Translations under genes and position numbers: made by a program
The notes under the pieces: generated by a model
Told to the model about the DNA's origin: nothing
What the model saw: the letters and a program-made list of their open reading frames with translations, nothing else
Databases searched by the model: none
Assembly: GCA_016840165.1 (NCBI GenBank)
Contig: JAEOSU010000067.1
Span: 35,400-99,399 of the forward strand
Direction: 5' to 3'
DNA: 64,000 bases
Origin: Promethearchaeota archaeon
GTDB lineage: Archaea; Asgardarchaeota; Lokiarchaeia; Sigyniarchaeales; SOKP01
Shown: positions 1 through 64,000 of the stretch, piece after piece
How the letters are laid out: each line of letters begins with the position of its first letter
Position numbering within the stretch: the stretch's first letter is position 1

Positions 1-441
1 CATAATCCTGTTAATATAATGCCTGAAATAGGATGGAGAACTTCCCCTACTGTTACAGCTACATTCAATGACCTTGAAACAGTAAAAAATATAATTCAAC
101 AACTTAAAAAAGAAGATCTTGGTCTCTCGATTGTCATAAGTGGATTGATTCCTGAAATAAAACGCACTATTAGAGAAGTTGATTTAGATATTCATACAGT
201 ACATTTATCCTTAGGTACATTCGGGAAAAAGGAGTTATTACCATCTGAAAAGGTTTTAGAAATTACTACAATGTGTGGACATCACACAGTTTCTCCAAAA
301 TCAATAACATATTATGTCAAATTGATTAAGCAAGGCAAAATAACGATTGAGATAGCAGCAAAAAAGTTAGCTAGACCTTGTGTATGTGGTATTTTTAATA
401 CTTCTCGAGCAATAGAAATCCTTACTACATTAACTAAATAA
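1..441 (+). CDS. Conserved hypothetical protein, probably 5'-truncated by the window edge; Cys/His motifs suggest metal binding
   Basis: Frame is open from position 1 (HNPVNIM...); motifs TMCGHH and PCVCGIFN. Confidence 0.7.
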   Translation, partial: HNPVNIMPEIGWRTSPTVTATFNDLETVKNIIQQLKKEDLGLSIVISGLIPEIKRTIREVDLDIHTVHLSLGTFGKKELLPSEKVLEITTMCGHHTVSPKSITYYVKLIKQGKITIEIAAKKLARPCVCGIFNTSRAIEILTTLTK

Positions 442-570
442 TATTTTCAAATTTTGCAATACTTGCAATACAGCTCAAGATATAAATACCTAACTATTAT
501 ATTTTCAATTAAAACTGAGCGATTTAGAATTTATAGTTTTTAAATAAAGTTCAATTTGGAGGAAAAATTA

Positions 571-1209
571 ATGAAAATTGGGATAATTGGCACAGGAAGA
601 TTAGGGAGTGCTCTAGGAAAAATTTGGGCAGAAAAGGGTCATATGATTATGTTTGGCTCTCGAGATCCTCAGAAAGCAAAAAAGTTAGCTAATTCAATCG
701 GATCTAATGCAAGTGGAGGAACATATGAAGAAGCTGCAAAATTTGGGGATGTTATCATTCTTGCAGTTCCATGGTCAGGAGCAAAAGAATCAATCAAAAC
801 AGCAGGAAATTTAGATAGTAAGATTATAGTAGATTCTACTACTACTGCTGCACCCCATTTGGGAGGCCCTTTAATAGGACGTACTCCATCTGCAGCAGAA
901 AAAGTCGCAAAATGGGCAGTAGGGGCTAAAGTAATAAAAGCAGTTCATACTATTGGAGTAGAAAGTTTAAATAACTTACAATTTGGTTCCCAAAAAGCAA
1001 ATTTATTTATTTGTGGAGATAATTTAGAAGCAAAATCAATTGTTCGTACTTTGGGAGAGGATATCGGTTTTGAAGTAATAGATGCTGGGCCACTCACAAA
1101 TGCGAGGCTTACTGAACCCCTCGCGATGCTTTGGATTGAATTAGCTTACAAACAAGGCATGGGTACAGACATAGCGTTCAAATTATTACGCCGTAGGAAA
1201 GCTAAATGA
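571..1209 (+). CDS. NADPH-dependent F420 reductase family (F420_oxidored) Rossmann-fold oxidoreductase
   Basis: MKIGIIGTGRLG dinucleotide-binding motif, GSRDPQKA, ILAVPW, ICGD, IDAGPL; GGAGG at 558-562 favours ATG 571 over TTG 556. Confidence 0.85.
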   Translation: MKIGIIGTGRLGSALGKIWAEKGHMIMFGSRDPQKAKKLANSIGSNASGGTYEEAAKFGDVIILAVPWSGAKESIKTAGNLDSKIIVDSTTTAAPHLGGPLIGRTPSAAEKVAKWAVGAKVIKAVHTIGVESLNNLQFGSQKANLFICGDNLEAKSIVRTLGEDIGFEVIDAGPLTNARLTEPLAMLWIELAYKQGMGTDIAFKLLRRRKAK

Positions 1210-1323
1210 AAGAATTAACAAATTAAGTTTTAATACTTTTTATTTTTTACATTAGATTTTTTAAGAGATAAAGACGCAATACTTTAAGTATACTTTAATA
1301 AGAATGCTTGTAAGTACAAAATT

Positions 1324-2265
1324 ATGCAAATTTCAAAATTCAATAGTAATTCTCCATTTGTTCATACTTATTCTATTGTAGCAAGAGATCCCATTACAGG
1401 AGAAATGGGTGTGGGAGTTCAAAGTCATTATTTTTCTGTTGGTTCGGTCGTATCGTGGGGGGAATCTGGCGTTGGAGTAGTTGCTACCCAATCTTTTGTA
1501 AATAAATCTTTTGGATTACGAGGACTTGAGTTATTGAAACAAGGAAAAACTCCTCAAGAAGCAGTAGATATTTTGCTTTCAGATGATGATGGAAGAGATG
1601 TAAGACAAGTTTCAATTTTAGATGTTAAAGGAAAAGTAGCAACTTGTACTGGTTCAAAATGCATAAAATATGCTGGCCATTTTAAAGGAGATAATTTTTC
1701 AGTTCAAGCAAATCTCATGCTCTCGGATAAAGTTTGGCCAAAAATGGCAGAAGCCTATGAAAAGCATAAAACACTTCCATTACCTGATCGAATAATTAGA
1801 TCTATGGAAGCAGCAGAGATTGTAGGAGGGGATATAAGAGGAAAACAGTCTGCAGCATTATTAATTGTAAAGGGTGATCCAGTAGAAAACAAATGGGAGG
1901 ATCCACTGATTGATATTAGAGTGGAGGATCATAATGAGCCTTTAAAAGAATTAGATAGATTACTGAAACTTTGGAGAGCATATAATCACTTGGATAAAGG
2001 TGACCAAGAATTCGAGAAAGGAAATATAAATGAGGCTTTTGAAGAATATAATACTGCTAGAAAAATGTTTCCCGATGATCTTGAGATGAAATATTGGACA
2101 GCAGTTACATTAGCTAATCATCAAAAACTTGATGAAGCTTTACCATTATTCAAAGAAATCTTCAAAAAGGATAATAATTGGCGAATACTTACAGAAAGAT
2201 TACCTGAAACAGATCTTTTAAATGTAAAAAAGGAAGAAATAGACAAAATCCTATCTCTTAAATAA
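1324..2265 (+). CDS. DUF1028 (Ntn-hydrolase-like) protein with C-terminal TPR
   Basis: HTYSIVARDP.TGEMGVGVQS, VATQS, RQVSI, GGDIRGKQSAAL, DIRVEDH.EP; TPR-like helical C-terminus. Confidence 0.85.
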   Translation: MQISKFNSNSPFVHTYSIVARDPITGEMGVGVQSHYFSVGSVVSWGESGVGVVATQSFVNKSFGLRGLELLKQGKTPQEAVDILLSDDDGRDVRQVSILDVKGKVATCTGSKCIKYAGHFKGDNFSVQANLMLSDKVWPKMAEAYEKHKTLPLPDRIIRSMEAAEIVGGDIRGKQSAALLIVKGDPVENKWEDPLIDIRVEDHNEPLKELDRLLKLWRAYNHLDKGDQEFEKGNINEAFEEYNTARKMFPDDLEMKYWTAVTLANHQKLDEALPLFKEIFKKDNNWRILTERLPETDLLNVKKEEIDKILSLK

Positions 2266-2358
2266 GTATTAAAAACATCAGAAAGACTTAAGTAACTTTT
2301 TATATTATCTTATTGAAGTAGAATATAATCTAATTATTGATTTTTATTGTATATAATA

Positions 2359-3408
2359 ATGAAAGTTGCGAGATATTTTAGTAATGATGATATAAGAGAA
2401 GCTGAGATGCAAAAACCAATAATAGGTCCAGGAGAGATTTTAGTTAAAGTTAAAAAATCAGGTATTTGTGGATCTGATATACTGGAATATTATAGAAAGG
2501 CAAAAATGAAAAAGTTGGGTGTAAGCTCACTCATCTTAGGTCATGAAATTGCTGGAGAAATAGTTGAGAAAGGTGATAATGTAAAGCACCTTAAAGTTGG
2601 AGATCGCGTATTCGTCTCTCACCACGTTCCATGCTTTGAATGTCATTACTGTGAACAAGGTCATCATACGGCATGTGATCTGCTCCATAATACAAATTAT
2701 GACCCGGGTGGTTTTGCTGAGTTTATTCGAGTCCCGAAAATTAATATTGAAAAAAAAGGGGTTTTGGTGTTAGATAAAAATGTATCTTATGAAGAAGGAG
2801 TTTTAATTGAACCACTTGGTTGTGTGTGCCGTGCTCAAAGATTAGTTAATGTAAAAAAAGGTTTAACTGTTCTGGTACTAGGTAGTGGTGTATCTGGTAT
2901 ATTGCATATTCAATTAGCTAAACTAAGAGGAGCCAAGAAGGTAATAGCAACTGATATTAATGAATTTCGATTGCAGATGGCAAAAAAATTTGGAGCAGAT
3001 TATGTTTTTCATGCACAAGAAGATATCGCTACTGAATTAAAAAAGGTTAATGAAGATAGATTAGCAGATATAATAATAGTTTGTGCGGGTGCTTTATCTG
3101 CTGCAGAACAAGCATTAAATTGCGTAGCACCAGGAAGTAAAATTGTGTTTTTTGCAGTTCCAGAACCAGGGATAAATCTTGAAGTTCCTATAAATGATTA
3201 TTGGAGAAATGAAATTACTATTATGACATCCTATGGTGCAGCGCCAGAAGACCTTGATGAGGCATATAATTGGATACTTTCAAAAAGAATCAATGTAGAA
3301 GAATTGATAACTCACCGGTTTCCCTTAAGTAAGGCTGGAGATGCTTTTAAAGTGGTTTGCGAGGCTGCTGAGTCTTTGAAGGTGATTATAGAACCAGAAA
3401 AAGGCTAA
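2359..3408 (+). CDS. Zinc-dependent medium-chain dehydrogenase (sorbitol/threonine dehydrogenase-like)
   Basis: GICGSD, LGHE.AG, structural Zn motif C-x2-C-x2-C-x7-C, GSGVSG; ATG 2359 preferred over TTG 2347. Confidence 0.9.
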   Translation: MKVARYFSNDDIREAEMQKPIIGPGEILVKVKKSGICGSDILEYYRKAKMKKLGVSSLILGHEIAGEIVEKGDNVKHLKVGDRVFVSHHVPCFECHYCEQGHHTACDLLHNTNYDPGGFAEFIRVPKINIEKKGVLVLDKNVSYEEGVLIEPLGCVCRAQRLVNVKKGLTVLVLGSGVSGILHIQLAKLRGAKKVIATDINEFRLQMAKKFGADYVFHAQEDIATELKKVNEDRLADIIIVCAGALSAAEQALNCVAPGSKIVFFAVPEPGINLEVPINDYWRNEITIMTSYGAAPEDLDEAYNWILSKRINVEELITHRFPLSKAGDAFKVVCEAAESLKVIIEPEKG

Positions 3409-3419
3409 ATTGTATAATA

Positions 3420-4385
3420 TTATCTCTTAAAATAGTCAGATTGTTGAATATGTTTTCGAATTATCCATGATTCCCAAAAACTATATATTTCTAATACAAC
3501 ACCCTTTAATTTCTTTTTAGGGAAAAATAAATCCATTTGCAGTAATTTTTTAACTACTTTATTCTCATTTTTATTTAAGATCTCAAGTGATATTAATGTT
3601 TTATCAACTTTCTCTTGGTTATTCTTAATTTTTTTTCTCATATATTCAAAAGGGTGTGTGTTTGGACTCTTCACAAAGTAGGAATGACTTGAAGTTAAAT
3701 ATTTACCATTTTTAAGAAAAAATGCTTCTGCTTTATTAATATCTTCTAAATATTGAGGAATTGAGCATTGTTTAAATCCATACCAGGGACCAAAACCTTC
3801 TACTTCAGGCTTGGGTTTATCAAATCCTAAGCAACTGATGTGGAAAATTCTCTCTTTAGGTAAAAAGAAACCTATATGTCCTTTTGAATGCCCAGAGAAA
3901 GAAATTGTATCTATCTTAAAATCTTCAAACTTTAATGAATCTCCTGGATTAAAAGAATTAACGTGATTACACTTTTGGAATCCGTTTAATTTTGCGAAAT
4001 GGTTAACAATATTAAAGTCTAATTCATCATCAAACCCAAAACCTTTATAAAATTTATGAAGATCTAATAAATAATTTGCTTCTGGATATGGTGCGTGAAT
4101 TTTAGCTCCAAGTTCTTCCCATGCGTGAACATGACAAGTGTGATCAAGATGACCATGAGAACAAACATAATTTGAAACAGGACCATAAATATGATTTAGT
4201 GAATTCACATATCTTGGCTCGATATTCAAATCAAGTGCTATAGTTTTTCTATTTCGAACTGGCTTTGGTAAAACAAGAAGACCATCGCAGCAAGAAAAAA
4301 AGAATGGTGGTTTAATTTGATGGATTAATAAAATATCTTCCGTTACTTTTCTAATCTCAAGATTATCAATTTTAGGTAAAGTCAT
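3420..4385 (-). CDS. MBL-fold metallo-hydrolase
   Basis: SHGHLDH (HxHxDH), SGHSKGH, terminal SSH. Confidence 0.85.
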   Translation of the reverse strand: MTLPKIDNLEIRKVTEDILLIHQIKPPFFFSCCDGLLVLPKPVRNRKTIALDLNIEPRYVNSLNHIYGPVSNYVCSHGHLDHTCHVHAWEELGAKIHAPYPEANYLLDLHKFYKGFGFDDELDFNIVNHFAKLNGFQKCNHVNSFNPGDSLKFEDFKIDTISFSGHSKGHIGFFLPKERIFHISCLGFDKPKPEVEGFGPWYGFKQCSIPQYLEDINKAEAFFLKNGKYLTSSHSYFVKSPNTHPFEYMRKKIKNNQEKVDKTLISLEILNKNENKVVKKLLQMDLFFPKKKLKGVVLEIYSFWESWIIRKHIQQSDYFKR

Positions 4386-4542
4386 AAAATGAGGTTCTGA
4401 AAAATAGTCAAATTATTGCGATGAAAAATAAATTAGAATTTAATAACTTAACCTTAAAGAAATATTTTTTTTCAGAATTAACTCCTCATGATTATAAAGA
4501 AAAAAAAGAGAATTTGGAATTTGAATTTATCCTTATCTACTT

Positions 4543-4947
4543 TTAAAGTAGTGGTTTCATCTTTTCCTCTTGCTGTAGAAAAGTAAGTACAAAGAGTACT
4601 AGCAGAACTATAAAAATTATAAGGGTTACTACACCCATTCCTATATTAAAAACCGCGAAATTAATAATTGCTGCAATTAATCCTGTTGCCAACCATACCA
4701 ATTCAGCAATAATTACAATTTTCACTTCTTTCCATTCTTTTGCTAAGAAACCACATAAAGAACTCACTGTCAAACCTGCGCCAGAAGCACCCAAAATCAT
4801 TAATATAGCCCCAATTTCATCGGTATAAGTCATTCCATATATAGGCACGGTAATTTCTGGTATAAAGAATAAAACCGTTAAAATAATCCCTATAACAAAA
4901 TGGATTATAAAAGTTATTTTCGTAAATTTTTGAATCTCTTCAACCAT
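4543..4947 (-). CDS. Small four-TM membrane protein
   Basis: Four hydrophobic segments in 134 aa. Confidence 0.75.
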   Translation of the reverse strand: MVEEIQKFTKITFIIHFVIGIILTVLFFIPEITVPIYGMTYTDEIGAILMILGASGAGLTVSSLCGFLAKEWKEVKIVIIAELVWLATGLIAAIINFAVFNIGMGVVTLIIFIVLLVLFVLTFLQQEEKMKPLL

Positions 4948-5094
4948 TTTTCAAATCACTTTTTTGTTAGGTTTATTTAAATAGATGATTTTGAATTATT
5001 ATTTTCCTTAGTATATAAATGTTGAAATCTCAATAATATTAGTTTAGATATGAAATTCAATTAAAAATAAAAAAATAAGAAAATAAAAAAGTAA

Positions 5095-5889
5095 TTATAG
5101 CCCTACAGGGCCTTGTTTATAGATCTCATAAGCTTCATCAACTGAAACATTATCATGAACTATAGCTCTCACGGCTTTAATCATGCCAATAGGTTTATCT
5201 GATTGGAAAATATTCCTTCCCATGTCTACTCCAACGGCATTTTTTTCAATTGCATTCTTTGCCATCTGCAATGCATCTCTTTCCTCGATTTTCTTCCCTC
5301 CAGCAATTACGATTGGTGCTGGGCAAATGCTAGTTACTTCCTCAAAATTTTCACAATAATAAGTCTTTACAAAAGTAGCTCCCATTTCTGCAGCCATTCT
5401 ACTTGCCATTCCGAGATAACGTGCATCTCTCACCATTTCTCTCCCTACTGCTGTGACCGCAAGTACGGGTACTCCATAAGTTTGCCCAAAATTCACAAGC
5501 TTAGAGAGGTTCATTAAAGTCTGTTTCTCATACTCACCTCCAACGAAAATAGAACAAGTAATAGCAGAAACATTCAACCTTATCGCATCCTCGATTGAAA
5601 CATTGATTTCTTCGTTTGAAAGTTCCTTAAGCATACTAGCACCAGCAGAAACTCTTAAAACAATAGGAACATCTATTTCAGAAGGAACACAATTTCTTAG
5701 CATACCACGTGTTAGCATTAAAGCATCTGCATATTCAAATAAAGGTGTCATATCTGCAAAACATTTCAGTTGCCCAGGGACATTTCCAAAATACCCATGA
5801 TCTATAGCCAGCATTACACAACGTCCACTCTTGGGCCTAATTATTCTATTCAATCTGTTTTGAAAGCCCCAATCACCTATTACTACCAT
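5095..5889 (-). CDS. lsrF: LsrF-like thiolase (DhnA-type class I aldolase family)
   Basis: DWG..NRL.RI..PKSGR.VMLA.DHGYF, VTAVG.EMVRDARY, FVKTYY (catalytic Lys), IVIAGGKK, GVDMGRNIFQ. Confidence 0.85.
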   Translation of the reverse strand: MVVIGDWGFQNRLNRIIRPKSGRCVMLAIDHGYFGNVPGQLKCFADMTPLFEYADALMLTRGMLRNCVPSEIDVPIVLRVSAGASMLKELSNEEINVSIEDAIRLNVSAITCSIFVGGEYEKQTLMNLSKLVNFGQTYGVPVLAVTAVGREMVRDARYLGMASRMAAEMGATFVKTYYCENFEEVTSICPAPIVIAGGKKIEERDALQMAKNAIEKNAVGVDMGRNIFQSDKPIGMIKAVRAIVHDNVSVDEAYEIYKQGPVGL

Positions 5890-6007
5890 TTATAATTCAC
5901 TTTTTATATTATTGGTTATATTTATAGTTAATTTTTGTAAATTAATTATCGATCTTTATTTTATTTTTACTAAAAATTGGAGTTTACAAAGTTTCATAAG
6001 AAATTAG

Positions 6008-6856
6008 TTATATGACACTTAAAAACTCTCCAACTCTACTTTTTATCTTTGAGACAATCTTCACAGAGATATTTCTTCTAATAAATTCTTTAATCAAATT
6101 CAAACGATAAGTACTTATTTTTTTTATTTTTAATGCTTTAGATAATTGTTCAATTAAATCATCTTCATAAATATTATCAACTGTTTCAAGAATGGAAACA
6201 ACATAATTCACTTCACTTATAAATCGGGAAATATCTTGTTGAAGAAGCTTTTGTTGCTCTTGTTCATCAATAATTTCTAAAGCTCTTTTTAGAATTTGTT
6301 CTTCAAACTTTAGTTTTTCTTTCCATGGCGTTTGAAAAATATGTTGTTGTGTATCCATTATCAATGCATCTTTATCTTTTACTTTAATTTTACTAATATC
6401 AGGTTCATCGAGTAAATAGATTGTTTTACTTCCTCTAAAACTTTCGGGTAATATATTATCGCCTACTTTGTTTAATATTTCTTCAGAATACTCAAAAAAA
6501 TCATCCTTTATAATATAAGCAGGATAATTAAAAATCTTAGCATGAATTAGACTAAAAATTCCATAAGTACCAAAAGTTTGAATTAAATTTCTAAGATTTA
6601 TTCTTCCTTCAGCCTCTCTCTCTGCTTCAGGAGAAATAGTAACTATATGAAGGTCAATTTTTTCATAGCCCCTTACAATTCCTTTAGTATCTACAAATAC
6701 TATAAATTGGTGCTTTGGACATACTGCATTTATGGGTACTTGAATTTTGATGGTCCCAAACTTTTTTTGTGAAAAAACAGCTTCAGGAATATTAATTGTT
6801 TTTGCTATACCACATATAGGGCATTTTACTTCGAGGACTTTAAATGTATTACTCAT
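6008..6856 (-). CDS. Hypothetical protein with N-terminal Zn-ribbon-like motif
   Basis: CPICG...CPKHQFIVFVD..G.VRGYEKID followed by a helical C-terminal part. Confidence 0.75.
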   Translation of the reverse strand: MSNTFKVLEVKCPICGIAKTINIPEAVFSQKKFGTIKIQVPINAVCPKHQFIVFVDTKGIVRGYEKIDLHIVTISPEAEREAEGRINLRNLIQTFGTYGIFSLIHAKIFNYPAYIIKDDFFEYSEEILNKVGDNILPESFRGSKTIYLLDEPDISKIKVKDKDALIMDTQQHIFQTPWKEKLKFEEQILKRALEIIDEQEQQKLLQQDISRFISEVNYVVSILETVDNIYEDDLIEQLSKALKIKKISTYRLNLIKEFIRRNISVKIVSKIKSRVGEFLSVI

Positions 6857-6965
6857 CTTTCAAATTAACTAATTTGATCAGATCCTAATAATAATACATC
6901 AACTCTACATAAAAAGATTAACAAATTTCTTAAAATCTGATATTAGATATTTAGAATTAGTGTAA

Positions 6966-7700
6966 TTACAGTTTTGTCGCAAAGCTTTCATTTTTTAAGC
7001 TGACTAATTTTTTATTCCAATTCTTATAATCCATAACATAATTATATCCACATACTGTTTCGATATTTTGTTTTTTAACGATTTCTTTTATTCTTTTTAC
7101 CCCATCCATAGTTGAATGAGCAGGACCGTAAGGATTTAAAATCAGATTTTCTTCTCTTAAGAAAAAATAATCACAAATAAAAAGCACATCTTCGAAAATA
7201 TAAAATGTAAATCCTGGTGTATGTCCATTAATAATGTGGGCTTCAATGCCTTCAAGTTTAAAATCATGTTCAAATTTCTTATCAAATGGATGTTTACTAG
7301 CAATTGGAAGTTCTGAATCTTTCTTATGGATCCAAATAAAGGTTGTATAATAAGCCCTATAAAGATTAGATGCTCCTAGAAAATGAGGGTGTGTAAATAA
7401 TATTTTATCCATAGGTTCTAAATCCTTACTGAATGTAGAAGGACAATCAATCCATATATTCTTACCCTTTATTTTAATACAATAAGCTGAATGCTCAAAT
7501 CCTAATTTAGGGTAAGAATTTAAACGATCAATTTTATTATTAATTTTAGAACTCACAATTGAATATTTTTGAGAACACTCTTCTGCGGTAATAAAATTTT
7601 CATGAGATACCCCACAAAAAGGACAGGATTCTGGATAATAACCCCCAATTATATTATACCCGCATCTTTTACAAACGTATTGTTCTTTCAATAATTTCAT
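6966..7700 (-). CDS. Rubredoxin-like domain fused to an MBL-fold domain
   Basis: CKRCGY...CPFCG at the N-terminus; THPHF, GHTPG and FICD MBL-like motifs. Confidence 0.8.
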   Translation of the reverse strand: MKLLKEQYVCKRCGYNIIGGYYPESCPFCGVSHENFITAEECSQKYSIVSSKINNKIDRLNSYPKLGFEHSAYCIKIKGKNIWIDCPSTFSKDLEPMDKILFTHPHFLGASNLYRAYYTTFIWIHKKDSELPIASKHPFDKKFEHDFKLEGIEAHIINGHTPGFTFYIFEDVLFICDYFFLREENLILNPYGPAHSTMDGVKRIKEIVKKQNIETVCGYNYVMDYKNWNKKLVSLKNESFATKL

Positions 7701-7794
7701 TTTTCTAGGAAAAAATCACTTCAAAGAAACTCTCTTTAAATTAATTCTTCTTAAATATGTAAAAAGTTTTTTTAAAAAATTAATTAATTCCATT

Positions 7795-9090
7795 ATGAAA
7801 ATAGATATTTCTAAAGAAGATTCAGAATTTTTGTATAATTTTGTTCATCGAATAATTACAGAAGTGGGACCAAGAATACCTTGTAGTTCTCAAGAAGCTA
7901 AAGCCGCTGAAATTATTGAAAAAGAGTTTAAAAAATCCTGTGATGAAGTTTTGATGGAAGATTTCACTTGTCATCCGAAAGCATTTTTAGGTTGGATTAA
8001 GCTGGATATGATTATGATTGTAATATCGATTCTTCTTTATTTCTTAAGTCAAGTATTTACAAATTATTATTGGTTGTTGATTATAGCTATATTTTCCTTT
8101 TTGTTTGTATTAATCCCTTTTTTGGTTATGTGGGAGGAATTTTTTAATTATAAAGAGTTTATAGATCCACTATTTCGTAAAAAAACCTCCAAAAATGTAA
8201 TTGGGAAATTTAAACCAAAAGGAGAGCTAAAAAAAATCATAATCTTTTCTAGCCATATGGATAGCGCTATTGAATTTAAATTGTTGAAACTTTTAGGTTG
8301 GAAATTTATACCCATTGCATTTGGGGGAATATTCATAATGTCAATGTGGTTAATTCTTTCATTTTCACATCTTTTAATTATTTTGATTGGTATAATTAGC
8401 TTAAAGGCAATTTTTTTTAATGTAATGATTTGGACTCTTATTATAGGAAGCCCATGTATTATAGGACTTTATTTTTTTGTACCACTGGGAGATAAGGGAA
8501 ATGTAGTACCTGGTGCTGTAGATAATCTAAGTAGTTGCTCAGTTGTTCAAGGGATAGGACGATATTTAAAAAAAAATAGGGACTTAATCCCAAATAATAC
8601 TGAAATAAGATTAATAAGCTTTGGTTGTGAAGAAGCTGGTTTGAGAGGGGCATATCGGTATGTAGAAGCTCATTATGAAGAGTTAAAAAAATATGATGCA
8701 GTAGTTGTAAATATGGATGGTCTTGAGTCTCCTGATCATTTTCAAATAATCGAATTTGAACCTACTACGAGAACTTGGCATTCAGAGGAAGTTATTCAAA
8801 ACCTATTAAAGGCAGCAAAATTAGTTGAGGTTAAAACAAAACGATTTGGTGCAGGAAAATTAGAGAAAACAGTAGGGCGTTTAAGTGGGGGTTCCGATGC
8901 CGCAGCATTTTCAAAAGCAGGTATTAAAGCAGGATTTCTAAATTCCGCAGATTGGAGGACACGTTCAAAATATTATCATCAATCTACAGATACATTAGAT
9001 AAAATCAAAACTGGAACATTAGAGTGCGCATTAAAAATTTGTATTGCTTTTCTAATGAATGAAAAAAATACTAATTATGAATTTTCATAA
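7795..9090 (+). CDS. M28 family metallopeptidase with inserted TM segments
   Basis: SSHMDS, GAVDNLS, GCEEAGLRGA, NMD, GSD, YYHQSTD. Confidence 0.9.
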   Translation: MKIDISKEDSEFLYNFVHRIITEVGPRIPCSSQEAKAAEIIEKEFKKSCDEVLMEDFTCHPKAFLGWIKLDMIMIVISILLYFLSQVFTNYYWLLIIAIFSFLFVLIPFLVMWEEFFNYKEFIDPLFRKKTSKNVIGKFKPKGELKKIIIFSSHMDSAIEFKLLKLLGWKFIPIAFGGIFIMSMWLILSFSHLLIILIGIISLKAIFFNVMIWTLIIGSPCIIGLYFFVPLGDKGNVVPGAVDNLSSCSVVQGIGRYLKKNRDLIPNNTEIRLISFGCEEAGLRGAYRYVEAHYEELKKYDAVVVNMDGLESPDHFQIIEFEPTTRTWHSEEVIQNLLKAAKLVEVKTKRFGAGKLEKTVGRLSGGSDAAAFSKAGIKAGFLNSADWRTRSKYYHQSTDTLDKIKTGTLECALKICIAFLMNEKNTNYEFS

Positions 9091-10725
9091 TCATGTTTTT
9101 CTTAAAGGCATTCCAGACAATGATCCTGTAAAATTTCCCTGATCATATGCAATCACTCCGTTTACGAAAACATATTCAACGCCTTCAGAATATAATCGAG
9201 GATTTTCATACGTTGCTTTATCAATTATTTTATCTGCATCAAATATGGTGATATCCGCCCAATATCCTTCTTTAAGTAAGCCACGATCTTTTAATCCCAA
9301 TTTCTGTGCAGGAAATGAAGTCATTTTTTTAATTGCATCATGTAAAGTAATTAATTTTTTTTCACGGACATACTTTCCTAATACCTGAGTAAAAGTACCA
9401 TTACAGTAAGGATTTGGAAAAACCTCAGAATTTTCTGGTATTATTAACCCATCAGAGGCAATCATGGAAAGTGGATGCACAATTGTTACAATATTATCTT
9501 CAGCAGTTATCGAAAGGTATGTTGCGTTTACAGCACCATTTTGATCTATTAAAATTTCAATAATTGCTTCTCTTGGATCGATTTTTTTCTCTAATGAAAT
9601 TTGGTATACATGTTTACCGTTATATTCTTTGCTTTTAGGAGCATTTATATATACCTTCACCCAATCTTTTTCTTCCTTGATATTCAAAAAACTGCCAGCG
9701 ATCACACTCATTTCTCGAAGTATCTTACTTTTTAAATCATTATCGTTTTTAGATTTTTTTAAAATATCTATCGCACGAGGAATGTCTACTCTTTCATTTG
9801 ATTGGTAAATCCAAGGCGGTACCATAGCAAACAAAAAAGTGTAATTTGATGCATGAGGAAATACATCAAAAGTTACATCTAAACCCTCTTCACGGGCTCT
9901 TTCGACAACTTTACAAGCTTTTCTGATATCTCCTGGCCAAAATCCAAAGGGTTTAAAATGAGAAATTTCTACGGGTATCCCTGTTCTAGCAATCTTAACG
10001 GCCTCTTTCGTAGCCCTTACTAATCCGCTTCCAAATCCGCGAAAGTGAGTAGTATAAATTCCATCATATTCACTAACAACTTTACAGAGCTCAATAATTT
10101 CATCAGTTTTGGCAAAAGAGCCTGGGGGATAGTCTAAACCTGTTGACATGCCGAATGCCCCCTGTTCCATTTGTTCTCTTAGAATATCTTTCATTTTTTT
10201 CAATTCTTCAGAGTTTGGGGCTCTTTTGTCTAAACCAAGGGTTAAAATCCTTATCATCGAATGACCTACTAATGGAGCAATGTTAATGGGGATCCCTTTT
10301 TGCTTTAAATCGGCTAAATATCCACTTAATTTACGATATGTTTTATATTTATCTCCAGATGAAATGAGAGATCTAAACATATCATAAATTTCATCTCCAG
10401 CTCTCTTTGGATCGATTGGTGTCATTGAAAATCCACAATTCCCGACAACATGAGTAGTTACTCCTTGTGTCAATACATTCTCACCTCGACTTAAAAAAAT
10501 TGTTTGATCTGAATGTGTGTGGATATCAATAAAACCAGGTGAAACAATTAAACCTGAAGCATCAATTACTACATCAATATCTTTTTTTCTAATGGTACGA
10601 GCAATTTCTTTAATTTTACCATTATCAATTAATAAATCTGCTTTAAACCAAGGATTTCCTGTTCCATCAATTATTTTTCCATTCTTGATTAAAAAAGAGT
10701 TTTTATTAGAGTTTTGTCCTTTCAT
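9091..10725 (-). CDS. D-aminoacylase (N-acyl-D-amino-acid deacylase), amidohydrolase family
   Basis: IIDGTGNPW, PGFIDIHTHSD, GNCG.S, STGLDY.PG, SDG, KMTS.PA..LGL.DRG.L..G..ADI. Confidence 0.92.
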   Translation of the reverse strand: MKGQNSNKNSFLIKNGKIIDGTGNPWFKADLLIDNGKIKEIARTIRKKDIDVVIDASGLIVSPGFIDIHTHSDQTIFLSRGENVLTQGVTTHVVGNCGFSMTPIDPKRAGDEIYDMFRSLISSGDKYKTYRKLSGYLADLKQKGIPINIAPLVGHSMIRILTLGLDKRAPNSEELKKMKDILREQMEQGAFGMSTGLDYPPGSFAKTDEIIELCKVVSEYDGIYTTHFRGFGSGLVRATKEAVKIARTGIPVEISHFKPFGFWPGDIRKACKVVERAREEGLDVTFDVFPHASNYTFLFAMVPPWIYQSNERVDIPRAIDILKKSKNDNDLKSKILREMSVIAGSFLNIKEEKDWVKVYINAPKSKEYNGKHVYQISLEKKIDPREAIIEILIDQNGAVNATYLSITAEDNIVTIVHPLSMIASDGLIIPENSEVFPNPYCNGTFTQVLGKYVREKKLITLHDAIKKMTSFPAQKLGLKDRGLLKEGYWADITIFDADKIIDKATYENPRLYSEGVEYVFVNGVIAYDQGNFTGSLSGMPLRKT

Positions 10726-10901
10726 AAAAATCAGAATTTTTTATTTTTTTATTAAAAGTGATCTTTATTTTTGGGGATATAAATATTGAATTATTTATAT
10801 ACTCTTGAAATCTTTACTGAAAATCCTACCTTTTTTATTTCGAAAATATAAAGAATTAATAGATTGAACAAAAAAAATAGAATTTATTATTATATTTTCT
10901 A

Positions 10902-13487
10902 CTATTGTTTTTTAACAACTAGTTTTGTTAAAGCTATGATAAGAATCATTGGTATAACACCAAGACCAAATATCAGAAATAAAGCTAAATCTAGATAGCT
11001 TCCAATCGATAAAATGAAAGGAATTAGAAATAGTTGTCCAACAGAATCGAGTAAATAATGAGCTATTATACATGGTAGTAAACTTTTTGTTTTAATATAA
11101 ATATAAGCAAAAGTAATCCCAATACAACTAGCATAAATTGTTTGCATAAGAGTTAAGAATAAATCTGCTCCCAGTATTAAATTAGTTAAATGGAATAATC
11201 CAAATAATACACCATTTAAGATTATTGATGTCTTATGTGAATATTTCTTTAATTGCAAATTTAAAATTACTCCTCTAAATGCTATCTCTTCCCATATTCC
11301 AGGTATTAATGCGATAATCAATATAAACCAACCTAAGCCTGTATAAATGCTTGGATTCCCAAATAGAATATTCCAATCAAGGAACCATGTTCCAAAAATA
11401 TTTCCAATCAAAAGTATCGAGATACCTAATATTATGATACTACTAACTCCAAGAAATATATTACGCCAGAGAGGTCTAAACGTACTTAATCCAATAGTTA
11501 GAGAAAATTCTCTAAAAGATTCTTTCTTAGGTAGCTTTAATCCAAGAGGTACCGCTACAAACCATAAAAGGGCAAATAAGCTAAAAGTTAAAAAAAATTC
11601 AACAAACAACAATACAAGAAAAGGTAGATTTAATATAATTGGTAATAAGAGTAATTCTATTGGTATCACCAAAAGCCCGAAAATTAGATACAGAACCATT
11701 AGGATTCCAGAACCAATATTAACATGTTCTCGTAGTAATCCTCCAGTTACATAATTGTGCATTTTTTCAACATTAGGAAACATTCTAGTGAATACAAATA
11801 TTAAACTTAAAACTCCAATAATCCCTATAAACCCTAAAACAATTAATGCAGTAATTATACCAGAAATATAAAACAAGAGATTACCAGTTATTGAAATTGT
11901 TGCATATAATAAAAATAAAGATACGAGCATAAGTGCCCATTTACCAACTTTATGTTCTTTATTTAATTCCTCTATGATATATTTGTATTTCACCTTCCCA
12001 AAGAGTCGAATCTTCACCTCAAACATGAATAACAATAAAGTCCAAGCAATTGGTAAACTGACTAAGAATAATAATAGTATAATTATCGAATTAGTTAATA
12101 TTGTAAGCACTATTGATGACAGAATAATTGATATTCCTTGAATTGATAACATTAGTATGATTTTAGCTTTAGCTTGTTCACGAGGGATAATAGGTAACGA
12201 TGCTATTGTGGATGAGCCTGATTCTTCAATATTTAAGAAACCTACAATTAACATTGGAGGAATAAATAAATACACTGCTAACACAATAGACCATAGGATT
12301 AAAATAGCCTCTACCGATGTTCCTGCCATGTTAATTGGTACTTGCATAGTTAAAATTAGTATTAAAGGATAAAAAATAGGGAAGAAAATAAACATAAAGG
12401 ACTGTAAATCACGTGTCGTTGATACTAAATCTTTCCTTAAGTATGCCTTTATAGGTGATTTAGGAACTATTTCCACTTCAATCTCTCTTTTCTCTACTTC
12501 TTCTACTTTTATCTCGGTAGAAATCGTGCTACGTAAAGCTCGTTGAGCAGTCCTAAAGAGAAACAATGTTATTAGTATGAATAAGGCAAACCCTATGATT
12601 GTACTTCCTATTATTCCTAAGGGAACTCGATTTGGCATACTACTTAATGATATGAGATATCCTGGAGCGAACGGGTATGGGATTAAGCTAAAAATAATAT
12701 TCATCATATCAGAAGGCTCATTAGTAGCGAAAGTAGCTAGAAGTGTATCAACAGAATTAAATCCCCAAGTAATTATGAATCCAGATGAAAATGCGATTAC
12801 AAAATAGCTTATCATCGTTATCATTCTAACAATATTCACTTTCTTTGATTTTCCTTTCGATTCTGAGAAAATATAGCTCATTTTTTCTCCTAAGATAACA
12901 AGTAAGCTAAAGCAAAAGACCACATTTAGAAACGAAACTAAGAGCGTGGTTATAAAAATTAAGAAATTCTGGGTTCCGATGAACATTATAATAGGAGATG
13001 CGAAGATTAATACAATGAGCGGGATATCAAGATTGCGAAAAATAGTCATAAATCCAATTTTTCTCAAATCTTTTTTAGAGAAGGGAAGTGTTTGTAACCA
13101 TTTGAAAGAATTTCCCGACATGAAAGAACTGGTTGAAACCATACCAAACATTATCATATATAGAAGTGTTATTGCAAAGAATATTCCAAAAATGAAACTG
13201 GATACAAAAGCAATGGTATTTGGCGTATATACATGTTCAGGATTAAGTGTAATTTGGAAATACATGACTAATGGGAGAAGGGGAAAAAATGTAAATAGAA
13301 ATGAAAACACAATCTTTAACGCTAAAAATTGATGTTTAATATAATTCTTATTTCTCTTGAATTTTTCAATTAACCTTGCCTGATGAGCACCTGCACTTGC
13401 AATTTGACCCTCCATCAGAATTTCATAGCAGGTAAATTTACTTATGCTGTAGTATTTTAACTTTTCTTCTTCCATATTCAATTTCAC
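10902..13487 (-). CDS. Multi-pass ABC-exporter-type permease fused to a C-terminal CPBP (CAAX/Abi) intramembrane metalloprotease
   Basis: About 20 hydrophobic segments; CPBP motifs WEEIAFRG, FGLFH, IIAHYLLD; start overlaps the ABC ATPase stop (alternative ATG at 13475). Confidence 0.8.
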   Translation of the reverse strand: MKLNMEEEKLKYYSISKFTCYEILMEGQIASAGAHQARLIEKFKRNKNYIKHQFLALKIVFSFLFTFFPLLPLVMYFQITLNPEHVYTPNTIAFVSSFIFGIFFAITLLYMIMFGMVSTSSFMSGNSFKWLQTLPFSKKDLRKIGFMTIFRNLDIPLIVLIFASPIIMFIGTQNFLIFITTLLVSFLNVVFCFSLLVILGEKMSYIFSESKGKSKKVNIVRMITMISYFVIAFSSGFIITWGFNSVDTLLATFATNEPSDMMNIIFSLIPYPFAPGYLISLSSMPNRVPLGIIGSTIIGFALFILITLFLFRTAQRALRSTISTEIKVEEVEKREIEVEIVPKSPIKAYLRKDLVSTTRDLQSFMFIFFPIFYPLILILTMQVPINMAGTSVEAILILWSIVLAVYLFIPPMLIVGFLNIEESGSSTIASLPIIPREQAKAKIILMLSIQGISIILSSIVLTILTNSIIILLLFLVSLPIAWTLLLFMFEVKIRLFGKVKYKYIIEELNKEHKVGKWALMLVSLFLLYATISITGNLLFYISGIITALIVLGFIGIIGVLSLIFVFTRMFPNVEKMHNYVTGGLLREHVNIGSGILMVLYLIFGLLVIPIELLLLPIILNLPFLVLLFVEFFLTFSLFALLWFVAVPLGLKLPKKESFREFSLTIGLSTFRPLWRNIFLGVSSIIILGISILLIGNIFGTWFLDWNILFGNPSIYTGLGWFILIIALIPGIWEEIAFRGVILNLQLKKYSHKTSIILNGVLFGLFHLTNLILGADLFLTLMQTIYASCIGITFAYIYIKTKSLLPCIIAHYLLDSVGQLFLIPFILSIGSYLDLALFLIFGLGVIPMILIIALTKLVVKKQ

Positions 13488-14284
13488 TATTGATTTTTCT
13501 TTCTAAATGAAGCTCTTAGTCTTTTTACAATTTCAATTACTGATGTATCTTGTTCAGTTAAACGTAAAAATACATCTTCTAAGCTTGCGCCTACTTTATT
13601 TGCCTTTTGACGGAGTTCTTCAATAGTACCAATCCCAACAATTTTACCCTTATTTATAATTGCTATACGGTCGCATAAATCTTGAGCAATCTCCATTATA
13701 TGGGTAGAAAATAAGACAGATCCTCCATTTTCTATATGTAAATCTAGTATTTCTTTCATTACTTTGACTGATTTGGCATCAAGCCCTGCAATTGGCTCAT
13801 CTAAAATTAATAAATCGGGATCATGTAGAATAGCTGCAATGATCTGAAGTTTTTGTTTGTTACCATGAGATAATGTTGCTATTAATTGGTCATAATATTC
13901 AAGTGCATCAAAACTTTCTAAATATTCTCGTACTCGTTCTGTAGTAGTAGTTTCATCTAATCTTCTAATTGATGCTATAAAGTTAAATAAATCTTTAGGT
14001 GTAAGCGACTTGAATATTAAGGGTTCTTCTGACACATAGCCTATTCTTTTTTTTATTTTGACTTCCTCTCGTTCAGGATTTAACCCAAAAATACTCATTT
14101 CTCCTTCATTTGGTTCAAGTAAGCCGAGAAGAAGCTTAATAGTTGTTGTTTTCCCCGCTCCGTTCGGACCAAGGAGTCCAAATACTTCTCCTTTATGTAC
14201 ATTAAAAGAAATGCCATTAACGGCTTTCACTTCTCCAAAAAACTTCTTTAAATTTTGAACAATAATGATTTCATTATTAATCAT
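13487..14284 (-). CDS. ABC transporter ATP-binding protein (ABC-2/CcmA type)
   Basis: Walker A GPNGAGKTT, signature LSHGNKQK, Walker B LILDEP, H-loop STH. Confidence 0.95.
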   Translation of the reverse strand: MINNEIIIVQNLKKFFGEVKAVNGISFNVHKGEVFGLLGPNGAGKTTTIKLLLGLLEPNEGEMSIFGLNPEREEVKIKKRIGYVSEEPLIFKSLTPKDLFNFIASIRRLDETTTTERVREYLESFDALEYYDQLIATLSHGNKQKLQIIAAILHDPDLLILDEPIAGLDAKSVKVMKEILDLHIENGGSVLFSTHIMEIAQDLCDRIAIINKGKIVGIGTIEELRQKANKVGASLEDVFLRLTEQDTSVIEIVKRLRASFRKKNQ

Positions 14285-14706
14285 TTCAAATCAACTTTGA
14301 TATATTTCTATATATATTTACATATAATATTCATAATTCATAATTCTTCCTAATTAATTCTAAAAAAATTAACCTTATGATAGTTTCTACTTCGTTGACT
14401 ATCAAGAATCTCTGTATAATACTGAATCTTAGACCAAAGATGTTATGATGATATGTGTATAAGGTCGCTTTACGGTAAATCTCCATTTTTTTAAACGGAA
14501 AAATGTCCTTAGATGCGTTAAATGGAACTTCACCATTATCCTTACAATACCCTCTATAAAATTTCCTCGATATCAATTATAGTTTAGATTCTTGTCTTCG
14601 AAATTCTACAAACTCTACAAATTAATAAGTCACCTATACATAATGAAATATATAGGGGAATTTTCTTTAAAATACTATAAGAGAACTATATTAAAAAATA
14701 ATCGCT

Positions 14707-15573
14707 ATGGCAAGAATGAGTGTTGAGATATTAGATGATGATGAAGAGGCTGATATAGCGGGATTTATGCTGGAGGCGTGCGGGATAGATTCTCCCGATT
14801 TTTATCGCAATGAAAGAATCCTCACGAGAGAGAACTTCGAGAAAAATTATGATGTTCTCGAGAGAATGGTACAAGTCCGGCACTTTATTAGAGCACCGTA
14901 TTTTGTAATTGGTTATTTTGCACTATTAACTGGTGCTAAAATATCTGAAGAACTGCGACAAGATATACTTGAGGCTGCGAAGTGGGAGCATGAGGAAGGA
15001 TACTGGGAGGATGAGGGGTTTGCCCTCAAAAGACGGATATATCTCGAAGACTTTCAAGAAAAGATTCAAATCCATAAAGCAGGACAAAAATTACACGCAG
15101 CAAGCTTCAAGTATTCAGAGAAGGGTTTTATGGATTCAAAAGTGGTTGTTGGGATTAATCAATTTAAAAATTATTGCGATTATGGGAAAATTCAGGATAT
15201 AAAGCATGTAAATTTAGATGGATGGGGGCTAATTTCAATTCCACAAGAAGTCTTTGAGCTTACTAATTTAAAATCACTAAGTCTTGAGTTCAATGAATTG
15301 ACAGAAATTCCAGATGAAATTTCAAATTTAGTCTCATTAAAACATCTACATTTAGATTATAACTCACTTGAAACGCTGCCGGAGTCAATAGGAAAGCTAT
15401 TGTCATTAAAAAGCTTTTCCATAATCCATAATAATATTGCACATCTTCCTGAATCAATAAAATACTTAAACAATTTAAAATATGTTTACGTTAGGGGGAC
15501 TAAAATAAATCAGGTTCCTGAGTTTCTAAATAATGCCGAGTTAGATAAGTTAAATAAAACAATCTACTTGTAA
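14707..15573 (+). CDS. Leucine-rich-repeat protein with an acidic helical N-terminal domain (DUF4259/immunity-protein-like)
   Basis: About five LRRs (e.g. LKSLSLEFNELTEIPDEISNL); N-terminal ILDDDEEADI...ELRQDIL...W.D...R...L.DF pattern. Confidence 0.8.
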   Translation: MARMSVEILDDDEEADIAGFMLEACGIDSPDFYRNERILTRENFEKNYDVLERMVQVRHFIRAPYFVIGYFALLTGAKISEELRQDILEAAKWEHEEGYWEDEGFALKRRIYLEDFQEKIQIHKAGQKLHAASFKYSEKGFMDSKVVVGINQFKNYCDYGKIQDIKHVNLDGWGLISIPQEVFELTNLKSLSLEFNELTEIPDEISNLVSLKHLHLDYNSLETLPESIGKLLSLKSFSIIHNNIAHLPESIKYLNNLKYVYVRGTKINQVPEFLNNAELDKLNKTIYL

Positions 15574-15645
15574 TTAAATAAAAAGAACTATCTACTTATG
15601 TCAAAATAAAAAGTTAAATAAAAAAAATAGTTAAATCTCCACTTA

Positions 15646-18600
15646 CTATACACTTACTACAATTTGTAAACGACCGAAATAATAATCTGAATATATATCC
15701 TTAGCAATATCAAAGTCATAACCGAGCAGATCAACAAATAAATTCTTTAATTCCCATGCTGACAAGGAGTTGAGCCGATCAGACAAGCCAAGATGTTGGA
15801 GAAATTCATACTTATTGTCAAAATTCTTAATAACAAAAGTAGCATAAAATCTTAACAACGGAATAATATCCTTTCTTTGCCAATGTTCGTAGAGCGACTC
15901 CCGCTTCCTAAACCAGGTATAGTATGATTGAACTGAAATTCCTAGATCTTTCAAATATTTCTCGAATTCTTGAGGAACTAAATTTTTATCGAAATCGAAT
16001 TCCCTGAAGTATTTAGCGGTCAGAAAACCCTTTAGATATTCATTCCCCATTGGGAAATATTCAGAACTAAGAGTCCGCATTACTCGATTAGGATCCATAC
16101 CTCTAAAATTAGAAGCTAATTCATCAAACTCAAATATACCATCATCCATTAATTCAAACATCCTCTTTCCAGGATAATACACACGAGCTGCTACAGTACT
16201 CATACCTACGGCTCTCCATAGTACTCTCGTTAAAACGCCTGGACTTTTCGCTTGAGAAATTCCTATATAATCTCCAATTTCATGACCAATAAATCCGTGT
16301 GAAAAAAGGAAGGTAATTTTACCATCCAAATCTCTTTGACTATAACCAGTAGTCTCATATTTCGCGGTTCTTCCTGTCAGACCTCCCTTAACATTATACA
16401 AGTCTTCTCCCAATCTCCGAAACTCCTCAATCCACCAATCCTCCAAAACTTTTATTAGATAAGTGTCTGATTTAAAATTTCTCCCAAGCAATTGGATTTC
16501 GACGATTTCAAGCTCCATTGATTCCCTAATTGCATCCATGCCCGCTTGACCTCTTCCTGCACTATCATAAATGTTTCTTATATCTAAATAAAATTCATTA
16601 TATTTCTTCTTTAATTCTACCTTCCTAGTACTTAGTGCTGTGTCGAGCTCCTCTTCAAACCTTACAGACATTGAAGAAAAAGGACGACAATAAGGTGTAC
16701 CCTTAACACGTTGAGTCCTACCAACATAGAACTTTCCCGTTTCTTTATTCTTCCATTTATAAATCATCCCGAACACATAATCATCACCTAATCTCTGCCC
16801 CTTCCATACATTTAACAAAAAGCGTTGGGTATGCTGCGGGTTCCCTCCACATTCATGAGAGATAATTCTCTTAGCTCTTGGGGGAATTATTGATTCCCCT
16901 GTCACCAGATCGCTCTGTGGTTTATGAGGAGGCCCTCTCCCGCCCATATAGAAACTTGCAACATCAGCAATTACCCTTTCTAATTGTGTCCAATCTTCAT
17001 CCTTATTAAATTTGTCTTGAAGTATAGCCATAACCTCCCAATTCATCTGTTCATTAATAATAATATCTAATCCATGATATCTCGTAGACTTAAGAACCTC
17101 TCTTGCTTCTAAGATTAACTCAGACCGGTAGATAATTTGGTCGAGCACCTTTTCAGGCTTGTTCTGGTCATAATTGGGATCAAATAATTTCGCATGAATA
17201 TAATTTATCCGATCTTTATCATATTCTGGGAATAATCCTTCAAAATTGTCTACATGAACAATATCTGTTTTAACTATATCATCCGAAACTTTTTGTTCTA
17301 CTAGAACATTTTCTTCACTGGCCTCCTCTTTATAAAATTGCATTTGGAATGATTGAATATCATACCCAATACTTTCAGCATTCTTACCTAAAACAATTTC
17401 TTTAAACTTGTTGAATAAATCAACTTTTTGTTCAGTCTTAGGATCAGAATTAATGCTAGGGAATGAAATTGTTAGAGGTGGATTGTCAATCTCGATATCT
17501 TGCTTACCTCTAAAGAGGTCTCTTAATGATTCCCCATCGATTTCCGCTGGTTTCTTCGCTTGTTCTTGTAGCATGTTGGATAACACTGTGCTATCAAGAA
17601 CGTCTTGTTGGTCTTTGAACATATTCTGGATATCAGCTTTCCTATTTGCTTGTTGAATTGATTTTCGTTTCCCATATGCTTGGGGAGCGACAGCAACAGT
17701 GCTCTTAATCATCTTATTAAGCCCCATTAATGCGAAAAAGTCAAACGAGCCGAAAAAGATACCAGGCATTATCATGAGAAGTCCCTTGAAAAATCCAGAT
17801 TTTATCAACCGCTCCATGGTGGTCATACTGTCTAATCTCTTTTGCTCTGCTTCACGTTGCTGCTGTAAGTCTTGCTGTATTCTCTGCCTCAAATCGATAT
17901 ATGCACTCGGATCTCCTGCTTTCAAGGCTCTTACAGTCGCAATGCCTTGTTTAAGCTCAGAAAATCCACCTAATGCCAATTCTCCTAATGCACCTTTAAC
18001 CTCCCTATAGGATGTTCCTAATGACGATAGCCAAAATCCTGCATCTTCAGAAAGTCCAGCAAGATCGGCAATGTTCTCAGCAAATGCTTCAATAAAGCCA
18101 TCTTTAATAATCTCCTCAAATACCTCTTGAATGGGACTTGTGACCAACTGGAGAACGGATTTTCCTATCAATGCTTTTACTGAATGAACCCCAGCTTGTG
18201 CCATCATACCGCTAGTGCTCATTATTGTCCATGAACCAAGTAATATCAAGGGAGCACTTATAAGCGTTGACCAGAAGGTCATTGTCTCTGTATATGCAAT
18301 TTCTGAGATCATTTGGGCGGTAGTTTCCGCATATGTGTATTGATTGAAATAGTCCATTATGGTATAATAGGTAGCTTGAGCTAACGCTAATTTGTAATTC
18401 TCAGCCTTTGTATCATTAACAAACACATCAAACACGATGTGCACGTTATAGTACACGGAAGTTTGCGCATCAGTCTGCTGTAAGGCGTTATAGAACGAGG
18501 AATATTGATTAATAATGATGGTCTCAAGTGGTATTGTGAAGTACAAATTACCACTATCAATTGCAAACTGTGCCTCATCGACAACCAGATCTTGAGCAAG

Positions 18601-21600
18601 ATAGTTAATTCCTTCACTTGGATGATCTCGTATCACGTCAATAGAGATATATCGAATCGGATATTCAAAACCTCTATCATTAATTGGGATCTTCGATCTA
18701 TATCCCGCTTTGGTTTCAATATCATTTAGCGAATACGCATTAATCCCTTCAGTATTAATGGAATATTCCTCATCATAACTGCATTCAGTAGTTATAACTA
18801 AATGCCCTGGTTCAGGATCAATTTCATCAAATCTACTTTGACTCAACACGATTGGTCTAAACAAAACGGATTGAGGTAATATGGCTTCATAATTAGTACT
18901 ATTAATAAATTCATATTGCGGTCTGCCATCTATACATGTTGCTCGAATCGCGTCAAGGTGACCATCAGAGACTATCCCCACCTTTCTCTCAAGATTACCT
19001 AATGTATTGGCATAATACCAATTATAAATACTAGTAATACTGTCGGTATTTTTATAGGTATAATGACTCTTCTGGTTGAATGAAGGCAATTCACTAGTCA
19101 ATAAGAAATAATCCAAATTCATATCATCAAAATCCAATGCCCAGAACGCATCGGGATCTGATTCTCCCATACTTTCGAAATTCTCCCATAGTAAATCCAA
19201 GAATCCGCCAAATGAGTCTAATAACCTTGCTGGATTTGGCGGACTTACTAATACTTCAGCGTTATACCTATTACCAGGTTCTCCTCCACTAACTGTGGTA
19301 TAATAACCTCCTGGATGACCAATAAGAGCTGCTGCCATTGTATCTCCAAGTACTCTATCACCAAGTGACTTCTCATTTAGCGATACAGGATCTCGCACTT
19401 CACTTGATACTGGGTAAAATGTCTCAGAACGTGTTCGAGATTCTGCTTCATGCAGATCCATATCAATGAAGAATTTAGTCATCAAGGTATATACTGTGAA
19501 ATAAGTCAATGCATTTAATCCAGTAAGCGCCCCAATCCCTGCTGTTAAAGCAGTAACTGCAGCACTCAACGTTGAAGCGGTCACCGACATGAATACCTGT
19601 TCTGCGATATCACCTACTAGTTGTTTTTTATATTGCTCCCATGCTTGTGAATAAGTCTTATGTCGCACTTCATAGAATAGAGTGGAGAACTTAGGATTTT
19701 TGCTACTTTGTTCTGTAAGTTTATATATTTCAAATATCTGATCTTTCGGCTTATAATCATCCCATACAGATTCTTCATCCCATAAGAGTTCAACATATTG
19801 AAGTTTATCAAATTTGTATACCCAATCAGAGCCAAACATAGTGCTCTCACCTGCTAACCTATTAAACGTGGAAGTTATCTCTACGCTCTTATCTAATCGT
19901 TCATAAGGAGCAAAATCATGAATGCCGTCATAATTGTATCCAATGGTGATTACATCATATTCAGGAATCCCAGTTGCAGAAGTACCACAAATATCACTTA
20001 CAACATACACAGTTTCATAAAATCCATTTGAATCACTATCGACATAGAAATAAGAGCCGCTGGTCTTTGCAGTTCTATCAATGAACGAATCAATATCAGA
20101 AGTATAATACACCTGTCCATCTGGTGGTGTAATAAGCACTCCCTCTACTTCAAACTCAACCCATCCATCATCTACTACATTAGATTTTGAAATCTTGCCA
20201 TAGTCATTATAGAGAGAAAAGCGGTTTGGAATTCTTAGAATTATTTTTTCATCAAATGCATTTACACTATAGGCATAATCTTCTCCAACTACTTGTAAGG
20301 AATCATATTTAACTGGAATATGATCAGAACCCCATGTGGGACTTGACCAACTGATATTAGCAGGATCCGTGAACGGAAGGTCGGGATCAAATAGTACTGA
20401 AACTTCTTGCCCTGTTTCAATGTCTGTAATTGCATGCTCTTGGGCTAACTCTGAGAAAAAGTTATCTGCAACATTAACTTCATGATCTTTAAATTCATCA
20501 ATATAGACTCTTTGTTCCTCAATCCCACCTTCATCGTCAAATTCAATAACCGTGATCGCTGATTGCTCAAAAGTATCAACGTATGTAGTAGTTATGCTTT
20601 GCTTGAATTTTCTATATGTAGCCCGTAGAGTTGGGGCGTTATCCTGAGTGTATCCATTGCATGAACTAAAGTCTCCAGAATTAAGCACTTCTTCTGTGAG
20701 ATCCTCGTTAAATACAGGATTCTCATATGATCCGGTAAATAAGGATTCAATACTTTTATCAACATATTCTGCTATAAAAGTAAAAATATCTTGCTTTTTT
20801 GCTGCTAATATCGTCTTTCTGACTTCTTTTACCTCATAATAGATATCAACAGTAGTACGTTCAAAATTCATTTGAGAATCGGGATACCCATCCCTATCAT
20901 TATCAACTTTAACGCTATAGAAACTTGTTTTACTATATTCTTCTTTAGTTACCATTTGTTGAGTAGATTTCTTAGCCCAATAATCGACATCAGGAAGGAT
21001 CATCTTCGATATATGTAATGCTAATAGGGGTAAAGTAAGCACGATCTCAATTAATTTATCTACATTAAAATCATAAGATGCGAAGATTCTATCATTAATA
21101 TCAAACCATTCAGTATGTCGCTGTTCATCTACTTGTTGTTGGATGGTAATTTCTGAGCTTTCAAAATCTTGAATAACAGTATGCCAATAAATTTCTCCTG
21201 AACCTTCTGGATCATCAATACCATATCTTATAATGTCTATTTTACCATCTCGATCAACGTCAATAGTATGCTTATAGTCTGGCTCTCCGTCCATATCGAT
21301 ATCTGCTACATAAATTATGGAGCTTTCATCTTTGTAGAGTTCAAAATTATCATATAATTCTAACCCATAGCCAATTAACTTATCATTATCCCTCATATCT
21401 GGGTTTCGGCAATATTTACTAGATTTAAAGGATGTATATTCACTTGTGATAGTTGCAGCACTTTCAGCTAATAATGGGATTCCGGACTTTGATATGTAAT
21501 TATAATCAATATCTACATAATTATAGAAAGTTTCCTTAACATCGGTTAGATATGTCTGATTAAATTCATCTAACAGATAAATTTCAGTAAAGCTGGATAT

Positions 21601-24600
21601 TGGGCCATATGAAAAGTTTAAAATAGCAGTGATTTGATCAAATGCATCAAGGAGTCCATCTCCAGAGTTCAAGTCAGTAATTGTTAATTGTCCTGTGATG
21701 GCATTAAATGCTACTGTGAAGTCACTATTATCAGTTAGGGTTGTGGATGAAAAGGTTGCATTCAAACCAATTACCTTATAGACGCTTACATTTACAAAAT
21801 CATCTTCAAAGGAAAGATCTCCAATATCATACGTATGGGTATATTCAGAAACACTAGTATATACGCTAAAGGATTCATAATAATATTGTACTACCTTATA
21901 TTCAGTTTCGTTCTTGAAGGAATATGCAATATTCTCATAAGAATGATCCATGCTAAATTGTTGGCCATACCATTCATAATATTCTGGTTTCAATAGATAA
22001 TTATAATCATAAATTACCCGAATTGAGTCAAGATCAATATTTTCCACTTCAATTAATATAGGTTGTGCCCAAGAAGTATTAATCACATACTCAAAGTATA
22101 ATGTTTTATTTGGTTCGATTATTAATGGTTCTTGAAATTCCATACCAAAGTATTCTGGGAATTGATTAAAATCTGGATTCCAAGTAAATGTATTGGTAGC
22201 AGATTCAAAGTGTAATTGATGATCATTTCCCGTAATACCTGCGGTATAATAATTACCATCTTCATCATAAATATTAAGATAGTCTAACCATTCTGAATTT
22301 GGATAGAATAATGGAATTTCATCTAAAGCTAGTTGATATGAATCATCTTCTGGAGTGGCACTTGCAGTAAACATTTCAACCTCAGAATATTGCCATACTC
22401 GACTATCTATATTACCCGCTTGAGTTGTGCCTTCAAATGAATCTTCTAAGAGTATTATTTCGGAAATGGTTAATTCATATGAAGGATCTGGCATGGTAAA
22501 GAGCAGATGAGTGAAATTCAAGACGTCGCTTTGCGTGGATTCATAGAGTGAAGTAAGGTCTAACTCAATTTTAACCGCTTTATATCTTCCATTATGTTCG
22601 GTATCAAATGGTGTTAATTGTAAGGGAGTCTGATAATAATAATCGGCAGTGAAATCTGAATAGGCGGTATCAGAACTGGCTTCCACTAATAATATTTCTG
22701 CTTTTGGAAGATCTGAATGGGAAGCATAATTATATCCTTTATTTTCAAAATATAACTTACCAATACCTACCGCTATACCCTTCTTGATTGGCGAATTATA
22801 ACGAATTGCGATCACTTGATCTTCTATAAAGGACATTACTTCTTTAGTATCTGGATGAATATATGTAGTCGGAATGTGTAAAGTGTATACATCTTCTTCT
22901 TTGGTATAAGTTAAGGATTTTCCTTCAGGGAATTCTAAATATTCGAGTCTATCATTAAAGATATATGCTAATTCATCTAGTCCTGTTTTTAGAGCATAGT
23001 CTAACTTTACATGGAAGTATTCTTTCCCGCTATTTAGAGGGGAAACCGATTCAGAATTCCATTGTGCAGTCTGGAATCTCGCAATTCCTTGTATATTATC
23101 TCCATTATACTCTTTATCAGTCCTAAATGTGGGAATAAGCCTAATCTTTTTCAGCGTATTAGAAGAGGTTGGTAGTTCAATTTTGATATTATAATCATAC
23201 ATGAGTAATTCTTCTCTAGAGAGCGTCTGAGTAAATGCTGACATCAATCCAGAATTATCATAAAGTTTAATGGTGAGGTGATCCACACTTTCAATATTTC
23301 TTATATTTGTATCAATGTAGAGTGCAAGGTACGTTCCATTGTGAATTTCATTAATTAATCCGCCATCAAAATCCCCGATTTCACCTTCTAAGTTAAATTC
23401 TAACTCATCTCCTTGCTCAAGATATGCAGCAATTTGAGAGGCATGACATACAGTAGTAGCTATGGTGGAATCTTCCTCATTTATAAAATAAAATGCATCT
23501 AAGTTAGGAATTACATCTACTCCACTTTCACCAATGACATCCCAATAGGGCATATCTAATGTATCTGTAATGGGCTCTGCGGGATTGTAAGTAAAGCGAT
23601 AACTGGCAAATTCTTTATCGTTACTTTCCGAGACAAAAGATACGTAAAATTCCATGAGTCCATTTGGTAAGACTAGCACATTCTCATCATTTTTGATTAT
23701 AATTTCACGTGTGGCACTAAGATATTCATAATGGATTGGATCTAAGAATCTCATTTTGCCAAATCTATCATAATAATAGATATTGATCGAATTTTCTCCA
23801 TTAACTTCAAGGACATCAATATAATTATCCAATTCTTCAGACATTAATTCATATACATATCCATTCTTAGAACTACTGAAATATTGAGATTTGATTTCAA
23901 ATTTATTCTCATAATAATCCCTTACATTTAAGCGATAGCTCAAGTATAAAGTATATTTGTTTTCAATAGAAAGGCTGTATTCGAAAGGAGTGATAATTGA
24001 CCCTCCACTTAGTTTCCTATATTCTTCTCTATAGTCAATTTGAGGATTATCACTTACCAAAGGATCATAAGGCGTATCAAAAATGTTGCTCCATGGGTAA
24101 GTTACAATCAAAAAGTGCTTTCTATCAAGCAGACCTGGTTGTAATTTAAATTTATAAGAAAGCTTAATGGCACTCTTTGGTTCAATATACCCTGATTGTC
24201 CTTCTGATTTGTCATTAAAGTAGATATATTCATTTTCAATCTTTAATACATAATCATTAAAGAGAGATTCGTTGGAATATGCTATAAATTGATCATCAAT
24301 ATATAAAGCAATTTGATACGCGTCATGTTGATCTCCCAAATACTTATAATTAAATGGGGTGTGTCCCATTTCATATTTAAGTAGTGTGGAATTATATTGA
24401 GCTAATACATAGAGATAAGAATTCTCGACAAGCTGATATTCTGAGCCATAGGTTGTCTTAATATAAGCCTCAATATTGTCGAAATTGATGGTATATTCAT
24501 AAGAATCTGGGGTATTTTGAGATAAATAGCTCTTTGACTCCTCATTAGCAATTTCAAATACTTCAATAGTTTCTTCATCCTCACCTTTTTGAGCCAATGT

Positions 24601-27600
24601 ATAAATTGTAGGGAATAGGATATAATCTTCTTTATATTGTCCTTCTGGAACAATATATTGTATGCTAAATTCATCAGTACTACTTTCTCCGGTGTATAAT
24701 ATAGAAATATTATAAAATTCTTCAGGTTGGAATGTAAATAGATCCTCTCCATCTTTAATATACGTACTATTGAAAATCTCCCATTCTAACGCAGTATATT
24801 CAATTGTAAAACTTGTTTCATCAGAGAAATCAGGGTGCAGGTGATATGTATCTCTATCTGTATAGTTGTAATCCCATTCAATTTGTGAAATATAGGGATC
24901 TTCTGGATCTTCATGGATATAATAATCATAGCTATTGATAAATTCATGATTAATCCAATAATCGATCATGATTTTATTTTCATCATCCGTATAGGAGCTT
25001 AATTCTCCTACTGCTTTAAAGAATAGAATATATGCAGTTCCGTTTTCATCATATTCTAAGGCAAAATCAGTATCAATCTCAAGTATATCCTCAGAAGGAG
25101 TAAATGAGCCGCTATAACCCTCAGATATTAAATTGCAATAATCTTCTTTGTAATTCCCGACTGGAAATCCTTGTACAGATAATGCATAGGAATAGGGCAT
25201 TCCCACAGCTCGAATTTCAGCGACGTCAATATCTTCTATTAATTGTAGTCCAAAGTTAATTATTTTGCCATAATTTGGGAAAATATTTTCCATAACTGAA
25301 GAGCTGTTTATATCAATATCTAAATCAAATAATTGATGATAAAAGACTTGTCCACTTACCGTTATAATATCTGTGGTTAAGAATTTATCAGCAAAATTAA
25401 AAGTGTCCTCCCAAGAGGTTGGTTCATTTCCTGAAATCGAGGATCGATAATCTGGTATTGAACTGCTCTCATAATCCATGTAGATTGTATTTATATATTC
25501 TTCCTCTCCTCTTATCGAAGTTCCAGAACCGTAATAAAGGTCAACATATCCATCTTGATACAAAGGCTCATCAATATCATAGGTATCAATAAACATGCCT
25601 AAGTTAGGAATCATATAGAAATTCTCAGAATTTACGGGAAGAGTCTGTTTCCAGCCAATATAATCAAAAGCATAATTCACTCCATCTGAATCTACTGATA
25701 CTAAGGTTACATTAGGTAAGTCTTTTAACGCAACTGTTACCTTACTACTATCTATTAAATTAAATGGAGATTTTCCATAGATACAATCGACAAGAGGGCG
25801 ACTAAATATCTGATAGTAATGGGGAGTGTTTACCGCAGCTTTTATATCGAAATTGCCATATTTATCTAAGGGCATTCTATCATAATTCTCAACTAAATGC
25901 TCATCAGAGATATAATCAAATTGCTCTAAGATAACATATGGAATATAGTTATCACTACTTCCTACTTGATGAATAGTAATTTCAATATCAACACTATCAG
26001 TTCCAACCATGTCATAAATCGCTTGGAGATCTTTATTATAGCCAATAACATAACTATTTGCTACGATATCTGGCTGAATCTCAGTATAATTTAATGGAAC
26101 TACTTTAGGATCTGAATAATATTCATAAAATCCATCGTTTGTCGTATATTTAAATTCAATCGTTAAATCATTGAAATCATCTCCATAAGTTTGAATTAAG
26201 TCTAGTAATGCATGATCCAGAATGAATGTTAAATTAATTTCTGGAGCATATAACAATGGCACATTCAATAACTTGAGAATGGTCTTTTCATTTGAATTGT
26301 CTAATGAAATATATAACGCGGAATCTTCAAGCGTTAATGGGTATATCTCATTGCTCGATTCATCTAATAATTTAGAAGTGGAGTCGGTATTATTTATTAA
26401 CCTTACAGAATCGCTATATGATTTATTATACTTCTGGAATCCGTATCCGAGGGTATATTGCGATTTTACTCCATAAATTACTGTAAATGGAGAAATTGGG
26501 GGTGTAATTTGATCAAGGGTAATCTTTAAGTGATTTCCTACTATTGCCTTCACAATTGGATTATCATTATTTAGTATCTCTAATTCATGTTCATTGTAGA
26601 TGATAAAATCCGAGGGTACAGCATTCTGCTTTCCATAATCTAAGGTATAATCAGCAGTAGTTCCATCACAATCTTGGACAAATCGAGTGAACATAGGAGA
26701 ATAGGAATTATCACTTTCAGGTAAGAATCCAGCAGGTAATCGAAGCTCTATCGAACTCTCATTATATTCATTAGTATATCCGAGTGTTATTATACCATAA
26801 TTATTAGAGCCAAAATCAAACTTTAATTTGTAGATAACTGAAAATTCAGTTCCCTCATCAGGAACATTAGCTCCCGTAAACCTAATGACTGAATCATTGC
26901 TTAAGATACCAGAAGGATAATACGGGGCAGTCCAATCAGTAGTCTGTTCAAACTCATATTCATCTCCCTCTTTTATTCCTATTACCTCTAACACACTAAT
27001 CTCAGTTAAGGCATTCAGCAATAATAATTCACTATCAGCATCAATACCATATTCTAAGGTATCATTACTAAACAAGAACGCAATTTCCTGTCCATACGTT
27101 TGTCCGTTTTGAATCCCTCCTAAATACCGTACACTATCACCGGTTGATACTGCATCCTCTATTGCTACGGTAATCGCACCGGAAGTAAATCCATCAACAT
27201 ATATTGACCATATGGTGTTTGGATCATTACTGGAAGGATTCTTTTCCAGCCTTAAGTCCAATAAATAGATTTCAACATCTCTTTCATCCTTAAAAATTTG
27301 ATCTCTATTGAAATCAATACTAAATGATAAATTTAAATCACATTGAAGCCCCATTAAAAATGCATCTTCTGGACCAAGCCCTATAGTAAAGGTCATTAAG
27401 CCATCATGATTCCCTGGACGGAGCATAATATCATTTCGCAGGGGGAATGTGCTAGTAGTACCATCCTCGTTGTAGATTGTACAATCTAAATTAATGTCAA
27501 TATAATCTTGGACAGATTCCTCACCACCCGATGAATTGAAATAAGGTTCTACCCATACACTTCCTATTAAAAATGGATAATTACTTTCAAATGGCATTTC

Positions 27601-30600
27601 CTTATCACTGTTATACGCTTCACCCCATGCAGAAACAAATGGATCAATAAGTTCAATATGGGTATTCTTCTCTCCGAATTTAATCCAGTTTGCGGGTCTT
27701 ATTTCTAAAGGTACGGCGACTACAGGAGATGCTTTATAAAAGTCAGATTCTACCACATGTACTCTGATGGTGGAAATACCTGGTCCTAACTTCTCACAGA
27801 GATCTACTATTGTCTCATTATCTACTGTTATAGTTCCACTATCATATGCTTTATGAATCTCCTTATAAAGAGTTTCTACTATATTTCCAGAAGGTGTAAT
27901 AAACTCAATATATGCATAATAACGATAATCACTATCATTTAGTATGTTTAATGGAAGTGGTTCTAATTCTGAATTGGTGTGGACTTTACTTAGATATTCT
28001 ACACTTGGAACCGTGGTCGATGGGATTGGTTTAGCTTCTGTCACGTGTAGGTGCAATGTTAATGGATCATATGTCTCATCAATATCATCATCAGGTAAAT
28101 TATAGGCATAATAGTCATTAATACCAAGAGCAATATCTTTCTTATGGAGATGGATAAGTCCTTCTACATAAGTGGAATCCTGAAGGACTGATTGTGTAAT
28201 ATCATAAGCAGGAACCTGAGCAGTGCCGTTGAATACTATTCCATCTTTTGAGCTAACATATTCATATGGAGAATCAATTGCCATCTCATCCCAATCTTCA
28301 ACATAGGTATTAAAGGCGCGAATATACAACACACAATCTTCAATATCAGAAATCTGGAGCTGTCTATTTTCTCTTGATATACTTCCCCAAATCTCAAAGA
28401 AATCAGTAAGAAAGTCATGATCAAATGAAATATCAAATGAAACTTCTCCGGTCTCATCAGTAATTCCATACGTCCAAATATAAGGTCCATATGCAGAGTA
28501 ATTTGAATAGTCGTGCTTAATCTCATAGATAAGAGGTCTACCATACATTTTATTTGCAAGATCAGTACCTCCTCCTGGACCTCGGAATGTAACATCTTCA
28601 GTTCCAAGCGATTCAAAATATGGATACACCCCATATTCTTCAAGAATTGCTCGATCATTGAAAAATTTCGTTTCAGACTTAGGCATTAATCCGATATGGA
28701 GCCAAACCACAGAGCCATTTATTGGTTTATCTTCAAAGGTCGATAACTTAAATGAAAACGTATAATTCTCTTTTACGAGGGTATCTATCATAACTTTAGT
28801 ATACTCTTCACCTTCCTCTAATTTTTCCATTGGATTGAAATTATAGATATATTCTCGTTCTTCATAAAATTTCTGATTAATCACCATGCTCTGCGAAGGA
28901 TCTTCAACCATTTCAAGCTTAATCTTCTTAGGAATAGTAATTACTGTAAATGGCTTTACCCATTTATTACTCTCTTTATATGGATAAATCTTATTACCAT
29001 TTTGGTCTTCATAATCAATTGGTATAGAATTATCAGACGATTTATTAAATACTGAAGTAGGCAAGTAGGTAAGTGCCATGTGGACAAGCTTCTTTCCTCC
29101 GCCAAAGGGAAGCGATAGTGGACTATCAAGCTCTAAGGATTGTTCATATTCAAAGAATCCTAGATTATCAATAGGAACAGTATCAATTGGAATGTTATTG
29201 CCATTCTGGTCTTGAAGCATTAACAATAAGTTCTGGGAAAGATCCACCAATCGAGATAATGGAGCATGATATTTTATTTCAAATCTATCATAGATAGTGA
29301 AATTTCCACTTGATAAAATAGAATTATAAAGATCTTTAAAGTAGATACTATAACCGTCCGCAGAAACACAATAATCAGTTCCAAATTGAAACTCGTATTC
29401 ATATCCGGTGTTATTGACTATTTTAATGTACTCAACAGAAGAAATAGAAGTATTAATGGAATGAATAAGCGATACAGGATGCAGCCCATAATATAATACT
29501 CTAAATACATCACCGGAATTATAGGGAAGCCCAGAAACTATCAATTCTCCATTACTGTTAATATTCCATGAATATTCACTTTCATTCAATAATTCAAAAC
29601 TATCAGCACTGCTCCAATTTACATAAATACTTTCGAGAGTGATTATACCTGTTTGAATGAATCTCTCATCATAAAATTGCGATCCTTGTATTGTCGCACC
29701 AGAACTTTCTATATCTTCATAAAGTAAATTCTTGTCAATAACAAATCGTTCGGTGAAGTTATCTTCAGCAATCCAATCTTTTGCTAACATATCATATTTG
29801 GCAAACGGAATCTCGATCAGATTGCTGTAGACATCATTCCCATAAGCATCCTTTGAGCTGTAAGACATAGGCGAAATTGGGCGACCTTTTTGTACTTTAT
29901 ATGAAATTAATAACACTGTGTCATAGTCGATGAATTTAAGAGAGTTGGCGTCCCAAAATATGTTCACTATATAGGCATTATCGACATAACTAATGAATGG
30001 ATCTTCGCTATATTGTAATATTTCTCGATCCTTGAAAAATCGTCCGTTCAAAGAGGAATAAAGGGGGTTTGTGGTCAAATTTTTATCAATATAATAGATA
30101 GCAAACTCTTCTCTATCCAAGAAATCAGGATCATCTAAGGGAGATACGATTTTTAGGTGGTGAACCGTCTCACCGTCCTCAGCTTCTTGATATCTGTATT
30201 CATAGACCTCATCTTCGATAACATATTCATCATTGTCCCTTATACAGCCTTCTAAGAGAAAAGATTGCCCATATTCTAACTCATAGCTATTTGCTGGAAG
30301 GTAGATTGGTTCAGTCTCAAAGAGAGATTCTTGAGTAACATTCAATATAAATTTGAATTTATTTACTAATGGCTCAGGTCTTCCTTCACCATCATTGTAT
30401 ATCCATTCTATTTCATTATCAGTTAGAGCTTTAGTAAAAACGCGAACATCATCGATATACCCATTATAAAAATCTTGAGCAGGAGTCTTACGAGCGCCAA
30501 ACATCAAAGAAGTCTCACGGTTATAGGTCCCGATCGTTGGTGCGACAGATTGAGGAACGGAATCGATATAGAAGTAAGGAATTATTCCATCACATCCGAA

Positions 30601-33600
30601 ATCTACAAGATGCCATTCATTATCATTATAGGCTCCACTATCAGATGCCGCGATGGTTCCTCCATACAATCTAACTCTAATTTGACCATTAGTATACATC
30701 TGAACCATTATATCTGGACCACCTCCAGGTGTTCCTGCTATAACCATGCCGCTAGTAGAAGAACTTTTAATCCAGACTGATATATGGATTGGATCTCCAG
30801 CATTCCAAATAGAAGTCATATCAAGGTCTGTGGTAACATAATCATTCACACCATCGAAATATAAAGATTTTCCAATTTTGCCATCTGCTAATGATGCTCC
30901 ATAAATTTCTCCATCATTATCACCAATATAATCATAAGCAATATCACCATTACCGAGATTCCACCATGCTGTCTCTTGGAATTCTCCAAAGATTATATTG
31001 TGGATTGGAGTTCCTGAAGATCCGAATGAAATATTATATTCTCCTAAAATTTTTGGCACTTGGAATCTCGAATAATAATACTTAGAGAGATAGCCAGATA
31101 ATGAATCTCTATCAATTTTAGTAATCCAGTTCGCCACACTAAATCCAAGTATTTCCCCTGAACTTGAATTAATCATTGTAATCGGCAATTCCAAAAGATC
31201 ATTTAATAATACTGGAGCCAATGAATTGCTATATCTGTAATTCAATTCAATAAAATCAGAATATTCAACATCAACAACTCCACCTTCAGAAACTTCTTCA
31301 TTATAGACAAATATTTTTACATCGGTAAACTCAATATTAAGGCGTCTAATCTTAAAGGTGGATTCCGCATAAAAATCATAATATTCGGGTGCTCTAAATA
31401 TAATGGTAGATTCAACAAATCCATCCTCATCAGCTTCAATGGAATCGCTAATTAGATTATAGAGAGAAAGATCTAAAATTCCTACTCTTTGATATGGTAA
31501 ATCAAGAACTGTGTAATTCTCAACTTCCCGCATGAATGATCCTGGCCATCGTTCAGAATCTGAAACGGTAAAAGTAATTGATTCTAAGAGGCGGAGGTCA
31601 AATTGCTTGTAAGGATTCGATAATGCGATGTCATTAAGCGAAATATATAAAGGAATTGCCATCATCTCACCAAGTCCGAAAATATCAACTTCATATTGCG
31701 ACTTTACATTTTCAAGGAAATATTCGCGTAAATCCAAGTCATAATATATGATTGGGAAGGAATTGCCTTCTAAGTCATTAAAGGAAATTACTAATTTTTG
31801 AATGGTGGTGTGATAATAGTAGGTAGCAGGCATTGTGAAATTAAGGAAAAAACCATCAGCGTTCGATAAGTTAAGTATATCTTTAAATTGAGAGGCGTAA
31901 TATTCAAAATAAATGAGGCTATCTTGAACTTCAGTACTATTTTCATATAACTCATGAATACGTGAATATTCTGGAAATTCTACAAAGCCATCTTCATCGA
32001 AAATATAGTCTAATCCATACTCAAGGTTGGTGCTGTTATCTGATGTCGTATTAATATAATATACCTGCTTTATCATAGCAAAATCAGATAGTCCAAAACC
32101 TCTATCATACAAATGTTCTAATTCAAGGGTTCGTACTTCCTCCTGCGCTACTGGGTTAATAATAACAATATTATCATCCACAAGCACGTGCTTCACAGCA
32201 GCAAAATAGTCATCCTTTCTTACCTCCCATGAAATATGGTTCATTGGGTTAATATTCGAATAAATTTCACTTGAAAGGAGTGAATTAGAATATCCAATTA
32301 ACGTATCTTTTGAATTCTCGGTTCCGAATGAAAGGGAATAATATCCAGCATCTAAATAAGCGGTACCATAGAAAAATCCATTAATAAAGGCATCAATAGA
32401 AGGAATATGTCCAAATTGACCGTGATCTTTAAACGATATTGTTCTTTCAGAAACTTCATTGCTGTTTAAATCAATGGTATTATCATCCCAAGAGACTGAT
32501 CCAACTTCTGGAATTGGAGCCCAACTATAAACTATATCATCAATATAGGCATGAAAATCCTCAAAAGCTTGAGAGGAGTGAGTGTACATATTAAAATTAG
32601 TTACACTGCTTAAGTCATTCGCGAAGTTTCCATTATCTACTTTTATAACTCCGTCAACCCACATATCGAAAGTATCTGTTCCGCAATCAAATTCAAATAT
32701 AAGATGATACCAGACATTTGCCGATATCGATTGAATCGTATGATAAGTTCCATCATTCCATTCTAAGAGACCATTATAAGCTCTCCAATAAGGTCCTGAA
32801 GTACCTCCAGCATCCCTAAAAGAACCAAATATTTTATTATCGCTTCCGCTTATATCATCTACTCTAAACCAAAACTCTGCAATACCAGTACTTTGACTAC
32901 TAAAATAATTATTTATTGAAGAACTATATAATGCCGAATTATCATAAAGTTCTATCACATTTTTATATCCATCGATTTCATCAGTAATTTTAATATGAGT
33001 ATTAAAAGAGGCACTTGGATGAAAATTAATCTTTAACAACGGTTCAATATCATATGGATTTATATTCCGTCCCACTTCATATCCTAAACCATCATGACTC
33101 GTAGAGTCCCAAGAGTAACTTATAGCATCGACATACCACGAGAAATCGGCATTCGACGTCCAATCCGCACTAAATATTTGAATATATTCTATATCGACAC
33201 TATGCTCAAAATTGGTAGTGCCAATGTGAGCCCCATCAATATACCAATTCATTGTATTAGCAGATTTGTCAAAAACAACCTTCAGATGGAACCACTTGTC
33301 TTTGGTAATACTGGCGTGATAGAAAGTATTCCACCCTCCATCGTATACATATAAATAGTGATTCGACAATTTTAAATAAGCCTGACAGGTTCGAGAAGTT
33401 CCTCTTAAATCCAAATAAAGGTAATCATATGTGACTGAAGAATCTCCCCTTGCCCAAAATTCAACCGAGCCTGACGATTGGGCGGAAGAGAAATAATTCC
33501 TCATAAGGAATCTCTCATCAATTTTATTGTCATACATCTTTACTACCTTTTTATGACCGCCAAGCTCAGAAAATACTGATATGGAACAATCAGTATCACT

Positions 33601-36600
33601 ATAATCAATCCAGTCTGATGGGAATGAGTCATCTTGATCATCTCGAAAGTCATAGGTTCCATAATAAACACCTTGTTCGGTCTCAAAACTAAACATATCA
33701 GTTGGAGCTGGTAGAGCCTGCATTGACAATAACACATTCTCAAGCGAAGTAATATTTTCATTTCCGGCAGCATCAGCTACTTTATATTCGATAGTGAAAT
33801 AAGATGGAAGTTCACCTAGATCACATAGACGTTCAATTAATTTTGGATCAAAATTAACCCAATCAGAGACAGCCCCGGTAGTAAGATCAATAATTCGATA
33901 TTGTTCTTTTATACTTGATTCTTCTCCACTATTATACAACCATGATACTTCATCATCCGAAAGAAGAAATTCATATACTCTTACATCATCAATCTGCCCT
34001 AGAAAACGATTAGAATCAGGACTGGCAAGAATTCTATAATTTGCTACATGGAAATTATTGGCGGTAGTATCTGAATTAATAATGGATGTAGTGAATTTCT
34101 GATCATCAAACCACATTGTTACATTACCAAAATCAACTACTGCAGCTAAGAAATGCCATTGTCCGTCATCAGTAGCTCCTGTAATTGTAAAAGGATATAT
34201 ATGATTAGTTCCGTATCCAGTTTCTGTCCAGAACTCTATTTCATCTGTATCCTTAATAAGCATCATGTTAATGTTTGTAGCCACGCTTTCACCGCTTCCT
34301 CCTTCACCGCATATCCAAGCAAGATGGTCTCTAGTGGTCTTAAACCAACATACCATAGTATACCCGCCATTTGGTAAGTTGTAATCCATCATATCAACTT
34401 GATCATAATCACCGTCGAAATCGAGAGCATTACCAAACTTACCCGATATCCAATCATCGTCAGTCATGTTAGAGTCTAAGATTCCATTGTTATTACCGAT
34501 TGAATCACTAGCAGTATATCCACTTGTTTCATCAAATTTCCACCATGCGGTCTCATTTAAAATAAGTTCATTTGAGGTAAACTCGATCTGTGTGAGAGGA
34601 TTCGCATATCCAAATTTATTAGCTTCGATATTATATTTTTGATCCCATGAAAATCCGATTGCATCTAAATATGTTGTAGCACGAGATTTACTATCATAAT
34701 AGAATTTATCCAAATCTGCAGTGGGGTTTGTAGTTCCATATGCACCATATTTATAGCCATCAACATAAATATAAAATGTATCAGCAGCAAGTCCTTCATA
34801 GCCACCTGTTCCACATTCGAAATCAATACGAATATGATACCATTGATCTGCATTATATTGTACAATATTATGCCAATCTCCGTCATGATATCGCAGCCAT
34901 CCATCATTCCGCCATATAATATATGTAAATATTGTTGCACCACTATACAATATAATTCTGTGATATGTATCAGTCTCTCCTAATCGGATCCAAAATTCTA
35001 TTGTACCCGATTCTTGAGAAGAAGCAAAATTATGACTCATAGATTGCCAATCAACTGTATCATATAGTTTCAAAACTTTTTTATGATCATCCAATTCATT
35101 CTCAACTATACAAGTTCCCAAACCATTAAAATCTACAAACTCTATATTTGCTCCGCTCGTTCCATCCTCTTCATTCTCAAAGCTATATGTAGCTGGATAA
35201 TCTAAAGCTCCCAAACTAATTAAAGGCTGTGGAGCATCGAAATCGGCAGTTAAATTATAGCGATATTTTCCATTATTGCCTAAAACATCAGTTACATTAC
35301 ACATTACTTCAATAATATCATTAGTAGATGCTCCTGTATCACCTTTCACATCATCCCACATATACTCAAACCTAGTTTGAATTCCTGAGTTCTGGACCAT
35401 ATCTCCGACTTTGACATCACCGGAACCAACATTATAATATAACTCAACAGAGGTAACTTCATTATCCGCACTAAAGGCGAAATAGGTGCTATTAGTGATA
35501 TACGTGGTGGGGGTCTCTAACTCGCCAATAGGCACTACAAATCTTAGAATTGCGTCAGTATATTCTTGATCTAATAAAATATTGTACCAACCAAGCTGAG
35601 TATAGGTAAAGTTATAGTATAATCTCTGCCTTAGCATTAACCTCTGTCTAGTATCAGAATCTCTAAGGAATCCACCAAAAATACCAATATCAAGCTTATC
35701 ATCATTAGAAAGCATATGAATAGAGTTATCATCTTGAATATAATTTGGAGCATAGATTGGCTGCATTTCAAAGGGAATAGTTATCTCAGTTGCTGAAATT
35801 CGGGTGGTCTCAAATGATGTATATGCCACAGTAAGGTCATATTTATTCAGATTAAGGGTAGCAAGCACTTCTAACTTGGACTTGCTTCCTAAATTCATTT
35901 GAAGGATACAATTCCAATCATATTCTAATTTCGCTCTAATGTAATATTTATCATTTTCAATATCGTGAAGGATTAATCTATTAACTTCCTCTCGTGATAT
36001 CGTAATTGAATTATATTTTAAGGCAAATGATTCAAAATCAAGAAATTCATTTCTTAAATAGAAATTATACAATTCCTGTATTAAGGCATATTGAGAATAG
36101 ACAAAAGCATCATCAAACTCAATTACTCCTTCATAATCTAACTCAAGGGAAATTTCTTCAAGGTAAATCTCATCATTTTCATAATAATCGGTAAGATCGA
36201 TATCAAATTCAATTTTGGGATTAATGAAATGCTCCGTATGAGGTGTATTATAGAATAAATTAGCTCCAATTGAAGTTATTGAAAAGCCGGTCTTTGCGAT
36301 AAAACATTCTCCTATATCTTCTTCAAAGGCAAAGATTACCTTAGCTTCAAATTCTTGAGAACTTGTTTTGTTGAAATAATCTTCAAACATTACAAAATTT
36401 CTATCGGCGACATAGGAAAAGGTATTAGTGCCGGTATAATCATCATAACAGACAAAACTAACCTCATCCCACTTATTTTCCACAAAATTCCACATGTGGA
36501 TCTTTAATAAATGTGAGCCTTTTTCTTCATCAGCTAAGACTAATCTACCAGTAGTTTTATCAATTTTTTCCATATCATATCCAGGAATAGCATCATATTG

Positions 36601-39600
36601 GACAACTAATTCCATAAACTTTGTAATATTGGTGATATAATCTCCTTGGAAGGTTAGCGTTACAGGTTCTAACGCTGCAATGTGCTCAGGTGTCCACTCA
36701 AAAGCCTTATAAATTATATCGCCAAAGAGTTGTCCTGAATAATCCCTATATGAACCAATTAACGTAATGGATTTCTCGATGGGATCAAAAATATAATCAA
36801 TATTTTCTGTGAGATTATTGCTATGAGTTCGAATTTCATTAACAGTAAACTCAAAATCGTATAGCAATGAAGTGCTATCAAAAACATATTCTCCCATATC
36901 TATCTTTGATAAGGGTACATCTTCTTGTTCAATTGGAATATAGGGCATGGTAACTGGTGTCCCATTAAAGGTAAGATGTGAATCTAATGTCTCAATTTCA
37001 AGACTTGCTGTTAAGAGTTCATGGGCATATACTCCTTTAAAGAGATTTCCGTCCACAAAACAATTATATGCAGAAGATTCTATTTTGATTAACAGATCGA
37101 AGTTTTTCTCACGCGTAATAGTCTCTGCTAGTATTGTCTTTCCGTTAGAAACGAAATCGAAATTATTTAAGTCAATCGCAAGGCTATAATAATGGAAGCC
37201 CATAAGCTTTTTATTTAGATCAACTTTTGTCGTTCCTATTAAGGTGGCATTCGCGCTTGAAGTGGAATCCGCTTGATAAAGAGTAACAGAAAGATAATAA
37301 TCTTCACATGATACTTGGGTAAGCTCGCTATAGATCACATCAGTAAATCCGATATTTATCTCAAGATCTAACGTTCCGCCAAGATAATCGGATGCATTAT
37401 CTAATATATTATATTGATATAAAAGCTCATCATCTTTGGAAATCCGTAAGAAATTGGTATCATTAACCTTTCCAAAATGAACTGCTCCTTTCACTGTTGA
37501 ATCAGGATGAATTGTATCATAGAAATCTACATAGGTGCCATATGATGTGGACACAATAGAATATCCGACATCTACATCGGGATGAATATATGTTCCATAA
37601 TATGTCTCATTTACCCATAAGGCAGTGACGAAGAAAGGTTTTGTGAAATTGTAATAGTCATCCACAAAATAATCTGGTAAATACCAATTCCCATCCGTAG
37701 AATTATAGTTAAGCTCCGCTTGAGGGATATATTCAATGATAACGTTTGTAAAGAGATATTTCATAGGAGAATTAAATGCTAATTCATTTTCAGAGGTGAT
37801 CCAATAATATTGAATTGGATATTCATATGGAATAGCATTTTGATCGACGAACTTTCCTTTTACTCCAATAATTTCTCCTAAATTATCTATCATACTCAAA
37901 TTTGCTCTGAAATCTTCATTTAATTCCAAAGTTGTAGTAAGAGAAGCTTCGGGATACATAATCTCACGGGATTCACCAATTAATACACTATCTAGAATAG
38001 TAACAGTCTGATTAATCTCAATCGGGATTTTAGGATCTGCCCGTTCATAGACAAAATAATTATCTGGATTATCTTTTTCAATAGAATAGTTGCTTGGAAG
38101 AATATAAGAGATAAATGCTAACTTCATGAGGCCGTCTTGAATTGTATGATTATCAAGATCCATTATTCGCATGGGATTCTTTATTTTGATATTGTTATCG
38201 TTATAAATAGGAATAAAGGTATTCGCACTCACATTCATTAAATAATTAAAAAAATTCGTATGAGAAGGAATACTTGGATTCCATACATCCCTGCTATACC
38301 CTTGATTCTCTGCCCTAAGTATTCCCTTGAAATCTTCCCATACCCCTGAGGTATAGTTATAAAATAATAATCTATATCGTAGACTCCATGCAGAATCATT
38401 AATTCGATTCCTTAGATCAACATCCAAATCTAATGCCAACTCCAATTCTGCCCTTTCAAACTCATCCATATCAATATCTTCGAAATTTAATTCTATAGGA
38501 GTTATTAGTGGAATTTGGATATCGTCCATAGCAGAATTACGGAAACGGCTGGTTGAGTATTCAGAATAGTCGCCTAATACAGAAGGTGGGTATTTGGTCT
38601 GATTATGTCCTTCGATATCTTGATGTTCTAAGGCAAAAGAAGTTCCACATTGAGATTGACTTGGGTACACTTCAAAATCAAGATCTAAATCAGAAAGTTC
38701 AAGGTCAGCAAATACATCTCCGCTCTCTCGAGCAAAAGCAGGAGTCGTGATGGTATTTTTTAAAGTAAACTGAATCGAATTCTTGCCAAAATATGGATCA
38801 TCATGAAATCCACTATCAATGTATGATGACCTATTATACACATGGGAATATGAACTACCTAACTCTATTGCTTCAGAATTCTTTACAGATACAAATTTCG
38901 CCTCGTTAAGGCACTTCAATTCTAGCCAATCAATGGTCCACCTATGACCTTGAGGGTAACTAGCATCTAAAGCTGCTATCAAAAATTTAATAGAAGAAAT
39001 ATCAGCATAAAAATAATTATCTCCATACCAATAATCCCAACCTCCATCTCCTGTCTCCTCTTCAGTAACCCCATTTATAAGGAATTTACCATTAGAGTTT
39101 CCCAGCGAATCCTCAAACCCGGCATTAAATCTAACATAAAAATCATTTGCGCTATTAAGCCAAGATCCAAATCCAAATCCTATCTCAGAAAGCGGTAAGA
39201 CCTCCTTATCTAGTTCAACATAAATTTTATCAATATCCATATAAAGCCCTGTCTTGCCATCTACATCCCATGCCCAAGAATAAACGCACACACTAACATA
39301 GTCTAAGTCCGAAAAATAATAAGAAGGTATATGCCACCTCCAAGATACCTCTTCACCAATTATCGGAGCATTCCACTTCTTAACCCAAAGTTCCTCTAAA
39401 TAATTATAAAAATAAATCTCACAAGTCCCAAACTCATCACTGGGAGGCCTATAATACGTGAGTTCCATATTGAAGTGTCTATTAATATTTGCACTACTGG
39501 CCCAATCGTCACAATTAAATCTATAATAGTCATAAATTTCATAACTGTACCCATCCCCGCTAGACTCTCTATCCGTTTCTCGATAAAGATTATCAGTAAT

Positions 39601-42600
39601 GGACCATTCTGGAGGTTCTGAAGGAATTTCATTCTTAGTTAGTTTGACATTTTCCCCCGTCTTATCAAAAAACTGCTTGTTTCCATTTCTATAACATTCT
39701 ACATCATTTGGTGCACCATTTACGTTCTGGGTCTTGTAATTATCATAGATGTGTGGATTATCATGGTACTCTTGCCCTGTTGATCTTGCATAAAAATAAT
39801 CTTCATTTACGCTTGTAAGGTCACCTACACCCCCAGTATAACTATAACTGCTTCCATAATGACCATTAGGATATATAGGGGATCCTACATTGCTAGGAGC
39901 ACTCTCTATTATAAACCCAATTTCATCATGTTCTAATGATTCTAAATCATCACTGTTTTCCTTGGTAAAGGTTGGTAATAATTTATAATTAAAAATATTG
40001 TAATTGTGATATTTATCCATCTCATCATGGAAACTATAGATAATATCAATATCGGCACAAATCTGTGTAAATTCATTCTCAGGAGTAACAATAGAACTAA
40101 TGCTGTCAAATTTGATTTCATCCACATGAGAATATTTATTTTTATAGCTTAAAATCAAGGATTTATATTTCTCAAAATCGATTTCATCTCTTACTCGTGT
40201 ATAATAATGTGATTCTATTAACTTTATAATAATACCGTGAGAGTCACTCGCAAATCGAGATTCAATCCGAGGTTTCATGACTGGATCTGTGTCCAGTTGA
40301 TCTGGAGAAGGAATTCCGTTTGTAAAGTTCTCGTTTACGAACGCACTCCACTTTTGGGTGTTAAAATCGTAATTAAATGAGATAATATTGTTATATCCAG
40401 GATCATAGAGATCCCCATCATTATAGGCAATTTCAAGATAGATGTCATCGTTTACACCTACAGTAATTGTATCTCCCTCTTGACCACCGGTAAGCCTCTC
40501 AAATATAAACACAGCTCGATATAGATCATGTTCCGCAGTCCATTCTTGGTATGTGAATACACATAATTTATCTATATTGATACTAAATGAAGAATCATCC
40601 TGAATTTCTATTCTAAATGCGATTTTATACTTGTTATCATAAGTATCAAATAATTTTTCAAATTGATCTTCAGATATGGTAAATATTAATGTTCCATCTT
40701 CAATTTCATATGATAGCTCTTCATAAGGACCTAACTTAAAATTTTTTATTTTATAGTAATTATTATCTAATGATATTCCCGATCCAAATCCCACTAACTC
40801 AATTTTAATACAACTAATGCTATTAATATCAACATTGTCTAAAGGAAATTCAAAGTCAACAGTAATCCTATGATCTTCATTAGAGATTTCTTGAGAATTT
40901 ATAGTGTAAAATTGATCATCTTCATGATGAGCATAATTAACAGAAGTTGTTGCAATCCCGTCAATTAAATTTAAAGAGGTAAATTGATCATCAAACTGGT
41001 ATTCAGATAGTTTTGTATCAACAATCATAACACCTTCTATCACACTTATCGCATGCAACAAGAAATACTCTTTAACTTCAAGGGTTCCTGAAAGTTTTAG
41101 GCGGTCAAATTTCAAATCTTCACTATGGCCTAATGTAATGATCTGATCAGTAAAATCGCTATTACCCTGTGGGATAAGCTCGAATTCATGTACAGGAGTC
41201 ACCCAATCACCATTATAAAGAGAAAAGGTAATTTGATCATCGGTCTTTGCCTTACATTCTATAACAAATTCATCGTTGCTAGTTACATCTACCACATCAT
41301 CATATATAGGACTTTTAAGTGTTAATAATTCACCTGAAACATAGTCGGTCTGCATATAGAGCATTCCTCCTGCTTGATGACTTTTCTTCAATTCATAATT
41401 AAGTATTGGGTTGCTGAAATCAACTCCTCCTTCAATGCTTGAAACGTCAATCTTGAAATGGGAATTCTGTTGGGAAATTACAGACCCTAGATCAAAAACA
41501 AATGTACTTCCAAAAGGAGGAGATTTTGACGATATGAATCCTGTAGTAGGTGGCCTATTATTCCATGTGAGACTGTTATCAAAATATTGAGTAGAATATA
41601 AGGATAAAGTAGATTGAGCGCCCCACTGATCTATTTTGGAGACTTCTAATTCCCAAGAATCCGAATCAGCATAACCTAAATAAGGTATAGATGGCGTTTT
41701 CAAGAAGGTCTCGTACTCTTGGATACAATATACTGCTTCCAACCAGTCCATATAAACTCGATGGCTACTAAATCCATAAGTCTCAATCCAAATGTAATCA
41801 TTATCCGGATCATGGTTATCTATTCTCACTGATCCTGAAAAGGATGATGCAGACAATTTTGAAACTAGAGAGGAACCAGAAGGACCAGATGAATCTCCAA
41901 TCATGATATACATATCGACATTCTTGGTCGTAGAAAAATCATAATATAAATCCCATGATTTGGTAAGAAGTGGAAATCTATATTTTACTTTAGTCTTATA
42001 AAGCGTCCCTGAAGGTGCTGAATCAATTTTATAACATACACCATCATTATCATGAGTATCAACCACATCTCCAGAACTATGAGTACCCGTAACAATATAA
42101 GAAGTAAAACTATTATATTCAGTAGCAGCATTCTCAAGATATGCTGTAAGTGTGGAGGGAGTATAATGATTATTTGGGTAAAGGGATCTCACAACCGCAG
42201 AATAGGCAAGACTCTCGGAGAATGGGATTGTAGCCCCCTGCTCATATGAAAATGCCCAGACGGTATCCCCGAAAGTATCACGGAACTTAACTCCTTCCGA
42301 AGGCTCTTTTAAATTAAAACCACTATACCCTTTCAAATATACGCCGTTATTAGTAACATCAATTGATTGACTTACATGAGTATTATTAATCGCATTGGAT
42401 TCAAAATCATCATAATTAAGGTAACTTGTATTGGTATATGTATAAGTATTAAAATCCCCGATACATAAATAAGGAGTGGATAGTTGAGCTGATTCTTTTG
42501 TGGTCAAGACTCTGATCTTGAATTCATGATTATCATTGATATAATTACCGAAAAAATCTTTTGGACCAGTAAAAGATGTACTAGATAAATAGTTAGGAAA

Positions 42601-45600
42601 ATCCGAAGAATGAGTATAAAACACATTAGGATCAATTACTATACTCTCAAGATAGAATTTATTTGCATTATAGGAAGTATCATCATAGCTCAAGTACTTA
42701 TAATGATCAGAATATAAGGTATTCATCTCACGACCGGAATCGGTATTTTTTAAGAAGCTCCCGCCATTCTTTACTGCATTATCAAATATAATATTTCCAT
42801 TTCCATCTAGAGTATTAGGAAACGTATCCCCATAGCTAATTGTATTAACTGCATTGATACCTGACGTGGACCATCCAGGTCTAAATTTATCATCCGCAGG
42901 ATTTGGTGAATCTGTTGGATGCCAATCCCAGAAGTCTAATAACAATTCAGCTGAATCATATGTATTGGTGCCACCCAAAGGAGCCATAGGAAGGGATTCA
43001 TAATCCTTTGTATTAAAATTATAGATCTGAATAGAAAGGGGGAGGTTACCGTTGTCAAAGCTATCAGCAATTACAGAAGCATCGAACATAATATGGATTG
43101 ATTCCAGATTTTCCTTGGTAACAATGGGTAATTTAAAGGTGCCTACTACTCCAAAATTACCAATATCCCCTCTGGAAACTGTAATATATTGACTCCAATT
43201 TACTAATGCAGCTCCAAGCTCTTCAGTAGTAGGATAAGGATTTATAGCTGGATCCCCGTCTACAACTTTCTCAAGCCTAAACCAATCAAGTGTCACATCA
43301 AATTCACCTGGATATGGATTAAGAGCTTTATATTCTATAGAATTAACTCCCTCTATTAACACGCGGTTCAAGAATATGTCTCCATATATATCACCTGTGG
43401 CGAAAGTATCTCCATTAATTCTAAGCCAAGAATTAATGCCAGATGGGGCGTTAAAATCACACGAGAGATAGTAATTCTCACCGCTATAAGTGTCGGCAAT
43501 GAGATCCGCCCAATATATTCCACTACTCGATTCCAAAGTCATATATTTGTCATCATTGTTGTGATGAGTATCGGAATATGCTCCTGAATGTGACCCTAAA
43601 TATCCTAAAATGGGATCATAAAGCTCATTAATATCAGTTAAATATTTCGTAATTGTTCCAGCAGGTAAATCTCCAGATGAATATATTTCAGGTACTTGAG
43701 TAGTTGAATATTCGCCAGTCATATTGGTTATAGTGTTTCTTACAAACACATACTGAGCTAGCCCTCCACCAGGATCATAATAATTATAAGGTCCGCCACT
43801 ACCAGCACTATGAATATCTGAATAATACATCTGAGTGAAGTTATAAGTATCACTCATATAAGGATTTGAAATCCACACGCCGTCAATATAGTTATTTTCA
43901 AATTTCCCTCCAAACTTATCTTCTCCATAATAATCGTCCTTGGAGTTCAAATATTGAGCTAATTCCCCAGAATCATACTTATCTCCATAATAAATGAGGG
44001 AATTTTCCAATTCCGGCATAGTAATATATTCAGGACCCCAATCATTATTCCATCCCATTTTAATGTTAGGATATGCAACCTGAGTTCCCAAACCAGAAAT
44101 AACTGGAGCATACTGATAGGTCATGGAATTTGGCAATGCTATCCAATTAGGATTAGTGTATAATGAAGTACCTGAATTAAGCCATAATAAAGGAAGAGAT
44201 GAGTCTTCGAAAAATGTGCTTGAAACTGAGACACTTTGAGTATCTGACGTGCCACCGTACTTATCGAACGAAGGATCAATGGTAGTGCGTCGTCTTGATA
44301 CAAATGATTCAAACGAATATGCTACCTTTACATGGGTTAAAATACTCCACACAGATAACAGATCTAACCGAATTTCATCTCTAGAATTTCTGTATAACGT
44401 AGAACTTAACTCATACCATTGTCCAGAATCCGTTCTATAGGAGATCTTTTGTATTCTGTATAGGGGAGTCTTTATCATGGTATTGTTAATGGCAGGATAA
44501 TAAATAGGACTTAACTCTTGCTTTTTGAATGTCTTAATAGTATAGCAGATTGGACTGGTAATAGCATTTTTATCTATATTATGTGATATCTTGGTTTTAA
44601 AAAGTCCAGATTTACTGGCGATGATGAGTGTATTAATATAATTCTCATGAATAGTGAGAAAGTCTAATATTTCAAATCGTACATCATCGAATCCAGAAAG
44701 CTCAAATTCCACCCATTCGTCAGTACCTGTGCTTCTTCGTAAAGCAACGATGGCATCCATCTTTCCAATGGCGATCCGTTCAATACCAAGAACGATGGAA
44801 TCTACACCATCAAATTGATCATATTCAATAATTGTAATTTTCCCTAAAATCGCATCAACGATGATATTCTTAATATTTAAATCAATATCATATTCGATTA
44901 ATTGCGAATAATATGCGCCTGACATCAACCCTCCTATTAATACTGCCCTTCTGTTGTTTAAAGAAAAGTCATTTATAATTTTTATAGCAGTTGGAACAAA
45001 ATTTAGAGGACAATCTCGTTCCACATACTTTAAGAGTGAATAATCTAACGCAAAATTATAGACCCATAATGAAAGATCCTCAGAAGTATCTTGCTGGGTA
45101 ATGACCATAATAGTATTAGAAGAACTGCCATCATAAGTAATATCAAAATCAAAATATTCATAGCCCGATAGACTGGTTATATTTGTCTTAATAGTCCAGG
45201 AACCACTTTCATAGTATATAATATCTATTTGAGCAGGAGTAACTCGTAAAATTTCCCATTTTCCATCCCTATGAATATCAAACAACTTAAACATTTGACC
45301 ATTTAAGGAAGGAATGATAGTCTCAGTGCTTAATGTCGGTTCAAGATACCATCCTGAGGTGTCGCTGAAATTAAATACTGAGATATCTAAATTACTGCCT
45401 ATTTCGGAAATAATAATTGGACACCATTCTCCTGTGTCCGAAAATATACCCCATGAGCCCCAGAGATCATTGCTAGCAGGAGAATAGATCTTCATTGGAA
45501 GATATTCATAACTGAAATTGTACATCGAGTTCATAAATGCTTGATCCTTGCTGATATCCCAGATAATATTATATGATCCATTAGTGTGTATAGTAGCAGA

Positions 45601-48600
45601 ATTGGTTGCCATAGGAATCCATGAATTCTCTAGAGGGTTGTAGTATTCACTGACTACATCCCATACATTGACAGAACCAAAATAATTCTCGATAAAACCT
45701 GAAATATCTTGCTCATTCGATAATGCGGTAGCATTATATTCAAAAATCTCACCAAATACTAAATCGGTAAGAAGCTCGATTTGGGTATAATCATATGTCT
45801 TGATAGGGTTATAAGCAAATTCATTAGTATTTTCTCCAATATTATAACCTGTGTCCCATGAATATCCTACTGCATCAAAATATGAATAATAGGAAGAATC
45901 TACAGTGCTTGTAGAAAAATGAAATTCATCAATATAGTTATAGTTATTATAAAAACTATAGACCTTAGTTTTTACACCGTCTATATATCCAACCCATTTA
46001 TATTGATCTAACCCTTCATATTCACTATCAGAACATTCAAAATCGAGACGAAAATGATACCATTTATTTGAAACGAATGTAAAATCTTCAGAAGCTTCAT
46101 TTTCTATATTAGCACTTGTCTTTGCATCACGTAAATAACCACCATATCCAAGAATTATATAAAATCCATCGTTTCCGCCTACTTGCTGAAAGCGTATATA
46201 TGTTCTTTTTGCAACATTTGTTGTTCTAATCCAAAACTCTACATTTCCATAAGATTTATCTGCGAATGAATTTTCTATTGTTGCTCTATGACTACTAGAC
46301 CAGTCGTGTAATTCTAATACTTTTTTATGTTCACCTAAATTTTCAATTATATACGAGGTACCTCCTGTTCCAAGTGTATCATACCATTCAGAGGGAACAG
46401 TTCCATCTTCCTCATTAGTAAAGCTATAGGCCCCACAATATTGCCCATCATAATCGAGATAATTACCCGCTTTATCAAATATGAGTAATTTTAAGAAATA
46501 ATTTTCAGGAGGTAATTCATTTAACGATTCTAATAGATCACCATCCCAGTAGTACTTCCATAAATCTTCTTCTCCTGAAAAATAAGCTCTTCCTACTAAC
46601 TCCCAAGCTGATTCATTTGCAGAGCCATAAATATAGATTCTACTCACATCTTCTTCTCCATTGAATGTGTGAGCTATTGAAGAGGTATCAATTTGGGTTG
46701 TGCTATACTCAAACTCATCGGAACCAAAGACAATGATGCCGGCACCAGTAGAATTAGTACCAAGATACCAGTTAAATAAGCTATACTCATCTGTCTTATT
46801 AATTATATTATCATAAATACCGGTATATTTATGGGAAATCAGCTTATTTCCAAAACCATCAATTACTTCGAACCAAAAGAGAATTTCATCCCCTTCTGAA
46901 AGATTAAGATAATCAGTAATATTAAAATAATTTCTTCCAGTAGATTTTATCTCCCATAGTTCAGAATTAGAGTTAAAGGATAAGGTAATTTCATCATCAT
47001 TGGTAATCTCATAGAACTGAGCATAAATTTCGTCAGTTAATTGTGAGGATAAGGCATATCGGTACTGCTCATTAATTTGAAGCAATAATGACGTTCCGTC
47101 AAGCAAGATGGTGAATTTATCTATTATATAGTCTCCAATACTCAGAGATTGGATACTTTTAATGTTTTGAACAGTGGTGTTTATTGGATTTCCATAGCCT
47201 GTAATCTCATAAGTAAGAGTCTCATAGTCTAGAGTTCCAGCAATACTAATATTATACCATGCTAGAGGATAGGTATAATACATAGTAATGTTTTCAATAC
47301 CAAACTGATCTGCTAATGTCTGATCAATTGTACTCCAATCAAAATTATCATACAAGGTATCAAAGGCAGAAATAGTAAGATACTCTTCCTCATTTAAGTA
47401 TAAAGTATCAGTAATTGTTGTATTATAAATACTCTCTCCATCCACATAAATAGATTCGACAAATTCATCTATAATTGGATACATATTATCAAAATAGGCA
47501 TCTTCAATAGTATAGGTATTTGAATTTCCTGCTGAGTCCATTGCAATTAATGTTATATCATAATATCCATTTTGAAGAGTGAGTGTATCAATGAGAATTT
47601 GCCATTCATCCTCAGTCACTTCAATTATGGAGTATTCAAAATTGGTAACAATTGATCCTGAAGAAATATGGATAATCTCGAGTGAAAGTGTATATTCTGA
47701 GCTTTCTGAAATGGTCGCATTTATTGTAAATAAATCATTCCCATAGATCTGATCAGTATCTACATTTGAAAAGACAGGAGCGGTCTTATCTAAAATTAAG
47801 GTAAATTGTAGTGATGATTCAGACCCAAGTGTATCATTGCAGGTAAATGTAATATATTTTAATCCTTCCGAAATGCTTGTATCATTGAAGAAAAAGGTAT
47901 ACACATCACCGCTCACCACCCAATATCCTGAAATAGTGGTATTAAACCAATAGTCTGATACACCAGAAAAATCAGAAATAATAAAGGATATTGACCCCGT
48001 CTCAGGATTTATGGCAAAATCATTGCTAAATTGCTTATAAATAACAGGACCTTGATAATCAATGCTAAAGGTCTCATTTAGAGTAAAGGTCGAGATTGCC
48101 CCTGAAATATCATAAAACTCCCCAATAAAGGTATAATTATTTTGAGATAATAAGGTGAAATTAAAGTTTCCTACAAAATGGTTTTCTGTCCGTAATGTGG
48201 TGGATATTCCATATTTGATTTCAATTGGCGCAGAAGCTCTGTAAGTTCCATCCAAAGATTTCGGACTGAGTAAAATAATTAGTAATTCTTCATCAGTGGT
48301 ATCCACAAAATAGGAAAATGGATAAGATGTGCCATTTACAATAACTTCTTCAATCGAGCATAGCTCTCCCGATTGTGGACTTGGTAGTGATACTGTGAAT
48401 TTATTGTCTAAAATTTCTATAGTCCCAGTATCATATACTTCTGAGCTATTAGTATCAAGATAAGCCGATAAATAGATTACTTGAACCAACTCACCTAAAG
48501 AATTATATACTTTTAACACAGGGGGTTGGTTATTGGCAATAAATGGAATCCCATGAGTATTATTATACGCATCAGTCTGATTTAAGAAACTCATCCATAT

Positions 48601-51600
48601 ATTATTGGTATCGTTAGTAATATCAACAGTAACGTTGTTAATTTGCACAATATCGCAAAATGTTGTGGTAATTACGGTAATAAGAACCTGTTTTGAGGTA
48701 ATTAAGGTAGTTCCTTGATATAATCTAACTTCAACCGGAATACTGGCAAACTCAGAGCCAAAAATATTGTAGAATGTTGAATTTAATTTGATATCTTCTC
48801 CTCCATTATCTTCAAAATAAATATGATCTTGTTCTGAAGATACTGTCTGAAGAGTAAAGCTTTCATAATTTGTGCTAACCACTGCTTTTGTGATATCATT
48901 ATCAAAGGGAAGTACTTTTAACTCTAATTCAATCATATCATCTTCATTGAGACCATATAACACTGAACTATCTAAGCCTTCTACCACAAATTCCAAATGA
49001 TTGTTGAAATCTTTAATGAACCAGTAATTACTTTCATAGAGCACCTTACTGTTTTGAAGATCATCATGTCCAGTAAACCGTATAGTTATATTGTCATCTC
49101 TAAGATTAATAATATCAAAAACAATAGTTGCAAGTGAATTATTATTTGCATAAAATGTCCCGTATCGAATCCAGTTAGAGGTACTTGGAGTGGTGTATTT
49201 ATAATCTAAATCTACATAGGCGAAATCAGAATCAGTGGATTCAACTGCCATAGTAAGTATATTATTTTCTACAATATCATAAGTTGAACCTAAAGTAAAT
49301 GTATATGGACTTCCAGTTAATAAGGTCATAGCTGGACCTTTAATGTCCAAGATTGTGTTCTCAAGAGTATAATTCATATAATAATTTGGAAATCCAGAAC
49401 CATAGGTAAGATTGGCTTCAATAATAAAGTTAATAGTATATTCACCAGGATTCAATCCTTTAGTGGATACCCATTCGGATAGCGAATCCAAATATATTAA
49501 CCAATAATGAGCACTTAGATCAGTATAATTTGCAGAAGTAAGAAAATCAATATCATCTGAATAATTAATATACACGTCTAGAGAGGAAATATGCCATTCA
49601 CAATCCTCTACAGGATTTACCCCAATATGAGAATTAGAACTAATCTTTCCTGCATTATCAAGATATGTGAAATTTATTAGATCATTAAAGTGTTCAATTT
49701 TAAAGTACTTATTATAGGAATCATATAGTATCGTGCCAATATCATCTTCGGCCCTGCAAATAAAATACCAACTCTCATTATCTGGGAGATCCCAGCTATT
49801 GATAACATAAGAGTAAAGGTTGGAATCATAATTATATGATGCTAATAGGTGCCACTCATTAGGAGTAGGGTTCTGTAAATCTGGTGCTTCGGTTGATAAA
49901 TATAATTTTAAAATGTCTATAGGTTTACCGGTGCTATTTAATTGAAAGTTAAGATATCCATCGATCTTTTCTCCCAATGATATAGGAGTCCATCCGCCCA
50001 TCCCATCTTCCTTAGTTACTATTGCTTCTATAATTAAGACAGGTCCGCCTTGGTGACTTTCGATTTCCGCATTCGATATCGATTGATTAAATACTGAAAT
50101 ATCATCTAATTTACCTGTAAAACATGAATATGAGGTGATTTCCGCTCCCATCATAAAATCAGAACCTTCCTTGAGATTTCCCCCACCATCCCATGGTTCA
50201 TCAGTCTCGTGTGCGGTGCTACACCATGTATCCCCGATTAATACATCAACATTAGAATTATTGTAGCGTACAGCAATATATGTCCATGTATTTAGAGAGA
50301 TCGCTCCTGGGTATCCGTAAGTTGCATTAGTCTCAACACTATTAGTATTAATATAGACTTGAAGATATCCCGACTCGTTTATCCCTATCTCAAGTATTCC
50401 TGTCTTAGACACAAACACATTTTTAATTCCATTATCACTTTCGTTAGCTTTAAATGAAGTAGGATAAATCCACGCAGTTACTACAAATTCACTATCAGCA
50501 GTTCCTAATGGATCATCTAAAATATCATTAAAATCAACATAATCAAAATTTTCATAATTTTGTGTCTCTCCTGTTAATTCCCACTCGACTACTTCCCAGT
50601 GACCAGTACCATCTTCGCTACTTGTATACCGCTCCCCTTTTACTGTTGTACTTCCATCAAATTCATATTGGATGAACGCGGATTTTGGATCATTACCTCC
50701 AGTCCCATCACATTTCATAATACCGTACATTGTGCCTCCTTTTATCATTGCTGCATCCAAATCAACCTGAGAAATGGATGTTTGGTTAGATGTATCAGCA
50801 TTAGCCCATGTAAACGAATTTCTTTGAACAACAGAACTTCCTCCGCTATTAAAAGTAATAACAAACACATTTATAGTAGGTACCGCATAACTATTTGCTT
50901 CTGGTCGACGTTCAGCCCTCACTTGTGTCTCTGAATTAAGCCAAATATCGAGAGCACCTTCTTCTGGGTCGTCATTACTCACATCACATTCATACGATGC
51001 GATAATGAAGCTCTTGGACATGTCTACGGGACTAATCGAAGCCGTATCATAATCATCTGAAGTGGTCATGCTCATTTCTGCTTTCTGGACCGTAAACTCT
51101 GAGTTCTGAGCTTCAAACACATAATAATGTCCGCTTACACTTCCAGTGCCTTGGTCTCGCTCCATATGAACTGTAGTACTTCCCGCAAAATCTGTAGTTA
51201 CCATCGCGCAATCCCAATCATCATCATTTCCCGTAATCTTCCAATAGGATAGTGGGACCGCTTTTGAAGTGTCTATTTGATCAATGGTTATATCATCGGT
51301 TGTAGAAGTTCCCATTGAAAACGAACCACTTTGCACTTCTACATTACTCCCGTCAAATTCTACTATATATACGCTTATGACAACAGAACCTCCTCTCTCT
51401 CCTCTTTCAGCAACAATTCTCGTGCTTGGAGATGATTCAAAATACAGATCAACCATATTCTCATCCCAATCATCCCCTGTGGTGCTTAGCTTTATTGAGG
51501 CAAATGGAACACAGTTAGAAATAGTTTGATTTTTAGATAAAGTAGCATAACCACTGGTAGTTCCAGAACCTAAAGTTATTTCTTTATGTTCTACTGACTT

Positions 51601-54288
51601 TACAAAGCCACTTGAAACACTAGTAATCGTTCCCTCACCATCAAATTCAAGTCCATATTTACGTTTCCCTACAGTCCAACTTGTTCCACCTTCTAGGCTA
51701 CCCTCCAGATTATTTATCATATCGTAGGTTACGGTTCCAGAATTTTCATCAAATTCTGCCATAAAGGCTAATGCTTGGGAGGGTTCTGATTGAGAGCTTG
51801 TTTGAAGTAAATTCAACAAATCCCATAACGAATATGGCCAATCAGGAATTCCATCTCTGTTCTCATCGTAGAAGAAGCGCCTTCCATGTATATCCTCCTC
51901 CATACCAGCATATTCTTCGTGAAATAAGGGGTTATAGAGCTCATTGCCATCATTTTCGATTTTTGCTAGCGCATTTTGTTCCAGCCAACCATAAATAGTG
52001 TGGTTATAATAGAAATTTCCCTCTTCGTCGGTGCTAACGTTGGCAATCCATTGATAATAATCATTTTGCTCAATATACAAACTTAAATTATCAGCCTGAA
52101 CAGCTTCATTGAGAGAATTCACTAATTTTCCGTCAAAAATTGTGGTCCAATACATAGAGTTGTTTGTCTCGTATTCAAAAGTATATACTGCTCCATATTC
52201 ATATCCATATTGTAATGGTTCAGAAAAGGGATTAGTAGGAAGGATTTTCAAATTATCTTTTTCCAATTCTACCTGATATATCTGAGGTGAAGAAGTCCTT
52301 GGACCAAATCCGGTTAATTCATGGTAAAATACCCTAGCTTCATAAATTCCGGGTAATAGATCATGTTCATCTAAGGGAATATGAGTAAATAGGTTATACT
52401 TTCTTTTTGGACCATTGATATATTTAGAGGAAAAATCATAATGTTTTTGAAGACGATACCCTTCAACAGTAGTAACATTGAGAGGAATCAGTCGCACTCT
52501 CACTTTTGAAGCAACTCCAAATGAGGGAGAGATTATACTTCTAACTACAAATTTATCATTGATAGTGAAGCCCTCAATATCTTCAAGAGAATAAGAATAT
52601 TCTAAGCTATCAAGATCTACTGAATTTTCAACCCTCTCAGCATTAGGAACTTGAGCAAATTCATAATCAAGAGGATTAATAATGAGGAGTGAATTTACAG
52701 AAAACATTAAAGGCATGAACACGAGAAAGATAGATATAAAAGGCACTTTTCGTAAGTGCTTATCTTTACTATCACTGTTGTTTCTGTCTTTTTTCGTAAA
52801 AATTAACGTCAAAATAATTATTATGAGTACCCCAATTAATAAATTCTGAGGAGAAAAGAAGAAATAATAGAGATAAATAAAAGAAGCTACAATTAGAGCA
52901 GTTAAAAGAAGGCCAACTTTATAATGATGATAATAGAATGAGGTATCTCCTCTTAACGATCTAATTAGTGGAGTAGCAATGCAAATTAAAGCTATGAATC
53001 CAGCGATTGTAAAGAATAAGGTGAAATTTAAAAGATAATTTTTAACTGCATAATCGATATCATTGATGTAGAATGCAGCAGCAAGAAAACAGATGCAAAT
53101 AAGAATTAATGTGCGCTTAGAATTCTTAATTTTTTCAAATGCAATTTTAACTTTTCTAGAAACTCTGATTATACCAATTTTTTCAACAAAATTACAACAT
53201 TTTTTCTTAAAGAATGATATTCGCCTACCGCACCATTCCAGCACACCATACTTATAAACTAACCATGAAAGTAGGATAAGCCCTGGTATGATAAATAACA
53301 TAAGTTTCAATCTCTTTATTGATAAAAGAAACAAACTACTCCCAAGGATACTTAAAATGCTTATAGCGGTGAAAATTAAACGGGAATTAGTTGAAATTTC
53401 CTTTATTATAGCATGTTTAACAATAAAAAATTCATAATATACTAGATCTAATAAGATTACTAAAACAATGAAGATATCAGGCATAGAGAGAAATATAAAC
53501 GCTCGATATAGGAATGTATATAAAAGCACGACACCAGAAATTACACCATATTTAATTATCTTGGATAGAGTAGAAAAGATCTTCCGTGCTCGTTTTGAGA
53601 GGTATAGTACATACTCTTCACAATACCTTAGCTTCTTTATAACGTTGTAATAATACAGGGGTCCTTTAAACCCACAATATATTAATGATACAAAAAAGAG
53701 TGGAATCAAGACAAGAATGGATTCCTTTAATGGACTTCCATAAAATAGAAGGATTGAAGCCCCTAAAATAAACGGAAATGAGACTATTAATAGGAATAAG
53801 AGATAATGAGAAAATAACGAAAAGGAGTGCTTAAAATTCTGTGCTTTTAAGGATACCGTAGGTTGAGGAATTTTATTAAGTTGCCTATGCAAAAGCTTTT
53901 TTGACTCCCTATAAATGGCTAGAGAAGGAGTCAATAGTGAGTAGTGCCTGATGCTAATTTCTTCTTGAACTTGAATCTCATCATTTGATGGTATATCAAA
54001 AGGAGCTACACTTGTATTATAATCTGCCTCCAACTTCTTCAAGTAATCGGTTTTAGTAACTTTATGCTGTTTTTTCCTATATCGAGATGATCTTTTCTTG
54101 AGATCGAGAATAAATTCCTCTTGTCCAGGTGTCAAACGGATGTCTATGCGTTCTGTGAGCAAAATATCTTTAAATTTTTGGATCTCCTTCTTATTTCGAA
54201 ATACATTTTCAGTTATTCCATATTTTTTTAATCCAGCGTAAAAAATCGTATCAAAATAATATTTTTCTAAAATAATTATCTTACTCAT
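15646..54288 (-). CDS. Giant (12,880 aa) membrane-anchored protein with LamG/ConA-like, Ig-like and Ca-binding motifs and a C-terminal GIY-YIG nuclease domain
   Basis: 38.6-kb uninterrupted ORF; SD-like AGGTGG 4 nt before the ATG; about 11 N-terminal TM helices; recognisable LamG motifs; GIY-YIG motif near the C-terminus. Confidence 0.93.
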   Translation of the reverse strand: MSKIIILEKYYFDTIFYAGLKKYGITENVFRNKKEIQKFKDILLTERIDIRLTPGQEEFILDLKKRSSRYRKKQHKVTKTDYLKKLEADYNTSVAPFDIPSNDEIQVQEEISIRHYSLLTPSLAIYRESKKLLHRQLNKIPQPTVSLKAQNFKHSFSLFSHYLLFLLIVSFPFILGASILLFYGSPLKESILVLIPLFFVSLIYCGFKGPLYYYNVIKKLRYCEEYVLYLSKRARKIFSTLSKIIKYGVISGVVLLYTFLYRAFIFLSMPDIFIVLVILLDLVYYEFFIVKHAIIKEISTNSRLIFTAISILSILGSSLFLLSIKRLKLMLFIIPGLILLSWLVYKYGVLEWCGRRISFFKKKCCNFVEKIGIIRVSRKVKIAFEKIKNSKRTLILICICFLAAAFYINDIDYAVKNYLLNFTLFFTIAGFIALICIATPLIRSLRGDTSFYYHHYKVGLLLTALIVASFIYLYYFFFSPQNLLIGVLIIIILTLIFTKKDRNNSDSKDKHLRKVPFISIFLVFMPLMFSVNSLLIINPLDYEFAQVPNAERVENSVDLDSLEYSYSLEDIEGFTINDKFVVRSIISPSFGVASKVRVRLIPLNVTTVEGYRLQKHYDFSSKYINGPKRKYNLFTHIPLDEHDLLPGIYEARVFYHELTGFGPRTSSPQIYQVELEKDNLKILPTNPFSEPLQYGYEYGAVYTFEYETNNSMYWTTIFDGKLVNSLNEAVQADNLSLYIEQNDYYQWIANVSTDEEGNFYYNHTIYGWLEQNALAKIENDGNELYNPLFHEEYAGMEEDIHGRRFFYDENRDGIPDWPYSLWDLLNLLQTSSQSEPSQALAFMAEFDENSGTVTYDMINNLEGSLEGGTSWTVGKRKYGLEFDGEGTITSVSSGFVKSVEHKEITLGSGTTSGYATLSKNQTISNCVPFASIKLSTTGDDWDENMVDLYFESSPSTRIVAERGERGGSVVISVYIVEFDGSNVEVQSGSFSMGTSTTDDITIDQIDTSKAVPLSYWKITGNDDDWDCAMVTTDFAGSTTVHMERDQGTGSVSGHYYVFEAQNSEFTVQKAEMSMTTSDDYDTASISPVDMSKSFIIASYECDVSNDDPEEGALDIWLNSETQVRAERRPEANSYAVPTINVFVITFNSGGSSVVQRNSFTWANADTSNQTSISQVDLDAAMIKGGTMYGIMKCDGTGGNDPKSAFIQYEFDGSTTVKGERYTSSEDGTGHWEVVEWELTGETQNYENFDYVDFNDILDDPLGTADSEFVVTAWIYPTSFKANESDNGIKNVFVSKTGILEIGINESGYLQVYINTNSVETNATYGYPGAISLNTWTYIAVRYNNSNVDVLIGDTWCSTAHETDEPWDGGGNLKEGSDFMMGAEITSYSCFTGKLDDISVFNQSISNAEIESHQGGPVLIIEAIVTKEDGMGGWTPISLGEKIDGYLNFQLNSTGKPIDILKLYLSTEAPDLQNPTPNEWHLLASYNYDSNLYSYVINSWDLPDNESWYFICRAEDDIGTILYDSYNKYFKIEHFNDLINFTYLDNAGKISSNSHIGVNPVEDCEWHISSLDVYINYSDDIDFLTSANYTDLSAHYWLIYLDSLSEWVSTKGLNPGEYTINFIIEANLTYGSGFPNYYMNYTLENTILDIKGPAMTLLTGSPYTFTLGSTYDIVENNILTMAVESTDSDFAYVDLDYKYTTPSTSNWIRYGTFYANNNSLATIVFDIINLRDDNITIRFTGHDDLQNSKVLYESNYWFIKDFNNHLEFVVEGLDSSVLYGLNEDDMIELELKVLPFDNDITKAVVSTNYESFTLQTVSSEQDHIYFEDNGGEDIKLNSTFYNIFGSEFASIPVEVRLYQGTTLITSKQVLITVITTTFCDIVQINNVTVDITNDTNNIWMSFLNQTDAYNNTHGIPFIANNQPPVLKVYNSLGELVQVIYLSAYLDTNSSEVYDTGTIEILDNKFTVSLPSPQSGELCSIEEVIVNGTSYPFSYFVDTTDEELLIILLSPKSLDGTYRASAPIEIKYGISTTLRTENHFVGNFNFTLLSQNNYTFIGEFYDISGAISTFTLNETFSIDYQGPVIYKQFSNDFAINPETGSISFIISDFSGVSDYWFNTTISGYWVVSGDVYTFFFNDTSISEGLKYITFTCNDTLGSESSLQFTLILDKTAPVFSNVDTDQIYGNDLFTINATISESSEYTLSLEIIHISSGSIVTNFEYSIIEVTEDEWQILIDTLTLQNGYYDITLIAMDSAGNSNTYTIEDAYFDNMYPIIDEFVESIYVDGESIYNTTITDTLYLNEEEYLTISAFDTLYDNFDWSTIDQTLADQFGIENITMYYTYPLAWYNISIAGTLDYETLTYEITGYGNPINTTVQNIKSIQSLSIGDYIIDKFTILLDGTSLLLQINEQYRYALSSQLTDEIYAQFYEITNDDEITLSFNSNSELWEIKSTGRNYFNITDYLNLSEGDEILFWFEVIDGFGNKLISHKYTGIYDNIINKTDEYSLFNWYLGTNSTGAGIIVFGSDEFEYSTTQIDTSSIAHTFNGEEDVSRIYIYGSANESAWELVGRAYFSGEEDLWKYYWDGDLLESLNELPPENYFLKLLIFDKAGNYLDYDGQYCGAYSFTNEEDGTVPSEWYDTLGTGGTSYIIENLGEHKKVLELHDWSSSHRATIENSFADKSYGNVEFWIRTTNVAKRTYIRFQQVGGNDGFYIILGYGGYLRDAKTSANIENEASEDFTFVSNKWYHFRLDFECSDSEYEGLDQYKWVGYIDGVKTKVYSFYNNYNYIDEFHFSTSTVDSSYYSYFDAVGYSWDTGYNIGENTNEFAYNPIKTYDYTQIELLTDLVFGEIFEYNATALSNEQDISGFIENYFGSVNVWDVVSEYYNPLENSWIPMATNSATIHTNGSYNIIWDISKDQAFMNSMYNFSYEYLPMKIYSPASNDLWGSWGIFSDTGEWCPIIISEIGSNLDISVFNFSDTSGWYLEPTLSTETIIPSLNGQMFKLFDIHRDGKWEILRVTPAQIDIIYYESGSWTIKTNITSLSGYEYFDFDITYDGSSSNTIMVITQQDTSEDLSLWVYNFALDYSLLKYVERDCPLNFVPTAIKIINDFSLNNRRAVLIGGLMSGAYYSQLIEYDIDLNIKNIIVDAILGKITIIEYDQFDGVDSIVLGIERIAIGKMDAIVALRRSTGTDEWVEFELSGFDDVRFEILDFLTIHENYINTLIIASKSGLFKTKISHNIDKNAITSPICYTIKTFKKQELSPIYYPAINNTMIKTPLYRIQKISYRTDSGQWYELSSTLYRNSRDEIRLDLLSVWSILTHVKVAYSFESFVSRRRTTIDPSFDKYGGTSDTQSVSVSSTFFEDSSLPLLWLNSGTSLYTNPNWIALPNSMTYQYAPVISGLGTQVAYPNIKMGWNNDWGPEYITMPELENSLIYYGDKYDSGELAQYLNSKDDYYGEDKFGGKFENNYIDGVWISNPYMSDTYNFTQMYYSDIHSAGSGGPYNYYDPGGGLAQYVFVRNTITNMTGEYSTTQVPEIYSSGDLPAGTITKYLTDINELYDPILGYLGSHSGAYSDTHHNNDDKYMTLESSSGIYWADLIADTYSGENYYLSCDFNAPSGINSWLRINGDTFATGDIYGDIFLNRVLIEGVNSIEYKALNPYPGEFDVTLDWFRLEKVVDGDPAINPYPTTEELGAALVNWSQYITVSRGDIGNFGVVGTFKLPIVTKENLESIHIMFDASVIADSFDNGNLPLSIQIYNFNTKDYESLPMAPLGGTNTYDSAELLLDFWDWHPTDSPNPADDKFRPGWSTSGINAVNTISYGDTFPNTLDGNGNIIFDNAVKNGGSFLKNTDSGREMNTLYSDHYKYLSYDDTSYNANKFYLESIVIDPNVFYTHSSDFPNYLSSTSFTGPKDFFGNYINDNHEFKIRVLTTKESAQLSTPYLCIGDFNTYTYTNTSYLNYDDFESNAINNTHVSQSIDVTNNGVYLKGYSGFNLKEPSEGVKFRDTFGDTVWAFSYEQGATIPFSESLAYSAVVRSLYPNNHYTPSTLTAYLENAATEYNSFTSYIVTGTHSSGDVVDTHDNDGVCYKIDSAPSGTLYKTKVKYRFPLLTKSWDLYYDFSTTKNVDMYIMIGDSSGPSGSSLVSKLSASSFSGSVRIDNHDPDNDYIWIETYGFSSHRVYMDWLEAVYCIQEYETFLKTPSIPYLGYADSDSWELEVSKIDQWGAQSTLSLYSTQYFDNSLTWNNRPPTTGFISSKSPPFGSTFVFDLGSVISQQNSHFKIDVSSIEGGVDFSNPILNYELKKSHQAGGMLYMQTDYVSGELLTLKSPIYDDVVDVTSNDEFVIECKAKTDDQITFSLYNGDWVTPVHEFELIPQGNSDFTDQIITLGHSEDLKFDRLKLSGTLEVKEYFLLHAISVIEGVMIVDTKLSEYQFDDQFTSLNLIDGIATTSVNYAHHEDDQFYTINSQEISNEDHRITVDFEFPLDNVDINSISCIKIELVGFGSGISLDNNYYKIKNFKLGPYEELSYEIEDGTLIFTISEDQFEKLFDTYDNKYKIAFRIEIQDDSSFSINIDKLCVFTYQEWTAEHDLYRAVFIFERLTGGQEGDTITVGVNDDIYLEIAYNDGDLYDPGYNNIISFNYDFNTQKWSAFVNENFTNGIPSPDQLDTDPVMKPRIESRFASDSHGIIIKLIESHYYTRVRDEIDFEKYKSLILSYKNKYSHVDEIKFDSISSIVTPENEFTQICADIDIIYSFHDEMDKYHNYNIFNYKLLPTFTKENSDDLESLEHDEIGFIIESAPSNVGSPIYPNGHYGSSYSYTGGVGDLTSVNEDYFYARSTGQEYHDNPHIYDNYKTQNVNGAPNDVECYRNGNKQFFDKTGENVKLTKNEIPSEPPEWSITDNLYRETDRESSGDGYSYEIYDYYRFNCDDWASSANINRHFNMELTYYRPPSDEFGTCEIYFYNYLEELWVKKWNAPIIGEEVSWRWHIPSYYFSDLDYVSVCVYSWAWDVDGKTGLYMDIDKIYVELDKEVLPLSEIGFGFGSWLNSANDFYVRFNAGFEDSLGNSNGKFLINGVTEEETGDGGWDYWYGDNYFYADISSIKFLIAALDASYPQGHRWTIDWLELKCLNEAKFVSVKNSEAIELGSSYSHVYNRSSYIDSGFHDDPYFGKNSIQFTLKNTITTPAFARESGDVFADLELSDLDLDFEVYPSQSQCGTSFALEHQDIEGHNQTKYPPSVLGDYSEYSTSRFRNSAMDDIQIPLITPIELNFEDIDMDEFERAELELALDLDVDLRNRINDSAWSLRYRLLFYNYTSGVWEDFKGILRAENQGYSRDVWNPSIPSHTNFFNYLMNVSANTFIPIYNDNNIKIKNPMRIMDLDNHTIQDGLMKLAFISYILPSNYSIEKDNPDNYFVYERADPKIPIEINQTVTILDSVLIGESREIMYPEASLTTTLELNEDFRANLSMIDNLGEIIGVKGKFVDQNAIPYEYPIQYYWITSENELAFNSPMKYLFTNVIIEYIPQAELNYNSTDGNWYLPDYFVDDYYNFTKPFFVTALWVNETYYGTYIHPDVDVGYSIVSTSYGTYVDFYDTIHPDSTVKGAVHFGKVNDTNFLRISKDDELLYQYNILDNASDYLGGTLDLEINIGFTDVIYSELTQVSCEDYYLSVTLYQADSTSSANATLIGTTKVDLNKKLMGFHYYSLAIDLNNFDFVSNGKTILAETITREKNFDLLIKIESSAYNCFVDGNLFKGVYAHELLTASLEIETLDSHLTFNGTPVTMPYIPIEQEDVPLSKIDMGEYVFDSTSLLYDFEFTVNEIRTHSNNLTENIDYIFDPIEKSITLIGSYRDYSGQLFGDIIYKAFEWTPEHIAALEPVTLTFQGDYITNITKFMELVVQYDAIPGYDMEKIDKTTGRLVLADEEKGSHLLKIHMWNFVENKWDEVSFVCYDDYTGTNTFSYVADRNFVMFEDYFNKTSSQEFEAKVIFAFEEDIGECFIAKTGFSITSIGANLFYNTPHTEHFINPKIEFDIDLTDYYENDEIYLEEISLELDYEGVIEFDDAFVYSQYALIQELYNFYLRNEFLDFESFALKYNSITISREEVNRLILHDIENDKYYIRAKLEYDWNCILQMNLGSKSKLEVLATLNLNKYDLTVAYTSFETTRISATEITIPFEMQPIYAPNYIQDDNSIHMLSNDDKLDIGIFGGFLRDSDTRQRLMLRQRLYYNFTYTQLGWYNILLDQEYTDAILRFVVPIGELETPTTYITNSTYFAFSADNEVTSVELYYNVGSGDVKVGDMVQNSGIQTRFEYMWDDVKGDTGASTNDIIEVMCNVTDVLGNNGKYRYNLTADFDAPQPLISLGALDYPATYSFENEEDGTSGANIEFVDFNGLGTCIVENELDDHKKVLKLYDTVDWQSMSHNFASSQESGTIEFWIRLGETDTYHRIILYSGATIFTYIIWRNDGWLRYHDGDWHNIVQYNADQWYHIRIDFECGTGGYEGLAADTFYIYVDGYKYGAYGTTNPTADLDKFYYDSKSRATTYLDAIGFSWDQKYNIEANKFGYANPLTQIEFTSNELILNETAWWKFDETSGYTASDSIGNNNGILDSNMTDDDWISGKFGNALDFDGDYDQVDMMDYNLPNGGYTMVCWFKTTRDHLAWICGEGGSGESVATNINMMLIKDTDEIEFWTETGYGTNHIYPFTITGATDDGQWHFLAAVVDFGNVTMWFDDQKFTTSIINSDTTANNFHVANYRILASPDSNRFLGQIDDVRVYEFLLSDDEVSWLYNSGEESSIKEQYRIIDLTTGAVSDWVNFDPKLIERLCDLGELPSYFTIEYKVADAAGNENITSLENVLLSMQALPAPTDMFSFETEQGVYYGTYDFRDDQDDSFPSDWIDYSDTDCSISVFSELGGHKKVVKMYDNKIDERFLMRNYFSSAQSSGSVEFWARGDSSVTYDYLYLDLRGTSRTCQAYLKLSNHYLYVYDGGWNTFYHASITKDKWFHLKVVFDKSANTMNWYIDGAHIGTTNFEHSVDIEYIQIFSADWTSNADFSWYVDAISYSWDSTSHDGLGYEVGRNINPYDIEPLLKINFHPSASFNTHIKITDEIDGYKNVIELYDNSALYSSSINNYFSSQSTGIAEFWFRVDDISGSDNKIFGSFRDAGGTSGPYWRAYNGLLEWNDGTYHTIQSISANVWYHLIFEFDCGTDTFDMWVDGVIKVDNGNFANDLSSVTNFNMYTHSSQAFEDFHAYIDDIVYSWAPIPEVGSVSWDDNTIDLNSNEVSERTISFKDHGQFGHIPSIDAFINGFFYGTAYLDAGYYSLSFGTENSKDTLIGYSNSLLSSEIYSNINPMNHISWEVRKDDYFAAVKHVLVDDNIVIINPVAQEEVRTLELEHLYDRGFGLSDFAMIKQVYYINTTSDNSTNLEYGLDYIFDEDGFVEFPEYSRIHELYENSTEVQDSLIYFEYYASQFKDILNLSNADGFFLNFTMPATYYYHTTIQKLVISFNDLEGNSFPIIYYDLDLREYFLENVKSQYEVDIFGLGEMMAIPLYISLNDIALSNPYKQFDLRLLESITFTVSDSERWPGSFMREVENYTVLDLPYQRVGILDLSLYNLISDSIEADEDGFVESTIIFRAPEYYDFYAESTFKIRRLNIEFTDVKIFVYNEEVSEGGVVDVEYSDFIELNYRYSNSLAPVLLNDLLELPITMINSSSGEILGFSVANWITKIDRDSLSGYLSKYYYSRFQVPKILGEYNISFGSSGTPIHNIIFGEFQETAWWNLGNGDIAYDYIGDNDGEIYGASLADGKIGKSLYFDGVNDYVTTDLDMTSIWNAGDPIHISVWIKSSSTSGMVIAGTPGGGPDIMVQMYTNGQIRVRLYGGTIAASDSGAYNDNEWHLVDFGCDGIIPYFYIDSVPQSVAPTIGTYNRETSLMFGARKTPAQDFYNGYIDDVRVFTKALTDNEIEWIYNDGEGRPEPLVNKFKFILNVTQESLFETEPIYLPANSYELEYGQSFLLEGCIRDNDEYVIEDEVYEYRYQEAEDGETVHHLKIVSPLDDPDFLDREEFAIYYIDKNLTTNPLYSSLNGRFFKDREILQYSEDPFISYVDNAYIVNIFWDANSLKFIDYDTVLLISYKVQKGRPISPMSYSSKDAYGNDVYSNLIEIPFAKYDMLAKDWIAEDNFTERFVIDKNLLYEDIESSGATIQGSQFYDERFIQTGIITLESIYVNWSSADSFELLNESEYSWNINSNGELIVSGLPYNSGDVFRVLYYGLHPVSLIHSINTSISSVEYIKIVNNTGYEYEFQFGTDYCVSADGYSIYFKDLYNSILSSGNFTIYDRFEIKYHAPLSRLVDLSQNLLLMLQDQNGNNIPIDTVPIDNLGFFEYEQSLELDSPLSLPFGGGKKLVHMALTYLPTSVFNKSSDNSIPIDYEDQNGNKIYPYKESNKWVKPFTVITIPKKIKLEMVEDPSQSMVINQKFYEEREYIYNFNPMEKLEEGEEYTKVMIDTLVKENYTFSFKLSTFEDKPINGSVVWLHIGLMPKSETKFFNDRAILEEYGVYPYFESLGTEDVTFRGPGGGTDLANKMYGRPLIYEIKHDYSNYSAYGPYIWTYGITDETGEVSFDISFDHDFLTDFFEIWGSISRENRQLQISDIEDCVLYIRAFNTYVEDWDEMAIDSPYEYVSSKDGIVFNGTAQVPAYDITQSVLQDSTYVEGLIHLHKKDIALGINDYYAYNLPDDDIDETYDPLTLHLHVTEAKPIPSTTVPSVEYLSKVHTNSELEPLPLNILNDSDYRYYAYIEFITPSGNIVETLYKEIHKAYDSGTITVDNETIVDLCEKLGPGISTIRVHVVESDFYKASPVVAVPLEIRPANWIKFGEKNTHIELIDPFVSAWGEAYNSDKEMPFESNYPFLIGSVWVEPYFNSSGGEESVQDYIDINLDCTIYNEDGTTSTFPLRNDIMLRPGNHDGLMTFTIGLGPEDAFLMGLQCDLNLSFSIDFNRDQIFKDERDVEIYLLDLRLEKNPSSNDPNTIWSIYVDGFTSGAITVAIEDAVSTGDSVRYLGGIQNGQTYGQEIAFLFSNDTLEYGIDADSELLLLNALTEISVLEVIGIKEGDEYEFEQTTDWTAPYYPSGILSNDSVIRFTGANVPDEGTEFSVIYKLKFDFGSNNYGIITLGYTNEYNESSIELRLPAGFLPESDNSYSPMFTRFVQDCDGTTADYTLDYGKQNAVPSDFIIYNEHELEILNNDNPIVKAIVGNHLKITLDQITPPISPFTVIYGVKSQYTLGYGFQKYNKSYSDSVRLINNTDSTSKLLDESSNEIYPLTLEDSALYISLDNSNEKTILKLLNVPLLYAPEINLTFILDHALLDLIQTYGDDFNDLTIEFKYTTNDGFYEYYSDPKVVPLNYTEIQPDIVANSYVIGYNKDLQAIYDMVGTDSVDIEITIHQVGSSDNYIPYVILEQFDYISDEHLVENYDRMPLDKYGNFDIKAAVNTPHYYQIFSRPLVDCIYGKSPFNLIDSSKVTVALKDLPNVTLVSVDSDGVNYAFDYIGWKQTLPVNSENFYMIPNLGMFIDTYDIDEPLYQDGYVDLYYGSGTSIRGEEEYINTIYMDYESSSIPDYRSSISGNEPTSWEDTFNFADKFLTTDIITVSGQVFYHQLFDLDIDINSSSVMENIFPNYGKIINFGLQLIEDIDVAEIRAVGMPYSYALSVQGFPVGNYKEDYCNLISEGYSGSFTPSEDILEIDTDFALEYDENGTAYILFFKAVGELSSYTDDENKIMIDYWINHEFINSYDYYIHEDPEDPYISQIEWDYNYTDRDTYHLHPDFSDETSFTIEYTALEWEIFNSTYIKDGEDLFTFQPEEFYNISILYTGESSTDEFSIQYIVPEGQYKEDYILFPTIYTLAQKGEDEETIEVFEIANEESKSYLSQNTPDSYEYTINFDNIEAYIKTTYGSEYQLVENSYLYVLAQYNSTLLKYEMGHTPFNYKYLGDQHDAYQIALYIDDQFIAYSNESLFNDYVLKIENEYIYFNDKSEGQSGYIEPKSAIKLSYKFKLQPGLLDRKHFLIVTYPWSNIFDTPYDPLVSDNPQIDYREEYRKLSGGSIITPFEYSLSIENKYTLYLSYRLNVRDYYENKFEIKSQYFSSSKNGYVYELMSEELDNYIDVLEVNGENSINIYYYDRFGKMRFLDPIHYEYLSATREIIIKNDENVLVLPNGLMEFYVSFVSESNDKEFASYRFTYNPAEPITDTLDMPYWDVIGESGVDVIPNLDAFYFINEEDSTIATTVCHASQIAAYLEQGDELEFNLEGEIGDFDGGLINEIHNGTYLALYIDTNIRNIESVDHLTIKLYDNSGLMSAFTQTLSREELLMYDYNIKIELPTSSNTLKKIRLIPTFRTDKEYNGDNIQGIARFQTAQWNSESVSPLNSGKEYFHVKLDYALKTGLDELAYIFNDRLEYLEFPEGKSLTYTKEEDVYTLHIPTTYIHPDTKEVMSFIEDQVIAIRYNSPIKKGIAVGIGKLYFENKGYNYASHSDLPKAEILLVEASSDTAYSDFTADYYYQTPLQLTPFDTEHNGRYKAVKIELDLTSLYESTQSDVLNFTHLLFTMPDPSYELTISEIILLEDSFEGTTQAGNIDSRVWQYSEVEMFTASATPEDDSYQLALDEIPLFYPNSEWLDYLNIYDEDGNYYTAGITGNDHQLHFESATNTFTWNPDFNQFPEYFGMEFQEPLIIEPNKTLYFEYVINTSWAQPILIEVENIDLDSIRVIYDYNYLLKPEYYEWYGQQFSMDHSYENIAYSFKNETEYKVVQYYYESFSVYTSVSEYTHTYDIGDLSFEDDFVNVSVYKVIGLNATFSSTTLTDNSDFTVAFNAITGQLTITDLNSGDGLLDAFDQITAILNFSYGPISSFTEIYLLDEFNQTYLTDVKETFYNYVDIDYNYISKSGIPLLAESAATITSEYTSFKSSKYCRNPDMRDNDKLIGYGLELYDNFELYKDESSIIYVADIDMDGEPDYKHTIDVDRDGKIDIIRYGIDDPEGSGEIYWHTVIQDFESSEITIQQQVDEQRHTEWFDINDRIFASYDFNVDKLIEIVLTLPLLALHISKMILPDVDYWAKKSTQQMVTKEEYSKTSFYSVKVDNDRDGYPDSQMNFERTTVDIYYEVKEVRKTILAAKKQDIFTFIAEYVDKSIESLFTGSYENPVFNEDLTEEVLNSGDFSSCNGYTQDNAPTLRATYRKFKQSITTTYVDTFEQSAITVIEFDDEGGIEEQRVYIDEFKDHEVNVADNFFSELAQEHAITDIETGQEVSVLFDPDLPFTDPANISWSSPTWGSDHIPVKYDSLQVVGEDYAYSVNAFDEKIILRIPNRFSLYNDYGKISKSNVVDDGWVEFEVEGVLITPPDGQVYYTSDIDSFIDRTAKTSGSYFYVDSDSNGFYETVYVVSDICGTSATGIPEYDVITIGYNYDGIHDFAPYERLDKSVEITSTFNRLAGESTMFGSDWVYKFDKLQYVELLWDEESVWDDYKPKDQIFEIYKLTEQSSKNPKFSTLFYEVRHKTYSQAWEQYKKQLVGDIAEQVFMSVTASTLSAAVTALTAGIGALTGLNALTYFTVYTLMTKFFIDMDLHEAESRTRSETFYPVSSEVRDPVSLNEKSLGDRVLGDTMAAALIGHPGGYYTTVSGGEPGNRYNAEVLVSPPNPARLLDSFGGFLDLLWENFESMGESDPDAFWALDFDDMNLDYFLLTSELPSFNQKSHYTYKNTDSITSIYNWYYANTLGNLERKVGIVSDGHLDAIRATCIDGRPQYEFINSTNYEAILPQSVLFRPIVLSQSRFDEIDPEPGHLVITTECSYDEEYSINTEGINAYSLNDIETKAGYRSKIPINDRGFEYPIRYISIDVIRDHPSEGINYLAQDLVVDEAQFAIDSGNLYFTIPLETIIINQYSSFYNALQQTDAQTSVYYNVHIVFDVFVNDTKAENYKLALAQATYYTIMDYFNQYTYAETTAQMISEIAYTETMTFWSTLISAPLILLGSWTIMSTSGMMAQAGVHSVKALIGKSVLQLVTSPIQEVFEEIIKDGFIEAFAENIADLAGLSEDAGFWLSSLGTSYREVKGALGELALGGFSELKQGIATVRALKAGDPSAYIDLRQRIQQDLQQQREAEQKRLDSMTTMERLIKSGFFKGLLMIMPGIFFGSFDFFALMGLNKMIKSTVAVAPQAYGKRKSIQQANRKADIQNMFKDQQDVLDSTVLSNMLQEQAKKPAEIDGESLRDLFRGKQDIEIDNPPLTISFPSINSDPKTEQKVDLFNKFKEIVLGKNAESIGYDIQSFQMQFYKEEASEENVLVEQKVSDDIVKTDIVHVDNFEGLFPEYDKDRINYIHAKLFDPNYDQNKPEKVLDQIIYRSELILEAREVLKSTRYHGLDIIINEQMNWEVMAILQDKFNKDEDWTQLERVIADVASFYMGGRGPPHKPQSDLVTGESIIPPRAKRIISHECGGNPQHTQRFLLNVWKGQRLGDDYVFGMIYKWKNKETGKFYVGRTQRVKGTPYCRPFSSMSVRFEEELDTALSTRKVELKKKYNEFYLDIRNIYDSAGRGQAGMDAIRESMELEIVEIQLLGRNFKSDTYLIKVLEDWWIEEFRRLGEDLYNVKGGLTGRTAKYETTGYSQRDLDGKITFLFSHGFIGHEIGDYIGISQAKSPGVLTRVLWRAVGMSTVAARVYYPGKRMFELMDDGIFEFDELASNFRGMDPNRVMRTLSSEYFPMGNEYLKGFLTAKYFREFDFDKNLVPQEFEKYLKDLGISVQSYYTWFRKRESLYEHWQRKDIIPLLRFYATFVIKNFDNKYEFLQHLGLSDRLNSLSAWELKNLFVDLLGYDFDIAKDIYSDYYFGRLQIVVSV
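16381..16773 (-). other. GIY-YIG nuclease domain within the giant protein
   Basis: FGMIYKWKNKETGKFYVGRT...SVRFEE...LEDWWIEEF...LYNVKGG carries the Tyr, Tyr-x-Gly, Arg, Glu and Asn motif positions. Confidence 0.85.
30385..35200 (-). other. Cluster of LamG/concanavalin-A-like domains within the giant protein (boundaries approximate)
   Basis: Two classical LamG units (ETAWW...FDG..D...IDDVRV...L.D.E..W.YN, ~30385-30975 and ~33925-34555) plus three related repeats (H/YK.V..LYD...EFW...WYH...D...YSW/FSW). Confidence 0.75.
50055..51770 (-). other. LamG domain split by four tandem ~85-aa beta repeats (boundaries approximate)
   Basis: AEFDENSG...GLEFDG, then the insert (~50580-51612), then YVDF...AWIYP...WTYIAV...GKLDDISVFN. 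Confidence 0.65.
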
Positions 54289-61766: not shown

Positions 61767-62758
61767 TCGCGTGGATAATATTCATAATGCCCATGAAGGT
61801 TATGCGGTATTACATTTCAATCCTTGTTCGCGTGGATAATATTCATAATGCCCATGAAGGTTATGCGGTATTACATTTCAATCCTTGTTTTAGTGGATAT
61901 TTCTATGCTATTTTAATAGAACTACATTTTAAAAATAATAGAACTTCTTTGTAGTTTCAATCCTTGTTTTAGTGGATATTTCTATGCTATAAAAGAGGAT
62001 GAGGATGACCGAGATTAAAATATCGTTTGTAGTTTCAATCCTTGTTTTAGTGGATATTTCTATGCTATATTTATGGAAGTTCAGATTTGTCATTTTGGAA
62101 AACTGAGTTTCAATCCTTGTTTTAGTGGATATTTCTATGCTATCTTTTTTGGATTTCGTTGTTGGAAGATGTGTTTGCCTGTTTCAATCCTTGTTCACGT
62201 GGATAATATTAGAATTCCTTATGAACAATTTAAACAAGTAGTTTTCAATCCTTGTTCGCGTGGATAATATGAACCTGAAGCTCTTTTAGGGCTTGTAGTT
62301 GGCTTTCAATCCTTGTTCGCGTGGATAATATCATCTAACGCAAATTTCGCTATTTCTGCTTCTCTTTCAATCCTTGTTCGCGTGGATAATATGAATCCAC
62401 AAACGGGAGAAGATACAGGATTACCTTTCAATCCTTGTTCGCGTGGATAATATGCATCTAAAATGTTTACTAATCCAAATGACGCCTTTCAATCCTTGTT
62501 CGCGTGGATAATATTATCGCTTTTTGCTATATTTCTCAATAATATGCTTTCAATCCTTGTTCGCGTGGATAATATAAATGATACCCAATAATTTGTCCTA
62601 GACCTCCTTTTCAATCCTTGTTCGCGTGGATAATATGTAAGAGATTTCATTATGATTCGTTAATATTACTTTCAATCCTTGTTCGCGTGGATAATATGAC
62701 AGAATTTATCAGGATAAAGTTGAATGGGACTTTCAATCCTTGTTCGCGTGGATAATAT
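61767..62758 (-). CRISPR. CRISPR array 1 (chimeric): 11 full and 1 partial type-B repeats, 4 type-A repeats, 15 spacers
   Basis: B core (+ strand) TTTCAATCCTTGTTCGCGTGGATAATAT at 61815, 62182 (CACG variant, preceded by G), 62243, 62304, 62365, 62426, 62487, 62548, 62609, 62670, 62731. A repeat GTTTCAATCCTTGTTTTAGTGGATATTTCTATGCTAT at 61876 (lacking the G), 61954, 62032, 62107. Minus strand inferred from ATTGAAAC/G 3' ends and the decayed left end. Confidence 0.97.
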
Positions 62759-63066
62759 ACTAATTTCTTCCTATTTCATGATACTTACATGAAAATTTGT
62801 TGCCTATAGTATATAGAACGCTTCTTCTATATAAAAATAACTAGTAAACCGATCTAATTTTGATTCCATAATAAAATATGATTATATTAAATATTATTAT
62901 AATTTTTAAAATACGGTCTCAAAAAGATAGAAAAATTTAGAAATTTACTAAAAAATATTAGATAAGTTAATTGGCGTTTTTATAGAAGTTATTCTTAATC
63001 CTTATATAGTGTCTCATCGAGATTATGCCAATCTCGATGATGGCTTGAATTTTTTTAACCACTTGA
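62759..63066 (-). promoter_or_regulatory. AT-rich putative leader of array 1
   Basis: 308-bp non-coding AT-rich stretch next to the homogeneous end of array 1; TATA-like TTTATATA on the minus strand at 62828-62835. Confidence 0.6.
63014..63040. repeat. Perfect 11-bp hairpin between the two arrays
   Basis: TCATCGAGATT-atgcc-AATCTCGATGA. Confidence 0.6.
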
Positions 63067-64000
63067 GTTTCAATCCTTGTTTTAATGGATACTCTTATGC
63101 TATATACTGTAAGGGCATGATACTTGATTTTACTCGTAATGTTTCAATCCTTGTTTTAATGGATACTCTTATGTTATAATAAAAAAGTATATACAAAAAA
63201 GGAGTGATAAAAAAAGTTTCAATCCTTGTTGTAGTGGATATTTCTATGCTATCTTCAGAAGTAATGAGATATGAAAGACAATTATCTAGTTTCAATCCTT
63301 GTTTTAGTGGATATTTCTATGCTATCATGGAAATAGTGGATATAGTTATTACTGATAATATAGAGTTTCAATCCTTGTTTTAGTGGATATTTCTATGCTA
63401 TTTCCTACTTCCGAATTTAATATGATGTGTGGTTATAAGTTTCAATCCTTGTTGTAGTGGATATTTCTATGCTATATGGGCTTTTTGGGCAGCTAAGCGT
63501 TATTATTCTCCTACGTTTCAATCCTTGTTTTAGTGGATATTTCTATGCTATCGCCCTTAAAGCCCCCTTACAGATTATTAAAGCCTTAGGTTTCAATCCT
63601 TGTTGTAGTGGATATTTCTATGCTATAGGAATAGAATAAAATGATAATTGAAAACAAAACATCTGTTTCAATCCTTGTTTTAGTGGATATTTCTATGCTA
63701 TTCATCTACCTTGGACTATCATTGATGAATCTAAAGAAGGGTTTCAATCCTTGTTTTAGTGGATATTTCTATGCTATTTTGTTGTAAATATGTTTTCAAT
63801 AATGATTTATCTTCATGTTTCAATCCTTGTTTTAGTGGATATTTCTATGCTATTTACTAAAAAATTCCGCTATCGATGATATTTTAAATGGGTTTCAATC
63901 CTTGTTTTAGTGGATATTTCTATGCTATCATTCCTATAGTAGAGAGGGTTATAAGAGAAAGAAAGTTTCAATCCTTGTTTTAGTGGATATTTCTATGCTA
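63067..64000 (-). CRISPR. CRISPR array 2: at least 13 type-A 37-bp repeats and 12 spacers of 36-39 bp; runs off the window
   Basis: Repeats at 63067, 63141, 63216, 63289, 63365, 63439, 63515, 63590, 63665, 63741, 63817, 63892 and 63965; minus-strand repeat ATAGCATAGAAATATCCACTAAAACAAGGATTGAAAC; divergent copies at the left (trailer) end. Confidence 0.98.

What the first reader, a model, noticed from the sequence alone, without database searches (positions are those of the whole stretch)
61815..62270. Chimeric CRISPR array: a four-spacer block of one repeat type spliced into an array of another, with reciprocal hybrid junctions
Seen: the order is B, A, A, A, A, then ten B. A and B share TTTCAATCCTTGTT. 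The left junction repeat (61876) has an A body but lacks A's otherwise invariant leading G and follows a 33-bp B-type spacer. The right junction repeat (62181) has A's G and follows a 37-bp A-type spacer but has a B body. This is what crossovers within the shared 14-bp core would produce. Block spacers are 42, 41, 38 and 37 bp versus 33 bp for B. Inference: immune memory was transferred between two CRISPR systems by repeat-mediated recombination, so one transcript may feed two effector types.
Basis: partly seen in the sequence, partly recalled or inferred. Interest (0 to 1): 0.85.

Follow-up and report, generated by a model that had tools for sequence, protein, structure and literature searches.

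The report
Mosaic CRISPR array, two repeat variants
A CRISPR array in an Asgard (Promethearchaeota) sediment genome carries four units of a 37-nt repeat inside a run of a shorter 28-nt sister repeat, most likely through recombination between neighbouring arrays of one Cas6b/type III-A family; it is a tidy example of a known process, the four-unit block was barely seen in public runs, and nothing shows that it bridges two immune systems.

Summary
In detail: B, four A, then ten B, with two complementary hybrid junction repeats and spacer lengths that follow the repeat type. A second A array starts 309 nt away and runs off the contig end.

The arrays read on the minus strand, so the A block lies near the old end of the B array. 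A and B share 21 of 24 positions, including the Cas6 site and ATTGAAA tag; A is Rfam CRISPR-DR7.

A relative, YT1_007, has identical A and B repeats and the same B leader around one type III-A operon with a single cas6b. It shows A/B mosaics too. A metagenome contig pairs a B-type array with an orthologous operon. Recombination is therefore supported; "two systems, two effector types" is not.

This assembly has no cas genes.

Per-run public contigs confirm the left flank, X-B-X and the B units. They show almost nothing for 61860-62242, so the block is at best a minority haplotype there.

The scan has noted two-repeat hybrid arrays on other DNA before. Interest is modest.

The parts
61693..61766 (-). 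Remnant 3' end of a gene cut off by the array; marks the breakpoint between chromosome and CRISPR locus
   Evidence: The window matches G053:C19 up to 61739 and stays readable to about 61766. In G053 the sequence runs on as a 359-aa ORF with a weak HEPN hit. Logan contigs of runs X1 and X3 run from 61533 across 61766 into the partial repeat and X, up to 61796.
61767..61781 (-). Truncated B repeat (15 nt, TCGCGTGGATAATAT on the + strand): the trailer end of the array
   Evidence: (family D5).
61782..61875 (-). Spacer X (61782-61814), full B repeat (61815-61842), spacer X again (61843-61875): an exact 61-nt tandem duplication
   Evidence: D5: 61767-61827 and 61828-61888, 100% identical; X is the only duplicated spacer. 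A Logan contig of X3 covers 61767-61857. The flank contigs of X1 and X3 stop at 61796, the branch point expected if X follows both a partial and a full B.
61876..61911 (-). Left hybrid repeat: A body without A's terminal base, directly after a 33-nt B-type spacer
   Evidence: Rfam CRISPR-DR7 scores 38.7 bits here against 44.6 for full A repeats.
61912..62180 (-). A block: spacers s1-s4 (42, 41, 38, 37 nt) with three full 37-nt A repeats at 61954-61990, 62032-62068 and 62107-62143
   Evidence: The spacers are unique in the genome and in all fetched loci. Depth is 0 to about 6 in four public runs.
62181..62209 (-). Right hybrid repeat B': A's terminal base and shared core, then a B body with one change (CACG)
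62210..62758 (-). Nine spacers of 33 nt (the first, 62210-62242, follows B') and nine consensus B repeats at 62243-62758: the leader-proximal, younger part of the array
   Evidence: Spacers from 62271 on are covered at 10-22x by Logan contigs of X1-X3. Spacer 62210-62242 has no cover.
62759..63066 (-). Leader of the B array. The first ~90 nt are conserved and hold TATA-like runs on the minus strand. The rest is spacer DNA up to the A array.
   Evidence: The alignment with two leader copies in G053:C16 is near-identical over about 90 nt. The G053 fragment equals this leader with 62818-63049 replaced by 33 nt.
63067..64000 (-). Separate A array of 13 repeats. The two at 63067 and 63141 are degenerate (trailer end). 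It runs off the contig end.

Best explanation
This is the old (trailer) part of a CRISPR array transcribed right to left from a leader at about 62759-62850.

The array belongs to a repeat family used by a Cas6b-dependent type III-A (Csm) system in sediment Promethearchaeota. The family has two length variants:
- A: 37 nt, with spacers of 36-42 nt.
- B: 28 nt plus one variable base, with spacers of 32-33 nt.

Both keep the same last ~24 nt: a weak AUCC/GGAU stem, the Cas6 cleavage site and the ATTGAAA 5' tag.

A and B arrays lie side by side in the same orientation. Recombination within the shared 14-nt core can therefore move units between them. Here a cassette of four A units sits inside what was one B repeat, which left two complementary hybrid repeats. 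A single crossover with an excised four-unit circle would give exactly this; so would a double crossover or gene conversion.

A separate unequal exchange duplicated spacer X. Deletion between the flanking B repeats (61815 and 62243) would remove the whole 400-nt block, which may be why it is rare in the public runs.

Functionally, all units would be cut by one Cas6b and loaded into one kind of effector.

Shown: the anatomy, repeat homology, orientation, the cas context in relatives, and the recurrence of A/B junctions.
Inferred: the recombination route, co-transcription, processing, and any activity in this host.
For: - Anatomy and hybrid junctions.
- Orientation: Rfam CRISPR-DR7 on the minus strand; degenerate or truncated repeats at the low-coordinate ends; a conserved leader next to cas6b in G053.
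- One family: 21 of 24 shared positions and the same weak stem.
- One effector context: G053:C16 carries cas10-csm2-csm3-csm4-csm5-csm6-cas6b. The five csm core genes score above the NCBIfam cut-offs and cas6b above Pfam's; csm6 is a weak hit. The operon lies between an A array and a B array whose repeats are identical to the window's.
- L058 has a B-variant array upstream of an orthologous operon; cas10 is 62% identical.
- Recurrence: G053 reads A-deg x2, B x3, leader fragment, A-deg, B', B x10, leader. Its A-deg/spacer/B' unit appears in per-run contigs of three runs at 15-27x (table 5c). L059 has three leader copies within 1.4 kb.
- Recombination within and between CRISPR loci is established (PMC4524480).
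- A 14-nt overlap is too short for a de Bruijn assembler to join, so junction k-mers must come from reads (inference from how such assemblers work).
Against: - The block 61860-62242 has no cover, or only 2-6x, in four public runs. The flank stands at 7-33x and the B spacers at 10-22x.
- No read or contig spanning a junction was seen.
- The genome is a MAG with 6.3% contamination, and the contig ends inside an array.
- Depth ratios of flank and B spacers differ between runs, so linkage of the whole array to this chromosome is not secure.
- No cas gene is present in the assembly, so function here is untested.
- 14 nt is short for classical homologous recombination.
Confidence: 0.6

Rival explanations
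1. Assembly or strain-mixture artefact. The unit order in the contig is a path threaded through co-occurring haplotypes or genomes, including the YT1_007-like one. On this reading no single molecule carries flank, X, the A block and the B array as drawn.
For: - The A block, B' and spacer 62210-62242 have almost no cover in four runs.
- The YT1_007 locus is present in the same runs: spacers match exactly, and cas10 lies on a Logan contig identical over 8008 nt. The flank gene occurs in the same run set.
- Depth of flank and B spacers is not proportional across runs.
- The genome is a MAG and the contig ends in a repeat.
Against: - The hybrid junctions cannot be built from a 14-nt overlap at any usual k; they need reads that contain them.
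- The two junctions are complementary and enclose a whole number of units.
- X links the block to the flank-side remnant.
- Heterotypic A/B units are seen independently in G053 and in three per-run assemblies.
- Low cover equally fits a minority haplotype, or a deletion between the two flanking B repeats.
Confidence: 0.25
2. In-place switching. The array grew at its leader end while the leader-proximal repeat changed from B to A and back to B. On this reading the A block records a period when another adaptation machinery filled the array, and no block was transferred.
For: Spacer length tracks repeat type exactly. B' differs from consensus B by one base and keeps A's terminal base, as an older founder repeat might.
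Against: - It needs two successive replacements of the first repeat, each itself a recombination or mutation event.
- B with the same consensus exists in other loci, so it did not arise here.
- The exact duplication of X at the left junction is not explained.
Confidence: 0.1
3. One reading: the chimera lets one transcript feed two different effector types.
For: G053 has both a type I-B locus and the type III-A locus, but only one detectable cas6. crRNAs with the ATTGAAA tag could therefore serve both effectors there. [quoted passage not shown]
Against: - Any such sharing would follow from the common tag and common Cas6b, not from the chimera.
- Both repeat types are found beside the same kind of effector.
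- No cas gene exists in this genome.
Confidence: 0.05

Closest known systems
Recombination and reassortment of CRISPR repeat-spacer units (Kupczok, Landan & Dagan 2015, PMC4524480; Held et al. 2013 on Sulfolobus islandicus, cited there)
   Same: Repeats act as recombination sites. Blocks of units are duplicated, deleted or moved within a locus, between loci or between cells. Repeat-spacer boundaries stay intact.
   Different: Here the partners are two repeat variants of different length (37 and 28 nt). The exchange therefore leaves visible hybrid repeats and a block with a different period.
Cas6b-processed, unstructured repeats that end in ATTGAAAC/G (Methanococcus maripaludis, Clostridium thermocellum, Methanosarcina mazei; review PMC5965381); Rfam CRISPR-DR7 (RF01320)
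   Same: A matches CRISPR-DR7 above the gathering score. The repeats have weak or no structure. An 8-nt tag is expected. A cas6b gene sits beside identical repeats in G053. Nearly the same first 25 nt of the repeat occur in Methanosarcinales arrays.
   Different: Those systems are mostly type I-B with ~37-nt or 30-nt repeats. Here the neighbouring effector is type III-A, and a 28-nt variant coexists with the 37-nt one. Processing was not tested.
Type III-A (Csm) CRISPR-Cas loci without their own adaptation genes
   Same: G053:C16 and L058 carry cas10/csm1, csm2, csm3, csm4, csm5 and csm6, with no cas1 or cas2 in the locus.
   Different: The operon is not in the window's genome. The arrays flanking it are of two repeat lengths.
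[quoted passage not shown]
   Same: One array can serve more than one effector if tag and processing are compatible. G053 has I-B and III-A with a single cas6b.
   Different: That sharing does not need a chimeric array. Nothing here shows two effectors using this transcript.
Two-repeat hybrid arrays noted earlier in this scan (e1-955987, e1-4702587, e1-2571181)
   Same: One array holds repeats of two kinds; the older part keeps another repeat. Those reports read it as a swap of the acquisition end or a leftover scrap.
   Different: Here the foreign block is internal, flanked by B units on both sides, with complementary hybrid repeats. Those notes were not checked here.

Membership tests
CRISPR array | Near-identical direct repeats of 23-55 nt separated by unique spacers of similar length | tested here: met
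   B has 28 nt with a 61-nt period; A has 37 nt with a 73-79-nt period. All spacers are unique except X.
CRISPR array | Leader next to the newest repeat, with degenerate repeats at the far end | tested here: met
   A ~90-nt leader is conserved with G053. A truncated B sits at 61767 and degenerate A repeats at 63067 and 63141.
CRISPR array | cas genes in the same genome | tested here: not met
   No cas1, cas2, cas6, cas6b, RAMP, csm or I-B genes in G000. The A array runs off the contig end, so an unbinned operon is possible.
Rfam CRISPR-DR7 (RF01320) | Match to the covariance model above the gathering score (37 bits) | tested here: met
   All 17 A-type repeats score 38.7-45.3 bits on the minus strand. 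No B repeat matches any Rfam family at E up to 0.1.
Type III-A (Csm) system | cas10/csm1 with csm2-csm5 next to the array | tested here: not met
   Absent from G000. Present beside identical repeats in G053:C16. An operon of the same gene order and sizes lies beside B-variant repeats in L058; only its cas10 was compared, at 62% identity.
Cas6b-type repeat | Cleavage 8 nt before the repeat end, giving an ATTGAAAN 5' tag | not testable with these tools
   The sequence ends in GGATTGAAAC (A) or GGATTGAAA+N (B). No RNA run holds the stretch.
Recombinant (mosaic) CRISPR array | Hybrid repeats whose two halves come from different parents, at both ends of the moved block | tested here: met
   Left junction: B-side flank base plus A body. 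Right junction: A-side flank base plus B body.
Recombinant (mosaic) CRISPR array | Junctions present on single DNA molecules | tested here: inconclusive
   Only k=31 per-run contigs were on hand. They show flank-X-B-X and the B units, but 0-6x over the block.

The most novel reading that the evidence does not exclude
Blocks of repeat-spacer units may be excised as circles from one array and re-inserted, by a single crossover in the 14-nt shared core, into a repeat of a sister array with a different repeat length and spacer ruler. In these Asgard archaea, memories collected by two different adaptation machineries would then be routinely pooled for one Cas6b/Csm effector. The A/B mosaics seen in two genomes would be traces of an ongoing exchange.
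Probability: 0.2. Interest if true: 0.55.

Novelty: new member of a known kind. Interest (0 to 1): 0.33.

Why it matters
If it holds on single molecules, the locus is an unusually legible record of recombination between CRISPR arrays. The two parents differ in repeat length, so both crossover points can be placed within 14 nt. It also shows that spacers sized by two different rulers can end up in one transcript in an Asgard archaeon.

It does not open a new mechanism. Unit shuffling between arrays and sharing of crRNAs between effectors are both known.

There is a practical lesson. Array-based host assignment for Asgard viruses should be cautious with this repeat family. Identical repeats and leaders occur in MAGs of two genera from the same samples.

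Tried and rejected
- **Reads:** only Logan k=31 contigs of four runs (two studies) could be laid. No contig spans the stretch and the A block has little or no cover. This is not evidence of absence: 25-33% of three runs was not read, and short unitigs break at repeats. No RNA holder is listed, so nothing can be said on expression.
- **Depth ratios:** I tried to use them to decide whether the B array belongs to the flank's genome or to the YT1_007-like one. The figures are too noisy and incomplete.
- **Independent assemblies of the locus:** the flank protein 60718-61257 and three ORFs spanning the junctions are not on record. DUF4238 is found only on 2-3 kb contigs that stop short of the array.
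- **Synteny:** no same-genus genome (41 searched) has the flank or the repeats.
- **Protospacers:** none in the phage collection, none for three A-block spacers in IMG/VR, and none in the genome itself. Only one lone family repeat occurs in IMG/VR.
- **GC content:** it does not separate the two MAGs.
- **Literature:** searches for a published natural array made of two repeat types found none. This does not show that none exists.
- **Rejected idea:** that the truncated B repeat was cut by insertion of the seg1/seg2 element. No other half of the repeat lies upstream of 57537.

Full report
**1. What is in the sequence**

On the + strand:

| Coordinates | Feature |
|---|---|
| 61815-61842 | B repeat, TTTCAATCCTTGTTCGCGTGGATAATAT |
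| 61876, 61955, 62033, 62108 | Four A bodies, TTTCAATCCTTGTTTTAGTGGATATTTCTATGCTAT |
| 62182 | B' repeat with CACG in place of CGCG |
| 62243-62758 | Nine consensus B repeats |

Spacers in the A block are 42, 41, 38 and 37 nt. Every B unit has 33 nt.

The left junction repeat lacks the G that precedes all 16 other A repeats of the window. The right junction repeat is the only B-type unit with that G, here or among the 14 B units of the relative G053.

- A truncated B repeat (15 nt) lies at 61767-61781.
- The unit 61767-61827 is repeated exactly at 61828-61888, so spacer X occurs twice (family D5).
- A second, pure A array begins at 63067 and runs to 64000, which is also the end of the contig.

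A and B share more than the 14-mer. They agree at 21 of 24 positions, TTTCAATCCTTGTT NNN GTGGATA.

**2. Orientation**

On the minus strand the repeats end in GGATTGAAAC (A) or GGATTGAAA plus a variable base (B). This is the ending of Cas6-cut repeats that yield an 8-nt tag (PMC5965381).

- All A-type repeats, the left hybrid included, match Rfam CRISPR-DR7 on the minus strand above the gathering score. B repeats match no Rfam family.
- The degenerate or truncated repeats lie at the low-coordinate ends.
- The ~90 nt to the right of the last B repeat are nearly identical to two leader copies in G053, one of them directly beside cas6b.

The arrays are therefore read right to left. The A block lies near the old end of the B array. 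The order in time, if it were simple growth, would be X (B), then the four A units, then ten B units.

**3. Context in this genome**

The window is the last 64 kb of a 99-kb contig of a 3.6-Mb, 105-contig MAG, 99.7% complete with 6.3% contamination.

These are its only CRISPR arrays. No cas1, cas2, cas6, cas6b, RAMP, csm or type I-B gene was found by profile or tblastn.

The truncated B repeat abuts the 3' remnant of a gene whose full 359-aa homologue stands in G053:C19 next to the same upstream DNA. The trailer end of the array is thus a true breakpoint in a variable defence region that holds DUF4238 and AbiV genes.

**4. Relatives**

Among 153 genomes of the order, only G053 has these repeats. 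G053 is in the same family but another genus. It is MAG Promethearchaeota archaeon YT1_007.

Its 11.7-kb contig C16 carries cas10/csm1, csm2, csm3, csm4, csm5, csm6 and cas6b. The csm core genes score above the NCBIfam cut-offs and cas6b above Pfam's; csm6 is a weak hit.
- An A array lies upstream and divergent.
- A B array lies downstream of cas6b.
- Both have repeats identical to the window's.

The B side of C16 is itself a mosaic: two degenerate A repeats, three B, a leader fragment, one degenerate A, a variant B', ten B, then the leader. The leader fragment equals the window's leader with 62818-63049 replaced by 33 nt. It ends in the same degenerate A repeat.

Three metagenome contigs also carry B-type arrays:
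- In L058 a B-variant array stands where G053 has its A array, beside an orthologous operon with cas10 62% identical.
- L059 has three leader copies in 1.4 kb.

The A repeat's first 25 nt recur in arrays of Methanosarcinales, Ignavibacteria, Parabeggiatoa and others, all with a 71-77-nt period.

G053 also has a type I-B locus with cas1, cas2 and cas4 and a third 37-nt repeat. Its only detectable cas6 is the cas6b on C16.

**5. Is the chimera real?**

Only k=31 per-run contigs of four marine-sediment runs could be laid. They confirm:
- the flank running into the partial repeat and X (61533-61796, runs X1 and X3);
- X-B, and in X3 X-B-X up to 61857;
- the B spacers from 62244 and the leader up to the first A repeat.

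For 61860-62242 they give zero, or 2-6x in a few bins. The flank stands at 7-33x and the B spacers at 10-22x. That stretch comprises the block, B' and the following spacer.

The uncovered stretch lies within 61843-62242, the 400 nt between two identical B repeats. That fits a deletion variant being the common form in those samples. It also fits the drawn order being a rare or composite path.

The same runs hold the YT1_007 locus with its own spacers. One of them is its heterotypic A-spacer-B' unit at 15-27x. A Logan contig is identical to C16 over 8 kb, and the flank gene occurs in the same run set. The two MAGs therefore co-occur, and the 11.7-kb cas contig may be hard to bin.

A 14-nt shared core cannot produce a de Bruijn join. 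The junction sequences must therefore exist in reads of the source sample; what remains open is their abundance and long-range linkage. I put about 0.6 on a real recombinant array as drawn. I put about 0.25 on a composite of co-occurring haplotypes.

**6. Mechanism**

The two hybrid repeats are complementary:
- Left: B flank, core, A body.
- Right: A flank, core, B body.

They enclose exactly four spacers. A single crossover between one B repeat and a circle of four A units, excised from an A array by repeat-repeat recombination, gives this directly. A double crossover or gene conversion from the adjacent A array does so as well.

The X duplication needs a further unequal exchange between the truncated and the full B repeat.

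Unequal exchange between co-oriented neighbouring arrays also explains the duplicated leaders of G053 and L059. Recombination among CRISPR units is established (PMC4524480).

Both repeat types fold only into the same weak 4-bp stem and share the cleavage site and tag. One Cas6b would therefore be expected to process the whole transcript for one effector type. This last step is inference.

**7. Verdict**

- The recombination reading is supported as the best explanation.
- The idea of a bridge between two systems or two effector types is not supported.

This is a new, clear example of a known process, in an Asgard MAG without cas genes and without read-level proof. Earlier notes of this scan describe other two-repeat hybrid arrays. 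They also note, independently, the I-E-like 28+33 geometry of repeat B.

Noticed in passing
window 15646-54288 (-): One open reading frame of 12,880 aa fills 38.6 kb of the window.
   Followed up: no
window 57537-57880 and 61355-61739; G053:C19:156347-157098, G053:C71:954-1642: Two non-coding segments are 89-91% identical to G053. There they lie about 30 nt apart, and the first segment recurs on at least five contigs (C19, C71, C53, C50, C22, C60 among the hits). In the window they are split by a 3.5-kb cassette of DUF4238, AbiV-like HEPN and a 179-aa ORF. This may be a conserved hotspot or the ends of an element for defence-gene cassettes. The first segment holds the structured element flagged in note e1-5517305.
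   Followed up: partly
window 62243-62758; L021 1066-2033: The base next to the 28-nt B core, on the spacer side, is variable: mostly C on the + strand in young units and T or A in older ones. The period is fixed at 60-61 nt. This looks like type I-E-style acquisition, where one repeat base comes with the spacer. It is the subject of another finding, e1-5517307.
   Followed up: partly
G053:C9:70913-70940 (L022 2914): A solitary B-like repeat with 2 mismatches stands alone, with no array. It is also seen as a contig end in the public runs.
   Followed up: no
L059 (SDBV01311019.1) 1-1361: Three copies of a ~200-260-nt leader are interleaved with short B-type arrays within 1.4 kb. This suggests repeated unequal exchange in this repeat family.
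   Followed up: no
L057 (G053:C22) 581-11800: A type I-B locus (cas3, cas5b, cas7, split cas8b, cas4, cas2, cas1) has a beta-CASP/MBL nuclease gene between cas8b and cas4 and no cas6 of its own.
   Followed up: no
G000:C66:49780-49887: A weak tblastn match (37 aa, 54% identity, E 4e-4) to the Cas2 of G053. It is the only cas-like signal in the genome and is probably not significant.
   Followed up: no
window 62818-63049: This 232-nt part of the inter-array region is replaced by 33 nt in the YT1_007-type copy. Public contigs show a further variant that diverges at 62864. The region between the arrays is polymorphic in the community.
   Followed up: no

What the first reader, a model, noticed from the sequence alone, without database searches (positions are those of the whole stretch)
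62210..62758. Repeat B: a shortened relative of the 37-bp repeat with type I-E-like 28+33 geometry
Seen: on the minus strand B (ATATTATCCACGCGAACAAGGATTGAAA-R) aligns without gaps to the last 29 nt of A (GAAATATCCACTAAAACAAGGATTGAAAC), keeping the ATCC/GGAT stem and ATTGAAA handle. The period is exactly 61 bp. The base after the 28-bp core is G in 7 of 9 leader-side units, A in 2, and T in the duplicated trailer spacer. Known: a 61-bp period with 28 duplicated bases, a 33-bp insert and a PAM-derived G is the signature of type I-E Cas1-Cas2, whereas 37-bp ATTGAAAC repeats with variable spacers go with I-B/III-type systems. Inference: an I-E-like integrase writes into a repeat still readable by the A-type Cas6, i.e. 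a hybrid adaptation/processing system.
Basis: partly seen in the sequence, partly recalled or inferred. Interest (0 to 1): 0.78.

Follow-up and report, generated by a model that had tools for sequence, protein, structure and literature searches.

The report
RNA-targeting CRISPR array, borrowed spacer writer
In an Asgard archaeon, a CRISPR memory array of the RNA-targeting (type III-A) kind has a shortened repeat and leader that look fitted to the unrelated type I-E spacer-capture enzymes, a specific and testable case of a borrowing already known in outline.

Summary
Observation confirmed: nine identical 28-bp B repeats, exact 61-bp period, next base G7/A2. B is the last 28 nt of the 37-bp repeat A (22/28 identical). 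A four-spacer A block is spliced in through reciprocal hybrid repeats. The genome is Lokiarchaeia; the contig ends inside the array and no cas gene is assembled. In relatives B arrays flank cas1-less type III-A operons with Cas6b. Across 158 B inserts, 125 are 33 nt, 41% start with G (13% background), 35% end in C, and they are pyrimidine-rich like A spacers, unlike I-E spacers. B leaders end like leaders of true Asgard I-E arrays (AGT 18/22 vs 8/10; A 0/9). Cas1e occurs in Lokiarchaeia and in the same metagenomes. Best reading (0.7): unprimed Cas1e-Cas2e writes B in trans, a Cas4-type module writes A, and one Cas6b/Csm reads both. Not shown: no protospacer or PAM, no MAG holds both B and Cas1e, and B lacks most of the second I-E anchor. 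Borrowed type I adaptation is published (Vink 2021; IV-A3, Benz 2023), and this scan noted the same element in another genome (e1-5573232). New variant of a known kind.

The parts
62210..62758 (-). B array: nine identical 28-bp repeats with 33-nt inserts (61-bp period); first insert base G in 7, A in 2
62759..62845 (-). B leader, about 85 bp conserved among B arrays; TATA-like T-run/TATA at 62827-62837; leader end GGAAGAAATTAGT (62759-62771) resembles Asgard I-E leader ends
   Evidence: promoter role inferred
62181..62209 (-). Hybrid repeat: B-type 5' part with the terminal C of A, followed by a 37-nt A-type spacer (leader-side crossover)
61912..62180 (-). Inserted A block: three full 37-bp A repeats (62107-62143, 62032-62068, 61954-61990) and four spacers of 37, 38, 41 and 42 nt
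61876..61911 (-). Hybrid repeat: A body lacking the terminal C, followed by a B-type 33-nt insert (trailer-side crossover)
61767..61875 (-). B trailer: 33-nt insert (61843-61875), B repeat (61815-61842), exact duplicate insert (61782-61814), truncated B repeat (61767-61781)
63067..64000 (-). Upstream A array: 11 A repeats plus 2 variant terminal A' repeats, spacers 36-39 nt; cut by the contig end. The terminal A' repeat and its trailer are shared with YT1_007 (L001)
62846..63066 (-). AT-rich spacer region between the end of the A array and the conserved B leader

Best explanation
B is the short-format array of a Lokiarchaeia type III-A (Csm, Cas6b) CRISPR system that has no cas1/cas2 of its own. 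B arose from the 37-bp Cas6b-type repeat A by loss of its 5' 8 nt, placement behind an I-E-type leader end (…AGT) and gain of the I-E CCACRC motif. The Asgard Cas1e-Cas2e integrase, acting in trans and unprimed, duplicates 28 bp and inserts 33 bp whose terminal base comes from the prespacer (inferred). The invariant AACAAGGATTGA block keeps the transcript cleavable by the same Cas6b that cuts A (inferred). Csm needs no PAM, so non-G, slipped and flipped inserts persist, and selection favours inserts antisense to mRNA. A arrays at the same loci are probably written by a Cas4-type (I-B-like) module, and A and B units recombine through the shared 3' core. Shown: geometry, gene context in relatives, leader and base statistics. 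Inferred: the enzymes that act on B.
For: B arrays flank cas10-csm2-5, csm6-like and cas6b operons without cas1 in L001/L040, L003/L163, L007, L160 and L165/166, and partial operons in L162. Cas1e passes the TIGR03638 cut-off in 5 of 161 class genomes, with 3 more partial copies; these sit in I-E operons with 61-bp arrays. About 50 protein clusters are >=68% identical to the Lokiarchaeia Cas1e query, the named ones Asgard. The same datasets (SDBV01, JGI 3300005253/3300005663, ERZ23486227) hold both B-III-A loci and I-E loci. Leader ends in AGT: B 18/22, I-E 8/10, A 0/9; most B leaders score at or above the 99.9th genomic percentile of an I-E 12-nt matrix. B inserts are 33 nt in 125/158 (60/83 before length filtering), I-E in 165/169; A spacers are 36-42 nt. 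First base G in 65/158 vs 13% background (p=3e-18), C depleted; AG starts 13/35 (p=2e-4); last base C in 55/158 (p=4e-6); no such bias in A spacers. This matches unprimed E. coli I-E acquisition: 36.7% AAG vs 97% primed, with flipping and slippage (PMC4027179); true Asgard I-E arrays have G in 161/169. Repeat positions 11-13 match I-E in B but not in A. B spacers are pyrimidine-rich like A (0.437 vs 0.428 purine, p=0.64) and unlike I-E (0.547, p=2e-16). Reciprocal A/B hybrid repeats occur in the window and in L001. The array at the I-B locus of YT1_007 is 37-bp, has variable spacers and an A-like leader end.
Against: No protospacer was found, so the PAM and target templating are untested. The own genome has no cas gene by tblastn or HMM. 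The three held MAGs with B (G000, G155=G151, G090) show no Cas1e, and none of the 8 Cas1e MAGs shows B. B keeps only the GG of the second inverted-repeat anchor, yet both anchors are essential in E. coli (PMC5039180). Overall identity of B to I-E repeats (10-13/28) is barely above that of A (9-11/28). G-first and C-last are independent (OR 1.0) rather than exclusive. The nine spacers of this window show no antisense bias (purine 0.50). Loci are related and several come from the same datasets, so the p-values overstate.
Confidence: 0.7

Rival explanations
1. B is written by another, unidentified fixed-ruler integrase (a III-A-dedicated Cas1-Cas2 that is unassembled, or the I-B Cas1-Cas2-Cas4 module behaving differently on a short repeat); the likeness to I-E is convergence.
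For: YT1_007 carries B yet only an I-B cas1-cas2-cas4. No genome holds both B and Cas1e. The second anchor is missing from B.
Against: No cas1 lies beside any III-A locus examined. Arrays at other Lokiarchaeia Cas1 loci have variable 65-81-bp periods and different leader ends. The AGT leader end, 33-nt ruler, G bias and AG slippage all coincide with I-E.
Confidence: 0.13
2. B was written by Cas1e in an ancestor or former host, but in this genome it is an orphan, non-growing relic that only decays and recombines.
For: No cas genes in a 99.7%-complete MAG. Degenerate or solitary B copies without cas exist in G090 and G151 C9. The trailer is rearranged.
Against: The contig ends inside the A array, so the operon may simply be unassembled. 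The nine leader-side repeats are identical, with unique spacers not shared with any other locus examined, which suggests recent activity.
Confidence: 0.1
3. B is simply a divergent conventional type I-E array, read by Cas6e and Cascade.
For: 61-bp period, I-E-like leader end and G bias.
Against: No strong hairpin (-1.8 vs -11.7 kcal/mol). Wherever cas genes adjoin B they are III-A/Cas6b, never cse genes. I-E loci carry their own canonical repeat. Only 41% G, and strand bias opposite to I-E.
Confidence: 0.05
4. The B/A mixture is an assembly artefact of a repeat-rich contig end.
For: The array lies at a contig end, the MAG has 6.3% contamination, and reads could not be checked (one search failed).
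Against: The same repeats, leader, A'-trailer junction and A/B hybrids occur in independent assemblies from another genus and other samples.
Confidence: 0.02

Closest known systems
Type III arrays filled in trans by type I adaptation modules (Vink et al. 2021, PMC8482600; category with distinct repeats and shared acquisition: I-B+III 15 genomes, I-E+III 3 genomes)
   Same: Type III effector without its own cas1/cas2; spacers carry the signature of a type I integrase; coding-strand (mRNA) targeting bias.
   Different: Vink inferred sharing from PAMs. Here the repeat itself is a truncated Cas6b-type 37-mer recast to 28+33 format, and one III-A lineage uses both an I-B-type (A) and an I-E-type (B) array, which recombine. 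No PAM could be read here.
Type IV-A3 arrays adapted by host Cas1e-Cas2e in trans (Pinilla-Redondo 2020, PMC7038947; Benz 2023, 10.1101/2023.06.23.546257)
   Same: No own adaptation genes; I-E-like leader; 33-bp inserts with a PAM-derived G; Cas1e supplied from another locus.
   Different: IV-A3 uses an I-E-like repeat, a Cas6e-related nuclease and an AAG-requiring DNA-targeting effector, and co-occurs significantly with I-E. B keeps a Cas6b-type 3' half, feeds a PAM-independent RNA-targeting Csm, and co-occurrence in one genome is not shown.
Type I-E CRISPR array (E. coli; Swarts 2012 PMC3338789; Goren 2016 PMC5039180; Shmakov 2014 PMC4027179) and the Asgard I-E loci found here
   Same: 28-bp duplication, 33-bp insert, variable G-biased 29th base, CC at 8-9 and GG at 20-21, similar leader end.
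   Different: No 7-bp GC hairpin, second anchor mostly lost, no Cascade/Cas3 beside it, G only 41% against 95%, opposite strand bias.
Cas6b-processed 37-nt repeats (Methanococcus maripaludis-type Cas6b, PDB 4Z7K/4Z7L) with type III-A Csm
   Same: The operon's Cas6 is Cas6b (PF17955/PF17262; 4Z7K E=1e-40); A is a 37-nt ATTGAAAC-ending repeat; B keeps its 3' block invariant.
   Different: B lacks the 5' 8 nt, and the last base of its predicted 8-nt 5' tag is spacer-derived. Cleavage of B is untested.

Membership tests
[quoted passage not shown] | cas3, cse1, cse2, cas7, cas5, cas6e with the array | tested here: not met
   No I-E gene in G000 by tblastn; B arrays adjoin III-A genes where cas genes are present
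[quoted passage not shown] | 28-bp duplication plus 33-bp insert (61-bp period) | tested here: met
   9/9 in window; 125/158 across loci
[quoted passage not shown] | Repeat with strong GC inverted repeats (both ruler anchors; Cas6e hairpin) | tested here: not met
   4-bp stem, -1.8 vs -11.7 kcal/mol; CCACRC kept, second anchor reduced to GG
[quoted passage not shown] | 29th base templated by the target, with an AAG-type PAM | tested here: inconclusive
   Uncopied and G-biased (p=3e-18), AG slippage (p=2e-4), but no protospacer found
Type III-A CRISPR-Cas system | cas10/csm1, csm2, csm3, csm4, csm5, cas6 next to the array | tested here: inconclusive
   Met in relatives with an identical repeat and near-identical leader; not assembled in G000, whose contig ends inside the array
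Type III-A CRISPR-Cas system | Spacers biased towards complementarity to mRNA | tested here: inconclusive
   Indirect proxy only: B spacers pyrimidine-rich 113 vs 35, like A and unlike I-E; the nine in this window are unbiased
Type III-A CRISPR-Cas system | Cas6 cleavage of the repeat and loading of crRNA into Csm | not testable with these tools
   Needs small-RNA sequencing or in vitro cleavage
Adaptation-less system served in trans by Cas1e-Cas2e (IV-A3-like) | No cas1/cas2 at the locus | tested here: met
   None in L040, L003, L007, L037 or L159-L166
Adaptation-less system served in trans by Cas1e-Cas2e (IV-A3-like) | Leader end shared with I-E arrays of the same lineage | tested here: met
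   AGT 18/22 B, 8/10 I-E, 0/9 A; matrix scores; likeness is limited to the last 12-16 nt
Adaptation-less system served in trans by Cas1e-Cas2e (IV-A3-like) | Co-occurrence with Cas1e in the same genome | tested here: inconclusive
   0 of 3 B-bearing MAGs have Cas1e; same metagenomes hold both; MAGs are fragmentary at CRISPR loci
Adaptation-less system served in trans by Cas1e-Cas2e (IV-A3-like) | Cas1e-Cas2e-dependent array expansion shown by experiment | not testable with these tools
   Needs an acquisition assay

The most novel reading that the evidence does not exclude
One Asgard type III-A lineage keeps two interchangeable array formats that share a Cas6b site but are written by two unrelated integrases (Cas4-type for A, Cas1e-Cas2e for B). 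A repeat was remodelled so that the Cas6 code and the Cas1 code are separable, and the B arrays are a natural record of unprimed, PAM-unselected I-E acquisition by an integrase that tolerates loss of the second anchor.
Probability: 0.5. Interest if true: 0.68.

Novelty: new variant of a known kind. Interest (0 to 1): 0.52.

Why it matters
How cas1-less type III systems get spacers is mostly inferred from PAM statistics. Here the repeat and leader appear to record a switch of integrase. A, B and the native Asgard I-E repeat form a natural three-way comparison that separates what Cas6b needs (positions 15-26) from what Cas1e-Cas2e needs (leader AGT, CCACRC, GG). This makes repeat-integrase co-evolution directly testable with four proteins and three oligos. 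It also shows that subtype calls from array geometry can mislead: a 61-bp period here belongs to III-A. It documents an Asgard I-E clade that I did not find described in the papers searched.

Tried and rejected
Protospacer searches all failed: class-wide BLAST of the arrays, GenBank phages, six two-spacer union patterns in IMG/VR, own genome and all loci, and spacer-spacer overlaps. Best hits were 24-26/33 in AT-rich sequence, one of them in an apparent housekeeping gene (L154), and were rejected as chance. B repeats were not found in viral contigs. Assemblies of L159-L165 were not held, so their Cas1e content is unknown. 'B is a true half-and-half I-E/A chimera' was weakened: B is 22/28 like A and only 10-13/28 like I-E. 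'G-first and C-last are exclusive, one PAM end per insert' was not supported: they are independent, and power is low. A Cas6b tree needs two changes for the B label and does not show a single origin; only 9 rows were labelled. The Cas6b-RNA structure paper was not held, so the Cas6b recognition site is inferred from conservation only.

Full report
Observation. On the minus strand the window ends in a composite CRISPR array. From the contig end: 11 copies of the 37-bp repeat A and two variant A' copies with 36-39-nt spacers (63067-64000); about 310 bp of AT-rich DNA; then nine identical 28-bp B repeats at an exact 61-bp period (62210-62758). The base after the B core reads G,G,A,G,G,G,G,G,A. 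Next come a hybrid repeat (B 5' part with the terminal C of A, 62181-62209), four A-type spacers of 37, 38, 41 and 42 nt with three full A repeats, a reciprocal hybrid (A body without its C, then a 33-nt insert), one B repeat, an exact duplicate of that insert, and a truncated B. B matches the 28 nt before the last C of A at 22/28 and keeps the weak ATCC/GGAT stem. The two hybrids are what a double crossover inside the shared 3' core would leave (inference).

Host and context. The only other species genome with the exact B repeat is Promethearchaeota (Lokiarchaeia) YT1_007. The own MAG (99.7% complete, 105 contigs) has no cas gene by HMM or by tblastn with 21 Cas queries, but its contig ends inside the A array. 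In YT1_007 an operon of cas10, csm2-csm5, a csm6-like gene and cas6 lies between a divergent A array and a B array with a nearly identical leader, and A/B hybrids recur. The Cas6 is Cas6b (Pfam; PDB 4Z7K, E=1e-40). Following B repeats and Cas6b relatives gave more III-A loci without cas1: B-only (L003/L163, L007, L160, L162, L165/166, several with 3-5 B arrays each), A-only (Loki_b31, L159, L161) and mixed (YT1_007; the window has both arrays but no assembled operon). B is therefore a family of type III-A arrays, not a local oddity.

Is there an I-E integrase to borrow? Yes, in the lineage. Five of 161 class genomes have Cas1e above the curated cut-off, three more have partial copies, in I-E operons with canonical hairpin repeats and 61-bp periods. 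About 50 protein clusters are at least 68% identical to the Lokiarchaeia Cas1e query, and those that carry names are Asgard. The datasets that hold B-type III-A loci also hold I-E loci (SDBV01, JGI 3300005253 and 3300005663, ERZ23486227). However, none of the three held MAGs with B shows Cas1e, none of the eight with Cas1e shows B, and the only Cas1 of YT1_007 is an I-B cas1-cas2-cas4 module. Co-occurrence in one cell is not shown.

Signatures of the writer. (a) Leader. B leaders end in AGT in 18/22 cases (typically AAAAAAGTAGT), Asgard I-E leaders in 8/10 (typically AAAAAAGAAGT), A leaders in 0/9. Most B leaders score at or above the 99.9th genomic percentile of a 12-nt I-E matrix; the window's own scores 7.1 against a 99.9th percentile of 7.5, and falls in the top 0.02%. 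The likeness covers only the last 12-16 nt. A leaders resemble the leader of the 37-bp, variable-spacer array at the I-B locus. (b) Length. 125 of 158 non-redundant B inserts are 33 nt (60/83 before length filtering), against 165/169 for I-E and 36-42 nt for A. (c) Ends. G starts 41% of B inserts against 13% background (p=3e-18) and C is depleted, so this base is not A's copied C. A-starting inserts are followed by G in 13/35 (p=2e-4), and C ends 35% (p=4e-6). A spacers show none of this, and true I-E arrays have G in 161/169. In E. coli the last repeat base is PAM-derived (PMC3338789). Unprimed Cas1-Cas2 gives 36.7% AAG spacers against 97% when primed, with slippage and flipping (PMC4027179). 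B fits the unprimed pattern. (d) Repeat. Positions 11-13 match I-E in B (overlap 0.86, 0.74, 0.93) but not in A (0.41, 0.47, 0.11), giving CCACRC where E. coli has its first ruler anchor. Positions 15-26 are nearly invariant in A and B and mostly unlike I-E. Against this, B keeps only the GG of the second anchor, which is essential in E. coli (PMC5039180), and overall identity to I-E is barely higher than that of A.

B spacers are pyrimidine-rich (113 vs 35), like A spacers (55 vs 12) and opposite to I-E spacers (106 purine-rich vs 56); B vs I-E p=2e-16, B vs A p=0.64. This is an indirect proxy for antisense orientation, as expected under type III selection (PMC8482600). The nine spacers in this window are unbiased. 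Loci are related, so all p-values overstate.

Mechanism. Most likely (0.7), Cas1e-Cas2e encoded elsewhere in the cell integrates unprimed at the AGT/repeat junction, copies 28 bp and adds 33 bp. Cas6b cuts within the conserved 3' block to give an ATTGAAAN tag, and Csm uses the crRNA without a PAM, so non-G and flipped inserts survive. A arrays are written by a Cas4-type module, and the two formats exchange blocks by recombination. Geometry, context and statistics are shown; enzyme assignments are inferred. Rivals are an unknown fixed-ruler integrase (0.13), an orphan relic in this genome (0.10), a conventional I-E array (0.05) and an artefact (0.02).

Comparison and novelty. Type III arrays filled by type I modules in trans are published, including three I-E plus III genomes (PMC8482600), and Cas1e acquisition in trans is shown by experiment for IV-A3. 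B works like those cases, but it is not a member of type I-E (no Cascade, no hairpin) and is best filed as a III-A array. I found no paper describing a Cas6b-type repeat recast to I-E geometry, dual-format III-A loci, or I-E systems in Asgard archaea; the library is incomplete. This scan noted the same element in another genome with the same reading (e1-5573232); that is an AI note, seen after my tests, and not independent support. Verdict: real, a new variant of a known kind, interest 0.52.

Noticed in passing
window:15646-54288 (-): A single ORF of 12,880 aa occupies most of the window, a few kb from the array.
   Followed up: no
window:58233-60490: DUF4238 and HEPN_AbiV genes lie just beyond the array trailer, suggesting a small defence island.
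   Followed up: no
L091:11559-12704; L173:11008-12150; L177; L179: Asgard Cas2e proteins are 370-390 aa fusions; some hit RNase_H_2 (PF13482, DEDDh-like), others have no match beyond the Cas2 domain.
   Followed up: partly
L167:6655-6682; L168:4036-4063; L171:546-573: A single degenerate I-E repeat sits between cas6e and cas1e, like a stand-alone regulatory repeat.
   Followed up: no
L039:6914-6936 (G151 C9): A solitary B repeat far from any cas gene in YT1_007.
   Followed up: partly
L145 (G090:C44:12387-12534): A degenerate three-unit B array with no cas genes within the 20 kb fetched.
   Followed up: partly
L007:6000-7700; L160:10790-11500; L162:1550-2500: Some B arrays are mosaics of many repeat variants, and one spacer is shared between two oppositely oriented arrays of L160, pointing to frequent inter-array recombination.
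   Followed up: partly
L160, L162, L165: Three to five separate B arrays, each with its own leader copy, are interleaved with the III-A genes (before cas10, after cas6b, after csm6).
   Followed up: partly
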